64,000 nucleotides of DNA, from assembly GCA_038496445.1 (NCBI GenBank), contig JALMLS010000596.1, positions 1 through 64,000 on the forward strand, read 5' to 3'. The position numbers and the translations under genes are program-made. Shown piece after piece: positions 1 to 64,000 of the stretch (position 1 is its first letter; every line of letters begins with the position of its first letter). The notes under the pieces are model-generated. The model did no database searches and was not told the origin of the DNA. It was given only the letters and a program-made list of their open reading frames with translations. This DNA comes from Trichosphaerium sp. ATCC 40318. Its lineage: Eukaryota; Protista; Tubulinea.

Positions 1-1377
1 TATGAATGGCGTTATTGCTGATACATATCATAAGCAGCTTGTTTGTAGGCTTAGTTTCGATTGGTTCCTTCCTCAGTTTAATAGAAAAGAAGCTCTCTTT
101 TTACTGAAGAATGAAAAAAGAAGTACTTTTGTTGTTCATTGTAATCATGATATTGATGAAGATAAACACGAAACATTATTGACGCCATACACAGTCAACA
201 CTTTTGTGATTACAGTGTACAATTTAAAAAAATAATTAAAAAAAACAAAAGTATTCATCACGTCATACTAACACGTGTTTTAGGAATAATGGAGATCTTC
301 GAACAAACCATTATGTGGTAACATCAATGAGAGGTAAATAACGAAACAAAGAGTTTGAAGGCAAAGCCAAAAAAAACGATTGAAGTACAAACGTCTTCTT
401 TCTTATTTGAAGTGGAATTCTTCCTCTTCTTTCACTTCGTTTAAGTTTATTTTTTATTAGGTTCTTACAGTGTTGCTGGATATGTCACTAAGATACCTAC
501 ACTTGAGAAGGTGTTCGTAGCACTCAATAACGATCTTATTTACTTGTACGATAAACAGTGGCCTTCAGCAAGTTGGTTTCTTGGAACGATAACACAGGTA
601 TTTTTTCAAATGTTTTTTTAGCGTCAATTCAACATAACTAAAAGCTGTTGTAACCTAGGATCAAGCTATAGATATTTTAAAAGACGAAGATGATGGAACG
701 TACCTAGCAAGATTTGGTAGACGCGGAAATTATATAACAGTTGCTTACAGAGTCGAAGATGCAATACTTCAAGTATCATCAAAAGAAAAATATACAGCTC
801 AAGAAAATACATGACACCTCCTTTATCATACTTTGCTGATCACGTGATTTTCTAGACAGAGTTTTTCTTGACTTAATGGCTATTCAAAATGCAAATGGAT
901 ATAAACAGTGTACGCTATATTTAAAAGAGTCAAATCAAACGTTGAGTGTTAACAAAAAATCTAGATGAAAATATCAATAGTTTCGAGGAGTTAATCATCC
1001 AACGTAACCATCGATATGTTAAGCCTTATAACCCACCCGCTCCTAAAATATCACCTTCTATACTTCGACCAAGAAAAACACTAGCAAGGCATCCAAGTGA
1101 TAGTAGTAGCAGCTTTAGCAGTAGCTTCAGTAGCGCTGATGAGAGATCATCACTTTTTGCTGAAAATACAATCAAACGTGTCGTTTCGAATTCACATAGA
1201 AATCTTATTCCTAAGAAAACACAACGAACTGCAAAGTTCTCGCCAACCAAGAGGAGGAAATCAACACTTCGTAATACTGTTAATAACGTAATGAAGAAGA
1301 AAAGAAGCCAAGCAAAACTTAAACATAAGAAGCGTAAAAAGAAGAGCAGTGTAATCTCTGTGGAAGTAAAGGCTTGA
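1..1377 (+). CDS. SH2-domain protein (two SH2 domains visible, basic Lys-rich C-terminus); 5' end lies outside the window; multi-exon
   Basis: WFLPQFNRKEALFLLKNEKRSTFVV and WFLGTITQ/DQAIDILKDEDDGTYLARF match the SH2 N-terminal W..G.I.R..A..LL.....G.FLVR pattern; stop at 1375-1377. Confidence 0.7.
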
Positions 1378-2679
1378 AAGCCAAGCGACCACGTGGTAAA
1401 AAAACCTTGTAAATATATTCACAGAAGATAAAGTACTTGATCCACCTTTACAGGTCGGATATTTTTTTAGGTTGCTTTCTTTTTATATTCTTCATGTCAA
1501 ATTGCTTGAGCACTTGTTAAAATTCATCAAGTACAAAGGAATTACCTAAATATTACTTCTTTACTTCATCAGAGGCACTCCAACAAGTGTTGAATTGACG
1601 GCGCCTTATTGAGGGGAACTTTTGTTCGGACCAAAGAACACCTGTATGGATGAAATTAAATCAACGGCGACTACTATTTTGTTGATATCAATACTGGTTC
1701 TCTGCGCCAAGGAGCCATGGCAGCTTTAACTTCAACCCTTTTCCAATCACTCCTTAGAAACAGCCGCTTTAGCTGAACCAATCGAAGCGATAGCTTCAAT
1801 AGAACCAGTCTCTACGGTAGAGCCAGTGGAAGCTGTACAAACGCCAGTATTTGTTGATATACGCCCGCTGTAAGACCCTTGTCACAAATCTCTTAAACGT
1901 GTAAAACGTGATTGTCAAACAGTTTTTATTCATGTTGCGTTTATCTAAGAACCAGTACTTCATCGCCAAGCTGCATGTTATGTTTTTGAGTATGCCAATG
2001 CGTGATAAAGCTCCATACTAAAAGTTTGTTTACATCATTAAGTTGCAATAGCATTGCTAGCAATACAACCGTCACGAAATTGATTATGATAACACTTTAC
2101 CCTCACATAGTATATTGTTCACATAACGGTTTACTCAACCGACTATTATAAGACTGCCAATTTCGTCTTACTCTGTTCAATTATATTGTTTCGTTTGACT
2201 AATTAAATTGTTTCAAAAGAAAAAATGACTTTCAAAACCGACACGTTGTACACGTGACTAAAATTTGTCGGAAACCACTTTAAATAGTATCACATGATTG
2301 GAATAGATATTTGTAGTACATTTGATCTTAATAAACCTAACTCCCAAAAGGAAGTCAACGCTCTTCCAGTTGTAAACAATTTTGAATACGAGGTCAGAAC
2401 ATGAAAGCCACAGGCATATTCCTCTTTATATCTTGTTTTTTGGCCTATACACTCGCGCAAGAGAACAACGCTTATATCTCTATACGCTGAATAAGCCAAA
2501 CTCACTGTTATTAATTAAAAGCCTCCGGAATCATCTCCGCTGTTCTTTTATAGTGCTACTGTGCTGTTTCTAGCAGTGGCGAAAATGCAAAAAATATGCA
2601 TCCAAATGGGCATGGATGTTAGCCTTTTTTATAAAAATGCAAAAACATTTTAACTTAATCTCTCACGTAGAGGTGTCTT

Positions 2680-4460
2680 GCTACTTACCTGTCAAACTCA
2701 AAAACCCATTAAGAAATACTGACTACTCACTAAACTCAATAAAGAACGTGTAGACAGGTTAGCGTGCCCAAGAGTTGCTTTTGAATCTCTTGGAGAAAAT
2801 TAACTTTTTGGGGTATTGCCGTTTGGGTTTGGAAGCTTTGCTTTGAGTTAAGCCTCAATTGTAAGGTGCCTCTGCGGTTGCTTAAAAAAGGTAAAATAAA
2901 ACAATGTACACTTGCATATTGTAAAACGATGTGGTATATGCTGCTTCCATACGAGTTGCATTTATAATCCAAAATGAGATAATTCCTGGAATAGACTAAA
3001 GTAATGCTGTAGTATTATTGTTGGTTCTAAAGAGAGTCATGAATAGCAAGCACGTGCCTTATTTACTACTATTGGATTTGTCTGCCAAAGCACAGACTTG
3101 GCCATATTTGTTTGGAAGTAGAGAAGTAGAACTAGACACATCAACTTTAGTATCTCGTTAGTCTGTTACACCTAAAACTAAGTGTCAAATACAAGTAGTT
3201 AAAACCCAATTGATTATTTAGTGCAAAGCATACATGCGTATGTGCTCCTTCAAGTACCAGGCAGAGTTAACTTGTTTTCCACTTCAGATTGCACTCAAAT
3301 AGTGTAGCATGTCAAAGGTATCATAACATATCGCCACAACCAGTTGCAATCTGTTCTATTTCAACATGTTAGAGTTGGGGCTTACAATTGTCCATCTGAG
3401 ATTGAGATTACGGTTGGTTAACATGTACTTGTAGATGCCCTTTCCTTGCTGATAAACGATTGTTCTGAGTTTGTGTACTGGAGGACAACAAACATTAGTA
3501 CATAACAACAAGGTTGAGCAAGAGAGATAGGGGTGGGGATAATATACAGGGTAACTGTAACTAGCACGAAATAAGCAAAAAACCTAAAAATAAGTGGGCG
3601 TGCTAGTAGATTAGGGTTGGGGTTAATAACTGCCCGTAGGAATATGCCCTCATCTACCACTACATCATTTTCTTCTCCCTCCACCTTTTTCTTGCCTTCT
3701 TTCGTAGTCATAAGGCTGTCTTGTGGGTTTTGGGAAGTTGATTTACTACTGCTACCTCTGAGAAGCTCAAAGTACCGGTTCTTGTAATACGCTTGTGCTT
3801 AGGTTGTTTGCCTGTTCAGAAAATTGTTAGTGTTTGGTGTTTGTAGTCTCTACAGGGACGAAAATGAGCGCTAACCATAGCACTAGATTCATGTGATTGA
3901 TACTAAACGAAAACAAAATAGATTGACAACTAGATGGCACAGTACCTCTCCTAGACACTGTCAAGCTCTCCTTTCGCATATAACGATGTTTTTGGTACAA
4001 GGGTCCTCAAAATCAATACAATTCCATGTTAGAGCACTGCAATATGACGATATTTAAAAAAGACCCAAAAATAAAAACAACTTTTTTACCTTGTTGTTAC
4101 TTACCTTCTACTTCCTCTATTTCGGCTGAAACCTGTCTGTGCCTATTCAAAACATTCTCAAACACCTCTTGGGTTGCTTGATGCCCTTTTCAAATTCCAC
4201 TCGGCCTTTGTAGTCACTAGAAAGAAGAGTGAGTGAGATTTAATTTGATTAACGAGATGGTGTTATGTTGTTTACACTGGGTAAATACTAATGCTAGCAC
4301 TAGATTAATACTTACTTGACATTCTACATGTCAAAGAACAACTTCAACATTTGAAAATGTCAAGTGTTGTGCCAGGTGATGTCTGGATGGCAAGTCACAT
4401 TGTTCACAGAGAATACGAATGTACCAGAAACTTGAAAACAAAGAGGTGCTAATACAAATA
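2680..4460 (-). pseudogene. decayed multi-exon gene or transposon relic of unknown family
   Basis: Coding-like minus-strand blocks (e.g. QEVFENVLNRHRQVSAEIEEVE; YYKNRYFELLRGSSSKSTSQNPQDSLMTTKEGKKKVEG) bounded by GTAAGT donors but broken by in-frame stops. Confidence 0.3.
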
Positions 4461-4854
4461 GCAAGTATACCAGGCGTCAAAAATAGACAACACAGTTTAA
4501 CGACTGCAAACCCCAGTACACAGCATCTTAATCGCATATATGACCATTCAATCTAACAAGAACCCGTTTAATAGCATCTGCTACAAATTTATGTTCTGGT
4601 GCTTATGGAAAGCTTGAAGTAGATGTGTTACCTAGTTTACGCATAAGCGTGTTTGGCGTACTATTCCGCAGAATTATAATTCAACAGGTAGGCAGTTTAC
4701 CTTATTTAGCGTTTTCACTTCTGTATGTTTGTTTAATAGTGTTTCAGAGCTGCTTAGTCCCAAACCATAGCAAAAAATTCCCGTTTGACAAACTTAGAAC
4801 TGATAAAATATGGAACGTGCGAACCACAAACCGTTTTTTAATTCTCTATATATT

Positions 4855-7033
4855 ATGAGCTGTACTTACAGTTGGTGGTTCTACAGTATGTTGTAAGTTG
4901 GTTGACACTATTCGGAGCGTCAGAAATCCCCTTTTAGCTATTCAGCGCACAGAGATATTATTAGCGGGTCAACTAACACAGGGTTTGAAATACGATCGAT
5001 AGAGAATGACTCGCTCATACTACAATGTACGTTCAACTGAATATTATTCACAATAAAATTACTAGCGAACGCAATCTGCATTACCAACTTTAGACCTAAA
5101 CGTCTGTAGCATGCCACTCAAGCCTTCGCGCAGTTTCTTCAATGTCTTATTTACCATCGACTCAAACACTATTTGTAAGAGCACTTGGAGCTCTGGTACA
5201 AGTCGATCCATACACGTGTCTAGTAAAGGTACAATAATAAAAGGCCAGTACAAAAATATTACTTGTTTTACCACTTTTAGAATTCTTGTCCTTTGAGCAC
5301 TGAATTTCGAGATATTGCAGTTGATAAGACTACTCAAGTATTATATGGCATCACAGAACTAGGTTACATAGTCGAAATCGATCCCACAGATTGCTCCTTT
5401 TGTCATTTTTGTAAAGTGAACACAACGAATATTGGAATATCAAGTGGAAGTGCGCCTTTTGTGCTTTTTTTTTTCGTGACTGCGCGATCTCATTTACTGT
5501 CGTAGTTGCGATAATTGGAGATACTTTATATGTTAACGGAGTTAGTGGATTTGCCATATCGCCCTTAACAGGTCCTACGTCTTGTATCGCTACTGAAACA
5601 GTGGACTATCTTTCAACACAAAATTTCGCTGGAGGTACATTTTTTTGAGCATTAATATTCAATATCACGTTTCCCCAGTTTCATTTCGTAGACATCACTG
5701 CAGTATCAGATACTCAAATTATTGGTTATCTCGATGAGTTTTTTACTATGGACATTGGGACGTCAACGATAACTGAGTTTACAACATCATTACCTATCGA
5801 AAGGTGGTATTGATGCAATGTTCTTTGATGAAACATCGCCACCTCCAGTTGATACAACACCTCCTCCTGTTGCCTGTAACACCAAACCCCTTCCTACAGT
5901 AGCGCCTCAAGGTGGTATGATTGATACCCTTATTACATCTCAAGGAGACGGAATACCAGGATTCGACTATCGCTTGATATCAGAACCTAATACTATTTTT
6001 GGATGTACGCACACGTGCCAGATTATATTTTCCAACTAACAGTACAAGCATGTAACAATTCAGAACTGATAACAGATCCAGAGGCATTGGAGTATAGCTT
6101 TGTACTTGATAGGGTGCTGTACATACCTTTTAAAGGCCGAGAAATATTCATAATTGATCCCTACACTTGTCAAATAGTACATCACTCCTTTAACTTTATA
6201 GCTAATGGTAACTCCTACTTACGCTTTCGTTTGTAGGAGAAAAAATGCATCACTAGTGTTAGGATGTATGGATTGATGATAGACAAAGAGAGCGGAAGGA
6301 TATTCTCATATGGTGCTAGTCGCATTTTTGAACTTGATTTACAAAACTGTAAAGTTAGCACTATTTGTGCAACTGTGGGAACTGATCGTGCTGGCACGTG
6401 TTTTGAACAAAGTTTCACAAAGAAATGTGGTTTATTTTATTAAAACATTACTAGCAACAATAGCAGATGGTGTTCTCTACCTTGGCGGCAGTCGTGAAAT
6501 AGAAAATTATCCTGGTTTTCTAACTGGTTCATGTAGAACACAACGTTCAATTGAAGTAGCTTGTAGTGCAATTACCGGTATGTATATCTTTTATTGTAAG
6601 CAAACAGTTTGTGTTGTGACAGTTCCTTAGGTTTAACATCAATATCAACAAGTACTTTAATTGTATCTTGTTTTGATGAAGATATATTTTCTGTTGATGT
6701 CAATACAGATGATGTAAATTTACTGCCTATCAATGCACCACTAAGTCGTGGTATATCTGCATTCAAATTCAATCCTCCGCCTACAGTGTCACCAACCACT
6801 GACGCTCCAATACAGAAGCTCCAAGTATGGTAACAGAAGAACCAACCACAGAAACTCCAGCCGAATCTGGAACCACTGAATCACCTACCACTGAAGCGCC
6901 AACTGATGTACTGACTATTGCACCTACATCAACAGAGCCAGCGTCACCAAGCACTGACATAGGAAGCACTAGCAACATTCTTACTGCTCGTTTGTCATTG
7001 TTCATGCTTGTTTTATTCTTGGCATTTATGTAA
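4855..7033 (+). CDS. cell-surface protein: Cys-containing beta-rich repeats, Pro/Thr/Glu stalk, C-terminal hydrophobic (GPI-signal-like) tail
   Basis: Exons FRDIAVDKTTQVLYGITELGYIVEIDPTDC, YSFVLDRVLYIPFKGREIFIIDPYTC, stalk EEPTTETPAESGTTESPTTEAPT, tail LSLFMLVLFLAFM*; start uncertain; two single-base frameshifts (~5800, ~6810). Confidence 0.6.
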
Positions 7034-7504
7034 ACGTTGCCTTACAATATGACAAAAAAAACTCAGTACATCAAAATAAAAACAAAAAAAAACGCGTTGG
7101 TAAATCTGTTTATGAACACAGCCATTGGAACTAACAGCTCAAGAAACTACTGAACGCCTGTATTTGTTATTATTGGTAGAGGCCTTTTGTACACAAAGCT
7201 TGTAAAATCATAATTTTTATTTGTTTTTTTGGCCTGTTTTCCCTTTGGCCCTGAGGTACAGATTTAAGCGCTACGCAGTTTATGCGATTTCTTGCGTTCG
7301 TGAACTTCACCCTCGTGGTGTTAGTTCAATAAGCCAAGTACTAAATTCACCAAAAGAAATTCTGCCAGGGCGGCCCTGGAAGAAAGAAAACCGTTATTAA
7401 ACGCTCATAAAAACACTGTTTACGCTCAAATAACATCATGTCTGGCTTAATTATTACCATTTTCGTACGCTTTTATCATCTAGACACTTGGTTACCCACA
7501 GAAA

Positions 7505-9040
7505 ATGGCGTTACACGAATATGGCTATATTATGCTCTATGCGGCTCTTATTCTACTCATTGGCTTATGTAGTACTATTATTCCGTTCATTATTAAACAA
7601 CGGGGTCCTATGAATGATCCTAACGCTCTGTTGTGGTTCTTTCTATCCCTTACGTTCAAATTCTCTGCGGGCGTACTAATAAGCGCGGGTACAGTACATA
7701 TGGCAGGAGATAGCTTGTGTACGGTTTTAGAATTTTAGTTGTTTTTTATGACCATTTGGGTTGTCATTAGTTTTAGTGGTTTTTTTTGTACTAAGCAACG
7801 CCAATAGCCAGTTGGACAGAATACTCAAACTGCACGGGACCACATTTTTCAGGTATTTTTTTGATTGAAATTTTTTTTTCGCGATTTCTCGGTTACTGAC
7901 GTCACTCTTTTAGAACCTTCTTGTGATGATTTTATTTCTGTTGTAAACTTGGAGAATAACACTGTATACTTTTGTCCTGGTTCTTGCTCTTCGTACCCTT
8001 GGCAAGTCTTTTTCTTTTTTTTTCTTGAAAATTATTTGTATTTTACAAAACTGTTGAAGTGTTTTTTCTTTTGTTCACCGACATCCTCTTGTTTTAAAGG
8101 TCTAATATTTTACTGTAGGTGGCTGGTATTTATTGGAATCGGCATTATTGTTGTGGCAACTCTAGAAGCTTTGTCTTCTCACGAACATGCCGGTAAGTGA
8201 CTCAAAACAAAACACACAAGGAAGAGAAAAAGGATCTTCTTTTTCTTTTCGTTTTTGTTGTTGACGCGAGCTCTGTATTCTAATCTACAACTTTTCTAGA
8301 TTTCTTTGGTGGCTCTGATGAACTAAATAGCTTACTACGGTCACAGACAAGCACTCAGTATGATACTTTACTGACCGAAGAAAAACCAAAAAAGCGTAAA
8401 CACCCTCTTCTCGGCCACTCTTTTGTGTTACTATTGGCGCTTGTAGTACACTCAGTATTGGCTGGATTCTCTCTAGGGTCTTCACTAAGAGGTGAAGGAG
8501 AAGGTTGGGGGATTTTTGGGGCCATAGTGGCTCACAAGGTAAATCACAACAGAATCACAAAAAAAATTCTGATTCTTTTTTCTGAACGTCTTTTTAAGGG
8601 TTTCGCCGGCTATGCTCTTGGTGTGAGTCTAGTAACTTCTAAAATACCATTCTGGGTACGTAATACAAAAATAACTCCTAAGTAAAGTTAACCTGTATCT
8701 AGTATTGGGGAGCAATTATGAGTGCAGCATTCTCCGCAAGTACACCTTTAGGTATGCTCTTTTTTTTTTTTTCCTTCATTTTCTGTGTTGTTTGTGATTC
8801 GTGGTAGGTGTTATCCTTGGTGGTACTTTACTCACTTTATTGGATGGACCAGCAAGGTTACTAACAGATGCTATTCTTCTTGGACTTGCTTCTGGAACGT
8901 TCATTTATATTGGACTTGTTGAAATGTTTTTGGCGGATATTTTTGTTCAAATGAGACGTGGTATTTGGAGTGGCTTACTACATGGCTTTATGGCTTTAAT
9001 AGGGTTTATAACAATGTCCATACTTGCTTTATGGGTATGA
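7505..9040 (+). CDS. ZIP (Zrt/Irt-like) metal transporter
   Basis: FSAGVLISAGTVHMAGDS (TM2), ALVVHSVLAGFSLG (TM4), AHKGFAGYALG (TM5), STPLG, LASGTFIYIGLVEM (TM7), ALWV* end. Confidence 0.9.
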
Positions 9041-9843
9041 AATACCTTGTACTACGTATTAAGCAAGAAATAAAGAAGAAAGCTCATTCAAAACAACCCG
9101 ATCTCATTTTGCTGTTTTTTCCTCCTTTTTCCTTTTTTGAAGATGTATGTCTTTGGCTGTTGGGAATGTTGTTTGCAAAATAAAAGGCCAATGTTTTACA
9201 ACTGAATGATACGCGTGTGGCTACAGAGAATACGACAACAACAAAGTACACCTTAAGAAATGATATTATTACAAGAACGTTAAAACCTCCTCACTTGGAG
9301 TCAGTACAATTAATTTATCAAAGAACAATACATAGCTGCTGTAGAGGGCTTTATTGTGTTTTAGAAGCAAAAGAAACGTCAAAATTAAAATCCTAACGAA
9401 TCGATCGTTTTTGTACTGTTCAAATTGTGTATCACGTAATGCACATCTTTTGGATGTTTCCTGTGAGAGTGCACGCACTATTGTGCGTTACATGCAAATC
9501 AAAAGATTGACTGTGCAATTCACTCAAAACTCGTAAATGATAGATTTCAGTTCTGTCAGATTCATTGTAAAAGCTAAAACCCTTTTGCACTTCTTGTAAT
9601 GACGCTAAGAGGCTGTAATCATCAATTTAAAACCAATGAAGCTGGCGTGGCAAACATTTTTGGTACTTAGTGCGTTTAATGACTCAGTCTTACCTAGTTG
9701 AGTCGACTAACAAAAAAATCAAGTTGGACTCACAAAGATTTAACTGGCAAACCAAGTATCCTTTAGAAAAAAAAGAACCATTTAAACAACTCGCCTTTGG
9801 TATTTGCTACTGTTGTGGATGGATTTATTCAAATTGACAATGA

Positions 9844-10743
9844 TTATTCGATAGTGCTGGCAAACTCAAAGAAAGCTTCGTGTGCTTCTTTGTACACAGG
9901 ATCTTTCTTGACTTTTTGGAACAAAGCAGCAATCTTTTTAGGAAGAGCTTCCTTGTATCCAGTACCAATAGCTTGAGCGAGAGAAACACAAAGCGCATAA
10001 TCAGCCATGGATACAGAGTGTCCAACCAAGAAACCTGAGTTCTTGAAGTAGTTCTTCTCATAGAATTCTAACTAAACAAACGGTAAGAAAATAAACGGAA
10101 AACACAAAAAACAAGTTGAAAACACACCTCAGCTTGTAGTTTATCGGTGATCTCTTTCAGCTTTTTAGGACATGACTCTCTTGGATTTGGACCCTTTGAA
10201 ACAAAGTAATTCTCAACAGCGAACTTGTTGCAAGTGTTGAAGATATCACTACGAATAGATTCATACGCAGAGTCGATCTAAAAAAAACCCTTTAGTTGCC
10301 ACTTTACAAAACGTGATATTGCGTTTTCTGAATCATCATAAAAGTTTGTAAACTTACTGGTGCCAGTTCTACTGCATTGTTTATAGGGTAAACAGGTGAC
10401 GGATTCTGAATACTAAAATACCTATTTTTAGGTTAGGTTAGGATTAAAATTATTTTTGTAAAGAGAAAATCTGTTCTTGTATGTTACCTGAGAATAGCAC
10501 TTGAGTCGCGTACTACAACATCTCCTTCAGTTACAGATGGTACTTGGTGTTTTGGGTTTATTTTCAAATAAGCTTCTTGTCTATGCTCACCGTTGGCTAA
10601 ATCTACAGGCTAAGAGATGGTTAGATATCATTGTTCCTATCACAGCTTAGTACCTTGAGAGTTACGTCAGTGCCAGTGGCAAGAGCACCAATGTGAGCAA
10701 TACGACACGGAGCAGATAAGAAAAGGTAGTGGATAGTAGCCAT
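9844..10743 (-). CDS. glutathione S-transferase (theta/delta-like)
   Basis: Spliced: SAPCRIA...VDLANGEHRQEAYLKINPKHQVPSV..GDVVVRDSSAILRY and C-terminal FLVGHSVSMADYAL. Confidence 0.9.
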
Positions 10744-11451
10744 TGAGGTTATAGTTTGATATAATGATCCAGTCATGTCAGGTCAGGAAGACGGAACAGC
10801 TTCTTAAAAAGGTAAGTCTGCCGAGATTTTTGAAAAATGCCCGCGACGTAAGAATATATAAATATTCCTCGGTTTCTCTTAAATGTAAACCGATATTGAG
10901 GATAATAGTTTACTGCTATACCTTGTCTTCGGAGGACATTAAAATGATGGTGATCGAAAACCAAAGGTTTTGAAAAAAAAAATAAAAATAAAACAGTCAT
11001 TAAACTTTAAATGTGTAGCTTCAGTTCTCTATTATATATAATGAAGTATCTCATACCACTTCAATATGTATGATTTATTGCGTGTAGGCTTGACGGGCGT
11101 ACCCAATAATTGTATGGCTACAAAGTTATAAATAGAAAAACAGAACATAAAGGAGATATGGTGTACAGGGAACGCATGTGAAAGATCGCGGTATCAAGGA
11201 GAGATAATCAATTGAAAACAGTAATCCTGCGGAGCAATAATTGACGTGGATGTGTCATGAAGTCAGCCACGTGCATGTCTGTCGCGAAGTGGTACCAATT
11301 GATATCGGACTCCTATTTTATGTGCAATGTAAATAATTTACCACATGATACATAAGGAACAAACTACAAAAGGGTTATTTTGATTGACGTGACAATGTAA
11401 GTTTTATTGTTTGTTGTTTCGATTGTTTAATACTTATGCTTTCTTGTATAT

Positions 11452-14110
11452 TTAGGCGTTGTTGCCTTTATTCCATTTATACTTTCTCTTGTACAGCATA
11501 TCCAAGAACATGTAAGGGCAATGCACCTATTGCGGAATAAGCTAGGTGACTAAACAACAATTGTAAACATACTTCGTATCTTTCCTTCTCACCACCAGTT
11601 TTATCACCTTGTTCATCATCTTCGTCATCACTATCCTCCTCTCCTATCCATGTATTCCATAGCAACTGTGCAGACTCTAGTGCTTTCTGTGAAGAATATT
11701 AAATACACAGAAAAACAAGCAGTTTGATGAACAACTTATTATTTGAAAGAAAATCTAACAAGTTGTTTGTTGTGAAATCATACCTCGCCTTTATCATCTG
11801 ATGGATAGTAAACAAGTACATGTACTTTGGCATAATATGCAGCAGCGATTTGAATTAGTGCCATCAACTCACAATCATTGCCATACCTATCAAGACTTGA
11901 ACAATGAAATAAAACTTGCTCGAGTTTTCTTCTCATGATTAAAATAACTTACGGTCCACAACCCCTATTTTCAATTATCAGATTAGAATCAAACTAATAG
12001 TAGTATTACAACGTACCAATTACCAGTGTGTATAATTACACAGAACTCATCATCTTCTTCAGACTCGTCATCAGAGTCATCTTCATTGTCATACCAATCA
12101 TCACTATCATTCATGTCTTCTGTTTTATCTTCTACCTTTTTATCCCCATTGGCGTTCTTTTCTGCCAGTCCAATCTTAGATTCATGAACAGCTACAAACA
12201 TCAAGTTAATGGAAACAAAATCTTGAATGAATGAAAGGGTACCAGATACAAATGATGTGTAAGCAGTACGTAAAGCATACTCAAGCTGCCACTTTTTGTA
12301 CTCTTTTCCCCAATCTCTCTGGCACCCTATTTTACAGTGAATACAATTTTTGTGATAAATATTTCTTCAGGAACCTGGTGCTTCCATGCTAACATAAAAG
12401 GTCAGTTGAATAAAATTATTACAAATATTATTTCCATACCAAATAAGATTAGTCACTGTAGGTCCATTCTTAACTTTGGAAATTCCATCTCTAATTGCCT
12501 TCTTTGATGTCATTCTTCCTAATTTCATGCCATACAGCTTATCTGTATCTATAACACCATGACGTTCAACGCCACTATAAAAAAACAACTCAGTATTTTG
12601 ATAAAAAACAAAATGAATGTACCGAATAAGAATGGGTGTTGGAGATGAAGTTTCTTTTTTGCTGTTTTCGAATTTACGTGTATAAGTATTTAACTGTTTT
12701 GATTCATCATCACCCTCACTAGCTTTTTGAAGTAGCACTAAAGGGAACAAAGTATTAAAAAGAAGCAATAAAGATGAAGCTATGAGTATGGTTCAGCAAA
12801 ACGTACTTTCACGAATTGAAGCAAGAGCTGGATGCTCTGCAACTTGAATCTCGTCTTGAGCAAATAAATATTTTGTACCATAATACTCGAACACATCTGT
12901 GTGTGCGAAGTTGAGGTACCAACTGAAATCATTTGGCTATGTTGTTGAGTAAATTAAATGTACCACTACAGTCTATGTATTGTACGTACTTGTGGCTCCT
13001 AAAAGTGTTTAGCACAAAACAAAAAAAAGTTTTAAGGGTTTTTGATACCTTATCATAGTATGTGAATGCTCCTTCAGTCGATAATATTTCTAAGTAGTGT
13101 TCTTCAGTATCTTCTAAGATATTCGCTTTTCCATTTCCATCTGTGCGATCCACAACTTTTTTAGTGTCATCAACAACCTGAAATAAATCAATAAAAAGAG
13201 TATGATAAGTGCTTGTCTTGTACCTCTTTGCCATCCACTATAAATATATACTCGTGGTTGGCATCTTCATCATCAAGATCTGGTAGCTCTGATACAACTA
13301 CCGCCCAAACATTCTCTACACTTTCAAGTTAGACGAAAAAGAAGACGAGAAAGAGTTTTACGTACCTGTGTGTAACTCAATACACTGAAGATTAATTGGT
13401 CTATCTTTTCGCCACAAATTAAATGTACCAACAACCTGTACTTGTTTTGCTTTGCGTTCAGGGTCATGCCAAACAAACGAAATACCGAATCCTATAAAAT
13501 TCAGTCCATAAAATTAAATTCATAAAATGATTGAAAACACGTGATAAACAGTCAAGATAAGCGCCTTTCTTGTAAAAATATCAAGACTTCAAACGAACGT
13601 TTCGCCCATGGTGCATGTGATAAACAAAAAAAAATTCGAGTTAGTGAATCTTGTGCATTTTTGGCATGAAGCTTATGCAGGTCAAAAGTGTTTGTACCTG
13701 CGTTATCAGGGAACTTTGCGACATCCACTTTCGTAACAACCACTTTTGAAGATGCTGTACCATGTTTAGCATACTCTGCTATTGTTTTATACACAGTTAT
13801 CTTCCTTGAGCCTTTTACTATAGGTGGATACTTTTTAACAAAGCCGCTTGTGTTGAAGGTCCTTCTCACCATAAAGTGCTCTGGATCAATGAGACCTAAC
13901 ATCAACCGATTAATGAAAAAAGAGAAAAACCGCGTTTGTTGTTGTTTTGGCACGTTTTTTGTTTTTAGGTGCCCACGTGCCATATTTGTTTGCACGTTTG
14001 ATATTAGAGCCTTCCTCTATTGATGCGCTATCCCATTTCTCTCGTTGAGCTAGGAAATCGTCATCATCCTCAAAATCAGAAAATTCTTCGTCAGAGCTTT
14101 CGTTTAACAT
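11452..14110 (-). CDS. poly(ADP-ribose) glycohydrolase (PARG)-like macrodomain protein with inserted CBM48/AMPK-beta-type glycogen-binding module
   Basis: WYLNFAHTDVFEYYGTKYLFAQDEIQVAEHP (PARG NFA...QEE-like loop), PTPILIRGVER, ALRTAYTSF, IIHTGNWGCGPYGND..LMALIQIAAA; insert FVWHDPERKAKQVQVVGTFNLW...VWAVVVSELP...HEYIFIVDGK. Confidence 0.8.
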
Positions 14111-14241
14111 GTTTGGTACGCTTTAAAAACTGATTGATAGAACAAAATTGACTTTATATCTTTGTTCCGCTTTATCTGAACGAACAGTGAGCCGGCTCGA
14201 AATCTTAGCTTTTTTTTTTTCAAACAAGAGGCGAGTGCCGT

Positions 14242-14392
14242 CTTGATAAACGAGTTTTGCTAGTAGTTTGTATTGAATGTTTGCACAGGAAACTGCTAGA
14301 GTACTCAAAGCTTGACAAACGAGTTAAGTTAGTATTTTGTATTGAATGATTACACAGTTAACTGCTAACCTATCACAAATTGCTTGATAACT
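14242..14392. repeat. diverged ~69-72 bp tandem repeat, about 2.1 copies
   Basis: cttgataaacgagtt...ttgtattgaatgtttgcacaggaaactgcta at 14242; cttgacaaacgagtt...ttgtattgaatgattacacagttaactgcta at 14311; third start cttgataa at 14383. Confidence 0.8.
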
Positions 14393-14821
14393 CTTAACTA
14401 TGTTCACGCTTTTACCACAAACACCGAGACAAGTCATTCGGGTTCATGTTCTTCCTACCCAACAATTTTGTAACTTTTAACCTCATGTTGATATTTATTA
14501 AGCCCGCTCTTTTATTAATTGTTAACATCTTTACTGATTCATTTCATCTTTACATCTACAGTTACAGTATATTACATCGCTTATTTTTTGAACCAAAAGC
14601 ATCATTGTACTCTGAAGGATCATGGTAGGGCCTATTAATGATACTGGAATATTATCAATAAGTTTAAAAAAAATCTCAATATTGTCACGTGTTTAGCAGA
14701 TGATTCCATGAATTCAACGTTATGAAGCCCTGCCAATTCTTCTACATCTGTTTTACTCACCTGTCTTTGTTTACACAAATCTGATTTATTTCCTACAATA
14801 ATAATCGGCGGTTCACAATTA

Positions 14822-16760
14822 GTCAAACATGAAAAGTGTCCCAAAAATTTTGAACAACAAATGAAGCCCGCACCTAATGAAAAGAGTTCCCAGATCACTC
14901 TTGCTGCCAATGACGTAATAAAAATTTACCACGACAAAAGCGAGGAACCACATGGCTCATTAAACGAAATTTGCACGGAAGTGGCTGCTATCTACGGCGT
15001 AATCCCTAATTCACTACAAAAGAGAGTTCACCGAGCACTTAGACGGGAGAATTTGGGGCACGGAAATTTAATATTTACGAAAACACAAGAAAAAAAACTC
15101 GTGGGGTACTGTACGGCGTTTGATGCGATGCATATGCCTTTATCACTTGAAGAACTACGGAGTACCGCACGTGTTTTGTTTAAAAAAAGACCCCAATCTG
15201 ATATGCGAGGTTGGTTTGATGGGTTCAAGAAACGTTGGTCAGATTTCCTTACTGAGATGACTCCAAAACCAATAAGCTACCAACGCGTTACACCAAAGAC
15301 TTTAGTCCTCACTGGAAAGTTCTGTGACGCCTATGAAGAAATTCAAGAGAGAATCCCAACCATTCCTGAAATTATGATCAACGCTGATGAAAAACTTTTT
15401 GTTTTCAAAAATAACAAGTTTACTCACCATGTGATGGGAGCACGGAGGCGCACTAATCATGGTACAATAGCACTAAGGTCAGGCTTAAATGTGACACTGG
15501 TCCCATTTGTATCAGCTACTGGGAAGGTCCTCCTCACAGTGTACATTATGGCGGCTAGAAAAAATGGAAAGCCAACTCAAAAGGCAAATTTCATGATCCA
15601 CAAAGAACGTAACACTCGTTCATCATGGCCGCGTTACTACTGCTATCACCGCAATGGTTACGTAACAAATGAAATTTGGCCGAAGATTTTGACAGTGTTC
15701 CTTAAAGAAATTTCGAGTTTCAGGGAGATCGAACAGCAATTTTATTTTTGGATCGCTTGTCACCTCACATTAAAAAAGAACACCTTTTACAATGTATGGA
15801 AAAGAATGTGATGACCATGGTATGGCCAGCACATACATCTCATTTTCAACAACCTCTCGATGATAAACCATTTGCGACCTTAGCCAAGACTTTCACAAAA
15901 CTGCATGCACAAGAGAGTAAGCATGCCATAGTGACTAGGAGCCAACAATATTTTAATTTGAGTATTGTTCACAAAGCAGAAAGACAAGCCTTATTACCTC
16001 ATATCATTAAAAGCGCTTGGGAGAGTGTTGGTATATGGCCGTATGATCGTAAAAAAATTTTGGACCGGGCAAAAAAAAATGTTGGTAAAAAAAGTTCAAA
16101 CTCCACTGCGCCAAGTGACCCTGAAGTTGAAGAAGCTGAACTAGTAATGCAACATGTAATTGAATCAAAAATGCCTCCTAGAAAGAAAAGAACAATTTCC
16201 TTCCATATGGGAAAGGAGGATGTATTCGGCACAGAAGGGTTGGTCTATTTTCAAGATGAGTATGATGAAAAAAAAAGGCTTGAAAAAGAAGCTGCAGAAG
16301 TTAACAGATAAAAGCACAAGGCAGCCTCTGTTGCAAAAAAGAAGGAGCAAGAAAGTCGTAAGAAGCAGAGAGCAGAATCCAAACTAAAAAATCAAATTCG
16401 CAAAAAAGAAGAAAGTGCTAAAAAAAAGTACTTCCATCAAATTTACACCTGTCGTGAATGTATGTTAAAGTTGTGGAGAGGTGGCGCAGGGTGGAAGTGG
16501 TGCATCAATTGTGGTACTCACATGGTGTGCCCAAATTGCATCAAATTGTACGCAGCTAAAGTGCGATTTATAACTCATGAGAATGGTTGCTCATATAGAA
16601 GTCGCACGTTGTAGAATATGCGCAGTGGTGTTAATGACGTGTGACGAAAGTTTTAAACTGCTAGATTAAATAGTGTAAAAATAAAAAATAAATTACAAAA
16701 AAAACATGGCATTTTTTTTTGGGACACTTTACATGTTTTGGGACACTTTTCATGTTTGAC
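14822..16760 (+). mobile_element. pogo/Fot1-like (Tc1/mariner superfamily, DDE_1) DNA transposon, ~1.94 kb
   Basis: 25-bp perfect TIRs gtcaaacatgaaaagtgtcccaaaa (14822-14846 / 16736-16760), TA on both flanks, internal transposase, extra gggacacttt subrepeat in the right end. Confidence 0.92.
14861..16614 (+). pseudogene. DDE transposase (CENP-B/Tc5-like HTH + DDE + C-terminal Cys-rich finger), inactivated
   Basis: GWFDGFKKRW (Tc5-like HTH), INADEK, LFLDRLSPH, PAHTSHFQQPLD, CREC...WKWCINCGTHMVCPNC; frameshift ~15720 and in-frame TAA at 16309. Confidence 0.88.
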
Positions 16761-17717
16761 TAAATACACCCTATACAATAATAAATTGATTTTCAAATAC
16801 AAAAGAAATTCCGTCAAAATTGGACTATTCGTTGAGAACTGAAGCTTAATTATGAAGTAGATTGTATGTTTAATAGTTTAAAACTATGATTTAATTCAAG
16901 TATAATAACATGAGACGTGACATCATTGCACATAAGTGTGATTGCATTGAGAAAATAATATTTGCTTTTATCTTCCTTCATTTTGTGTACCTGTCAAAGT
17001 ATTCAAAGAATTTTGGTAGCATGTCAAATGAATGTTTATCTGTAATACTGTACATCACCACAAATCCATCAGCGTAAGTCTGTATCATTCGCTGAAAGAA
17101 ATCTAATTGTTAAATAGCTTACACAGAGGTTTCTTTTACCTGACGATCTCTAACAGCTGCAAACTCGTCTGGTGCAGCTGTATCGAAAATACTCAGTAAA
17201 TATTCACTGTCGCCTTTGTTAACCGTTTTCGAATACCTGGTGTATACGTTGAGATGTGTTACAGATAAAAGTGGGGTGTTTCTATTGATTTCGCCTATTT
17301 TCGTTTAAATACTGTTTTAAAGCGTACACATCTTCTAACGTTGGATCATACACCTCTATAAACCTGTTTGAAATAAATTGTACTGCCGTTAAAGATTTTC
17401 CAACACCCTCGGCCCCAAAAACAGTTATATTGTACCTACGTACGCTCATAGGTTACATTGCATTGATGCAACAACGTTTTGCAAAGTACAAATAAGTCCG
17501 TTAAGGTAGAAATAGCACCTAGAATTCTCTGATTGTATTGAAGCTGAACCACCATAGTTCTACAGTCGTAATCCTCTGGTACCTAAATATCAACCTCGCC
17601 ATGTCAATTCTTATGCAAAACAAGGTACTTGTCAAGAACCCTGCCTTAAATAGATCATTAAGACAATTTTTTTTTTACAAGAGTTTTTTTTATTTTCTTA
17701 TTTTACACGTAAATTAT

Positions 17718-20700
17718 TTAAGTCTCATATTCACCTTCCTCTATGCCATCTTCATCTACTAACAAATCTCTTTGAAGTAAATGAATCATAACAGCAGTGG
17801 TAAGCAAAAGTTGATTCAATTTTTCTTCATTGGCTTCCAAAACATTAAGACAAGCCAAAATCTTCATCTTCATAAAATAAATGAGCAAAGAATTTGCTGT
17901 AGAAAACAAAAACATTCCATGTGGTCCGTTCTGGTCAATAGTCGGTATAACTCGAGAAACAGACTCAGTGATGTTTAGCATAGACGCAATCATTTCTTTT
18001 GGCGTCTCTATCTCTTGCCAGTTCTCAACCTCGTTAATGAGAGCCTCTACAGGCTGCAATGTGCTTTCTGGGATGAAAGGAGGATCAGCTTGTGCATAAG
18101 TCTGCAAATCGGTTAGAGCCTTGTCAAAGAACTCTGTAGCAGTTTCAAGGTTGATTGGATGAATTTGCTTCAAATCTTTCGTAAGATGCTTGAATTGTTC
18201 AACCAAAGCCTTTACTTGCATCATAAGCGCTTCACTCTGGCCAGAGGATATAGCTATAACGCAATCAGACAAAAAAAATTAAGTTTGTAGACTTTACCTT
18301 CTTTGGCTAGTATGATGAACCTCGCTGCTGTCTCGGATACTCGAGCACTGCGTGCAAGAAGTACTTGTTGAGCATCTTGATTTAGAATCAAGTTAGCTCT
18401 GAATTGAGTCAATTTAACGGCCTTAATAATTATAATTAGTCATACTACAACAACCTAGATCACTCGTACTCTATCAACATCATTAAGTAGAGGTAACTTC
18501 TTTTCTTCAAGCTGTTGCGCTGTCATTGTGTTCTGGGCCATAATTCCACGCAAAATAGAAGCAGTTTTACCAGCTGCAGCTTGAGTATGTTGTTGGATGT
18601 TTGTTACCTAGGTAGCACAGTCAACACGACGTCTTTGAACCTACAGAAGCCGACAATCACCAAAAACATACCAACTTTGATTCCAGTGCTTCAAAGCAAG
18701 ACATGTAGAACGACATGCACAGTGATACAAATGGATGACTACGAGATAATACAATATTCCTTGCAAAGATTTAGTTGGTTACAACAGTATCTACGCGTAC
18801 TTTTTTTGAACATTTGTAGGATCGTCCACAAGGTCTTTTGTTGCCTGCACCAATGCTGCTTTTTCATTCTGCAGCTGTATAGCAGCTGTGAGTATTGGTT
18901 TTTGATAGTCCGCAGTAAACTACATAGAAACGTAAGTAAACAACCGTTTAATAGCCAAAACGTACGTCAGCCACCAACGTCTTTACGCTTATAAACATTG
19001 GTTCCAAATCGCTTACCAAGAACGCTAGAGAATCTAAAGGGAAACCCATGAGAATATTGCCAACAACAAGGAGACTCTACATACCATTCAATGCGACTGG
19101 ATCAATATCATCTTCTTGAGTCAACGTATTGAGTAGAAAATGACAAACAGAATCAGCTACATGCGGCATTTGCGCCTGCCAGCAACCATTTATCACACCG
19201 CTTGGATACAAAGCTGTAAAAATAATAAATAAGACAACGAATATCAAACTATGACCGTACAAGCAATACTATGTTCTGCACTAGCCAAAAATGGTGAATC
19301 CGTAGTAGGTGGCGCAATCTGTGGCTCTGGACGCGTTTCCTCAGGTGGAATTTCTTCTACTGCAGGAGCTCCACGACTAGCCTAAAAAATACTTCAACTC
19401 AGGAACTCTCAGCATAAGTATTAGAAAACATACCGTAGATGACCTTCTTTCACTTCTCGGAGGTGGTGGCCTCTTAGGCTCACTAACCGCAGCACGTTGG
19501 GATAATGTCTTTTGTGTAGGCCTTGGCATTGGCCTCTTTTTCAAAGAGTAAGATGGCGCTCCTTTAGGAGGTGCAGGGCGTGTAGCAGGTGCTCCAGAAC
19601 GGGGTATTGCAGGAGTAGGACCTTGTGGCTTTACTGGAGAAACTGCTCCAGCACCTGGTTGTTGTGACCCTGAAGTACCCTCAAACACTTCTGGTGCATG
19701 TTCGATTAACGCTTTAATTATTACGTTGACAACTTCCATTTCACGAACCATCGCCTTAAAACAAAGACATTTAATATATTATAATGTCAGCTATATCTAA
19801 GTACCATAGGGTCAGCGCCACCAGGGTTATGAAGTAAGTTCGGTCCAAGAACTGTAGCTAAATTCGAGGCAGTCATTTTGTTTACCTAAACTAACTTTTA
19901 GTACCAGCATTAAAAAGTCTGTGCTAATATTAATTACCTCCTCATTTTGGTTTATACGCCAACACATTTTCATAATACGAGACAAAGACTCGTAGTTTTC
20001 GATTGGTAGTGATTGCACAGTTGCAGTCAATTTTGGAATAGAAGGTTCACGCTCAGGGCCTAAGAATAACAACCCAATCAGAAAAAAATGAAATAAAAAT
20101 TCCTTTCTACATACCAACAGAAGAGATAAATTCGCTATACTTCGCTGCAGTCAATAGAGGATCCGGTAGTTCCCGGAGATATAATTTAAGAATACCAGAG
20201 ACAATATGAGGGTTCTCTATTTCTGTAAAATCAATATTGCCTGAACTGTCAATTTTTGTCTTCAAATCTTGTAAATCATCTTTTACCTATCAAAAAAACC
20301 GCCAGTGTCAAAACAATACGATAATAACATATACATACCGCTGAAACACGGAAAATCCCTTGAATATCTAAAGCGTTCTCTTCAATCCAAGCACAAGATG
20401 TATCAATTATGGCAGGAACATTTACAGCCTCACGCTGTGCAATAGAACTAAAATCTTGTCCGAAAACTCTAGTATCCTTTTGCTTTGAAAGAACCTCCGA
20501 TGCAGCAACCATCACTTGTTCTTTGTATTGTTCAAACTTTGGCATCAATTGATCACAATATTTTTTTCCTTCGGTGAAAAACGTAGTCAATGATTCAAAC
20601 ACCTCTACCATCTTATTCATCGTTAAAATTTCAGTCTGTTGGTTAGCTGCGATGAGAGAACGTTCTACATCTGCTTCTACAAGTTCAAATTCATGTCTAA

Positions 20701-21711
20701 AACAAGTTAACACGCGAAACAAAAGCAATAAAAAAATGATAATTTTTATAACATCTGGCATGATTTGGGAAGCGTACTTTGCTGATTTCGCTTCTTGGTC
20801 AGCTTCAGAAAGTTTGATAGGATCCTTTTGCTTACGCGACCTACACGTTACGATAAGAAAAAATAATAAAGAGCAGTTTGTGGATGAATAACGCATTTTG
20901 ACATCCAAAAAAAGGCGAGAAGCGATAACTCGTATCACGATAGAACAACATACCTCATACTCCTCAATCTTGTCAAGGCACTGTCGTAACTCTGTAAACT
21001 CTTTGTATATCTCTTTTTCTCCTCCTAGACGAAGAGTAAGACGATAAATTCTCTTTTTTGTGGTTTGTTATGTAGTGTACAATTGCTTCTCTTATTTCTC
21101 TTTCTAGATGATTTTCTAATGCGTTTGGGAGGAATAAGCGTTTGTCCTAACAAAAAACGTCAACTTTTGTTTTTGTTTTTCCCGAGAATAGATGGCTATA
21201 GAAATGGCACAACAAACGCGTAACGCGCAACTATTCGGAGGAGAGCGCCAAAAATGTTGCGTACAAACTTTTCTTTCATCTCTTCTACTTTAGCGCTTAA
21301 ATTACCCATGTCATTTAGGAACGCCACTAGGTAGAATAAGTACAATGTAGATTTTCGCCGCGTTGAAAATACCAAAATGAGTTTTAGTGTTATCTTGCTC
21401 TCCTATCTTGTGGCTGTACTCGAAGTAGAGTCTCGACAAATTTCTTCCTTCTCTTATCGAGTCTTTTCTTGTTAGCCTAATTTTACCTTCTTTACGCACT
21501 CTTGTTATTATTAATCTGTTTGCGAAAGGTTTTAATTATTTCTTTGAGCTGGTGTTTATTTAAGTCCAAGATCTGCAACAGATCAGCAAACGACGGGTTA
21601 AAGCGCCAAAGCTTTATGTACCAGCGATTGTAGAGCCACTGTCTGACTATCTTCAACGCAATCGGTTGTTTTCTTTGCACCAAAGGATGTGTTCCAAAAC
21701 TTCTTACGCAT
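17718..21711 (-). CDS. BAR-domain RhoGAP with Pro-rich linker and C-terminal helical-bundle region
   Basis: VFGQDF..VPAIIDTSCAWIEENALDIQGIFRVSA, LKLYLRELPDPLL, NKMTASNLATVLGPNLL; N-terminal coiled BAR-like exons from ATG 21711. Confidence 0.85.
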
Positions 21712-21941
21712 CTTGCCTCTGTGTTAAGTAGTTCACTGTTTATTTTTGGGGGACATAGCAAAACTGTACATTCCACTTCAAGTCTTTGTGGTTTCGGTAA
21801 AAATATCACCACAAACGAACACTTTACGAAAACGAACAACGAACAAACAACCAAAATATAAGATACTAACTAATCAAAGAACAACTTGTACAAAAAAGAG
21901 GCGTTGAGCAAAGTGCTTTATTTTTTTTTTTGAAGAGACAT

Positions 21942-23233
21942 TTAAGCCATGCCAGCTTCTTTGAGCTTGAGTCGCTCTCTTTCTTTGCGCTCTTCTTCAA
22001 GCTTGGCTTGACGTTTCTTGGATGGAATACCACCTCCAATTTTCTTCATGTGTACCTCAGCGTACTTATCATTGTATTCTTCCCTGCAGTGATCTACAAG
22101 TTGTTTCAATTGAGCTTGGAACTAAAAAAAACAATGATTAGTACGTAATAATAACGTAAGAGTAAGAAGAATAAAAAACAAGTACCTTTGGTGTGACATC
22201 CTTGAGAGCAAGGCATGTAGCGGTCTTCATGCCAACAAAATCTCCGAGACGGGCTTTTCCCTTTACAATACAGTATGGGATACCCTTCTTGTGACAGAGA
22301 GTAGGTAGAGTAAGCACCAACTAAACAGCGCCATCAATATGGGTCATCAGCAAACACACGGAAGCGCGTTGCCTCAAGGTCGGCGCCGCAACGCTTGGGT
22401 GCCATCAAGCGCCACGGAAGGAGGTGTCATTGGCAAATAATTTGCCTAACCAACCTTTAAATGGTCGCTGTGGGTTATGGGCAAAGGAGGACGCGCAACC
22501 GCGGCAAAAAACAAGAAAGTTTTGCATTTCGAGAAATTTGTTTTAAAAAACGCCGCTCATCTACATACCTCGATTGGGTCAACATCGTGGGCAATGACGA
22601 CAAGTTTTGCCTTCTTTTGCTCGACGAGGGAGTAAACGTGGTGGAGACCGAATTGAATGACGGCTTCTTGTGGTTTTTGTTTACCACCTTCTTTTGCGGC
22701 TTCATATCTGGCCTTTTTGCGCTCTTTTCTGTTCAATGGCTGGTGTTCTGCAAGGATTTTGAAAAGAACTTTGGCTAAGCGATGAGGTTAGTGAGAGTCT
22801 ATATTAGCGAGCGTTTTTGAAACGTACAACTTTGTTTGTCCAATGTGTAGTTAAATTGGTTGATTGGTGCTGGAATCTTAATCCTTTTCTTGAGGAGGGC
22901 TTTCCTGCGCTGTCTGCGGATGTACAAAGGCCATTTTACAAACCTTCTCAAATCTCTCTTTGGTTGAAGGTTGTTGCCAATAGAAAAGTCCTTTGGGCGC
23001 GAAACGAACAAGTTTTTGTAGTAACCTCTTTGTCTGACGTTGTTACGAGGCTTCCAGGCTTGGCTTGGTTTTTTTACACCGCCTTCAGCACCTTGCTTAG
23101 CTGGAGCACCGCTCTTTGCACCTTTACCCTTTCCGCTCTAGATCTTGTTAATTTCTTCGCCATAGCAGTAAAGTTGAAAAGCATTGCGCTAGCGTAGACT
23201 GCGCTAAAGAGAAAAGAATTTGGCGCGTACCAT
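21942..23233 (-). CDS. RPL7A: 60S ribosomal protein L7a (eL8)
   Basis: ATG|intron|SGKGKG..., [30 protein letters not shown]|[26 protein letters not shown]. Confidence 0.97.
22357..22502 (-). ncRNA. candidate structured intronic RNA / cis-regulatory element in RPL7A intron (22321-22568)
   Basis: GC-rich island in an AT-rich intron; closing stem gcgcgtcctc/gaggcaacgcgc encloses two hairpins; family not recognised. Confidence 0.55.
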
Positions 23234-23322
23234 TTGTGATAACTTGATGTACCTGTGACAAAGAAAAAAGTGATAAGGCTCCAAAGTATGAAAGTCAAAC
23301 TAATTAGCCCTAAAATTTTTTT

Positions 23323-23349
23323 CCAGGGCGTTAATTCATGACGCCCTGG
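23323..23349. promoter_or_regulatory. inverted repeat in the RPL7A/LIM bidirectional promoter
   Basis: ccagggcgt-N9-acgccctgg within a 150-bp divergent intergenic region. Confidence 0.45.
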
Positions 23350-23383
23350 TTCACTAATAAACAAAACCTGTTCACTAGTTACA

Positions 23384-24161
23384 ATGCAAGGCTATGTACC
23401 TGGAACTTGCGGCGCTTGCGGAGCAAATATTGAGGGCGCTCACCTAAACGCGTTTGGCATGAAATGGTTAGCTCGCGCTTTCGTTAGCCTGTTTAATGTT
23501 TCCGTAGGTGTATTAACCATCTTGTGTGTAAAGTCTGCCAAAAAGACTTTTCTGACGGTACACGAGTGTGTGAAGGGCAAGACGGTTTCGCATACTGTCC
23601 AGATGATTGGTTGCGAGCGTTCTGTCCCGAATGCCCAACTTGCAAGAAACCTATCCAAGGTCCAGTTGTTAATGCACTAAATAAAACATGGCATCCGGAA
23701 TGCTTCAAATGTAATAAATGTAAAAAACAATTAACTGGTAACTTCTTCCCTTCTCCTGACGTACGTCTTCACAACTACGCCGGTTTTTCCGCTAACTCCC
23801 AATTTTAGGGTATGCCGCTTTGCGAGAAAGATTACTATGATGTTACAGGTCTACTGTGTGGAGGTTGTGGTAACCCTATCATCTCTGGTAAAGTTATCAC
23901 AATGAGAGGCGACGCAAACAACAGAGATGTTAAATTCCACGTTGAATGCTTCAAATGCTCTTACTGTAAGAAAAATCTCGCTGGACAGGTAATGTTTAAA
24001 CAGCACTCACCGATTACAAGCGTCAACTGACGATTTACGCATTTTTAAAAAAAACACGTTTCGGCATTTTGTGTAAGGTCTCTAACGGTTTTACATAGAA
24101 ATACAAGAAGCACAAAGGCAAACCTTACTGTCAACCATGCCATCTCGCTCTATTTGAGTAA
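23384..24161 (+). CDS. LIM-only protein (paxillin-like LIM repeats, three domains)
   Basis: CGAC...CKVC...YCPDD; CPTC...WHPECFKCNKC...LCEKD; CGGC...FHVECFKCSYC...YCQPCH. Confidence 0.92.
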
Positions 24162-24349
24162 CAAATACACAAAAAATGTTTATGTACTTAGTTAATAATA
24201 AAGAAAAAAAAATACGCAAAGTTTCTCTATTGTATTGTATTAAATGGGTATAGTACTTCTCTTTGATGCAATGTGCGCCTGGTTGACTTTTTTGATTTTT
24301 TGTCTGTTGAAAACTGGTGTAATTTGAGTTTTTTTATCTACCTGCCGTT

Positions 24350-25024
24350 ATGTCAAGCACGTTGTTGTTAAAGCGACAACTTGCGAACTTGAACAAGTTA
24401 TCTGATACCAAGGAAAAGCCTAAAAGCAAAAGTAAGAGTGGAGAGAAAAGGCGAAGAAAACGTAAACGAAAGGATGAAGAGAAGAAGGAATATGGTTCAA
24501 AAAGCATATTGCGTAAGTTTGTAAATCAATAATTGTAAAAAAGCTTTAATTATTCACTTCTACGCGTAGAACAGCTTAAAAAAGATGAAAAAACCCGTGC
24601 GAAGAGAATTAAAACGCAAAATAACATAGCGCTCGAAAACCAGAAAAGTAACCCTAGGCGCGACGCGATTGATGTAGTAAGTCTTAAAACAAGCATTTAA
24701 CCATTTTAAACAGTTTTTTTGAGCGTAGAATTACACTAACGCTTTAAAAAGGTCAAGAAGATGGATAAAACAGTATACAACCGCCGAAAAGCGGCTAAAA
24801 AACAATCTTCAAGAGAACGGAAAAAACAACAACAAGACGAGTTTGACTATGAAGCTTTCCTTACAGAGCGCCAAATCAAAGATATATACAAAAAAGGAGG
24901 TGATGTACGCAAAATGGAGATGCTTTATGACTTCCAAAAGAAACACGAAAGCAAACAAAGACGTGCCTTACACAATCAAGGCAAACAAAAAAATCTTACA
25001 AGAATGCAAGATTTCAAGTATTAA
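24350..25024 (+). CDS. small basic Lys/Arg-rich protein, possibly nucleolar
   Basis: Three exons with GT-AG introns, highly charged composition. Confidence 0.65.
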
Positions 25025-25192
25025 CACAAGCGTGTCCAATTGTAAAATAAAATTTTTATGGTCACGTGGTTGCACACGTGAACCAATACAAAAAAAAAAA
25101 AAGAGAAAAATTTTGTTTCATTCACAGTAGAGGCGGAGGTTTTGCTTTCTTGAGTAACACTATTTGAGACTTTATTTTTGTTTAACAACAGT

Positions 25193-26354
25193 CTATCTTG
25201 ATCTTTGTGGCTTGTACTTTTTAGCTTCTTCAATCTCACTAAAACACGTGTTAGATACATAACTTAATAAAATTATTAGTTGTTTACCGGCCCATCCACC
25301 ATAGAGTTCCTTGCGCGGCACCGTTACCGTCTCCTTCACCAGAACCGTATATTTTTTGAACCTTTCTCAAAGCAGCTTCAGCAGTTACCAAAGCGCGGTT
25401 AAGTGCAGTAGGGTCAGCACATAGAAGCGCTGCAAGTTGTTGCTGGAAAAGGATTAATTTCGCACCCTCTAATGAACTTGTTTTACCTTTGCTTGCATGG
25501 CCTTAACACCAGTACCTTTTGATAACTCTTCAAGACGTTTCTTTTCTTTCTCGATTTTGTTGATTTCTTGGTTCACAGCGTTAACTGCGTCCATAGCCTA
25601 AGTATCGCGAGTTATTTTACTAAGCTCGTAATAAAGTGGATTTTTAAAGTGTTATGTACCTTCATGACTTCAGGGTGGGCAACAGATCCTTGAGGGCGAG
25701 ATAGGAGTACTTTAATCGTAAAATCGGTTCCCATTTGTTTCTTGTAAGTGTAAAGAAGGTACTCAATGAGAGCCATGCGCTTGTTGAAGTCCATATCTAC
25801 AAAAAAAAAAATAAGAATCGAAAACGCTATCGGCAGTCACGTGATTGCAAACTAATTAACAACGTACCGACTTCGCGAAGAGATTCTCTAAGTTCTACCA
25901 CACGTTGAGTAATACCGAGCTGCTCAAGAAATCTACTAGTGTTAGAAAGGCAGTTGGTAGGCTTTAATCGCTACCTGTGAGCATTGAACCTAAAATAATA
26001 ACGGTAAGTCTTATACAAAATAGAATAGGTTCGTACTCATCTAAATCACTTCCTTGGTCCTCCTTCTCGTGGTCTAGCTCGATAAACTGCGCAAAACATA
26101 AGATAGACGTTTAAAAAAAGTTAATTTAAAACCATCAACGACGCTGGCAACAGCATTGGTGAGCGACGTGAAGTGGTTTTATGTTTGTAAACTGCGGTTT
26201 GGATTCTGTTGAAAGAAGGAGTCACCTTGTGGGTCCACTGCCATATTTTTTCTAGCTCATCTGATCCTCTAAGCTCTGGCCAATAGGCGTTGAGGAAAAA
26301 TTTAGCTTGGTCCTTGTAAACCTTTGCCGTTACTTCTTTGAAATTCTTTGCCAT
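25193..26354 (-). CDS. abpB: calcium-regulated actin-bundling protein (Dictyostelium ABP34-like)
   Basis: YKDQAKFFLNAYW, LDEFNAHRFLE (15-nt micro-exon 25975-25989), EF-hand-like DMDFNKRMALIEYLL, GTLWWMGREIEEAKKYKP. Confidence 0.8.
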
Positions 26355-26867
26355 TTAGATGTAGTGTTGCTTTGACGGTGTTGGTTTTGCTTAAAAGTGA
26401 AAAGAATCTACGCAGTCTTAAAAACAATGTGAAGTGTTTCACAATAACGCGAGACAATTGGCTACGCTTGTAACAACGCGTAGTGTTTGAAGCTGCTGAT
26501 ACACTGGTGTTTCACAACACAGTCCCATAAACCGTAAACACCTATTATAGCGTCTTTTACGCTACAACATGGTAGGAAGTGTTCAAGGGCGTCGTAAACT
26601 GACAAAAATGGAGCAAAACAGCTAAACTGTTGAACAACGATTCTTTGGCATTATTGGAGAATCATTGCTGTACTACAATCGCTCTGTTCTTTTGGATAAC
26701 ACGTGCGTGGCCGCGTAAAAGTTTCTGACTTATCAGTTGTCTGGAAATTCTAATACAGCACTAGTACGTGCATCGCTTTGCTGATGAAGTTCCACAATAC
26801 GCTAAACTCACCAGTTGACTTAAGACTTTGATGGAATTTGAGCTAAGCCATTGCAAACGCTTCATAA

Positions 26868-29800
26868 TGCTGTTCGGTGCGCCTCTGTTTCATTCACGAA
26901 GCATTGGCCAGTTTAGCGTATTTTTTGTTATCGTTTTATGCTATAACATAGCACGCGCACAGAATTTCGATCCTGACGACAATTTCTACGCGTCAGGAAA
27001 CTCTTATGTGCAATTAGAGGCATTTTGTTTTTTTAATCGTACATTTACTGCAGGGTGATAATATATGTACCGTTACGTGTGTTCTGACAATGACTAGCTT
27101 TTATGACGCTTATTCATTATCGATCGAGCTCCCCTGCAACTTCCAAAACTCTACATTGGGTGCTGTTACTGTTACTGGGTCAATAGCGTTCGTTATAGCT
27201 GATCCGAGAACAATTCTTGCTTTTTCATTTAAAGCAAACACGTCTCTGTCAAAGGTTGCTTCATTGAAGCTTACAGAGGTACGTACAACAAATATATTCT
27301 ATTATAGACCGTTTAATTATGTTTTAAAATGTCTGTTTCCATGTTTTTTGTAAACTGAGTGTATTAGACTGAAGGCACATTCAGAAATAGAATTGTAGCA
27401 AATGGATCATGGCTTGTTACAGATACAGCAAAGGGCATAAGGATTTATAACATCTCAGACTTGGAAGCTCCTCCAATTATCTATAAATACCAAATGGATT
27501 TTCCAAAGAGGGATCCACCTCTTATATGGCGCATTGCTTTTAATGAGTATACATATGGTGTTTCTGTAAGGCTTATTGTGTTTCCAGTATAAGTTTTCTG
27601 ACTTTTTTTGTATAGGGCTTCTGGACTGCTGGTTTAGTAAAATTTAATAATGCCTATAGACATGTTGGTAGAAACGTATCAAAGGAGATTTTATATAACT
27701 CTGATATTGGTCCCGGTTCTGTTGTTGGTGGTTTGGCTACTCTAGAAGATACTATACGTGTCTTTGTGCAACAAGATGATCTGTTTATATCAGGAATTAT
27801 TGGTGAAGGACCCGAGATTGCATCTTCTATAATAAGTACAGGACCTGGAACTTATGACTGGGCTCCATGTGGTGATGGTATTAACACATGTTTGTACATA
27901 TTAGCATATCGGTTGTATAAAGAGAGCCAATACCTCGGTTTGTACAAGGCACGTGCTTTCTCAACTCGTTTTTTTAGTTGTTTTTTTTTGTTGGTAGATA
28001 AAGTGTTTTGTGTTTTTTGTATGGCATGTTTCAGGGCAATGACCCTAATCATTGCTTGTTTAGGTAATGGGCGAAGAAGTAGTAAAAGTGTTACCTACTG
28101 TATATGACTTGAATGGAGTTACACGAAAAAAATACATTTTTGGTGGTGTTGATGGTATTCATTCTTATCTTGGTTATTCGCACACATACTTTCAGATTCC
28201 TGTACAGAAAGGTCATCAATATATAATAGATTATCTTGACTATTACAAGCAACCATGTAGACCTGGTACATATAAAAATTCAACAGCAATTGGACCTTGT
28301 CTTCTCTGTCCGTATGGAACGTACCAACCAAATGAAGGTAAGTTGTTTTCTCAACATATGTAAACGTTTTAATTGTTTTTCTTAGCATCAATAAGTTGTA
28401 TACCTTGTAATGATACTTCTCAGTGTAGAGGAGGAACAATAGAACCGTCAAAATTACCAGAGAGTATTATGGCATCGTTTTATCCGTTTGTGTTGACACA
28501 TGAAATTTCACCTCAACAGCTTTTTTTGGATATTGTGATGCATCCGGAACTTAGTGTATTTTTTATATTGGCCATGGTTCTTTGTGTGTCACTATTCTGT
28601 ATTGGTATAACATGCTACATATTTATAAAATGTGGCTATGGAAATTGCTGGGGTATCAAACTTATTCATGCAATTGACATGAACAAACAACTCATTCTTG
28701 AAACTCCGCCTAGATGGCAAGGAGATGTTTTGGGCGGATTAATTACACTTGCTATAATTGGACTATCTTTGCTTGCTATTAGCATAGAAACACACGTTTA
28801 TTATGTGCATGAATCAACACCATTTGTAATGAACCTTAAAGAGTCTGCTGATATTAATGCAAGGAGAACACGTCAACGTGTGAATACACAAGCTGGATTC
28901 ATGGATGCAATTACAGCAAAAAACTATGAAAGATTACACAAGTACACACAATTTTAGAGTCCTAAACATTTAATAATATTGTTTGTAGCTCGACTGTTGA
29001 TATATCAATCACGTGGTAAGTAAAAATTTTATTGATTTTTTTTGGATACGGAATCCATACTTTTCCGTTTTTTTTCTTTTTTTGTTTTCTTGCTTTGTAT
29101 TTACTGTGGGTTTTGTTGTAGGCATGACATGTTTTATTTTGTACCAAAAGATGCTATACTCAGTATATATATTACAGATGAACATGGTGTTGAGGAAATT
29201 ATAGACTTGGATAATCATACAAACACGTTAGAGATTTTTTTTTACTCCAAGAGTTCTTTTTTTTTACAGTTCATTTAGTGTGCATTTCAAAGGAAAACTT
29301 AGTTCTTCATATGATATTCTAATGAAAGGATGTGATGTTTCTTATAATGCTATATCAATAGTAATTTCGTCAGTTAACCTCACTCATCGTAAGAACAAAA
29401 CAAACAACTTTTTTTCTTACATATTTCACATTTTGTTAACTTCTTCAAGCGACTTCGGTATCAGTCCATATACCTTCGGAAGATTATTTTATGCCGTCCA
29501 TGAGTTACTCTTTGGATCTAGTTACTACTGTCGTTGTCAGGACTACACAGACCTATGCTAGTACTAACACAGAAGGTGAACTACAACTTAACAAGTTTTC
29601 ATAATGTCATTGAAATAGTGACATTGAATTAGGTTATTTGGGCTTTATAGCTAAGCCTGTTATTTATAAAGGTCTCAAGTTTAACAATGAATCAGAAATA
29701 TATATTGGAGATAATATACCAGAATACCAGGATCGATTTTCTCCATTGTATGCTTGCAAGAAATTCTGTTTTTCTCTGATTTGCTTTTTTTAACTCTTCT

Positions 29801-30098
29801 TTTTAGGCTACAACTTACTCTTGTTGATAACAGTGAGCTTTTTGATGAGAGAGATAGTCTATACTTTACGAGAACAGGTCTTTTATCAGCAATTCTTATA
29901 ATGTTGACTGTTTTCTTCAATGCTGGGATGGCAATTAATATGCTTCAAAAGAAAATTAAATCCATAAATTATAAGAGATGCTGTGTACGAAAATTTGAAT
30001 TACATTTTGGAGTGATGTTGGTAATATCTTATTTATTGTTGTAGAAAAAGGCGGAGTACATACGTTATAGTAGAGTGTCATATGATAATGATGGTTAA
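26868..30098 (+). CDS. multi-pass membrane protein with signal peptide and Cys-rich (ephrin-receptor-like GCC) repeat
   Basis: Signal-like FFVIVLCYNIARAQ; CRPGTYKNSTAIGPCLLCPYGTYQPNEG..SCIPC; hydrophobic segments at ~28550, ~28740, ~29880. Confidence 0.65.
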
Positions 30099-30299
30099 AA
30101 TCAAAATCAAAATTCACTTTTAGGCTAAGTTAAAACTTCTCTACTAAAGGAGAGATTAGGCTACATGCTTGAACTTCAAGGTCAGGTACATGTGATTATA
30201 TATAATAAACGAGAGCGTTTTATGATATAGTAGGATTAGGTTGTTATTTACACATTGTATGTACAATTAATTTTTTCTTTTTTTTTTCCAGTTTTGGCT

Positions 30300-30963
30300 T
30301 CATGCTGCAAGCAAAATTTCCTTACTGGCTTCGTTGCTCCATTGCTGTCGCCTACTATTCAGGTAATCTCTGCTCTCTTTGTTGAGTACAACAGGTGATT
30401 TAACTGTGTCAAGTTTTGATATCTTTTTCCTGAACTGCATTTTTAATCGCTCATCATTTGCTGTAACATCTTTCTTAACCCATCTCCTTCTACGCCTTGA
30501 AATACCCTTTTTCCTTTCAAGAACATCTACACGATATCTTAGAGATAGAACGTCATCTAAAATACAAGGTCAGTATTTCTGTATTGCATCGATATAACTT
30601 TTTTGATTTCGCTTTTGTTTTTCTGTGAAAAAAAGTTTGCCGAAGGGAAATCGACTTAGCGAAAAAAACCTCAACTAACCTTGAATATCATCTAGACCTG
30701 TTCTTATGTACTTCAAGTCTTTTAATATATCTCTTAGGCTATTTACCTTTGATCATACGTTAGTTTTCGGGATTTGTACTAAGTCTCTTTAAACGTACTG
30801 TAGCTTCGTCAATACGTTGTTTTTCACTTTTCTTTGCTCTTGCTCTTATATTAGAGTCATCCGAATGCCTTCTTTTATTGTTTTTTTTGAAAGGATTCTT
30901 CGGCAATGACAAGCTCTTTGATCTGCTTCTATTGTCCTTATTTTCTTTTACTTGTAATGACAT
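30300..30963 (-). CDS. hypothetical charged coiled-coil protein
   Basis: Three spliceable exons; a single-base shift ~30490 makes the 3' end uncertain. Confidence 0.45.
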
Positions 30964-32631
30964 TTGTTGTTGTTTGTTTGGTACTCGTTGTAGAATTATG
31001 ATTTTGATTTTGTACCAGGTCTTTGAACGTCAGACTTAATTCACGTAATATCGGCCCGAGGCCAGAATTTGCCGGCAAAAAAAAACATCCGAAATCCTTC
31101 AAATACAGGTATCGTTATACTTTACAGTATTACGCCATATAGCAAGTATATACAAGCTGGGATATTGGTTCATTTGAACCCGGGCTTCTTTCGTACAATT
31201 TCACGCATCATTTTATGAAGTTTACCCGTATAGAACTCCATTCGCTCGGTTTAGCCATTGAATTCATTATAAACGCGTTTCCGAGCCTGCAGCTCTGAAA
31301 TTTTGCTAACAATCACAAAACCCGCTAAATCACTAAAAATATGACCCAAATACAAGTTAAAACACCACAGAACATTGTGGGTAGCTATTTCTATTGCTAG
31401 TTTGCGTATTAAGTGAAAAGGAAAGCATGACGTCAAGTTTTTGAACTTGAAAGCACACAGAGACCTGGATTAACTCAGTAAGGTAAACTAAGACATAAGA
31501 GTGTTGCTATAATGCGCTGGTATCGCTATGCAGCCAAATATATAAATCACGTGATAGCGTCACAGAAGCGAAGCACAAACAGCAAAAATCTTAATGTCGG
31601 TGCAGTTAACTACAAATGCTTTATTAACAGCTAAGGTAAGCATGGTGATCTACTGAAAGTATCAGCTATAAACACAGAGTGTATCATATGTATAGCGCAA
31701 CGCTCTACAATAAAACTGCGATTTCGTGTTTAAACAAAAAGTGAACGTCAAATATAAGGAGTCTAGCTTACAGCTACGCCAAAAGGCGGTCAAGACCACT
31801 TCCCAACACAAATGAAAACGTGAGCAAGTAGTTTACTTGTAGCACTTTTTTCAAAAAAACTAAAAACAATCTCTTCGTTGTATTTGTTTACATGATGTTT
31901 ATTATTAAAAATACACTGGCTAGAGTAGTGCCGTCAGTCATGACGATATCACCGTTTTGGGATAATACAAATGTTCCAGGGATCAATTCCAAGCAAGCAC
32001 TATAGAAACCAGCGTGTTGACTCTGGCAATAGTCTGCAGTTGTACTCTTTATATGACATCAACGGTTTGATTGTCAATTTTTGTATTTACCGGAAACATA
32101 AGTATGCTATTCTCTATTTGACCTTTGGCGTTCCATTTAATGAATTCTCCGTCTCCCTCTTACCTTTGACATAGTTACATTGTTCCATCAATAAAGTATG
32201 TATTGTTCTACTAAATATATTTGTTTGGTGGGTCATCCAAATAACTTACACATGTACTGGTGTGAGATTTCAGTATTAATTCATTCAGTTTATTGATACA
32301 TATGGTTTAAGATATATACTAGCTTGTACACGGAGCTTGCTTAAGCCGACTAGTCTCGTGTACGAGTGTGGTCACCGGCTTTGAAACAGGCCCGCTCGGA
32401 CACTAGTCTCAGAGAGGCAATCAGGTCTAGTCGATAGGGGTTGATATTTGATGTCTCGCGAAGCCTCTTGACTTGCATCTTTTGTCAAGAATTCGATCTT
32501 TTCTTGTATATTTTATGTGCTTGCGTCATAAACTTTTGCAGGTTTTTGATTTCTTTAGTATATCCTAACGATATTGCTATTGGTTGATCATACACGTGTG
32601 GAGTATTGGTATGCTTTGTGACCAACTTAAT

Positions 32632-34270
32632 TCACGTTGTTGCTGTTGTACTGAACCCAAGAGAAGCTAAAGATAGTTTCAAACCCCTTCCAAGGTGTAA
32701 GTATAAATGTAACTGAGTGTTAAAGTGCCTTTGTTTTGTTTTTTTCCCTATAGACTTGAATTTTGTCCACTGCCATGAGTGATCCGGATAAAGCAAAGAA
32801 AGAACTCTAGGCATATTCCTAATCATTCCTCTACCACCCATATCTCTAATCTGAGCAACAGAAACACGGTACCTAAGCAACAAACATAAGAAAAGACGCT
32901 AGAAGATTTCTCTAGTGAATCGCGGATTCCGTCTAATATAGCATACAAAGGCTTGCCCGGGGCGTAACAATGGTGTGTGTGCATACGCCACAATAGAAAA
33001 AGTCTCAATTAGTTGCCTTTTTGGTTCTCAGAAAAACGTACCAAGCATTTGCATCACTAACATCTAGCTTCTTCTTTACCTTCTCAACAAATCGCTTACA
33101 AGACGCTAATTCGTTCCATTTATAGTACGTATTATCATTTATTGAAAAGTGGTCAGGGTATAGTGTCGCACGTGCCCAGGATACGTTACCACGATGCCTG
33201 ATGAAAGAAGTTAAACAATGTAAAAATGTGCATAACGTACGTTGTAATGACAGAGCTGCCTCCATTACTCTTTATTGCCTTAGCAGTTACTCCAAACCAT
33301 TCGCCAATAGTATGAATCCTTAGCTTCTCTGCTATAACACCAAAAGCCATACGTTGATTTTCAACGTTATCCCAACAACCGGCAGGCGCATTGCTATTAA
33401 AATAAAAATTACATTTAATACAATAAAAGCATGTCAACAAAGTGATTACTACTTCGCCAGTAATACTTCAATTATCACGTTTCTATTCGTCTACTCTTGT
33501 ACAAAAATATCTTTAGTTAATGTAGTGTCAACATTGTATTTTAGTACAAGAGCCGGATAAAGAGAAGGCGACAAATTTAATTGATTTGAAGTATACTTTC
33601 TTTTTTTTGACGTACATAAACTTCCAGTCCTCCCAAGTTTTGTTTGGGTACAACGCTCTCAAACATACAATAGTGCTATCAAGGTGCCTTTTAATAGATT
33701 AGCTAAATTATAATTGAAAAAAATAAACACGTGTGTACCTGTTCAGTATTGTGGCACCATCATACTTTTGGAAATGTTGTTGTTGTAGTTTGTACAAGTC
33801 TTCCAATGTTTTGAAAGAACATTTTTCTGCAATATAATCTACAAGAGCTCGTTGATTATCTAGGTCTTTCCAGAAGTGCATTGGCGCACATCTAAACGTC
33901 AAAAATGTAAGTTTTAGAGATAATTTGTAAATGTCGCTCCAGCGCTTGTTGTGAGGTACGCACTTGAACCGCCAAGCCTTCCATGCGTAAAATGGGTAGA
34001 CAGTGATTAACATTTGATGTATTGAGTATTTGTGGCTAAAAACAAGTCAGAGAGTGGCCCATTGTGCGTATGAGATGCTAACCTGTACAATAACCCTGAC
34101 CCACCTTCCAAACTGACTAATGTACTCTGTACTACGTCATACCAATCATCAAACGTCCTAATACCAAGCTTACGGCCCATTGCTTCAACTACACGCTTAG
34201 TGTTCTCTGGCTTGTTCCAGAACCTATACTTCCTCCTTCTTAACGCATTTTTGTTGATTGTAGACAACAT
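32632..34270 (-). CDS. protein with four ~70-aa Trp-rich helical repeats
   Basis: Repeat consensus FW...EN.R......A.KL.I....DWY.V.......GG...L......L..LYP...W..WKF; ends ..SIGKKTKQRHF. Confidence 0.8.
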
Positions 34271-34834
34271 AACGCTCCTCGTCGCTTCAATAAACCTAAT
34301 TTAGATAACAGATCACAAAAATGTCAATTTTCGTCTCTGGGTGATAAAAATCATAACTGAATTGCCGAAACGGCTGAAGCAATGCATGGCGGTTAGCCTT
34401 TATAGTATTCCAGGTACATTTACAACATACTTATAGAGCCTGACACATGATTTTTTTTGTTCCTTGTGATTTTGTACGGAGTACAACGCCTTGCTAAGCG
34501 CGTATCATCTCTTTACTAAGAAAACTACTAAACGGTAGAAAACACGCGTAAAAAAACCCGTTTGTGACAAAATTAAAATATTTTTTTTATTTTTTCGATT
34601 TTTTTTTTTTGTACGTTCTAGGTACAGTAGAAAAGGCCTATGTGTTTGTTTAGTTTTATATTATATTGACTCGTGCCACCACGGGATTTTTAAACTGTTT
34701 TTGCTGTGAATTTTTCCCTTATGAACAAAAACGGTTCAAACATACTCAAAATCAAAATAAAACCATTAAATGCGCTAGCAAATTAACGCCATACCTGCCA
34801 AACTCAACATACTTTAGCTGCGCAGCCCGAGTAC

Positions 34835-37800
34835 ATGGCTTCACATGCCTCTGGCATTATCATGTCAGCTCTTCAGGCTGGTGGAGCGTTAGCTACGCCG
34901 GTAAGTGGATTGTTCGTATTTTTGTTTTAATTGGCGCCATAGCAAGCAAGGGCACTTCAAGATGCTATAAATCGCGGTAAATACCCTAGTCAGATGGTAT
35001 GTGGACATTTTCGCCATTTCGAACTGAAAATCGCTCTAGGTAGTATCTCGTGTGGAGGAAGCGCTCAAACGTCAAACACTCGACCCGTTGCTGTTTTTCG
35101 GGACGCTCGATGAGAAAATGAAACCTCATCGCCCTTATCAGTACAAAGCGTACCTTGTTCTCGTAGACAACGCACTGTCAACTATATACTGCAACAGCAA
35201 GTCCACAGGTACGCTTCACAAAGCTAGATAAAAACGACTTTCTTTAAAATCGAGATGACAAAGTATCTCTCTTCACTGTGGTAAACGCGCGAAAAGTTCT
35301 TGAGAAATCAGTGGCAGATCCTTTTCAGAAAATAAAGGAGAAAAACAAATCCGAAAATTCGAATTTTATTTTTACAGACTTCTGAAAGAAAAATCATGAA
35401 TATGATTATTAACGGGTTTCTATTAGATACTGGCAGTTTTCATCATATGCACAAGAGTGTTGGGGATGTATTGACTGTTGTTGTGGGTGCTTTATTTGAT
35501 GGTGTTGATTATGGTATTAAAAAAATCAAACGCCCTGATAAGTACGTATGAAAATTTATTTATGATTTTTTTCTCTTTTGGTTTTGCGAATTCATAACTA
35601 CGCTTGTATGACGCTTGTGTACTTGATATTTTCTGATTGTATGAGTATAAAATCATGCTTATAGATTTATAGAGAAACCAGTATAGCCGAGCGAGCTATG
35701 ATACAACAAAACGTTGCTACGAGTTCAGACTTGATTTTCAAAATTTTGACAGATGTCAAAAGTATGGCTTTTCTGTCCGTAGAAAAAATCAATAAGCCAC
35801 GTGCGTACTACGTTCAATATTGAATAAATAACACGTTTCTTTTTTGGAAATATTTTTTACAACCTTATTTATCACGTGGGAGAGTAAGCAGTGGATGTTT
35901 AACTGTTTTTTTAGGTCCATGGCAATCGATAAGGAAACGGTGGACTGATACGTGTATATTCGCTGCACTACAGTTTCCAAAGCCGCAGGCTGCCAAGTTA
36001 ATACAGGATCCTACTATGGCGTTTCGAATATTTGATGACCCTACAAAAATGCCCATGATTGTACGTTATTACTTTGTTACTTTGTGGAACTTTACTAAAC
36101 TTCTATTTTTGCTAGCTTGACCATAATAAGTATGGTTATAACTACTTTAATTTTGAATTTAAGAAAGTAGAAGGAGAACTTCCAGCTCTTGCATTATCAT
36201 TACTTGTACAATCAGAGGTAAGTCAACAAAAAAAAAAAACCGGTGGATTAAAAAAAAATTCTTTAATTCTTAATTTCGTGGTAGATTAATGGCAAGAGGA
36301 TTCTTCTTGAAGATGAATCTATTGAGAAGTATTGTAACTATTTTCTTGTTAGACGTTTCAGGGAAGCAAAGCTTATGTACTACGACTTATGGACAGCTGC
36401 TCTTGGGTTGATGCATCATAAGCTGACCCCAAGTGGTTTGGTTAAAGCAAAAACATTTCTTTTGCGTAGGGTACGTTGTTACCTGAAAATGAGGCCGAGG
36501 ACTCTTAGTTATTATGCCATTAGCCGGTAGACTCGACTAAGTTTCTTTTTCTTAGGTTCCACAAATTATTAAGAAAATTGAACAGTTGAGACAAGCTGAC
36601 CCTACGGTTCCTAAAAGTTTCTTACTCAGTATCTTTTATTTGGCTGAAAGAAGTAAAGTTTACACTATTTCTGATTTCAGAACAGGAAGGTACGTAGTCG
36701 GGCCACTACACGTGTCGTCTGTCTGACGTATGCAATTTCGTCGTATCTAAGTTTTTTGTATTCTTTAGGTCCAAGAATTATTTGGTTGATATTTTGAAAT
36801 CATTGGTTGCTGTTGGCATGTTTGAGTCCCAATTTTCAGAGATTCACAAAGATTGTCATGCTTTTTCGGAAGCGTGGCATCAAGTTACTTTGGAGACAAA
36901 TACAAGCGCTGGTAGCTTTGAAGCCATTATACAAAACAAAGCTGTAAAATCTATGGAGGTAAACATTTTGTTCTATTTTTCCCTTTTTTTTTATTTTCTT
37001 GGTTCATCCTTATTTCTTGTTATAGGACTGTACTATACTGTTAAAAATGTTTGATAGAGATGGTGTTGCACCAAATAACCTCCGCGATGCTGTATCTGCT
37101 CTTGTAGAATCTCTGAAATCATGGGAAGTTCAACATCAAGTTATGGATACAATACTTAGGGTACTTTTTTCTTTCGTTGATTCAACATACCAAGGTCACT
37201 TATTTTGGTGTAGATTCTTTCTCCTGAAAGTAATGTATCTGCAGACGTTCTTCAGTTTCTTCTTGAAGAACTCTGTAATGATTCTGTTCTTGGTGTTTTT
37301 AACTTGAATGAAACACTTCCTGATCTTATTGGAATACTTACACAAATATGCGATACTTACGGGAACCAAAAGACTTACAGTACGTTCTATTTCGTCCTAT
37401 TTAAAATAAATATTTCGGTATCTACTAGGACTTCTCATAAACACGTGCTTTTTTTGTGTTGTCTATGTAGTGTTAACTCTTTTACTTTGCAGATGGTCAT
37501 TTAATGTTTGGTAAAGCCTTCATTTTACTAAAACATGTATTACATTACACTGATGTATTACGTGATGGCATAAACCATTCTATAGTATTTGAGACTATTA
37601 AACAGACGCCTGTTCTATCTAATGACTTTGGTAACCCATACGATGAAGTAGTATATTACACAACATTAGATTGGTACTTTATTTTAACTAGAACAAGACG
37701 AACTAGAGAAAACATTTTAATTATTCAATTTTAGGTTTTCTTCGTATGGTATACATACCACACGTGATAATCAATCAGCTATTACACCAGGAGGATACGT

Positions 37801-40510
37801 ATTATCGTATATTCTTAACCATGGAAACCATGACTTTGTGTACGTTAACTTGTTTGGAGATTTTTATCTCAAATTTTTTATTTCTTGTACCACGCACTAA
37901 AGTATACTTTTTTTGGTCTTCTGCTTATTAGTAACGTATATTCTAGAAATGTAGTGAAACCATGGGCAATGATAACATGTATTCCTTATATACTAACACA
38001 ATTATATACTGGTGCGTTTTAATACCTAACACCTAAAACATTTGTTATTATTTCCAAAAAGCTCTAAAACTAATATATTTGATAGGCTTGGATGTACAAG
38101 TTGTTACTATGGATTCAATAGTTTCAGGCCTTGTTCGACTCATAAACGAATTTCCTTATATTACGCCTGATGTTCTCCAATGGCTTCTACAAGAGCACGT
38201 GATTTACTAAAACTCCTTTTTTTTTTTTTTTTTGTTATCCTCAAAACACCTTCTAACACCCTGAGGTAGATGGCGTACAATGCCTTCCGTAACATTAGAG
38301 GATAAGCAACGTCTCCGTTCGGATTTATTACAACGATTTTGTAATTCTATTGTTACAGATGGTATTCGTCTTTCTCCTAGCATTAAAGTACGTATTAACT
38401 GTTTCAGTTCAACCCAATATTTTTCCAACCTTATTTTTATTCTTTTGTCTGCCTTGTGCCATACTATCTTTGGCAATATCAATGGTATTTGAATTTATAA
38501 ATTTCCGTGTACGCACTTTAAACTAAGGCTACACGTGTGCAGTTCAATAAGCAAGGTTTTTTTGTAACTGTTTTCTGATTTCTTTTTTTTCTTCAGGAAG
38601 TTACACAAGTTTGTAATAGACGTGCCATGTGTATGATACCCAAGAACATTAAGATTAACGATAGTTTATCTTCTGTATTACAAGGAAGGAGCCCAGAGAA
38701 TGCTACCATGGTTAAATCATTATTTTATATCAACAAAGAAAGCGCAATCACAATAGATAGATGCTTGCATTCCATATTCAAGTACATTTTTTTTCTTCTT
38801 TTTTTCCAGACAATTTTAAACAAAACAGATACCACTGGGCATCCATGTTCTCATAAGTGTATAGTAGTTTAATATTAATATCTAGAGACGCTGTAACTAT
38901 GAAATTCCCACCTTCAAGTGTTAATTTTGATGTGATATTAACCCTTGAAAATATGCAATCTGCTAAAACATATGCAACACGTGTCTTGACTGTACGTATA
39001 TTGTTTTTGTTTGATTTTTTTAAATAATAGTTCAAAACGACTTATGCGAGAGTAATAGGTACTAAGACAGTACTTGGTTAAGTCACGTGAGAGTGAAGGA
39101 TTTAGAGCGGTTATTTGGAGAACAGGTAAAAACTAACCTGAGCTTTTTTTTGTAAATTCATTTTTTTTTATGTATCACTAGATGACCCTGTACTTATTTT
39201 TTCAAAAAAACAATACTTCTCACTTTTAGCACAATATGGTATACATAATTTAAAGAGTCTTAAGGATCAATATCCGTTTAGAAAATAGTTAACAATCTCT
39301 TTTTTTTTTTCTTTTCGAATGTTTTTTCTCTCTTGTTTTGTTAATTCTTCTTTAGCTGAACTTGCTGGATATCTCCTTGGTAGAGCTGGCGACGATGTCA
39401 TTCTATGTGTTCTTGAGCATAGCATCGAAGAGATTGTCTCACAATTAACAGAGGAATTAGACGGCCGTGTGTTTGCATACGCAATTGTACATATGTTGCT
39501 GCACGCAAATGTCTTTTCCCATCTAAAGAAAAAATCAATTTTTGGTAGTACAACAAGTGAAAGACTAAAACAAGCTGTTTCTATACTATTTCTTTCTCTT
39601 GAAGAGCAACTTTGGCGTATTCTTTCAGCAAAGGATAAAACACCTACAATGTCTACATTTGCTTTGACTCTTGTTGAACAGATTTTTCTTCTACAGGTAT
39701 GTCACGTGTTTTTTTTTATATTTTTAGAATGTAATTATATTGTACTTTATCTAATTGATTGTTTTAGAATAGCAGAGAGTCTTTACCTTGTCAGAGATTT
39801 GCATCAGTTCTTTCAAGATTGGATTATGATCACTTGATTCTTCCAATGTTTGATCTTACAAATACTGATGATCAGGAAGCGTGTAAGAGATTTTTTAGTA
39901 ATATATCGGAAAAAAAGCTTGCAGTAAAGAAACCTAAACTACTAAGTCTGTAAAAACGATGATAGAATGCGGATGCGAAGCCCAAAAAAAAAAAAAAAGC
40001 TGTTGGATTTTTTTACGTTTTCAGGGGTACCCAGTACTACTACACTCTTGTTTTTTTGTAAATAAACTCGTAAATAATTCAACAAAGATAACTGATTTGG
40101 TTGTGGTTGCTTTTTGTTTATATAATATGATAAACGCTAGGAATAGCATACCAAAAAAAACGGAAATGAAACTGATGTCGTCCAATTTTACGATTTGCTT
40201 AACCATTCAGGTATGTCCTCAATTCCACAATATACATTTGTTTTGTGGATGACTTATTATTCAACACTATCCAGTCAATTAAGACTAGTTGTAGATTCGT
40301 ATACACTAACCTTCCACGCATACAAATGCCACAGAGCGGATAGCTGGTTTCTTTGCCTCCTAAGTCAATTTTTTGACTACTGTTTAGGATGAACCTTGTT
40401 TGGCCGGTAAGCCTAGAAAGCAAACTACCAGAAATGGTAGTTTTTGGTTTTTTTATTGGTAGTTCGTAGTTTTCTTCCGTTTTTGCTCATTTTCTATTTT
40501 GACAGTATAA
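34835..40510 (+). CDS. large multi-exon alpha-helical protein of unknown function
   Basis: Continuous series of short Leu-rich exons with GT-AG introns from ATG 34835; no motif recognised; 3' end approximate. Confidence 0.55.
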
Positions 40511-40825
40511 ATAAGTATTTTACTGGCGTTTGATAAGTGAGAGGTAGTTGTTTAAGTACGGTAGTATCGTAAAACAACATCAGCAAGTAGCAGTTCTATA
40601 CAATGGCAGATTACGATTCAAAAAGTTTTTGTGTTGATTGATTGAATGTTTCAATTGATTTATGTAATTTGTTGTATATGTACAAGAGATAACTCCAATT
40701 TAATAAATGGGAAGGGTCTCTGGCTACGTGATCCAGGGGATCGAAGCTGAGTGAGACGTATTCTCTCCTCCAATCTGGTATTGTAGATCAACAAGAACGC
40801 GTGAATCTAACCATAAAGAAACACC

Positions 40826-41510
40826 ATGAAAGCAATTTTTTTTGTCTTTATTCTCTTCACCGTAGTGCTGTCAATACGTACGATCCCTGTTTACTAATAC
40901 TGATGAAGTTTTAAGCTTGTTAAGCATAAACACACCAGAAACTAAAGAATGTGTAGGTGTGGGCGACAGAGGTTCTTGTCAGCTTGTTTTACCTGATGGT
41001 AGCTTTGATGAGTTTTCCGCTTCATCACTACCAAATAACCCCGAATTTGTTGTGAACGATACAGCTATAGAGTATAGTGTTAGCAATTTTGGGCGCTGAT
41101 GTTTCACAAACACAATTTTGTTTGTTATGCCGTTTAGTTCTTTTTCTCACTTGTTTTTATCTAGGGTTTGTTCTCGATTCATCCACTTTACCTAACTCAC
41201 AAAGAGATATTAGCTACACCAATACATCTTTCACGTGCGTAAATATCTCGTGGTGTAAAGGTTGTAAATGTTTAAACTTATTGTTGTTTAGGTTTACTAT
41301 GACAGGAGGAAGGTTTGATCCTGGTGACTACAAGGTAGTTTTTCTTTTCCGACAACACCAACAACCCAAGCGCCAACAACAGAAGCACCGACAAGAGCAC
41401 CAACAACTCAAGCACCAACAACAGCCGCACCTCCAACATCAGGATCAGTATCGAACAAGTTCTGTCTTTTGACAATTTTATCTGTTTTGGCATTATGTCA
41501 TCTCTTGTAG
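40826..41510 (+). CDS. small secreted/GPI-like surface protein with APTT repeats
   Basis: MKAIFFVFILFTVVLS signal; PTTPTTQAPTTEAPTRAPTTQAPTT stalk; hydrophobic tail; one frameshift ~41345. Confidence 0.65.
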
Positions 41511-42468
41511 AAAGAACTACAACACTTAATAATACATATATAAGCCTGGAAGCACCGCCAAATGACTTCCTAGAAGCTGTATTGTTAAATAAAACGTTTA
41601 ACTACAAGCTAGAGATGGTTTCAGAGCTGCACCAACGTTGTATATACCTACCACATTGTAGGTGCCACCTCCAAAGTGCTAGTACTTTTTATTTCTTTCT
41701 GTATAAAGTGTATGTTGTAATCCAAAGTATTTCAACTAGCCTTGTGTTTAGGAAAGCATGTCCTAGCGCTAAGTGTAGGGTTTTATGGTGTTCCAATACT
41801 CGCGATTGTATCCTCTCATCGATACCGTGAATAATGTTGTACCTTAATAAACGATTACGTACATACTATTTTCGCACTCCACTTGTCGTAAGTAAACTTT
41901 ATTTGCAGGTAATCTTGTGTGAACTTTTTTGTGAAATAACATTTCGTTTTATTTTAATATTCGTTAAGAAGGTACATTGAGAGTAGCTTGAGCCAAAACC
42001 CCCCAAAAATCGCAGGTTTTAGATAAACTTCAAACGGGTAAGAGGTACCTGGCTTTTTAGACAACAATATTTATTGGTTTTTTTTGTGGAGCAATTGTTC
42101 GTGCCTTACTTCTTGATTGATTTAATTTTTGCTTATTATCCTTTGGTTTAGTCAGGCGGAACACAAGGTCCCTTGAGCACCTGAGAATTGATGGGAAGTC
42201 AGCTAGAAACCCTGCTGTTTAGTGTTACTAATTCCATTTCATTTTTTCTTGAAATCATAGCATCACTAACTGAAAAGGTCTACAATGAGGAATTTCGACC
42301 TTAAAACTAAGTCCATTCTTTGAAACCAGAAATTTTTACGAGTCGAAATTCCTTAATAAAAAAAGAAAATGCCAACAAACAATCAATTTATTATAGTTTG
42401 CTTAACACTAGCACTGAGATACCAAGTCACATACAACATGGATGTGGTTACTATGTAGATACACTCGC

Positions 42469-42868
42469 TTAATTACATTTATATCGGGTTACATCCACAG
42501 TCATACCAGTTATCATGGTACCATCGTGGTTATTACATCTTCCAGCGCTTGGTGTTCTCTGATTGCATCGTTTACCACAGGTTTTCTTGCCTGATATGTT
42601 GTCATACTATACTTTAAAGTGAGCCGAAAGTGAACAGCATAGACAATGGAGAAGTGCGTGCGTAATTATAACTCTTTGCAGGGCAAGATCCCCAACGGTC
42701 GGCGCAATAAGTTCCCGAACCTCCGTTACTTTTTTCATACAGCCTTGAGCACCATTTGCCTATGCACGCTTCTACCTCTTCGTCGTTTCCTGATACTGGA
42801 CATGCGAACATAAAGACTACAAAAACAATAGCCAAGGATAGTGTCGGTATTAAAGAAAAGTTGCTCAT
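42469..42868 (-). CDS. small secreted Cys-rich protein
   Basis: Signal peptide, then CIGKWCSR..YCADRWGSCP and second exon TCGKRCNQR..GRCNNH. Confidence 0.6.
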
Positions 42869-44335
42869 TGTAAAGTGATAATAATTTTTTGAGTGAAAAG
42901 GTGTAGTGAGTTTTTCAAGAGTTTGTCCGACGTAATCCCGATTTCACATAACCACAAAACACGAAACTACACTACCCTACACGACACGATGTTTCACTAT
43001 TATAATTATCCTTGTTGCCTCAACGATTACTTGAAATAAGCCGAACGAGCTACAGCGAACAACTTCAGCTGCATGTTGTAGTAAGGAATGTAACAAAAAA
43101 AGGTTGTTGTGTTTTTGTAGCACGTGGAGTATGTAGTAATTTGGATACAAAAGAGACCAACGCCTATTTGAGCGCTATAACCCAATCTATTGTCAACTTA
43201 CAATGGCATTGCTATTGTTTATTTAAAAACCTGCAGATATTATACACCAAAATGTATAATTAGATAATCAAGCAAAATAAGGTGAATGGAACAACAGGTG
43301 AGCAAAGACCAAAAACAGTGGGCCATAATTAGTGGTCTATTACTGTTCAAGCGACAGAAGATAATTTGGATGATCTCAAAAAGTAGTGAAGTTCTGTTTA
43401 TGGTGCTTTCTCAAAAAATTATTGTTGACAAGAAAGTAGAAAACGATAGTATGAACTTGTGAAATGACTGTTTTTTTCCTATTTTTTGGTGTCACGAAGG
43501 TTGCAAATTCTGTTTGTGGCGGATACTGAAGTATCACGGTTAAATTATCAACTCTAATACTTTTGAATTGTATCTCACTGACAACTAATAAAGACAAATA
43601 AACAACCTGATAAAACAACCCTTTTAAAAACTACATTTGTAGTAAGATGGTGACTGACCTAACATAACAAATCCTTCACAATATTCCAATTTGGGCTGTT
43701 TGGTTCTAATTCGGAAAGTTCCTGCTTCTGTACAAAACCCAAACCATCTAACATAGCACACACCGTCACTGCATAATGAAGACTATTACTTTGCTGCTAG
43801 TTTGCCTTATAATCCTTTCGCTATTTGTACAAGATACCGAAGCTAGACGCTTTCAACCTCATCACAACCAGTGTGCTTGCAACCGATGAGCAAGATGGGT
43901 ACAAGGTTGCTTTCGATATGGGTATGTTGGGATATGGAGGGTTTGCTTAGAAAAAGTGGTAGTGTACCAAATGATTGCTGTTAAAGTTTATGTAAATAAT
44001 AAGTACAATCAAATAAATAACCATTACTGTTATAAAAGGTATTGCTTCCACAAGAATCATTAGAAATGGTTGCTGTAAAAACAGCGAAGCAAATTGCCTT
44101 AGTTGCCAAAATTTGCATAGTTAGGCATTGCTTTTGGACAGTTTCAACATATTTCCATTAAAATACACGAAGCTCGTTGCACGTGGCTAAATAGAATAAG
44201 CGCCATTCTAATGGAAATAAAAAATGTAAAAAAAATTTGTTTGGATCTGTCTGCGTTTCAAGATTAACACATATTTATTGTTCTTTTTTATTTGTTAGGA
44301 TACAAGTACTATTGTACAACACAGTGAATTAAGTA

Positions 44336-47300
44336 TCAGACTTTGGTTCTCTTGTCCTTTTTTAGTTTTTCAATCTCTTCTTTAAGCAATCTTATTTCTT
44401 CTTTCATTTCATGTGTACTCTTTTCTTGATCAAAGTATTCCAATGTACTACCAGGAATAGATTTATTATTGGTTCTAGAAAGAGCGCTTCTAACATTTTC
44501 TTCACCCTTGAGAGACGCTCTACGAGACAAAAAGAACATAATTAACATGCTCAATCCTACTAGAGTATTAGTACTTGTAACAAAAATCATTTTGGTTCAA
44601 ATGGTGTCATACCTGCACTTAATATGACACATATGGAGTGTAGTAGATACTTCTGTTCTCTAGTATTGTTTTTTGTGATTGTAAATCGTACAAGTGTTGC
44701 AGTGACAATGAATAAAGTTGTGTTGTAGATTGAGAATACAATAACCTTAAGTAGTGTTACTTAGATTCAAGTGCTGAGGTTCATGTACCTTTCTTTCTAT
44801 AAACACCTCAGTTGGTACCTTACGTATCAAAAAAGCTGTGATAGAACCAACAACCATGATGATAAGCTGTGCAAGAAGATATGAGTTACTTGAATCAAAC
44901 ATGGAAATTAATGTTAGCTACTTACAAGAATTCCATATTGCAAACCAAGAATGACTGTAGAGGCGGTCGACATTGTACATTTAAAAAAGTTCTTTGAAAT
45001 CCTGTAGTCATCAACAATGATCACTTGAGATGGTTCCATGACGCTACTAAAAGCAACACACAATATCTTTTTTGAGTTAATGTCAAACCAAAAAAGCACG
45101 AAGCTAGCAACAATTTGAAAAAGAGGATACAGTACAAAGTGCACAAAACGCTCCAACATAGCTCAACACTTCAAGATCTGATATCTTTATAGGCTCCAAT
45201 GTTTTAGCCTTTGCGAATATTATATATACACGCCATGACTTGGCAAACAAGCATCTATATACAATGTGTGAGCAGCTTGCTAAATAAGAGAGCAAAAGTT
45301 TCTTACCCAAACAAAATGTTAATGCCCAAGAAGAAAAACCAGTTGTTCAAGTGACATGCGTATGTTGTCGCATTATTAGGTGTATCAAATAAAGTACTGA
45401 TAAATATCATCATTGCTCCGCCTAATATACCAACAACAAAGACAGGGGAGTCAACTATAAAACGTGTTAAAACACCATCATACATACAGAAATACTTACA
45501 TCTAAACTCTTTTCTGTTTATCACAATGTACACAGCAAATGATAATGTCAATAATAAAGCCAATGTCACAAGCGCAACAACCACCCATTCATAAATACTG
45601 TCACCTAACAATCACTATTAGAAGTTCAAACGTCAAAAAAAAGACAACTTACCAAATGTATTCTTAAAAACTCTTTCGCTCCATTTTGGCATTGGTACTA
45701 TGAGATCAGCAGAGGCACTTAATAGAGGCCCAACAACATCGTCAAATTCTTTGTCAATATACTGAGTCATAACACCTTCATTGAGTTGACCATTATTTAC
45801 TGAAAACCGAATCTAAACAAGAAAACTGTGAGTCATTGTAAGCGTTGTATTTGAATAGCTCTCACCCGTCCATAAAAAGTTTCTATGTCAAGTTTTCTCA
45901 TAGAGTCAATCACATCATCATTGCTGATACTTTCTGAAGCCTGTATACGTTTTGATTAGCAAACAACTATCTTATACAATACGTACTTTGATTGCTTCAC
46001 CAAGCATTAAAGCAGCAGCTGCACTCGTAGGAGAGTACGTTCTCATTTCTGCAGTTAAGTTTCCTACTTTCAATTCAAGCAAATCTAAAAAGTCCTGTGC
46101 ACTTCCAAAAAAGGCACCCACTCTTCTAGCTTTTGGATGTGCCGGAGCTACTGTGCAAAAATATTGTCGAAGTGTTGCGTTTTGATTTGCCCATCGTTCA
46201 GCGGGAAGTACAAGAATCAACTTAGGTGTCCAATTAATGGCTCTCATTTTTTGGACAATAAACGTAAAAGAGCTTGGGAAACCACATTGCATGAGTATAT
46301 CATTATTAGCTTCAACAATTTCCTAAGGTTACAGTAAGTGAAACGATGTTTGGAAAAAAATGAGAAAAAACGTGACGTTTTGTCCATTGCGTACATGAAA
46401 TGCTGCAGTCCAGTTTCCTACTTCTTCAGAGCCGCTAGTACCATTAACAAATATAGTCTTAGATGTGGATACACCATTTTCTAACATCTAAAAGGTACGT
46501 TAACTAATGCTATTTTATAGATAAACTTCCTACAACATACAGTTTTTGATATACCCAAACAAGCTGTGCTAAAACTGCTGTGTACAAGGTATGTTATTGA
46601 ATGTAAATCATGTTTTCTCATGAACGGTACAGCAACAGAAGCAGTGCTAGGTAGCGACTATTAGCATAAAAAATGCAAAAGCAACAAATGGTAACGTACT
46701 CCTCCATATCAATGTTTACTGCAAATGCATAGTCTCGTCGTTCATTTAATGTACCAGATGGAAAGTTGGGTGCAATATAAATACGTCTTGTAGCTGCTCC
46801 ATCAAGCACATTTCGAGCAATTATTTCAGCTGCTGAACTTCCTGAAGCTACCAGTAATAATGAGCGATTTATATTGAGAACTACAACTTACCAAGGAGGT
46901 AATCAACTTCAGAGTTATTGGCTAGTTCTAGGTATTTAGCTTGTGTATCTGCATTAGTGTCTTCTGTTGGTAGTGCTTCCAATTCAATCTTTAAAAAAGT
47001 TAACTTACGTGCCACGGTACACACAAACAAAGAATGGATTAAAAAAAGAGCGAGTATTTGATATAAATGATGGATAATCCACTGACCGTATAATTAACTC
47101 CGTTCACTCTGATGCCTCCCCGATCATTTGTTATATTCCTCCATAGATCTACACCCAAATATAATGCCTCTCCCAACGAATTCTAAAGGAGGAATAAACT
47201 ACAATTCGATTCATAAAAAAAACCAAAAAAGCCTTTTCAAATTTGAACCTTAAAATCTGATGTTGTATTAGAAATGTAAGAGAACCCAACTACCAGTTTA

Positions 47301-47498
47301 TTACCAGCACGGAGTGCTTGAGCATTTGTTAAAAGTGTAAAAGCTATCACTGCATCTACGATACGTTAGAAAACGCATTACATTACGGCCATTCCGCTTA
47401 CAACGTGGATAGGCATTGTTGTAAGGAACTAGGCTCAAGGTTTATATCTACGTACAAACAGCGTTTGCTAGTGCTCTATGATAATCAGTAATGCTCAT
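44336..47498 (-). CDS. class C (GABA-B/Grl-like) GPCR with periplasmic-binding-protein-like ectodomain
   Basis: NDRGGIRVNGVNY, VDYLLG, SPVF..GILGG, ACHLNNWF..LG, CLFAKSWRVYIIF, FLIRKVP..F.E...I.FSIYN; start approximate. Confidence 0.88.
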
Positions 47499-48233
47499 GG
47501 TGAGCTTTTAAACGTCAAGAGGCAACAGAAATGTTTTTAATGATTGACTTCAACAGACCGTTTTCTTTGCATTTCTTTATGTATTAATAGGTGATACACT
47601 ATATATAAAACACTGTGGGCCTATAGACGGTTCAGGCCTAATCGGGAGCCTATTTTCTGCAAATAGCTATTTGCAGCATTTTAGTTCCACGGACCCATGT
47701 AAAACACTAAAGAGTTGTGGTTTCTAACATAAACGTACTTCCATAAGAAAATTTCTAGCTACAACGCAACAAATTCACATTTTGTGCAAACAAGTTGTGT
47801 TGTCACTAAAAATAACCACAGCGAAAAATCTCTTTTTGTTTGTGGTATTGGAAACTCACTGATGTATAAATTAATATGGCACATGAAAAAAAATAGTATG
47901 TGCATGTAGTAGATTTTCAGAATACAGGGGATTTGACGTGCTATAACGTTATTTGTTTTAGCACTAAATGTAGTTTTTTCTAGCTGGTTTGTGAACATGT
48001 AGACTTTTACTTTCACGTTTCCGCTTGTGTACTGCCTTTGCGTGCGTAGGAGAGCCATGTCCGACTGTTTGGGTTTTTTTAATCACAGTGACTTTTTCGC
48101 TTGCCTCAGCAGCTCACGTTAAACGTTTAAAATGTAAAGATTTACAAGTTCTAAGATGTGTCAAATCAGTCAGATAGGAAATCCCTTTGTCTTAAAACGT
48201 GAAGGAGAAATAATTTATTGTGAAGCACCTCTT

Positions 48234-49986
48234 CTATGATGGCGACATTCTTTTGACGAAGTAATTAGCCATTGTGAAGCAGCAACAGTCCATTTTCTGA
48301 TGACTACCTAGGAAGAGTTAAACATGTGGCTTTACAAAAAGCCTAGGTTGGTTACGTACGAGTTTCCCCAAGGACACATTGTATTAATAATACATGGTCC
48401 GTACTCGTTATATTGTTCCTTTGTTATACAGATTTTGGGGAAAGTTGATAACGAGCCGATAATAGAACCTCCAATCCAAGCGCCATATTTCTCTGGTGTA
48501 ACCACCTTTACTTCAGTTGTGGACGGTACCATAGCAGTAAGATCTTTTGTTAATCTATCTGCATATCCACGAAACATGGTGTTACCTCCATCAAGTACTA
48601 CATTGTTGAACATATCCTGTGCAAGAATTAATTAACAACAATAATGTGTAGGGTTCCTATCCATACATTTCTAAGATCAACGTCTACATAGCTAATTGAA
48701 TCAAATATGATATCACTAATACCCGAACCCAAATCATTATGTGAAGACTATAATACAATAGTTAATGGAAGAAAGATGGTATACCCAAAACGTACTGATA
48801 GCATTTTTTCTGTACAAAGGAAACGCTCAGTGCTAGCAGTGATGATGTGACCATCTGGTAGTTCATAACTTTCACTCCAAGCGGAAGATGAAGCATACTT
48901 TTGCATGTCCACTTCACAATCTAGAGAAATGTAGCACAACTTTTCTAAACGCTCAAAGTAAACTACAAGAAAAGAAAAACCCGACAAACCTTTAAAGTCT
49001 CTGGCAATCTCTTCATCAGCTGTTGTTGTAAACGAGTATCCTCTATCAGTGAGGAGTTGTGCCAGGTATATTGTAAGATCTCTACCACCAATATCCAGGC
49101 GTTTAATAGCGTGCATAATAGGAAAGCCTTCCTGGAAAAAAAAGGAAGTTAAAAAACTGCAAATAAAGAGCTCGTTCATAAAACATACATAAACTGGAAT
49201 AGCATGTGTAACACCATGCCCAGAATCTAATACAATGCCAGTATTTCTTTGGGCTGCATATATTGCAAGAACACCAGATACCGGTTGGTAGTATGCCGGA
49301 ACATTAAATTTCTCAAACATAATCTAAATAAAACTGAATACAAGCTTTCTTGTTGGGTTTCTCTATATATACCTGTGTGGATTTTTCTCTACTCGATTGG
49401 GTATTCAGTGGAGCTTCTGTACATATTACAGGATGTTCTTCAGGCACAATGCGTAGCTCATTGTGAAAAGTATGATGCCACACTCTTTCCATGTCATCCC
49501 AATTTGTTACTATACCATGTTCTACTGGGCTTCCTAGCATCATCATACCTGCCTTAGATACTGCTTCATCACCGACATAAATATTTCTTTCATCCATACC
49601 AACCTAAGAGAACAATTGGCAAACTCAAAAACAAATAAAACCAAACAAAGCAACTTAGAAAATTAAAGCAACTTTACCATAACGGCTGAATGTCTGCGAC
49701 GTCCTACGATTGATCGAAAAACGTAACGAGGGGCACTTTCGCCAGCCCATCCAGCCTTCATATTACGAGATGAGTTATCTATAACGATAGTCCGTGCATC
49801 ATTTTCCCAAGCACTGTTTTTAGCTTTTGACTGAGCAGATGAAGGTACTGAAGGTCTAAAGCGCTGTGAGGTTAACGAGACTACTATAGCTTACTATAAA
49901 GCGTACGTAGATACTTTTTCGCGTTCATCGTGTCCATTAGAGTTCTTTTTTCCGTTATCTATCTCAGAAGCGACTTTTACGCTCAT
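48234..49986 (-). CDS. divergent actin / actin-related protein with N- and C-terminal extensions
   Basis: [75 protein letters not shown]. Confidence 0.9.
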
Positions 49987-50944
49987 CAGTTGGGCGTTAA
50001 TCAACCGTTTCCAATCAGCAAAAATTTGACGAAAAAGAAATATCGACGGTTTACTTAACTAACTTAAGTCGGTATTTTCGTATTTGTTTCTGCGCAACAG
50101 TAACTGTAATGGAGTCATTCCGTTGTCTGTTTATTTTTGTTGTACTTATCACGTGTTGTGTTCACAGTCAATTTCTGAAAATACAACGAAAATTTGCTTA
50201 TTTTATGGATTACAATCACACCGCTTTAATTTTACTGATTAAAAATGGTAAACTGTGTTATTGTCCGCTTTAGTCAACTAGTTTTTCGCCAGTTATTTTT
50301 CGCTCTGGACGCACTTTATTTGTTGTAGTATCCATTGGAGCACTTTTTACGAGAAAAATAAGTGACGAAATACCTGGTTGCATGTAACTTGACTGAAATG
50401 GACAATATGTGAATGAGATTGCAACTTCCAAATACAATTATGAGTTATTCTTCTTCGTCGGAGGCTGAAAGTGCATGAACACCTGTAAGCTCTTGACGAT
50501 ATGTTTCCTATCTATTTAAAAAGCTACATTAAAGACCTTGTGGTTTTGCATTTACTCCAAACATAAAACACCTCTAATTTTCATTTTTTTTAAGACCCGT
50601 GATAAGCAAAAATAGTTGGCAAAGCACTTGTGTATTTTACAGCACAACTAGTAATCACATTTATAAGGCGGCCTCTCTTCAAATCGTATTAAGCACCACA
50701 TCTTCCCTTACGGTGGATGTCAAATGTTTTAGAGCTAGTCAATCGTTCAAAAAAATTGATGTAGTAAGTCTTCTCAACTGCTCAAGCTGCTACTCGTGTA
50801 GTTATTATCATTAGGCAAGACGTTTATTTACAAACCTCGAAATAAGATTATTTTGAGATTTTCCATAAGCGCGACATACCACAACTAGCGGTACACAGTT
50901 TTTTTTCTGAATGTAATAATTTAAAAAGTTTTTGTGCTCACGTG

Positions 50945-52542
50945 ATGTCCCAAACATTGCTTTTTAGTTTTTTGGTATCGTATTTACTTATAAATACGTG
51001 CGCTAGTGCCCAACGACAAGCAATATACCCAGATACTGTCTTATTTATAGTACGATCCTAGTTAGTTCCAAAAAGCTTGCTTACTATCGCGTTAGACAGA
51101 AGAGTTCACCCCTTGTAATAGCCAGCATGATAAAGACGTACTAGCGTTGCTTGAAGACAACAACATTAATGTTACATGTATAAACTCTAATTTCATTCTA
51201 AATAACGACGAGATGGTTCAAGATTACGGCGCTGTGGTATTGTTATCTTTTTTTTTTTGTATTTTTTACAATTGTGTTTAGGTTATTTCAGAGTCAGTAT
51301 TCGCTGCGTGGGTGGAAGGTGTGTTCCAATATGCTGTACCTATTTTATTGTATGAACGCGCAGCATATAACTTTATGAAACCTGACACATCATTGAGTCC
51401 AGGCGGTAACGTAAAAATAACTAAAATCACGTGCTAACGTAGGAAATAGAGTTGTTAGCTGGCCAAAGTCAGATTATGATTACAGATCCATCCAGTCCGC
51501 TTGCCGCTGGATATAGTGGTCTCACAACCATATCGAATAACCCTAGTGGTTTTCTATCTTCTATAAATAACACTGGTTCACTTGGTACAGGCGGTAGAGT
51601 AATAGCAGAAACAGCAAGTGATCCTAAAGTGCCTTCATATTTTGTTTTCGATGAGGCACGTACAATAGTTGTTCTTTGGTGACTGAACTCCAACGATTTT
51701 AATTCTTCATTAGGGTGACGAACTTGGAGATGGATCGCCAGCGCCAAGTTGTAGAATAGGATTTTTCCTTGGAGATACTTCAGGTTCTGATATAAACGAC
51801 GCAGCGAAAGCAATGCTGGTTGCTTCTGTTAGATACGTCTTAAATTGTGGTTCAGAATGTAGTGGTCCTCCTCCTTTCATAGGAGCTTATTGTGAAGCCA
51901 ACGAATGGAAGATAGATCTTGATGTTATTGTAGTAGACACAATTATCCTCGTCGACAACATTACCGTAAATGGAGACGTCACTGTTGCTTCAGGAGGTCA
52001 ATTGGTGCTTGAGAAGAGTGTATCGGTAAGTTTTCTTATTTTTGGCGTGGCACCCACGTGATTTTGACATGTTTTATTTTTAAAGGTGTCTGTGAGCGGT
52101 TGTTTGGATCTTAAAGGAACATTAGTATTTAATGAAACGCTCAGCGATGGAGAAGATATTGTTTTGGTTTCGTTCAATAATGAAAGCACTTGTATTGATG
52201 TGAGTAACGTGGAAGTCATTAATAACGGTGATAATGGATGTGGAGAGGTTCAAAGAAGACACAGCTCACTTATTTTTGTGTTCAATCGATGTGAAAGCAA
52301 TGACACTGACGTACGCGCTCTCTTTGCGCTTTTTCTTTGATTGAAATCTTTTTTTTTTTTTGCCTTGCATACACTTCTTTGAAAATCACGTGATTTTCTT
52401 GTTGACGACTTTATTTTAGACTGGACTTGGTATTGGTGTTATTGTTGGTATAGTTTTGGCTATTATTGCTGTCATTGCTATAGCTGTTGCAGTAGTTGCT
52501 ATTAAGCCAGTGAGAAGTAGCTTGCTTCCTTATACGCCCTAA
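50945..52542 (+). CDS. single-pass type I membrane protein
   Basis: N-terminal signal, beta-rich ectodomain with Cys, C-terminal TM GLGIGVIVGIVLAIIAVIAIAVAVVAI. Confidence 0.7.
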
Positions 52543-52896
52543 AGGCGCTGTACAATAAATGTTTTTCTTTTTATTATAATGTACGACAAATCACATTAAG
52601 AATAGAAAAGGTAGTACAAAGTCAAGGCTGGAGTGACAATTTTTTTACATTTTAATAGAACCTTACTCCACTTGTATGGTGCGTCTCATTTACAACCTCG
52701 TACTTTAAAGCAATGAGAAATACGGAATAAGAAAGCCTTCTAACTAAAGAAAAATAGAAAAGAAAAGTGACAAGTGCACTGTTAAAGGAAACCAAAAAAG
52801 AAAGTTGGAACTCGAGTCAAAAAAAACTAACTAACTAATACTAAGAAAAACTAAATTACATTTACAGGTCAAATTCTACAACTACCGTATCTACTA

Positions 52897-53957
52897 CTAC
52901 GGTACCTCTTGTGGTAAACTATGATTCCAACGTATTTCAGTCATCTCATAGCTTTGAAAAGGCATATCAATTGCAGGGTAATACTGTAATTGAAGAACTT
53001 TAAATTCCTTAAACTTTTTGATTGCCTTATGTGTGAATGTAACACGACAAGTTTGATTTGGTTGAAACATTGCTTCCAACTCTACTTCATCACCATTATC
53101 AGCTCTAATACAATCAAAAGACATATTCTTTGTGAGTGACTTCCCATGGAAGCAATTACATTTCTCTTCATTTTGTGTTGTTAATCCAAAAGTCACTTTT
53201 GTCATTGAGTTTGAAGGTACTTTAGTGAACCATAGCTTCCATCTATACTGACCTTCTGCCTTTATAGGTGCTCCATAAGCTGATCCATATTTACCCATAT
53301 GTTTAATAACACTACAATCTGTTGTTTCTAATAGATGAAGACCTTTGAAAGCGATTATAGAATAGTTTAGTTGTTTTACTGATAAATTATAAAACTCAAT
53401 ATCTTCTTTGAATATTTCACGTTCAAGTGGTGTCATTAGATCTAAATGGACTTTCTGACCTCTTAAGTGTTGTAAAACATGTCTGAAGGCCGTGGGATCT
53501 CGATCTAAAGACTGAAGATAAGACAGTGAAATCAATAAAACTTCGCAAAAGGAAAGCATTTGACTTTTTCAAGTTTTGCATTTTTATCTCTTTCTGTTTT
53601 TGACGTAAGAGTCAATTGTTCACGTGACAATTAGCTCGGTTATAAACAGATATAACGTACCTATGAAGAAAGTACCATCTTCTCCTGGTTCGACGTTAAA
53701 TTTGCCCGAAAACATGGCACCAAAAAAATTATTGGATCGCTCTGTAGGGTGCTAAGTGACGTTGTAAAGTATGTGCCACCAATATCTAGCTTGATTTTTG
53801 ATGGGAAATGTACTTTTTCGAGCTGTTTGGCCACTTGTAGATCAGCTTGAGCTCTTTTTTCTATTTTTTGATTTTCGATGCTTAACGCTTGCTCGACTGC
53901 ACTTAACCTCCTCTGGAGCTCTGCCAAAAGGGATATTGTGCCCGATATTTGTTCCAT
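52897..53957 (-). CDS. BTB/POZ (KCTD-type) protein with N-terminal coiled coil and C-terminal SPRY-like region
   Basis: IKLDIGGTYFTTSLSTL, FFGAMFSG, FFIDRDPTAFRHVLQHLR; single-base frameshift at T-run ~53725. Confidence 0.85.
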
Positions 53958-54320
53958 ACAGCTATTTTCTATTCAAACTAGCGACAAAGCTAGCTAAATC
54001 GCGTTAACAAGTAATTTCGCTCCAAACTGATTAGTTAGTTAATTTTACGCGTCATTGAACGTCAAACGTTAACGTACTATCACCTCAACAGCAAAAAAAG
54101 AATTCCACTTGTTTTATGTTTGCTTAGCGTTGAACCACTGTTTATCAAATCTTTCAAGCACCTCTCAAGTGTAACTAACGTTTTAAATGGAAAAATGTGA
54201 AAAACCATCGTTGACCAACGCAAACGCTCCCTTATTTTTGCTTAGCGCTGACGAAGTGCATGGCAAACTCTTGAACCGGTTGAATCGTTCGCACACATCG
54301 TTAAAAAATTTTCTTTTGTT

Positions 54321-57300
54321 TTATTCATAATTTACATCAACTTCATCGTCTCCATCCTCCGGTGTAGGGTATCCCATATTCATAGGTCTACCGTTACGAT
54401 ATGTATTATCACTACCATCACTGCCTTCAGAGACTGCTATAAGAGCTCTTGGTGGAGGCAATGGTGCAGGCATTGCCGGTCCTCTTGGAAGAGGAAGATT
54501 CGACATCATATGAATGTAATCATCTTGAATACTTGGTTGCCTCTCACGTTGGTAGTTTCTTTGAGGTTGTATCTGTGGTTTCTTAGTAGTAGTTTGAATA
54601 CGACCACCGCCACCAATATTACGTTTTTTCTGTACTGGTTTTACATTGTTGTTCAACCTAGGGTTACCTTGACTTGAACGCATCCAATAGTCTGCGAATA
54701 CCATACAAAGTGCTTTAAACGAAGGACGCTCTTGAGGATCTTTGTTCCAACACCAAGCCAATAAGGTTTTCAAAAATTGAGGACACATCTCTGGTACATC
54801 AGGTGTTATAGCACGTGTTCTATAGCATTCATTGTTGGTAAAAAGTTGTCAAAGAAAAAAGTATTCCATTCAAAAAAAAAAACTCACTTGATAGCCAGAG
54901 CGAGTGAAACTAGATCAGGCCAGCTTGAGTGTGGATCTTGTTCTGTTAGAATTTCCCTTTTAGAGCTTATTAATTTTGGGGTTTTTTTGAACGGTTGTGA
55001 CGTACCATGCGACAATGCCAAATGACCACATATCTGTTGCTTGTGAATAAACACCTTCAATACTCTCAGGAGCCTATAAAATCCTTAAGTCAGTTGTACA
55101 ATAGCTACGGCACTCAAATATGTCATACCATCCATGCTATAGGCCCCATGACAGTATCTGAAGTTCCTCCGTACTGAACAGAGTCTACCTTCCTTGACAA
55201 ACCCTTTTGTTGTTAGTACTTGTAATTTTATAGTAAAGTTATCATCGTACAAAGTCGGCTATTTTAGGTGTACTATCAGCACCAATGAGTATGTTACCTA
55301 TTATTTACATTAAAAACATCACAAAGAACGAAACAGAGGAAAAGAAATGAAACGTACGTGCTGCAAGATCTCTATGAATAACATTCTGTTCATGCAAATA
55401 AAACATGCCGTGGCTATGCATATACTATTAGCGGTCATGTACTTACTCTCTTTGACATCCGTACATAACACCAACCATAATATCTTCTTTTTCACGAGGT
55501 GTAACATCATTATCATGCATGTAGGTAAGTAAATTTCCTATCACGTGTCAACTAACAGGTAAAAAAAAAAGAGAAACTATTACCTTTTTCAGCGTATTCC
55601 AATACCATTATGGCACAGTGTTGATGTGTACAGTATCCCAATATTTGTACAACATTAGGGTGAGGTCTAAGCTTGCTAAAACAACGAGTTAACTAAGAAA
55701 CGAGAGCTATCGTGGCACATTTTTCGAAAAATCAAAAAACCAACATTTGGCCATACCACATAAGGTGCACTTCTCGGAGAATGCCAGCCATATCGTCTTC
55801 ATCAAATACAGGAACTGTTTGCTTTATTGCAACAGTTGTATACTTAAACCGTCCTTTAAAAACGGTAGCAAAGCCACCTTTACCCAATTGTACTTCAGGA
55901 CGTAAATCCTGATATGTTATCAACCAAGGATCTGTTGTATTCTTTTTATATTCTGGTTTGACTATATCTTCAGAAAGAGATACTTGCCTAAATTAAACAT
56001 AAGACTCAAAAAACGGTAAAATCATTAAAAAGTGTACAATTCAAAAAACAAAAACAAGCGCCACACTATAGTATTTATCATAAAACAAACTGTTTGTGGG
56101 TTTTTTAGAATAATTAAATATAATGGGCGAAGCTAAATTGGAAGATTTTCAGTGCAATGTAGTGATAGTTTACACCAAAAAAAAATAAGCAAAAAAAATT
56201 TAAAGATTCACAAGTATTTCGAATTCTAGACTTGGTTGATGCGAAAATTGTTGTAGTTTTGTATGTATATAAATGCTTACCCTAGAGGCACTCCTTCTGG
56301 CTCAATAAGAATAGTATTAGGTCTTTTAGGCTTAATATAATAACGGTTGATGCAGAAAAATATAAGAAATCCTCCCAAAGCAACAAACGTAATAATTCCA
56401 AAAGCAACCACAGTAAGTATAACGGGCTGTGATGATTCTTCTTTTGGCGCTTCACACTCAGCACGATATTCTAAATCAATTTTGTTTTCTGAGTTACTTA
56501 CTAGTAGACATTAATGAGCATTAAAACAAACAAGCAATCAAACAAAACAAAAAAAAATGAAAGAAAAGTTTTGTTGATGTTTTGATTATTTGATTGACAG
56601 ATGACGCATGGTGTCAAGGCACTTGCTCATGTTTCAAGAAAAACACATCTTTAGTACCTCTAGTTTTGAGTAATATACATCTATCAGAAGCTGATTCAGG
56701 AGTTGATTGTACTGTACTAGAACTGCTGGAGCAGTTTGAATATAAAGGCGATACGATTTGTCGGAAGTCTGTATTAAGGCTAACAAATAAAACATTGCCT
56801 GTGCCTAGTTTTGGCGTGCAATCCACCACGTTAATAAAGATCAACTCTTGCTGTACATCACGCTTATTCTTAACGGTTTGAGATCCGAAACCTTTTAAGA
56901 TCAAATCGTCAATAAGAGCTTCGGAATCGTCATTTGAACTATGCTCTAAGCGAATGACCATGTTTGCGTTCAAAGAGAGCTCGTTGTTCGTCAACGTTAT
57001 TTGTTGCCAATCCTTCGAGGCAGGTAACGTAATAGGTATTCTCCTAGTATCACTTGCTTGAACCCAAGCCTTTAGGCCGCCTTTTTAAGATTAATACAAA
57101 AACAGCAATTACACTAACCATTATTAAACATGTTAAAGCTGAGAGTAGCGTCGTGCAACGAACTAGTGTCTACAGCAAACTCCATGAACGAATGCTTTGA
57201 AATGTTAGCTTCTGGCTCGTTTATACGCGCAGTACCTTTCTTAATTGAAGACAACGCGAAGTACAGATCGGGTTTAGGCCAATTGTGGCAAAATTGCTCC

Positions 57301-57412
57301 AAAGTACTGAATTATCGATGCTATCCTCGTCAAAATCTACTACCTTCACTACAGTGCTCTGAAAATGCGCCAGGTAAATGAAGGTAGCGATTAGCGCGAA
57401 GCGCGTAATCAT
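54321..57412 (-). CDS. receptor tyrosine kinase-like protein
   Basis: Signal peptide, TM ~56330-56430, LGKGGFATV, VAIK, HRDLAARNIL, DFGLSR, GPIAWMAPES, CWNKDPQERPSF, Tyr/Pro-rich tail. Confidence 0.9.
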
Positions 57413-57559
57413 TTTGCAAGCGATTATAAAACACTACAATAATTATCTGAGACGCAGCAACGCGTTTATTACTCCGTAACTAACTTTATCAACAGAAAAA
57501 TCGTACTGAGTCTTCAGTTAGTCAAACTTCAACAAAAAAAGACAAAACACGCGTTTTAT

Positions 57560-58590
57560 TCACTCTTTTATGCATACAATTGTAGTTACAGGACGTACAC
57601 ACGACGGGAAAATAATATCATTGCATGTGGGATGATCGTAGACACGATTTTTGTACCACAAAGCTGTGCTTCCGCCTGTTTTCAAAAAAAAAAAAGTTAT
57701 TTTTTCTGATGTTGTCCAAAAAAAGTGACATGTGTACCTCCATCTAGGTTAACTACGTTATACCCACCAAGACCAAGTGCCCATACAGCTGTTTCGTATA
57801 GTGTTGTACCAATAGGAGGATCATCTGAAAGACAAATCTGTCAACCCAAAAAAAGAAAAGTTGAGATCTCTTACGTAGCTCTACACCATCAATAACAAAA
57901 ATAAATAGTTGTCCTTCCTTTGTTGTACCAATGATTGTCCTTGGGGCTATCTGGCCACCCTGTAGAGTCAAGTTACACAATGTGACATTTTAAACAAAGT
58001 ATTTCGCTTACTGTTGCTGGTTGTACTTCACCTTCCTTTACTAGCCAATCAAAAGACGAAGCAAGTTGTTCAAAACCAAGAGAATCAATTTCTTCGCCTG
58101 TCAATTCGCCAATGATAAAATTTCCGTCTGTGGTTATGCCAAAGTTTTCATGTGGGTATGTTTTAGAAGTCTACAAAGGGAATTGAGACTTGGTGACGTT
58201 CTTTCCACTTTTTTTTGTACCAACACACGTTTTCCATCAGAAACGATATTTCCCAAGCAAGTTGGCGATTTGAAGCTAAATGGACTTGCATTTACAGCCA
58301 ACGAGCAATTGTGGGTTTTAGCTTGTTCATCTGTCTTAATACGTCCTGATATGGTATTAAGCACGCATTGCGGGCGTTTACGCACCATCACAAGTTCCAC
58401 TATCAGTTTCTGGATAATACACATGGAAATGTCCTGTTGGATTGTTTATTATCGCAAGGTATCCCTTTACGCCATTTTTACTGACATTTGTGACATTAAC
58501 GCTGAAAGATCCTCCAACCTGCGCCTTTTGCGTAATGAATGCAGCAGTCGCAGAAACGATCAACGTAATGACTATAAGGTGGAAATTCAT
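57560..58590 (-). CDS. NAGPA: phosphodiester glycosidase (NAGPA/uncovering enzyme family)
   Basis: Signal peptide; AVNASPF, CLGNIVSDG, FGIT.DG, APRTIIG, VIDG, VNLDGGGST, CVRPVTTIVCI. Confidence 0.85.
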
Positions 58591-58656
58591 GACGAATGAT
58601 CAGAGCTAAACGGCTTACAGACTTCTGACTTAACGCTTTGAAGTACTTTAATTTCT

Positions 58657-59833
58657 TTAACAAACAGCCTCCAAGAACATATTCTTTAACCGTGCTGCAT
58701 CTACTTTCATCAATACTTTAACGTTGGTATCCTTTCCGCTTTGACCATACAGATCTGCAACTGTTTGTCCACGTGTTAAGTTATCCGTTGATATTTCAAC
58801 AAAAAGATCCTACGAAATGCGTCATTAATATATAAATTAAGAGTTGCCACGGACTTTGTGTTCAAAAAGATTGGGTTCAATGGCATACGCCATTGTTACA
58901 GCATCGTTCCATTGTATCCCTTCCTTAAATCGGTTGCATGAAATATAGAAACGTTGCAAACAAGGTGACATTTTTGCAAGAAATTCTGTCATTTCTCTTT
59001 TCGATGACAGTACGCGATTGTATTCATCCTATATGTGCTAAGAGGAGAAGAAATAAAAACCAACGTACTTTATTAAATACAACACTGCTACACACATTCA
59101 GACCAACCTGCACAAGCGGAGCACCTGAATTATAAACAATTTTTGCTATTAAGTTTTAAGTCTTGCTTGTACACTTCAATACACATACCTGCAATATCAT
59201 CGTAGTACAAGTTAGCAGTAGCTGTAGAAGAAATATTCCCGTAGCATCCTATAGCACCACCCATAATCAATATCTCCTACATATGTCATTTATGTGCACG
59301 TGACTAGACACGCAATTTTTCAAAATTAAACTGCTTTCACCCGTACCTTGACGTTCACAGCTACCTTTGGCTCTGTAGCAAGTGCCAGAGCCACATTGGT
59401 TAAAGGCCCTAAGGCTACGAGAGTAATATCACCAGGAGTAGCCATTATAAGCTCTATAATCTTGAAGACAGCACTTTCACTTTCAACAGTATTTTTTGGA
59501 TCGTCAAATTGTACGTCACCAAAAGCGTTTTGCCCATGTACTTCTGCTCCATCTGTTGGTAGAGGCCTTAGTATTGGCTTGGAACTACCCTTTTAGAAAT
59601 ATTTAGCTCAAAACCGCTGCAAATCGCCTTAGTACCTTATAAACTGGTGTTTTACGCCCAGACTGTTCAACAATCTTCAGGGCGTTCCTTGTTGTGTCAT
59701 CAATGTTGCCGTTGCCAAATACCGTTGTGAAAGCCTCAATATGTAAACTAGGTGTCCTTAAAGCCCATAATATAGCAGCGTAGTCATCAATACCAGGGTC
59801 AGTGTCAATGATTATCCTTCTTGAAGCGGCCAT
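58657..59833 (-). CDS. inosine/uridine-preferring nucleoside hydrolase family protein
   Basis: IIIDTDPGIDD, TTVFGN, VHGQNAFG, LGPLTNVALA, IMGG, TRGQTVAD. Confidence 0.92.
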
Positions 59834-59909
59834 TTGTTGAAATTATACTTTTGTTTGACCAAACTCCCACAAATTCCACCAAAAAAGTGTCAACACTTGT
59901 TTACTAAGA

Positions 59910-61049
59910 ATGAGGTTAGCCACGCGAGCGTACTGTATCCCTTCTGGTAACGAAAGCTTTGCAAGTTGATATCAGTGTACTGAAATGTTACAGGCAGCTG
60001 GGGCGGGATTAGAAAGCGCAGGTTGACTAATGCGACTATGGTTGCGCAGCTAAAGAGGTTTTGAGGTTTTCAGATCAATAGACTCTAAAACAGTGCTAGA
60101 GCGAAGGTCATAAAGTCTGAGAGTGTTGAAAAAGCTATGTTAGCGGTTGATAGAAAAGACTTTTGTCGAGCTGATTTATTCGCTTACAGAGACTCACCAC
60201 AGTCTATTGGTACGCTTGAGTATCCCAATAAATCCATTATTTGCGTATAAGGCGGCTAATGATATTTCAGGTTTGGGTCAGACAATAAGCGCACCACATA
60301 TGCATGCTATGGCGCTTGAAATACTATCGGAAAATATACATAGCTCCTCAAAGGCATGTTGAACTCAAACTGACACGTTTAAATGTCAGATTTAAATTTT
60401 CTAATTGACGCACAGTTATTAGACGTAGGATCCGGCTCTGGCTACTTGTCGGCATGTATAGCACATATGGTAAAACAGGGCGAGTAAGGAAACAACAAAC
60501 TAACAACCTGAGGTAGATATCCGCAGATCCCAACTCTAAAGTTGAAGGAAAATGCATAGGCTTGGAATATTTAGATGGTATGTTATATCTTTTTGTCTGT
60601 CAAGTATCTATTTGCCTAATATGACAGAGCTGGTATCTTGGGGTACAGAAAACATAAGAAAGAGTAATGGACAATGGCTAGACAACGGTATACTGACACT
60701 ACAACGTATGCTGCAGCCGAAAAAATAAAATAAATTTTAATCACGTTGTTAGGAGGTAACGGTTGGGAAGGCTTGCCTGAAGAGGCTCCATTCGATGCTA
60801 TTCATGTAGGAGCAGCAGCAGAGAGTACGATATCACCATCCGTATGCGTGTATGGTTGCTTACTGGATCGTTATAGCGCTACCGCTAAAACTAGTAAAGC
60901 AGTTAAAGAATGGTGGCGTGATGATTGTGCCTGTAGGCGCACAAGGTCAACCTCAGGATTTGGTTGTTGTTCGTAAAGACGCTGAAGGAAACACCACACA
61001 GGAGGATGTTATTCAAGTTGCTTATGTACCATTGGTGGCAAAGACGTAA
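59910..61049 (+). CDS. PCMT1: protein-L-isoaspartate O-methyltransferase
   Basis: TISAPHMHAMALE, LDVGSGSGYL, GLPEEAPFDAIHVGAAA, QLKNGGVMIVPVG, VAYVPL. Confidence 0.95.
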
Positions 61050-61197
61050 AAAAGTCTTTATCAGTCAAAAACAAAAATTGTAAATTAAGAAAAACGAAAC
61101 CAAAAGCTTTTATTTCTGTGTTTATTGCTCCAAATTATTGCGTTACGCAAAAGAACTTCTGATTTTATAAGATAAGCATGATTTTGTGACGATTGGG

Positions 61198-64000
61198 ATG
61201 GCTGAAATTTATGCAACCGTCAATATTCATCGTACGTTTTGTTTGTCAATTATCGACGTGTTGGATATGTTTTAAAGCAGTTTTATCTTTTCTAAACGTG
61301 TATCAATATTAAATTGTCGTAGAATTGGTCGTAGAGTTATCTAGAGTATCGTCAACGCACAGTAAGATATTTTATAAGATTTACTATGAAGATCAAGTAT
61401 TTGAGTCACAACAAAACATTCATGGCGAAATATGCATGTGGGAGGACCCTAGAATTACTTTGTACGCAACTGTCGAAACTGACATAATTACACCTCTTAA
61501 TTCTAACGCTCCTAAAAGCAAACTAACAGAGACGGAATGTACCAACGCGAAGTTTAACGTAGAAGTTTGGGCCAGAAAACAGACAAAGTGGAAAAAAGGT
61601 GATGATGTGCTTATAGGCACAACTGCGATTCCTTTTAATGCGTACGATTGTTTTTTGTGTATTGGTTTAACCGCTCGTAACAGCTTTTTACCATTTCATT
61701 CAAAAGGCTCTAAACCACTCGAATTCCACATCACCAGAAAAGAAAAGACAGTTGTACGGCACACAAGAATGTTTGAAAATTTTTTTCAAACCTATCAGCT
61801 CTTTGGCTCGTTTTTGGTTTTGCAGTCTCTCCCACGTTTCTCGTAAGATTTATTCTATTGTTAGGGTGAGATAACTATACATGGCGGATGTACGAGCTGG
61901 AGGCATCTGATTGGAGAGCTCAAGGCATCCAAGACAGTATTACATGCGCTTCAAATGTTAGAGCAGTTATGTGATGTTAAAAAGAATGGAAAGAGAATAC
62001 AGCATTATCTAGTGACGGAGATGCTTGATGCTTTAGCAGACTTAACCCAAAAACATATACGCCGAAGAAAGAAAGAGAGAAGGTCTGCTAGAAAATCTGG
62101 TGGAAAGAAAACTACGTCTAACGATGCCAATGACGATGGAGGGAAAAATGACACTGCAAAAAGCGCAAGAAAAGAAGCAGCTAAGGTGGATTTAGTTCAA
62201 AAATATGCAAGCTTAACTTACTTCTTTATTAGGCTCTTGAATGGGAAACGTTGCTCAATGTTTGGAAGAAGCTATCGAGTATAGGTATGTTGTTTTTTGT
62301 TACTAAAAAAGTAATTTATTAATTTTATTTTTTGTTAGAGGATGTTTCGACTAGAACGCATTTTATTCGTATTGGTGCAGCGCCTTTATTCCTCAAGTTT
62401 ATTTCAAAACAAGATGCAGAAGTATCTCTACACTTTGTTCTCTGTTTGAAGTTCTTCTTTGTTGTTGGTAAGTTGCTTTTCTTTTTTTGAATTAGTGACA
62501 CTTGCTCATTTTGACACATTGTTTTCAGTGAAACATCAGCAAATGTTGATAGATCTTGGTTACATGGATAAACTAATAGAGTTCTTGGGTGCAAAAAAGG
62601 ATATAGAACTACAAAAGAAAGCGCTAGAGGTTCTTCTTTACTTTGACGGTAAAAAAAAAGACAGTAACATGACTTTTCATCTGACCTCACTTCGCTAGAG
62701 AAGTATCAAGGAGAGATGTTAAAGCGTGGTTTGCTGAAACAAATTTTAAAATTGATAAAAAGGGAGGATGTCACGTTACGAACACAAGCTCTAGAGTTCA
62801 TTCAGTATTTTACTTGTACGCACTTTTTGTTTGCACTTTTTTTGGATCAACTAACGTTTATTTTTTGGGTAGGGCAACACAAAGATAAATTCATTTCAGT
62901 CAATTTTTTGAAGCAACTTGCTGAGTTTATTTCTTTTGAGACACCAGAAGAGATCGGTCATGAAACACTTGTACATAGTATGATTATAAAGACTTTATCT
63001 GTTATTCAACATCTTGATGGTGCGCACTCTTACATTTATTTTTATTTTGTTTGGCGTTTTTCTGTTATTCTGTTAACGTTGGTGTAGTTCATCACCAAGA
63101 AGATGCCATAGACAATGGACTACTACCACCTATAATTGAACTTGCTAAAGTTCATAATATGCCAATACAACAAAAAACAATTGATGTATTGTTGAGTTTT
63201 GATGGTATACTACTTTGTTGACCAGTAATTTTTTGAGTCTAATTAAAAACTAGCTATGTTTGATCAAGATATCATTGATGCTGGGTTATTCCACGCAACG
63301 TCGCATGTTCTAAGCTGTGAGCAAGCTTCTGTAATAGAAAAAGGGTTCGAGGTAGTAGAACAGTACAAACGTACGTGCGAATGTGAAATATCATTAAATT
63401 AGTCGTTGTTGTCACTTGGTCATAACTCTGGTAGTATATACGGATTACATGAAGAAGTCAACGCTCTTGAAAGCCTTGGTATCACTTCTCAGCTTCCCTG
63501 ATATAACTATTCAGCTCAAAACATTCGATTTTCTTGGAACCTTGAAATGTACCAGCTCTATGCTACTATTCACACTAACCGCGTTTATTAGTCAGCATGG
63601 AAGATTTAATTGGAGCAGGATTTGTAACCAGTGTTAAAACCATGTTGCAGCCAGAAGTAGTAGCAAAAGGGATGGAAGTACCTCTTAAAGCAATGGAGAC
63701 ATTGCTTACTTTTGATGGTACAAGTGCAAAAAGTACTGTATTTTGCTCATTGTTGTTTTTCTAGCAAAGTACCAACCGTGGATGCTTGATGCAGGGTTAG
63801 TATCCCAGGCATTGGATATAGTAACTTGGATTGATACACCAACAGCAACAATGCAGCCTAAATTTCGTGATCTATGCCTTGATTTTATCAGGCATTTTGA
63901 CAGTGCGCTTTTGTTTGTGAACTTGTATAATTTGTAACTTACATCATTTAGATATTCATGACCCCAAGATTGTCGACCAACAGATTTGTGAGAAGATTTG
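61198..64000 (+). CDS. C2-domain plus armadillo/HEAT-repeat protein, 3' truncated by window end
   Basis: C2-like FNVEVWARKQ...DDVLIGTTAIP; repeated ~40-aa exons of the type M...GLL..L..LL...D..LQ..AL..L..F. Confidence 0.7.

What the first reader, a model, noticed from the sequence alone, without database searches (positions are those of the whole stretch)
11452..14110. PARG-like ADP-ribose hydrolase with a glycogen-binding module inserted inside it
Seen after manual splicing: PARG-type motifs (LNFA...FAQDEIQVAEHP; HTGNWGCG) and, between the N-terminal segment and the catalytic loop, a CBM48/AMPK-beta-like module (FVW...V.VVGTFNLW...W...V..LP...HEY.FIVDG, ~13130-13490). The catalytic loop reads QDE instead of the canonical GGG-x6-8-QEE; from memory this resembles a poorly studied bacterial/amoebal PARG-like clade. 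Inference: an enzyme targeting ADP-ribose removal to glycogen particles, or acting on a related glycoside, implying an undescribed link between ADP-ribosylation and glycogen metabolism.
Basis: partly seen in the sequence, partly recalled or inferred. Interest (0 to 1): 0.78.

Follow-up and report, generated by a model that had tools for sequence, protein, structure and literature searches.

The report
PARG-like enzyme with inserted glycogen-module
An amoeba-like protist has an intact, spliced gene for a little-known cousin of the enzyme that trims poly(ADP-ribose), with a roughly 100-residue module resembling a glycogen-binding domain inserted into one of its surface loops; the gene and the insertion are real, but neither the enzyme activity nor glycogen binding has been shown.

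Summary
A 16-exon gene lies on the minus strand at 14110..11452, with 15 GT-AG introns, 555 codons and no internal stop. An intron-less 1821-nt contig from a public run, about 92% identical, joins every exon, so the CBM and PARG exons are one message.

About 99 residues are inserted between family profile positions 61 and 66. None of 386 fetched relatives has an insert there. The first insert exon hits AMPK1_CBM (E 0.004) and CBM48 clusters in the ESM Atlas. The second insert exon gave nothing on its own. By motif, two of three residues critical for glycogen binding appear changed.

Targeting to glycogen and ADP-ribose hydrolysis are inferences. First readers noted the same architecture elsewhere in this genome (unchecked).

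The parts
13954..14110 (-). Exon 1: start codon at 14110-14108, acidic N-terminus followed by a basic patch (52 codons plus 1 base).
   Evidence: ORF reading. Contigs of run X1 cover 13980-14093 with no differences and end about 10 nt upstream of the ATG. The donor at 13954/13953 is inferred from frame only; relatives differ here, with 42 other letters.
13698..13895 (-). Exon 2: N-terminal segment of the PARG-like fold (YPP...K...VVVTK...FP).
   Evidence: Family HMM positions 6-61, 15.7 bits, E 5e-6. Joint 13490->13697 seen in transcripts.
13366..13491 (-). Exon 3: start of the inserted module, the first half of a CBM48/AMPK-beta-like domain (FVW...VQVVGTFNLW).
   Evidence: Pfam AMPK1_CBM E=0.0042, 17.7 bits, profile positions 5-30 of 85. 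ESM Atlas features give CBM_48/AMPK1_CBM clusters at 0.93-0.95. No match to the PARG-like family HMM. Joints on both sides seen in transcripts.
13224..13315 (-). Exon 4: middle of the inserted module (NVWAVVVSELP, an acidic stretch, then HEYIFIVDGKE).
   Evidence: Read from the sequence. No Pfam hit and no informative Atlas hit on its own. The resemblance to the LP..G.H.YKF.VDG.W motif of AMPK beta is recalled from memory. Joints seen in transcripts.
13049..13177 (-). Exon 5: the first 24 codons (13177-13106) end the insert; the remainder (...YLEILSTEGAFTYYDK) returns to the PARG-like fold.
   Evidence: Family HMM positions 66-81 for residues 25-40, with invariant Tyr kept.
12990..12998 (-). 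Exon 6: 9-nt microexon (EPQ).
   Evidence: Eight extra letters matching it lie between joint sides 12936 and 13048 in contigs of X2 and X4. GT..AG on both sides.
12807..12936 (-). Exon 7: catalytic-loop exon (SWYLNFAH...YLFAQDEIQVAEHPALASIRE), with QDE at 12858-12850.
   Evidence: Family HMM positions 88-128, 68.6 bits, E 4e-22. 246 cluster representatives at E<=1e-3 among 1.84 billion proteins. Thirteen invariant residues kept.
12623..12737 (-). Exon 8: charged Lys/Glu-rich stretch (partly extra relative to the family), then the SSPTPILI strand.
   Evidence: Family HMM positions 133-150 for residues 20-37. Joints seen in transcripts.
12440..12574 (-). Exon 9: GVERH...LYG...PTVTNLI block.
   Evidence: Family HMM positions 153-202, E 6e-4, with invariant Y and G kept.
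12375..12388 (-). Exon 10: 14-nt microexon (C-MEAP-G), matching the family motif AMEAPxG.
   Evidence: Twelve extra letters matching it lie between joint sides 12328 and 12440 in X1, X2 and X4. Family consensus; translation.
12243..12326 (-). Exon 11: helix block (KEYKKWQLEYALRTAYTSF).
   Evidence: Family HMM positions 212-231, E 3e-5.
12017..12191 (-). Exon 12: acidic low-complexity insert, then the strand ending in IIHTGN(W).
   Evidence: The 51-nt in-frame intron 12242-12192 is spliced out in three runs. Family HMM positions 240-252 for the last 13 residues. Translation.
11953..11964 (-). Exon 13: 12-nt microexon completing W-GCG-P of the diphosphate-binding loop.
   Evidence: Eleven extra letters lie between joint sides 11886 and 12016 in X2. 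Translation and junction codons.
11784..11886 (-). Exon 14: YGNDCELMALIQIAAA... (the rest of the diphosphate loop and the following helix).
   Evidence: Family HMM positions 258-290, 26.9 bits, E 2e-9. Pfam PARG_cat_C E=0.055, profile positions 173-203.
11573..11686 (-). Exon 15: helix followed by an acidic stretch.
   Evidence: Joints 11686->11785 and 11524->11571 seen in transcripts. Reading.
11452..11526 (-). Exon 16: C-terminal tail (...YKWNKGNNA) and stop codon at 11454-11452.
   Evidence: A 46-nt intron (11572-11527) is seen only in transcripts. The tail aligns weakly to the family's ...WGxSDGN end at HMM positions 316-331. The relatives' contigs diverge from the window immediately past the stop (loose ends at 11451).

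Best explanation
Shown: the gene is intact and has 16 exons. It encodes a 555-residue member of an uncharacterised PARG-fold family that I call QDE-type here. Its catalytic loop has the same length as that of canonical PARG but reads NFA(H/D)-x14-QDE instead of DFAN..GGG-x-QEE. A module of about 99 residues has been inserted into the loop between two N-terminal beta strands, upstream of the catalytic loop.

Inferred, for the insert: it is a CBM48/AMPK-beta-type beta sandwich. Its first half matches the profile, and the remaining length fits the rest of the domain.

Inferred, for the mechanism: the PARG-like core binds an ADP-ribose-type ligand using the retained diphosphate loop (HTGNWGCGPYGN, with Tyr in place of the PARG Phe). 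It cleaves a ribosyl glycosidic bond using the invariant Asp-Glu pair, where Glu corresponds to the proton donor E756 of human PARG and Asp takes the place of the water-activating E755. The inserted module holds the enzyme on alpha-glucan (glycogen) particles or on a glycogen-associated partner, so that the activity is confined to that compartment.

My confidence that the fold and architecture are as described is about 0.9. For a CBM48-type insert it is about 0.7. The figure given below applies to the complete functional reading, a glycogen-tethered ADP-ribosyl hydrolase.
For: Gene model: 15 GT..AG introns and no stops. One 1821-nt intron-less contig joins all exons, and the indels in the relatives that are listed with a length are multiples of three.

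Family membership: exon-wise matches to a 58-sequence family HMM are collinear from position 6 to 331, and 23 of 23 invariant residues are kept.

[quoted passage not shown] The roles of the two Glu residues and the Phe in PARG are taken from PMC4030884.

Insert: Pfam AMPK1_CBM E=0.0042 for exon 3 and CBM_48/AMPK1_CBM Atlas clusters. The 63 residues after the matched part fit the remaining 55 profile positions. The insertion site is a coil between strands 51-57 and 77-81 of the model.

Context: some bacterial members are fused to DSP-type phosphatases of the PTP-SAK/PTP-NADK kind. This hints at NAD/ADP-ribose-related chemistry.
Against: The PARG signature is not met: there is no GGG, and the first Glu is Asp. 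No activity is known for any member of this family; NCBIfam and PADLOC gave nothing and no paper was found. The second CBM exon has no independent support. By motif, the K126 and W133 equivalents of AMPK beta1 read I and E, and mutating those residues abolishes or weakens glycogen binding (PMC6274970). The fold of the window protein itself, and of its insert, was not predicted. The spliced contigs are about 92% identical to the window, so they come from a paralogue or close relative; for this copy only exon 1 is seen at 100% identity. Bacterial gene neighbourhoods show no conserved ADP-ribosyltransferase partner.
Confidence: 0.38

Rival explanations
1. The PARG-like core is an active hydrolase, but the inserted beta module no longer binds glucan, or never did. 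It would instead serve as a protein-protein docking or regulatory module, as the AMPK beta CBM also does when it packs against the kinase domain. The enzyme would then not be a glycogen-particle enzyme.
For: By motif, two of the three residues whose mutation abolishes or weakens AMPK beta1 glycogen binding appear changed, K126 to I and W133 to E (PMC6274970). Exon 4 alone gives no CBM signal. An 8-residue acidic stretch interrupts the module.
Against: The W100 equivalent (FNLW) is kept. The first half still scores as AMPK1_CBM/CBM48. Earlier unchecked notes of this scan report the same module fused to several unrelated enzymes in this genome, which fits a common targeting address better than many separate protein partners.
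Confidence: 0.25
2. The protein is a non-catalytic reader or pseudo-enzyme. The PARG fold would bind ADP-ribose or a related nucleotide without cleaving it, and the protein would act as an adaptor.
For: The GGG part of the catalytic loop, in which a glycine is known to matter for PARG function, is absent, and the first catalytic Glu is replaced by Asp (PMC4030884).
Against: Q-D-E and ten other loop residues are invariant across bacteria, archaea and eukaryotes in 58 diverse sequences. The second Glu, the proton donor, is kept, Asp is still a carboxylate, and the loop length is unchanged. Most family members are single-domain proteins in bacteria, which is unusual for pure readers.
Confidence: 0.2
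3. The QDE-type family acts on a substrate other than protein-linked ADP-ribose, for example another nucleotide-sugar-type glycoside or a modification carried by the glucan itself. In that case the CBM would deliver the enzyme to its actual substrate rather than to a compartment.
For: The catalytic loop is rewritten yet strictly conserved. The family is common in bacteria such as Planctomycetota, cyanobacteria and myxobacteria, with no ADP-ribosyltransferase partner evident in the three neighbourhoods I read. Fusions to DSP phosphatases and methyltransferases echo the DSP-plus-CBM logic of the glucan phosphatases SEX4 and laforin (established knowledge).
Against: The diphosphate loop GxWGCGAFGG is almost identical to that of PARG, which argues for an ADP-containing ligand. 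There is no direct evidence for any alternative substrate.
Confidence: 0.12
4. The locus is a decaying paralogue or an artefact of manual splicing, not a working gene.
For: Contigs identical to this copy were listed only for exon 1. The exon 1/2 junction is inferred from frame alone.
Against: There are 555 codons across 16 exons with no stop or frameshift and GT..AG at every intron. All 23 family-invariant residues are kept. Fourteen junctions are reproduced in spliced contigs of close relatives.
Confidence: 0.03

Closest known systems
Canonical eukaryotic PARG catalytic domain (human PARG residues 616-952, e.g. PDB 4B1H, 7KG0; Tetrahymena 4EPP)
   Different: There is no GGG, and the first Glu is Asp. 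The DFAN motif reads NFA(H/D). There is no N-terminal accessory domain: no PARG_cat_N hit, and Pfam PARG_cat_C matches only the C-terminal half of the family. The window protein carries an insert of about 99 residues plus acidic low-complexity inserts. Its activity is unknown.
Bacterial-type PARG (DUF2263; Thermomonospora curvata 3SIG/3SIH, Deinococcus radiodurans 5ZDB)
   Different: It is a more distant match than canonical PARG. It carries the full GGG-X6-8-QEE signature, whereas the QDE family does not.
AMPK beta-subunit carbohydrate-binding module (Pfam AMPK1_CBM PF16561, CAZy CBM48)
   Same: Exon 3 matches profile positions 5-30 and Atlas clusters of this family and clan. The tryptophan of the FNxW motif, the W100 equivalent, is kept. 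The insert length fits one module.
   Different: The module is inserted in a loop of an enzyme fold rather than lying in a scaffold subunit. The score is below the gathering threshold because only exon-sized pieces could be scanned. The K126 and W133 equivalents read I and E by motif. There is an acidic 8-residue interruption.
Glucan phosphatases SEX4 (DSP + CBM48) and laforin (CBM20 + DSP)
   Same: They follow the same design logic: a small hydrolytic domain is given a glucan-binding module so that it acts at the storage-polysaccharide particle (established knowledge, not tested here).
   Different: The catalytic fold is unrelated, and the CBM is terminal rather than inserted. No sequence relationship was tested.
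DUF4804 macrodomains (Legionella MavL and Larg1, arginine-specific ADP-ribosylhydrolases)
   Same: They are also atypical macrodomain hydrolases that lack the PARG and MacroD signatures.
   Different: Their signature motifs ([VIL]xGxGxGx[FWY] and WDxx[SA]xPGN[DE]) are different (PMC10951314). Pfam gives no DUF4804 hit for the QDE family. I rejected this as the family.

Membership tests
PARG (canonical, Pfam PARG_cat_N + PARG_cat_C) | PARG-type macrodomain fold | tested here: met
PARG (canonical, Pfam PARG_cat_N + PARG_cat_C) | Catalytic signature GGG-X6-8-QEE with two consecutive Glu | tested here: not met
   The loop reads FEYYGTKYLFAQDE. It has no GGG, and Asp replaces the first Glu; the second Glu is present. 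The same is true throughout the family.
PARG (canonical, Pfam PARG_cat_N + PARG_cat_C) | Diphosphate-binding loop with a conserved aromatic residue (GxWGCGAFGGD; Phe875 in human) | tested here: met
   HTGN-W-GCG-P-YGND across exons 12-14, with Tyr in place of Phe and Pro in place of Ala.
PARG (canonical, Pfam PARG_cat_N + PARG_cat_C) | N-terminal accessory domain (PARG_cat_N) | tested here: not met
   No Pfam PARG_cat_N hit in any exon or in ten family members. The structural match starts at human residue 616.
PARG (canonical, Pfam PARG_cat_N + PARG_cat_C) | Hydrolysis of poly(ADP-ribose) | not testable with these tools
   This needs a biochemical assay.
   Exons map in order to HMM positions 6-61, 66-81, 88-128, 133-150, 153-202, 212-231, 240-252, 258-290 and 316-331. 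The best exon scores 68.6 bits, E 4e-22.
   Nineteen were checked by alignment of exons. The other four (A219, W247, G248, G250) were read in the microexons MEAP and GCG and in the junction codon TGG.
   The tail reads YKWNKGNNA. The Trp is kept but the glycines are not, and the HMM score is about 0 bits.
CBM48 / AMPK1_CBM (PF16561) | Significant match to the family profile over the whole module | tested here: inconclusive
Exon 3 alone gives E 0.0042, 17.7 bits against a cut-off of 26.8, covering profile positions 5-30 of 85. Exons 4 and 5 alone give no hit.
CBM48 / AMPK1_CBM (PF16561) | Beta-sandwich fold | not tested
   This requires folding the joined exons 3-5, which was left out. ESM Atlas features of exon 3 point to CBM_48/AMPK1_CBM, and those of exon 4 are uninformative.
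CBM48 / AMPK1_CBM (PF16561) | Glycan-contacting residues (AMPK beta1 W100, K126, W133) | tested here: inconclusive
   By motif, the W100 equivalent is kept (FNLW), K126 reads I (HEYIF) and W133 reads E (VDGKE). The mutational data come from PMC6274970. The residue mapping rests on my memory of the AMPK beta motif, not on an alignment made here.
CBM48 / AMPK1_CBM (PF16561) | Binding to glycogen or starch | not testable with these tools
   This needs a pull-down or co-sedimentation assay.

The most novel reading that the evidence does not exclude
In this protist, glycogen particles would be a site of ADP-ribose-type modification, either of glycogen-associated proteins or of the glucan itself. 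A dedicated subfamily of QDE-type PARG-fold hydrolases would reverse that modification. These would be anchored to the particle by a CBM48 module built into the catalytic fold and expanded in tandem arrays. This would also give a first substrate and function to a PARG-like family that is widespread in bacteria, Asgard archaea and protists.
Probability: 0.15. Interest if true: 0.8.

Novelty: new variant of a known kind. Interest (0 to 1): 0.55.

Why it matters
Current reviews divide PARG-type enzymes into canonical and bacterial types, both defined by GGG-X6-8-QEE. This gene belongs to a third, conserved PARG-fold family with an invariant QDE loop. In the libraries and papers I could search, the family has no assigned function, and it is mis-named 'tyrosyl-tRNA synthetase' in several protist genomes.

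A glucan-binding-type module inserted inside the fold is, as far as my searches reached, unique to this lineage. It suggests where the enzyme works and gives a concrete handle for a first biochemical study of the family: test ADP-ribose substrates, test glycogen binding, and mutate Asp-Glu and the Trp.

If the glycogen link is real, it would connect ADP-ribose signalling with storage-polysaccharide metabolism, a connection that has not been described. If it is not real, the case is still a clean example of domain insertion by exon gain in a genome that reuses CBM48 and PARG-like modules widely.

Tried and rejected
- **PDB sequence search of single exons.** The catalytic-loop exon, the C-terminal PARG exon and CBM exon 3 gave only chance hits or none.
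- **ESM Atlas on CBM exon 4.** Uninformative: 0.89, phage-tail clusters.
- **Word-index protein searches.** I ran three with alignments of family members plus exon rows. They found many relatives of about 335 aa, but none with PF16561 or PF02922 in the lists. Only the best 120 of 241, 226 and 726 hits are shown, so absence is not proven. Putting a 652-aa protein first in order to exclude the short forms did not work.
- **Exact look-up of the window ORF that contains exon 2.** Not on record.
- **Metagenome scans.** The scan with exon 2 found no relative. Exon 3 is too short for that tool.
- **NCBIfam and PADLOC on family members.** No hits.
- **Bacterial neighbourhoods of three members.** No conserved partner.
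- **MavL/Larg1 DUF4804 as the family.** Rejected because the motifs differ and Pfam gives no hit.
- **Paralogues in the window.** None found by tblastn.
- **ESM Atlas structure search with the family model.** Returned only PARG-type clusters.
Full report
**Observation.** The region is eukaryotic DNA, about 36% G+C. A minus-strand gene there is broken by very short introns. I read the three minus-strand frames and derived a model of 16 exons from the ATG at 14110 to the stop at 11454-11452. All 15 introns are GT..AG and 46-206 nt long. No exon has an internal stop, and the total is 1668 nt, or 555 codons plus the stop. Three exons are microexons of 9, 14 and 12 nt.

**Transcript evidence.** No run holds the stretch at high share. 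Contigs of three runs were laid on 11300-14300 at 90% likeness or more. One 1821-nt contig of run X2 (organism B, depth 72) lacks all introns and runs from past the stop to exon 1. It reproduces 14 of my 15 junctions. At the three microexons it carries 8, 12 and 11 extra letters that match them. It also revealed the last intron (11572-11527), which I had missed. Shorter contigs of X1 and X4 (organism A) show the same joints.

These contigs differ from the window by roughly 4-10% per exon, and their 3' ends diverge from the window immediately past the stop codon. They therefore come from paralogues or a close relative, not from this copy. Among the pieces listed, only exon 1 (13980-14093) is covered by a contig with no differences. 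The indels listed with a length are multiples of three. Expression of this exact copy is only partly shown. The exon 1/2 junction is inferred from frame alone.

**What the core is.**
- Pfam gave PARG_cat_C for exon 14 only weakly (E 0.055).
- The catalytic-loop exon, searched against 1.84 billion cluster representatives, gave 246 proteins at E<=1e-3. Identity was 55-76% over about 40 residues, and most hits were 310-350 residues long.
- Ten of these hits all carry Pfam PARG_cat_C, but only over their C-terminal half. NCBIfam and PADLOC give nothing.
- Named members come from Gemmataceae, cyanobacteria, myxobacteria and Lokiarchaeota/Promethearchaeota, and from the protists Acanthamoeba castellanii, Pelomyxa schiedti and Paratrimastix pyriformis. 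In those three protists they are named 'tyrosyl-tRNA synthetase', apparently a propagated error.

A 58-sequence alignment (A3) gives the family consensus...EWHxNFADxxLFxAYGGxLFAQDEMQVAEHPxLASLR...PTPxLIxGVERR...LYGN...SNIIAMEAP...TAYTGF...IHTGxWGCGAFGGN...LQxLAA...WGxSDGN. It has 23 invariant residues, concentrated in the catalytic and diphosphate loops.

An HMM built from A3 matches the window's exons in strict order from position 6 to 331, with exon 7 at 68.6 bits and exon 14 at 26.9 bits. All 23 invariant residues are present. Nineteen were checked by alignment. The other four were read in the microexons MEAP and GCG and in the split codon TGG. The 14-nt microexon reproduces the family motif AMEAPxG, which independently validates it.

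The sequence alignment to human PARG shows the same 14-residue spacing between FA and Q(E/D)E. GGG is replaced by bulky residues and the first Glu by Asp. The second Glu is the proton donor in the accepted mechanism, and the aromatic residue of the diphosphate loop positions the diphosphate (PMC4030884). Both are kept; the window protein has Tyr for Phe. The defining PARG signature is therefore not met. The gene should not be filed as a PARG, but it may well work like one.

**The insertion.** Exon 2 ends at profile position 61, and the profile resumes at position 66 inside exon 5. The last two residues of exon 2, exon 3, exon 4, the first 24 residues of exon 5 and two split codons, about 99 residues in all, match nothing in the family. 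In the model, this site is a coil between strand 51-57 and strand 77-81. Among 386 fetched family members, none has 15 or more inserted residues between profile positions 55 and 85, and none resembles exons 3-5. 'Inserted inside the fold' is therefore correct and appears to be specific to this lineage.

**Is the insert a CBM48?**
- Exon 3 alone hits AMPK1_CBM at E 0.0042 and 17.7 bits, covering profile positions 5-30 of 85. That is below the 26.8-bit cut-off, and it was one of ten queries in the call.
- The ESM Atlas feature search places exon 3 next to CBM_48/AMPK1_CBM clusters at 0.93-0.95. All of the ten best family-bearing hits belong to one family or clan.
- Exons 4 and 5 alone give nothing.
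- The 63 residues after the matched part fit the remaining 55 profile positions plus an 8-residue acidic stretch.
- From my memory of AMPK beta, the strings ...LP...HEYIFIVDG... and ...G..NIL resemble LP.G.H.YKF.VDG.W and G.VNN.I. On that mapping the W100 equivalent is kept, K126 reads I and W133 reads E. W100G and K126Q abolish glycogen binding by the beta1 CBM, and W133L weakens it (PMC6274970).

I rate a CBM48-type fold at about 0.7 and canonical glycogen binding at about 0.35.

**Context.** There is no paralogue in the window. The neighbours are unrelated: a ZIP-like transporter, a Tc5/pogo-like transposon remnant, a small-GTPase exon and a RhoGAP-like ORF. Earlier first-reader notes of this scan, unchecked, report the same architecture elsewhere in this genome, including a tandem array about 61 kb beyond the window. 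They also report CBM48 fused to other enzymes and PARG-like domains fused to other modules, and a follow-up note calls the organism an amoeba. Bacterial neighbourhoods of three family members show no conserved partner. Fusions occur with DSP-type phosphatases (PTP-SAK, Tc-R-P, PTP-NADK models), a class-I methyltransferase and an RNA-polymerase alpha CTD.

**Literature.** Reviews and surveys I could read recognise canonical and bacterial-type PARGs, both defined by GGG-X6-8-QEE, and note partly degenerate signatures in some protists (PMC4245714; PMC4030884). The DUF4804 macrodomains MavL and Larg1 have other motifs (PMC10951314). I found no description of the QDE family or of a PARG-CBM48 combination. 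The library is limited, so this is not proof.

**Verdict.** The functional reading, a glycogen-tethered ADP-ribosyl hydrolase, is the best single hypothesis at about 0.38. It rests on inference at both ends: the catalytic loop departs from the PARG signature, and the CBM is only half supported and has changed at key positions. The rivals are:
- an active enzyme whose insert is not a glucan binder;
- a non-catalytic reader;
- an enzyme with a non-ADP-ribose substrate.

Noticed in passing
window 14861-16311 (+), overlapping 14635-14910 (-): A 316-aa ORF with a Tc5-transposase HTH domain (Pfam E 1.5e-4, 22.1 bits against a cut-off of 22.2) is followed by an overlapping second ORF. This is probably a pogo/Tc5-like transposon remnant. 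It lies against an exon of a Ras/Rab-like small GTPase on the other strand (...IIIVGNKSDL...ESSAK).
   Followed up: partly
proteins P0269 (Acanthamoeba castellanii), P0147 (Pelomyxa schiedti), P0046 (Paratrimastix pyriformis): Members of the QDE-type PARG-fold family are named 'Tyrosyl-tRNA synthetase' in NCBI and UniRef. Pfam finds only PARG_cat_C in P0147, and the word search lists PF05028 as the only precomputed Pfam family for P0269 and P0046. The name looks like a propagated mis-annotation.
   Followed up: partly
protein P0002 (593 aa, source not named): It carries two tandem copies of the PARG-like domain in one protein. The first copy keeps the QV-AEHP loop but lacks the HTGxWGCGAFGG diphosphate loop. 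It may be a reader-plus-enzyme pair.
   Followed up: no
proteins P0078, P0098, P0187 (L004:6001-7566), P0234, P0036, P0261: Bacterial members of the family are fused to DSP-type phosphatases (PTP-SAK, Tc-R-P and, in P0078, PTP-NADK models), to a class-I methyltransferase or to an RNA-polymerase alpha C-terminal domain. In a cyanobacterium (L002) a Methyltransf_16 gene lies divergently next to the PARG-like gene.
   Followed up: partly
window 13697-13492 (-): Intron 2 is 206 nt, four times the usual length here, and it lies exactly at the 5' boundary of the inserted CBM-like module. That is compatible with the module having been gained by exon insertion. The 3' boundary of the insert is inside exon 5, not at an intron.
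   Followed up: no
window 7505-9040 (+) and 20276-20938 (-): ORF pieces here look like a ZIP-type metal transporter (HEHAGK, VVHSVLAGFSLG) and a RhoGAP-like protein (IQGIFRVS). I judged this from the sequence only.
   Followed up: no
protein P0269, residues 222-235 of the model: The Acanthamoeba family member lacks the conserved ...IxxILxTAYTGF helix, and the model has pLDDT below 50 there. The public gene model probably misses an exon.
   Followed up: no
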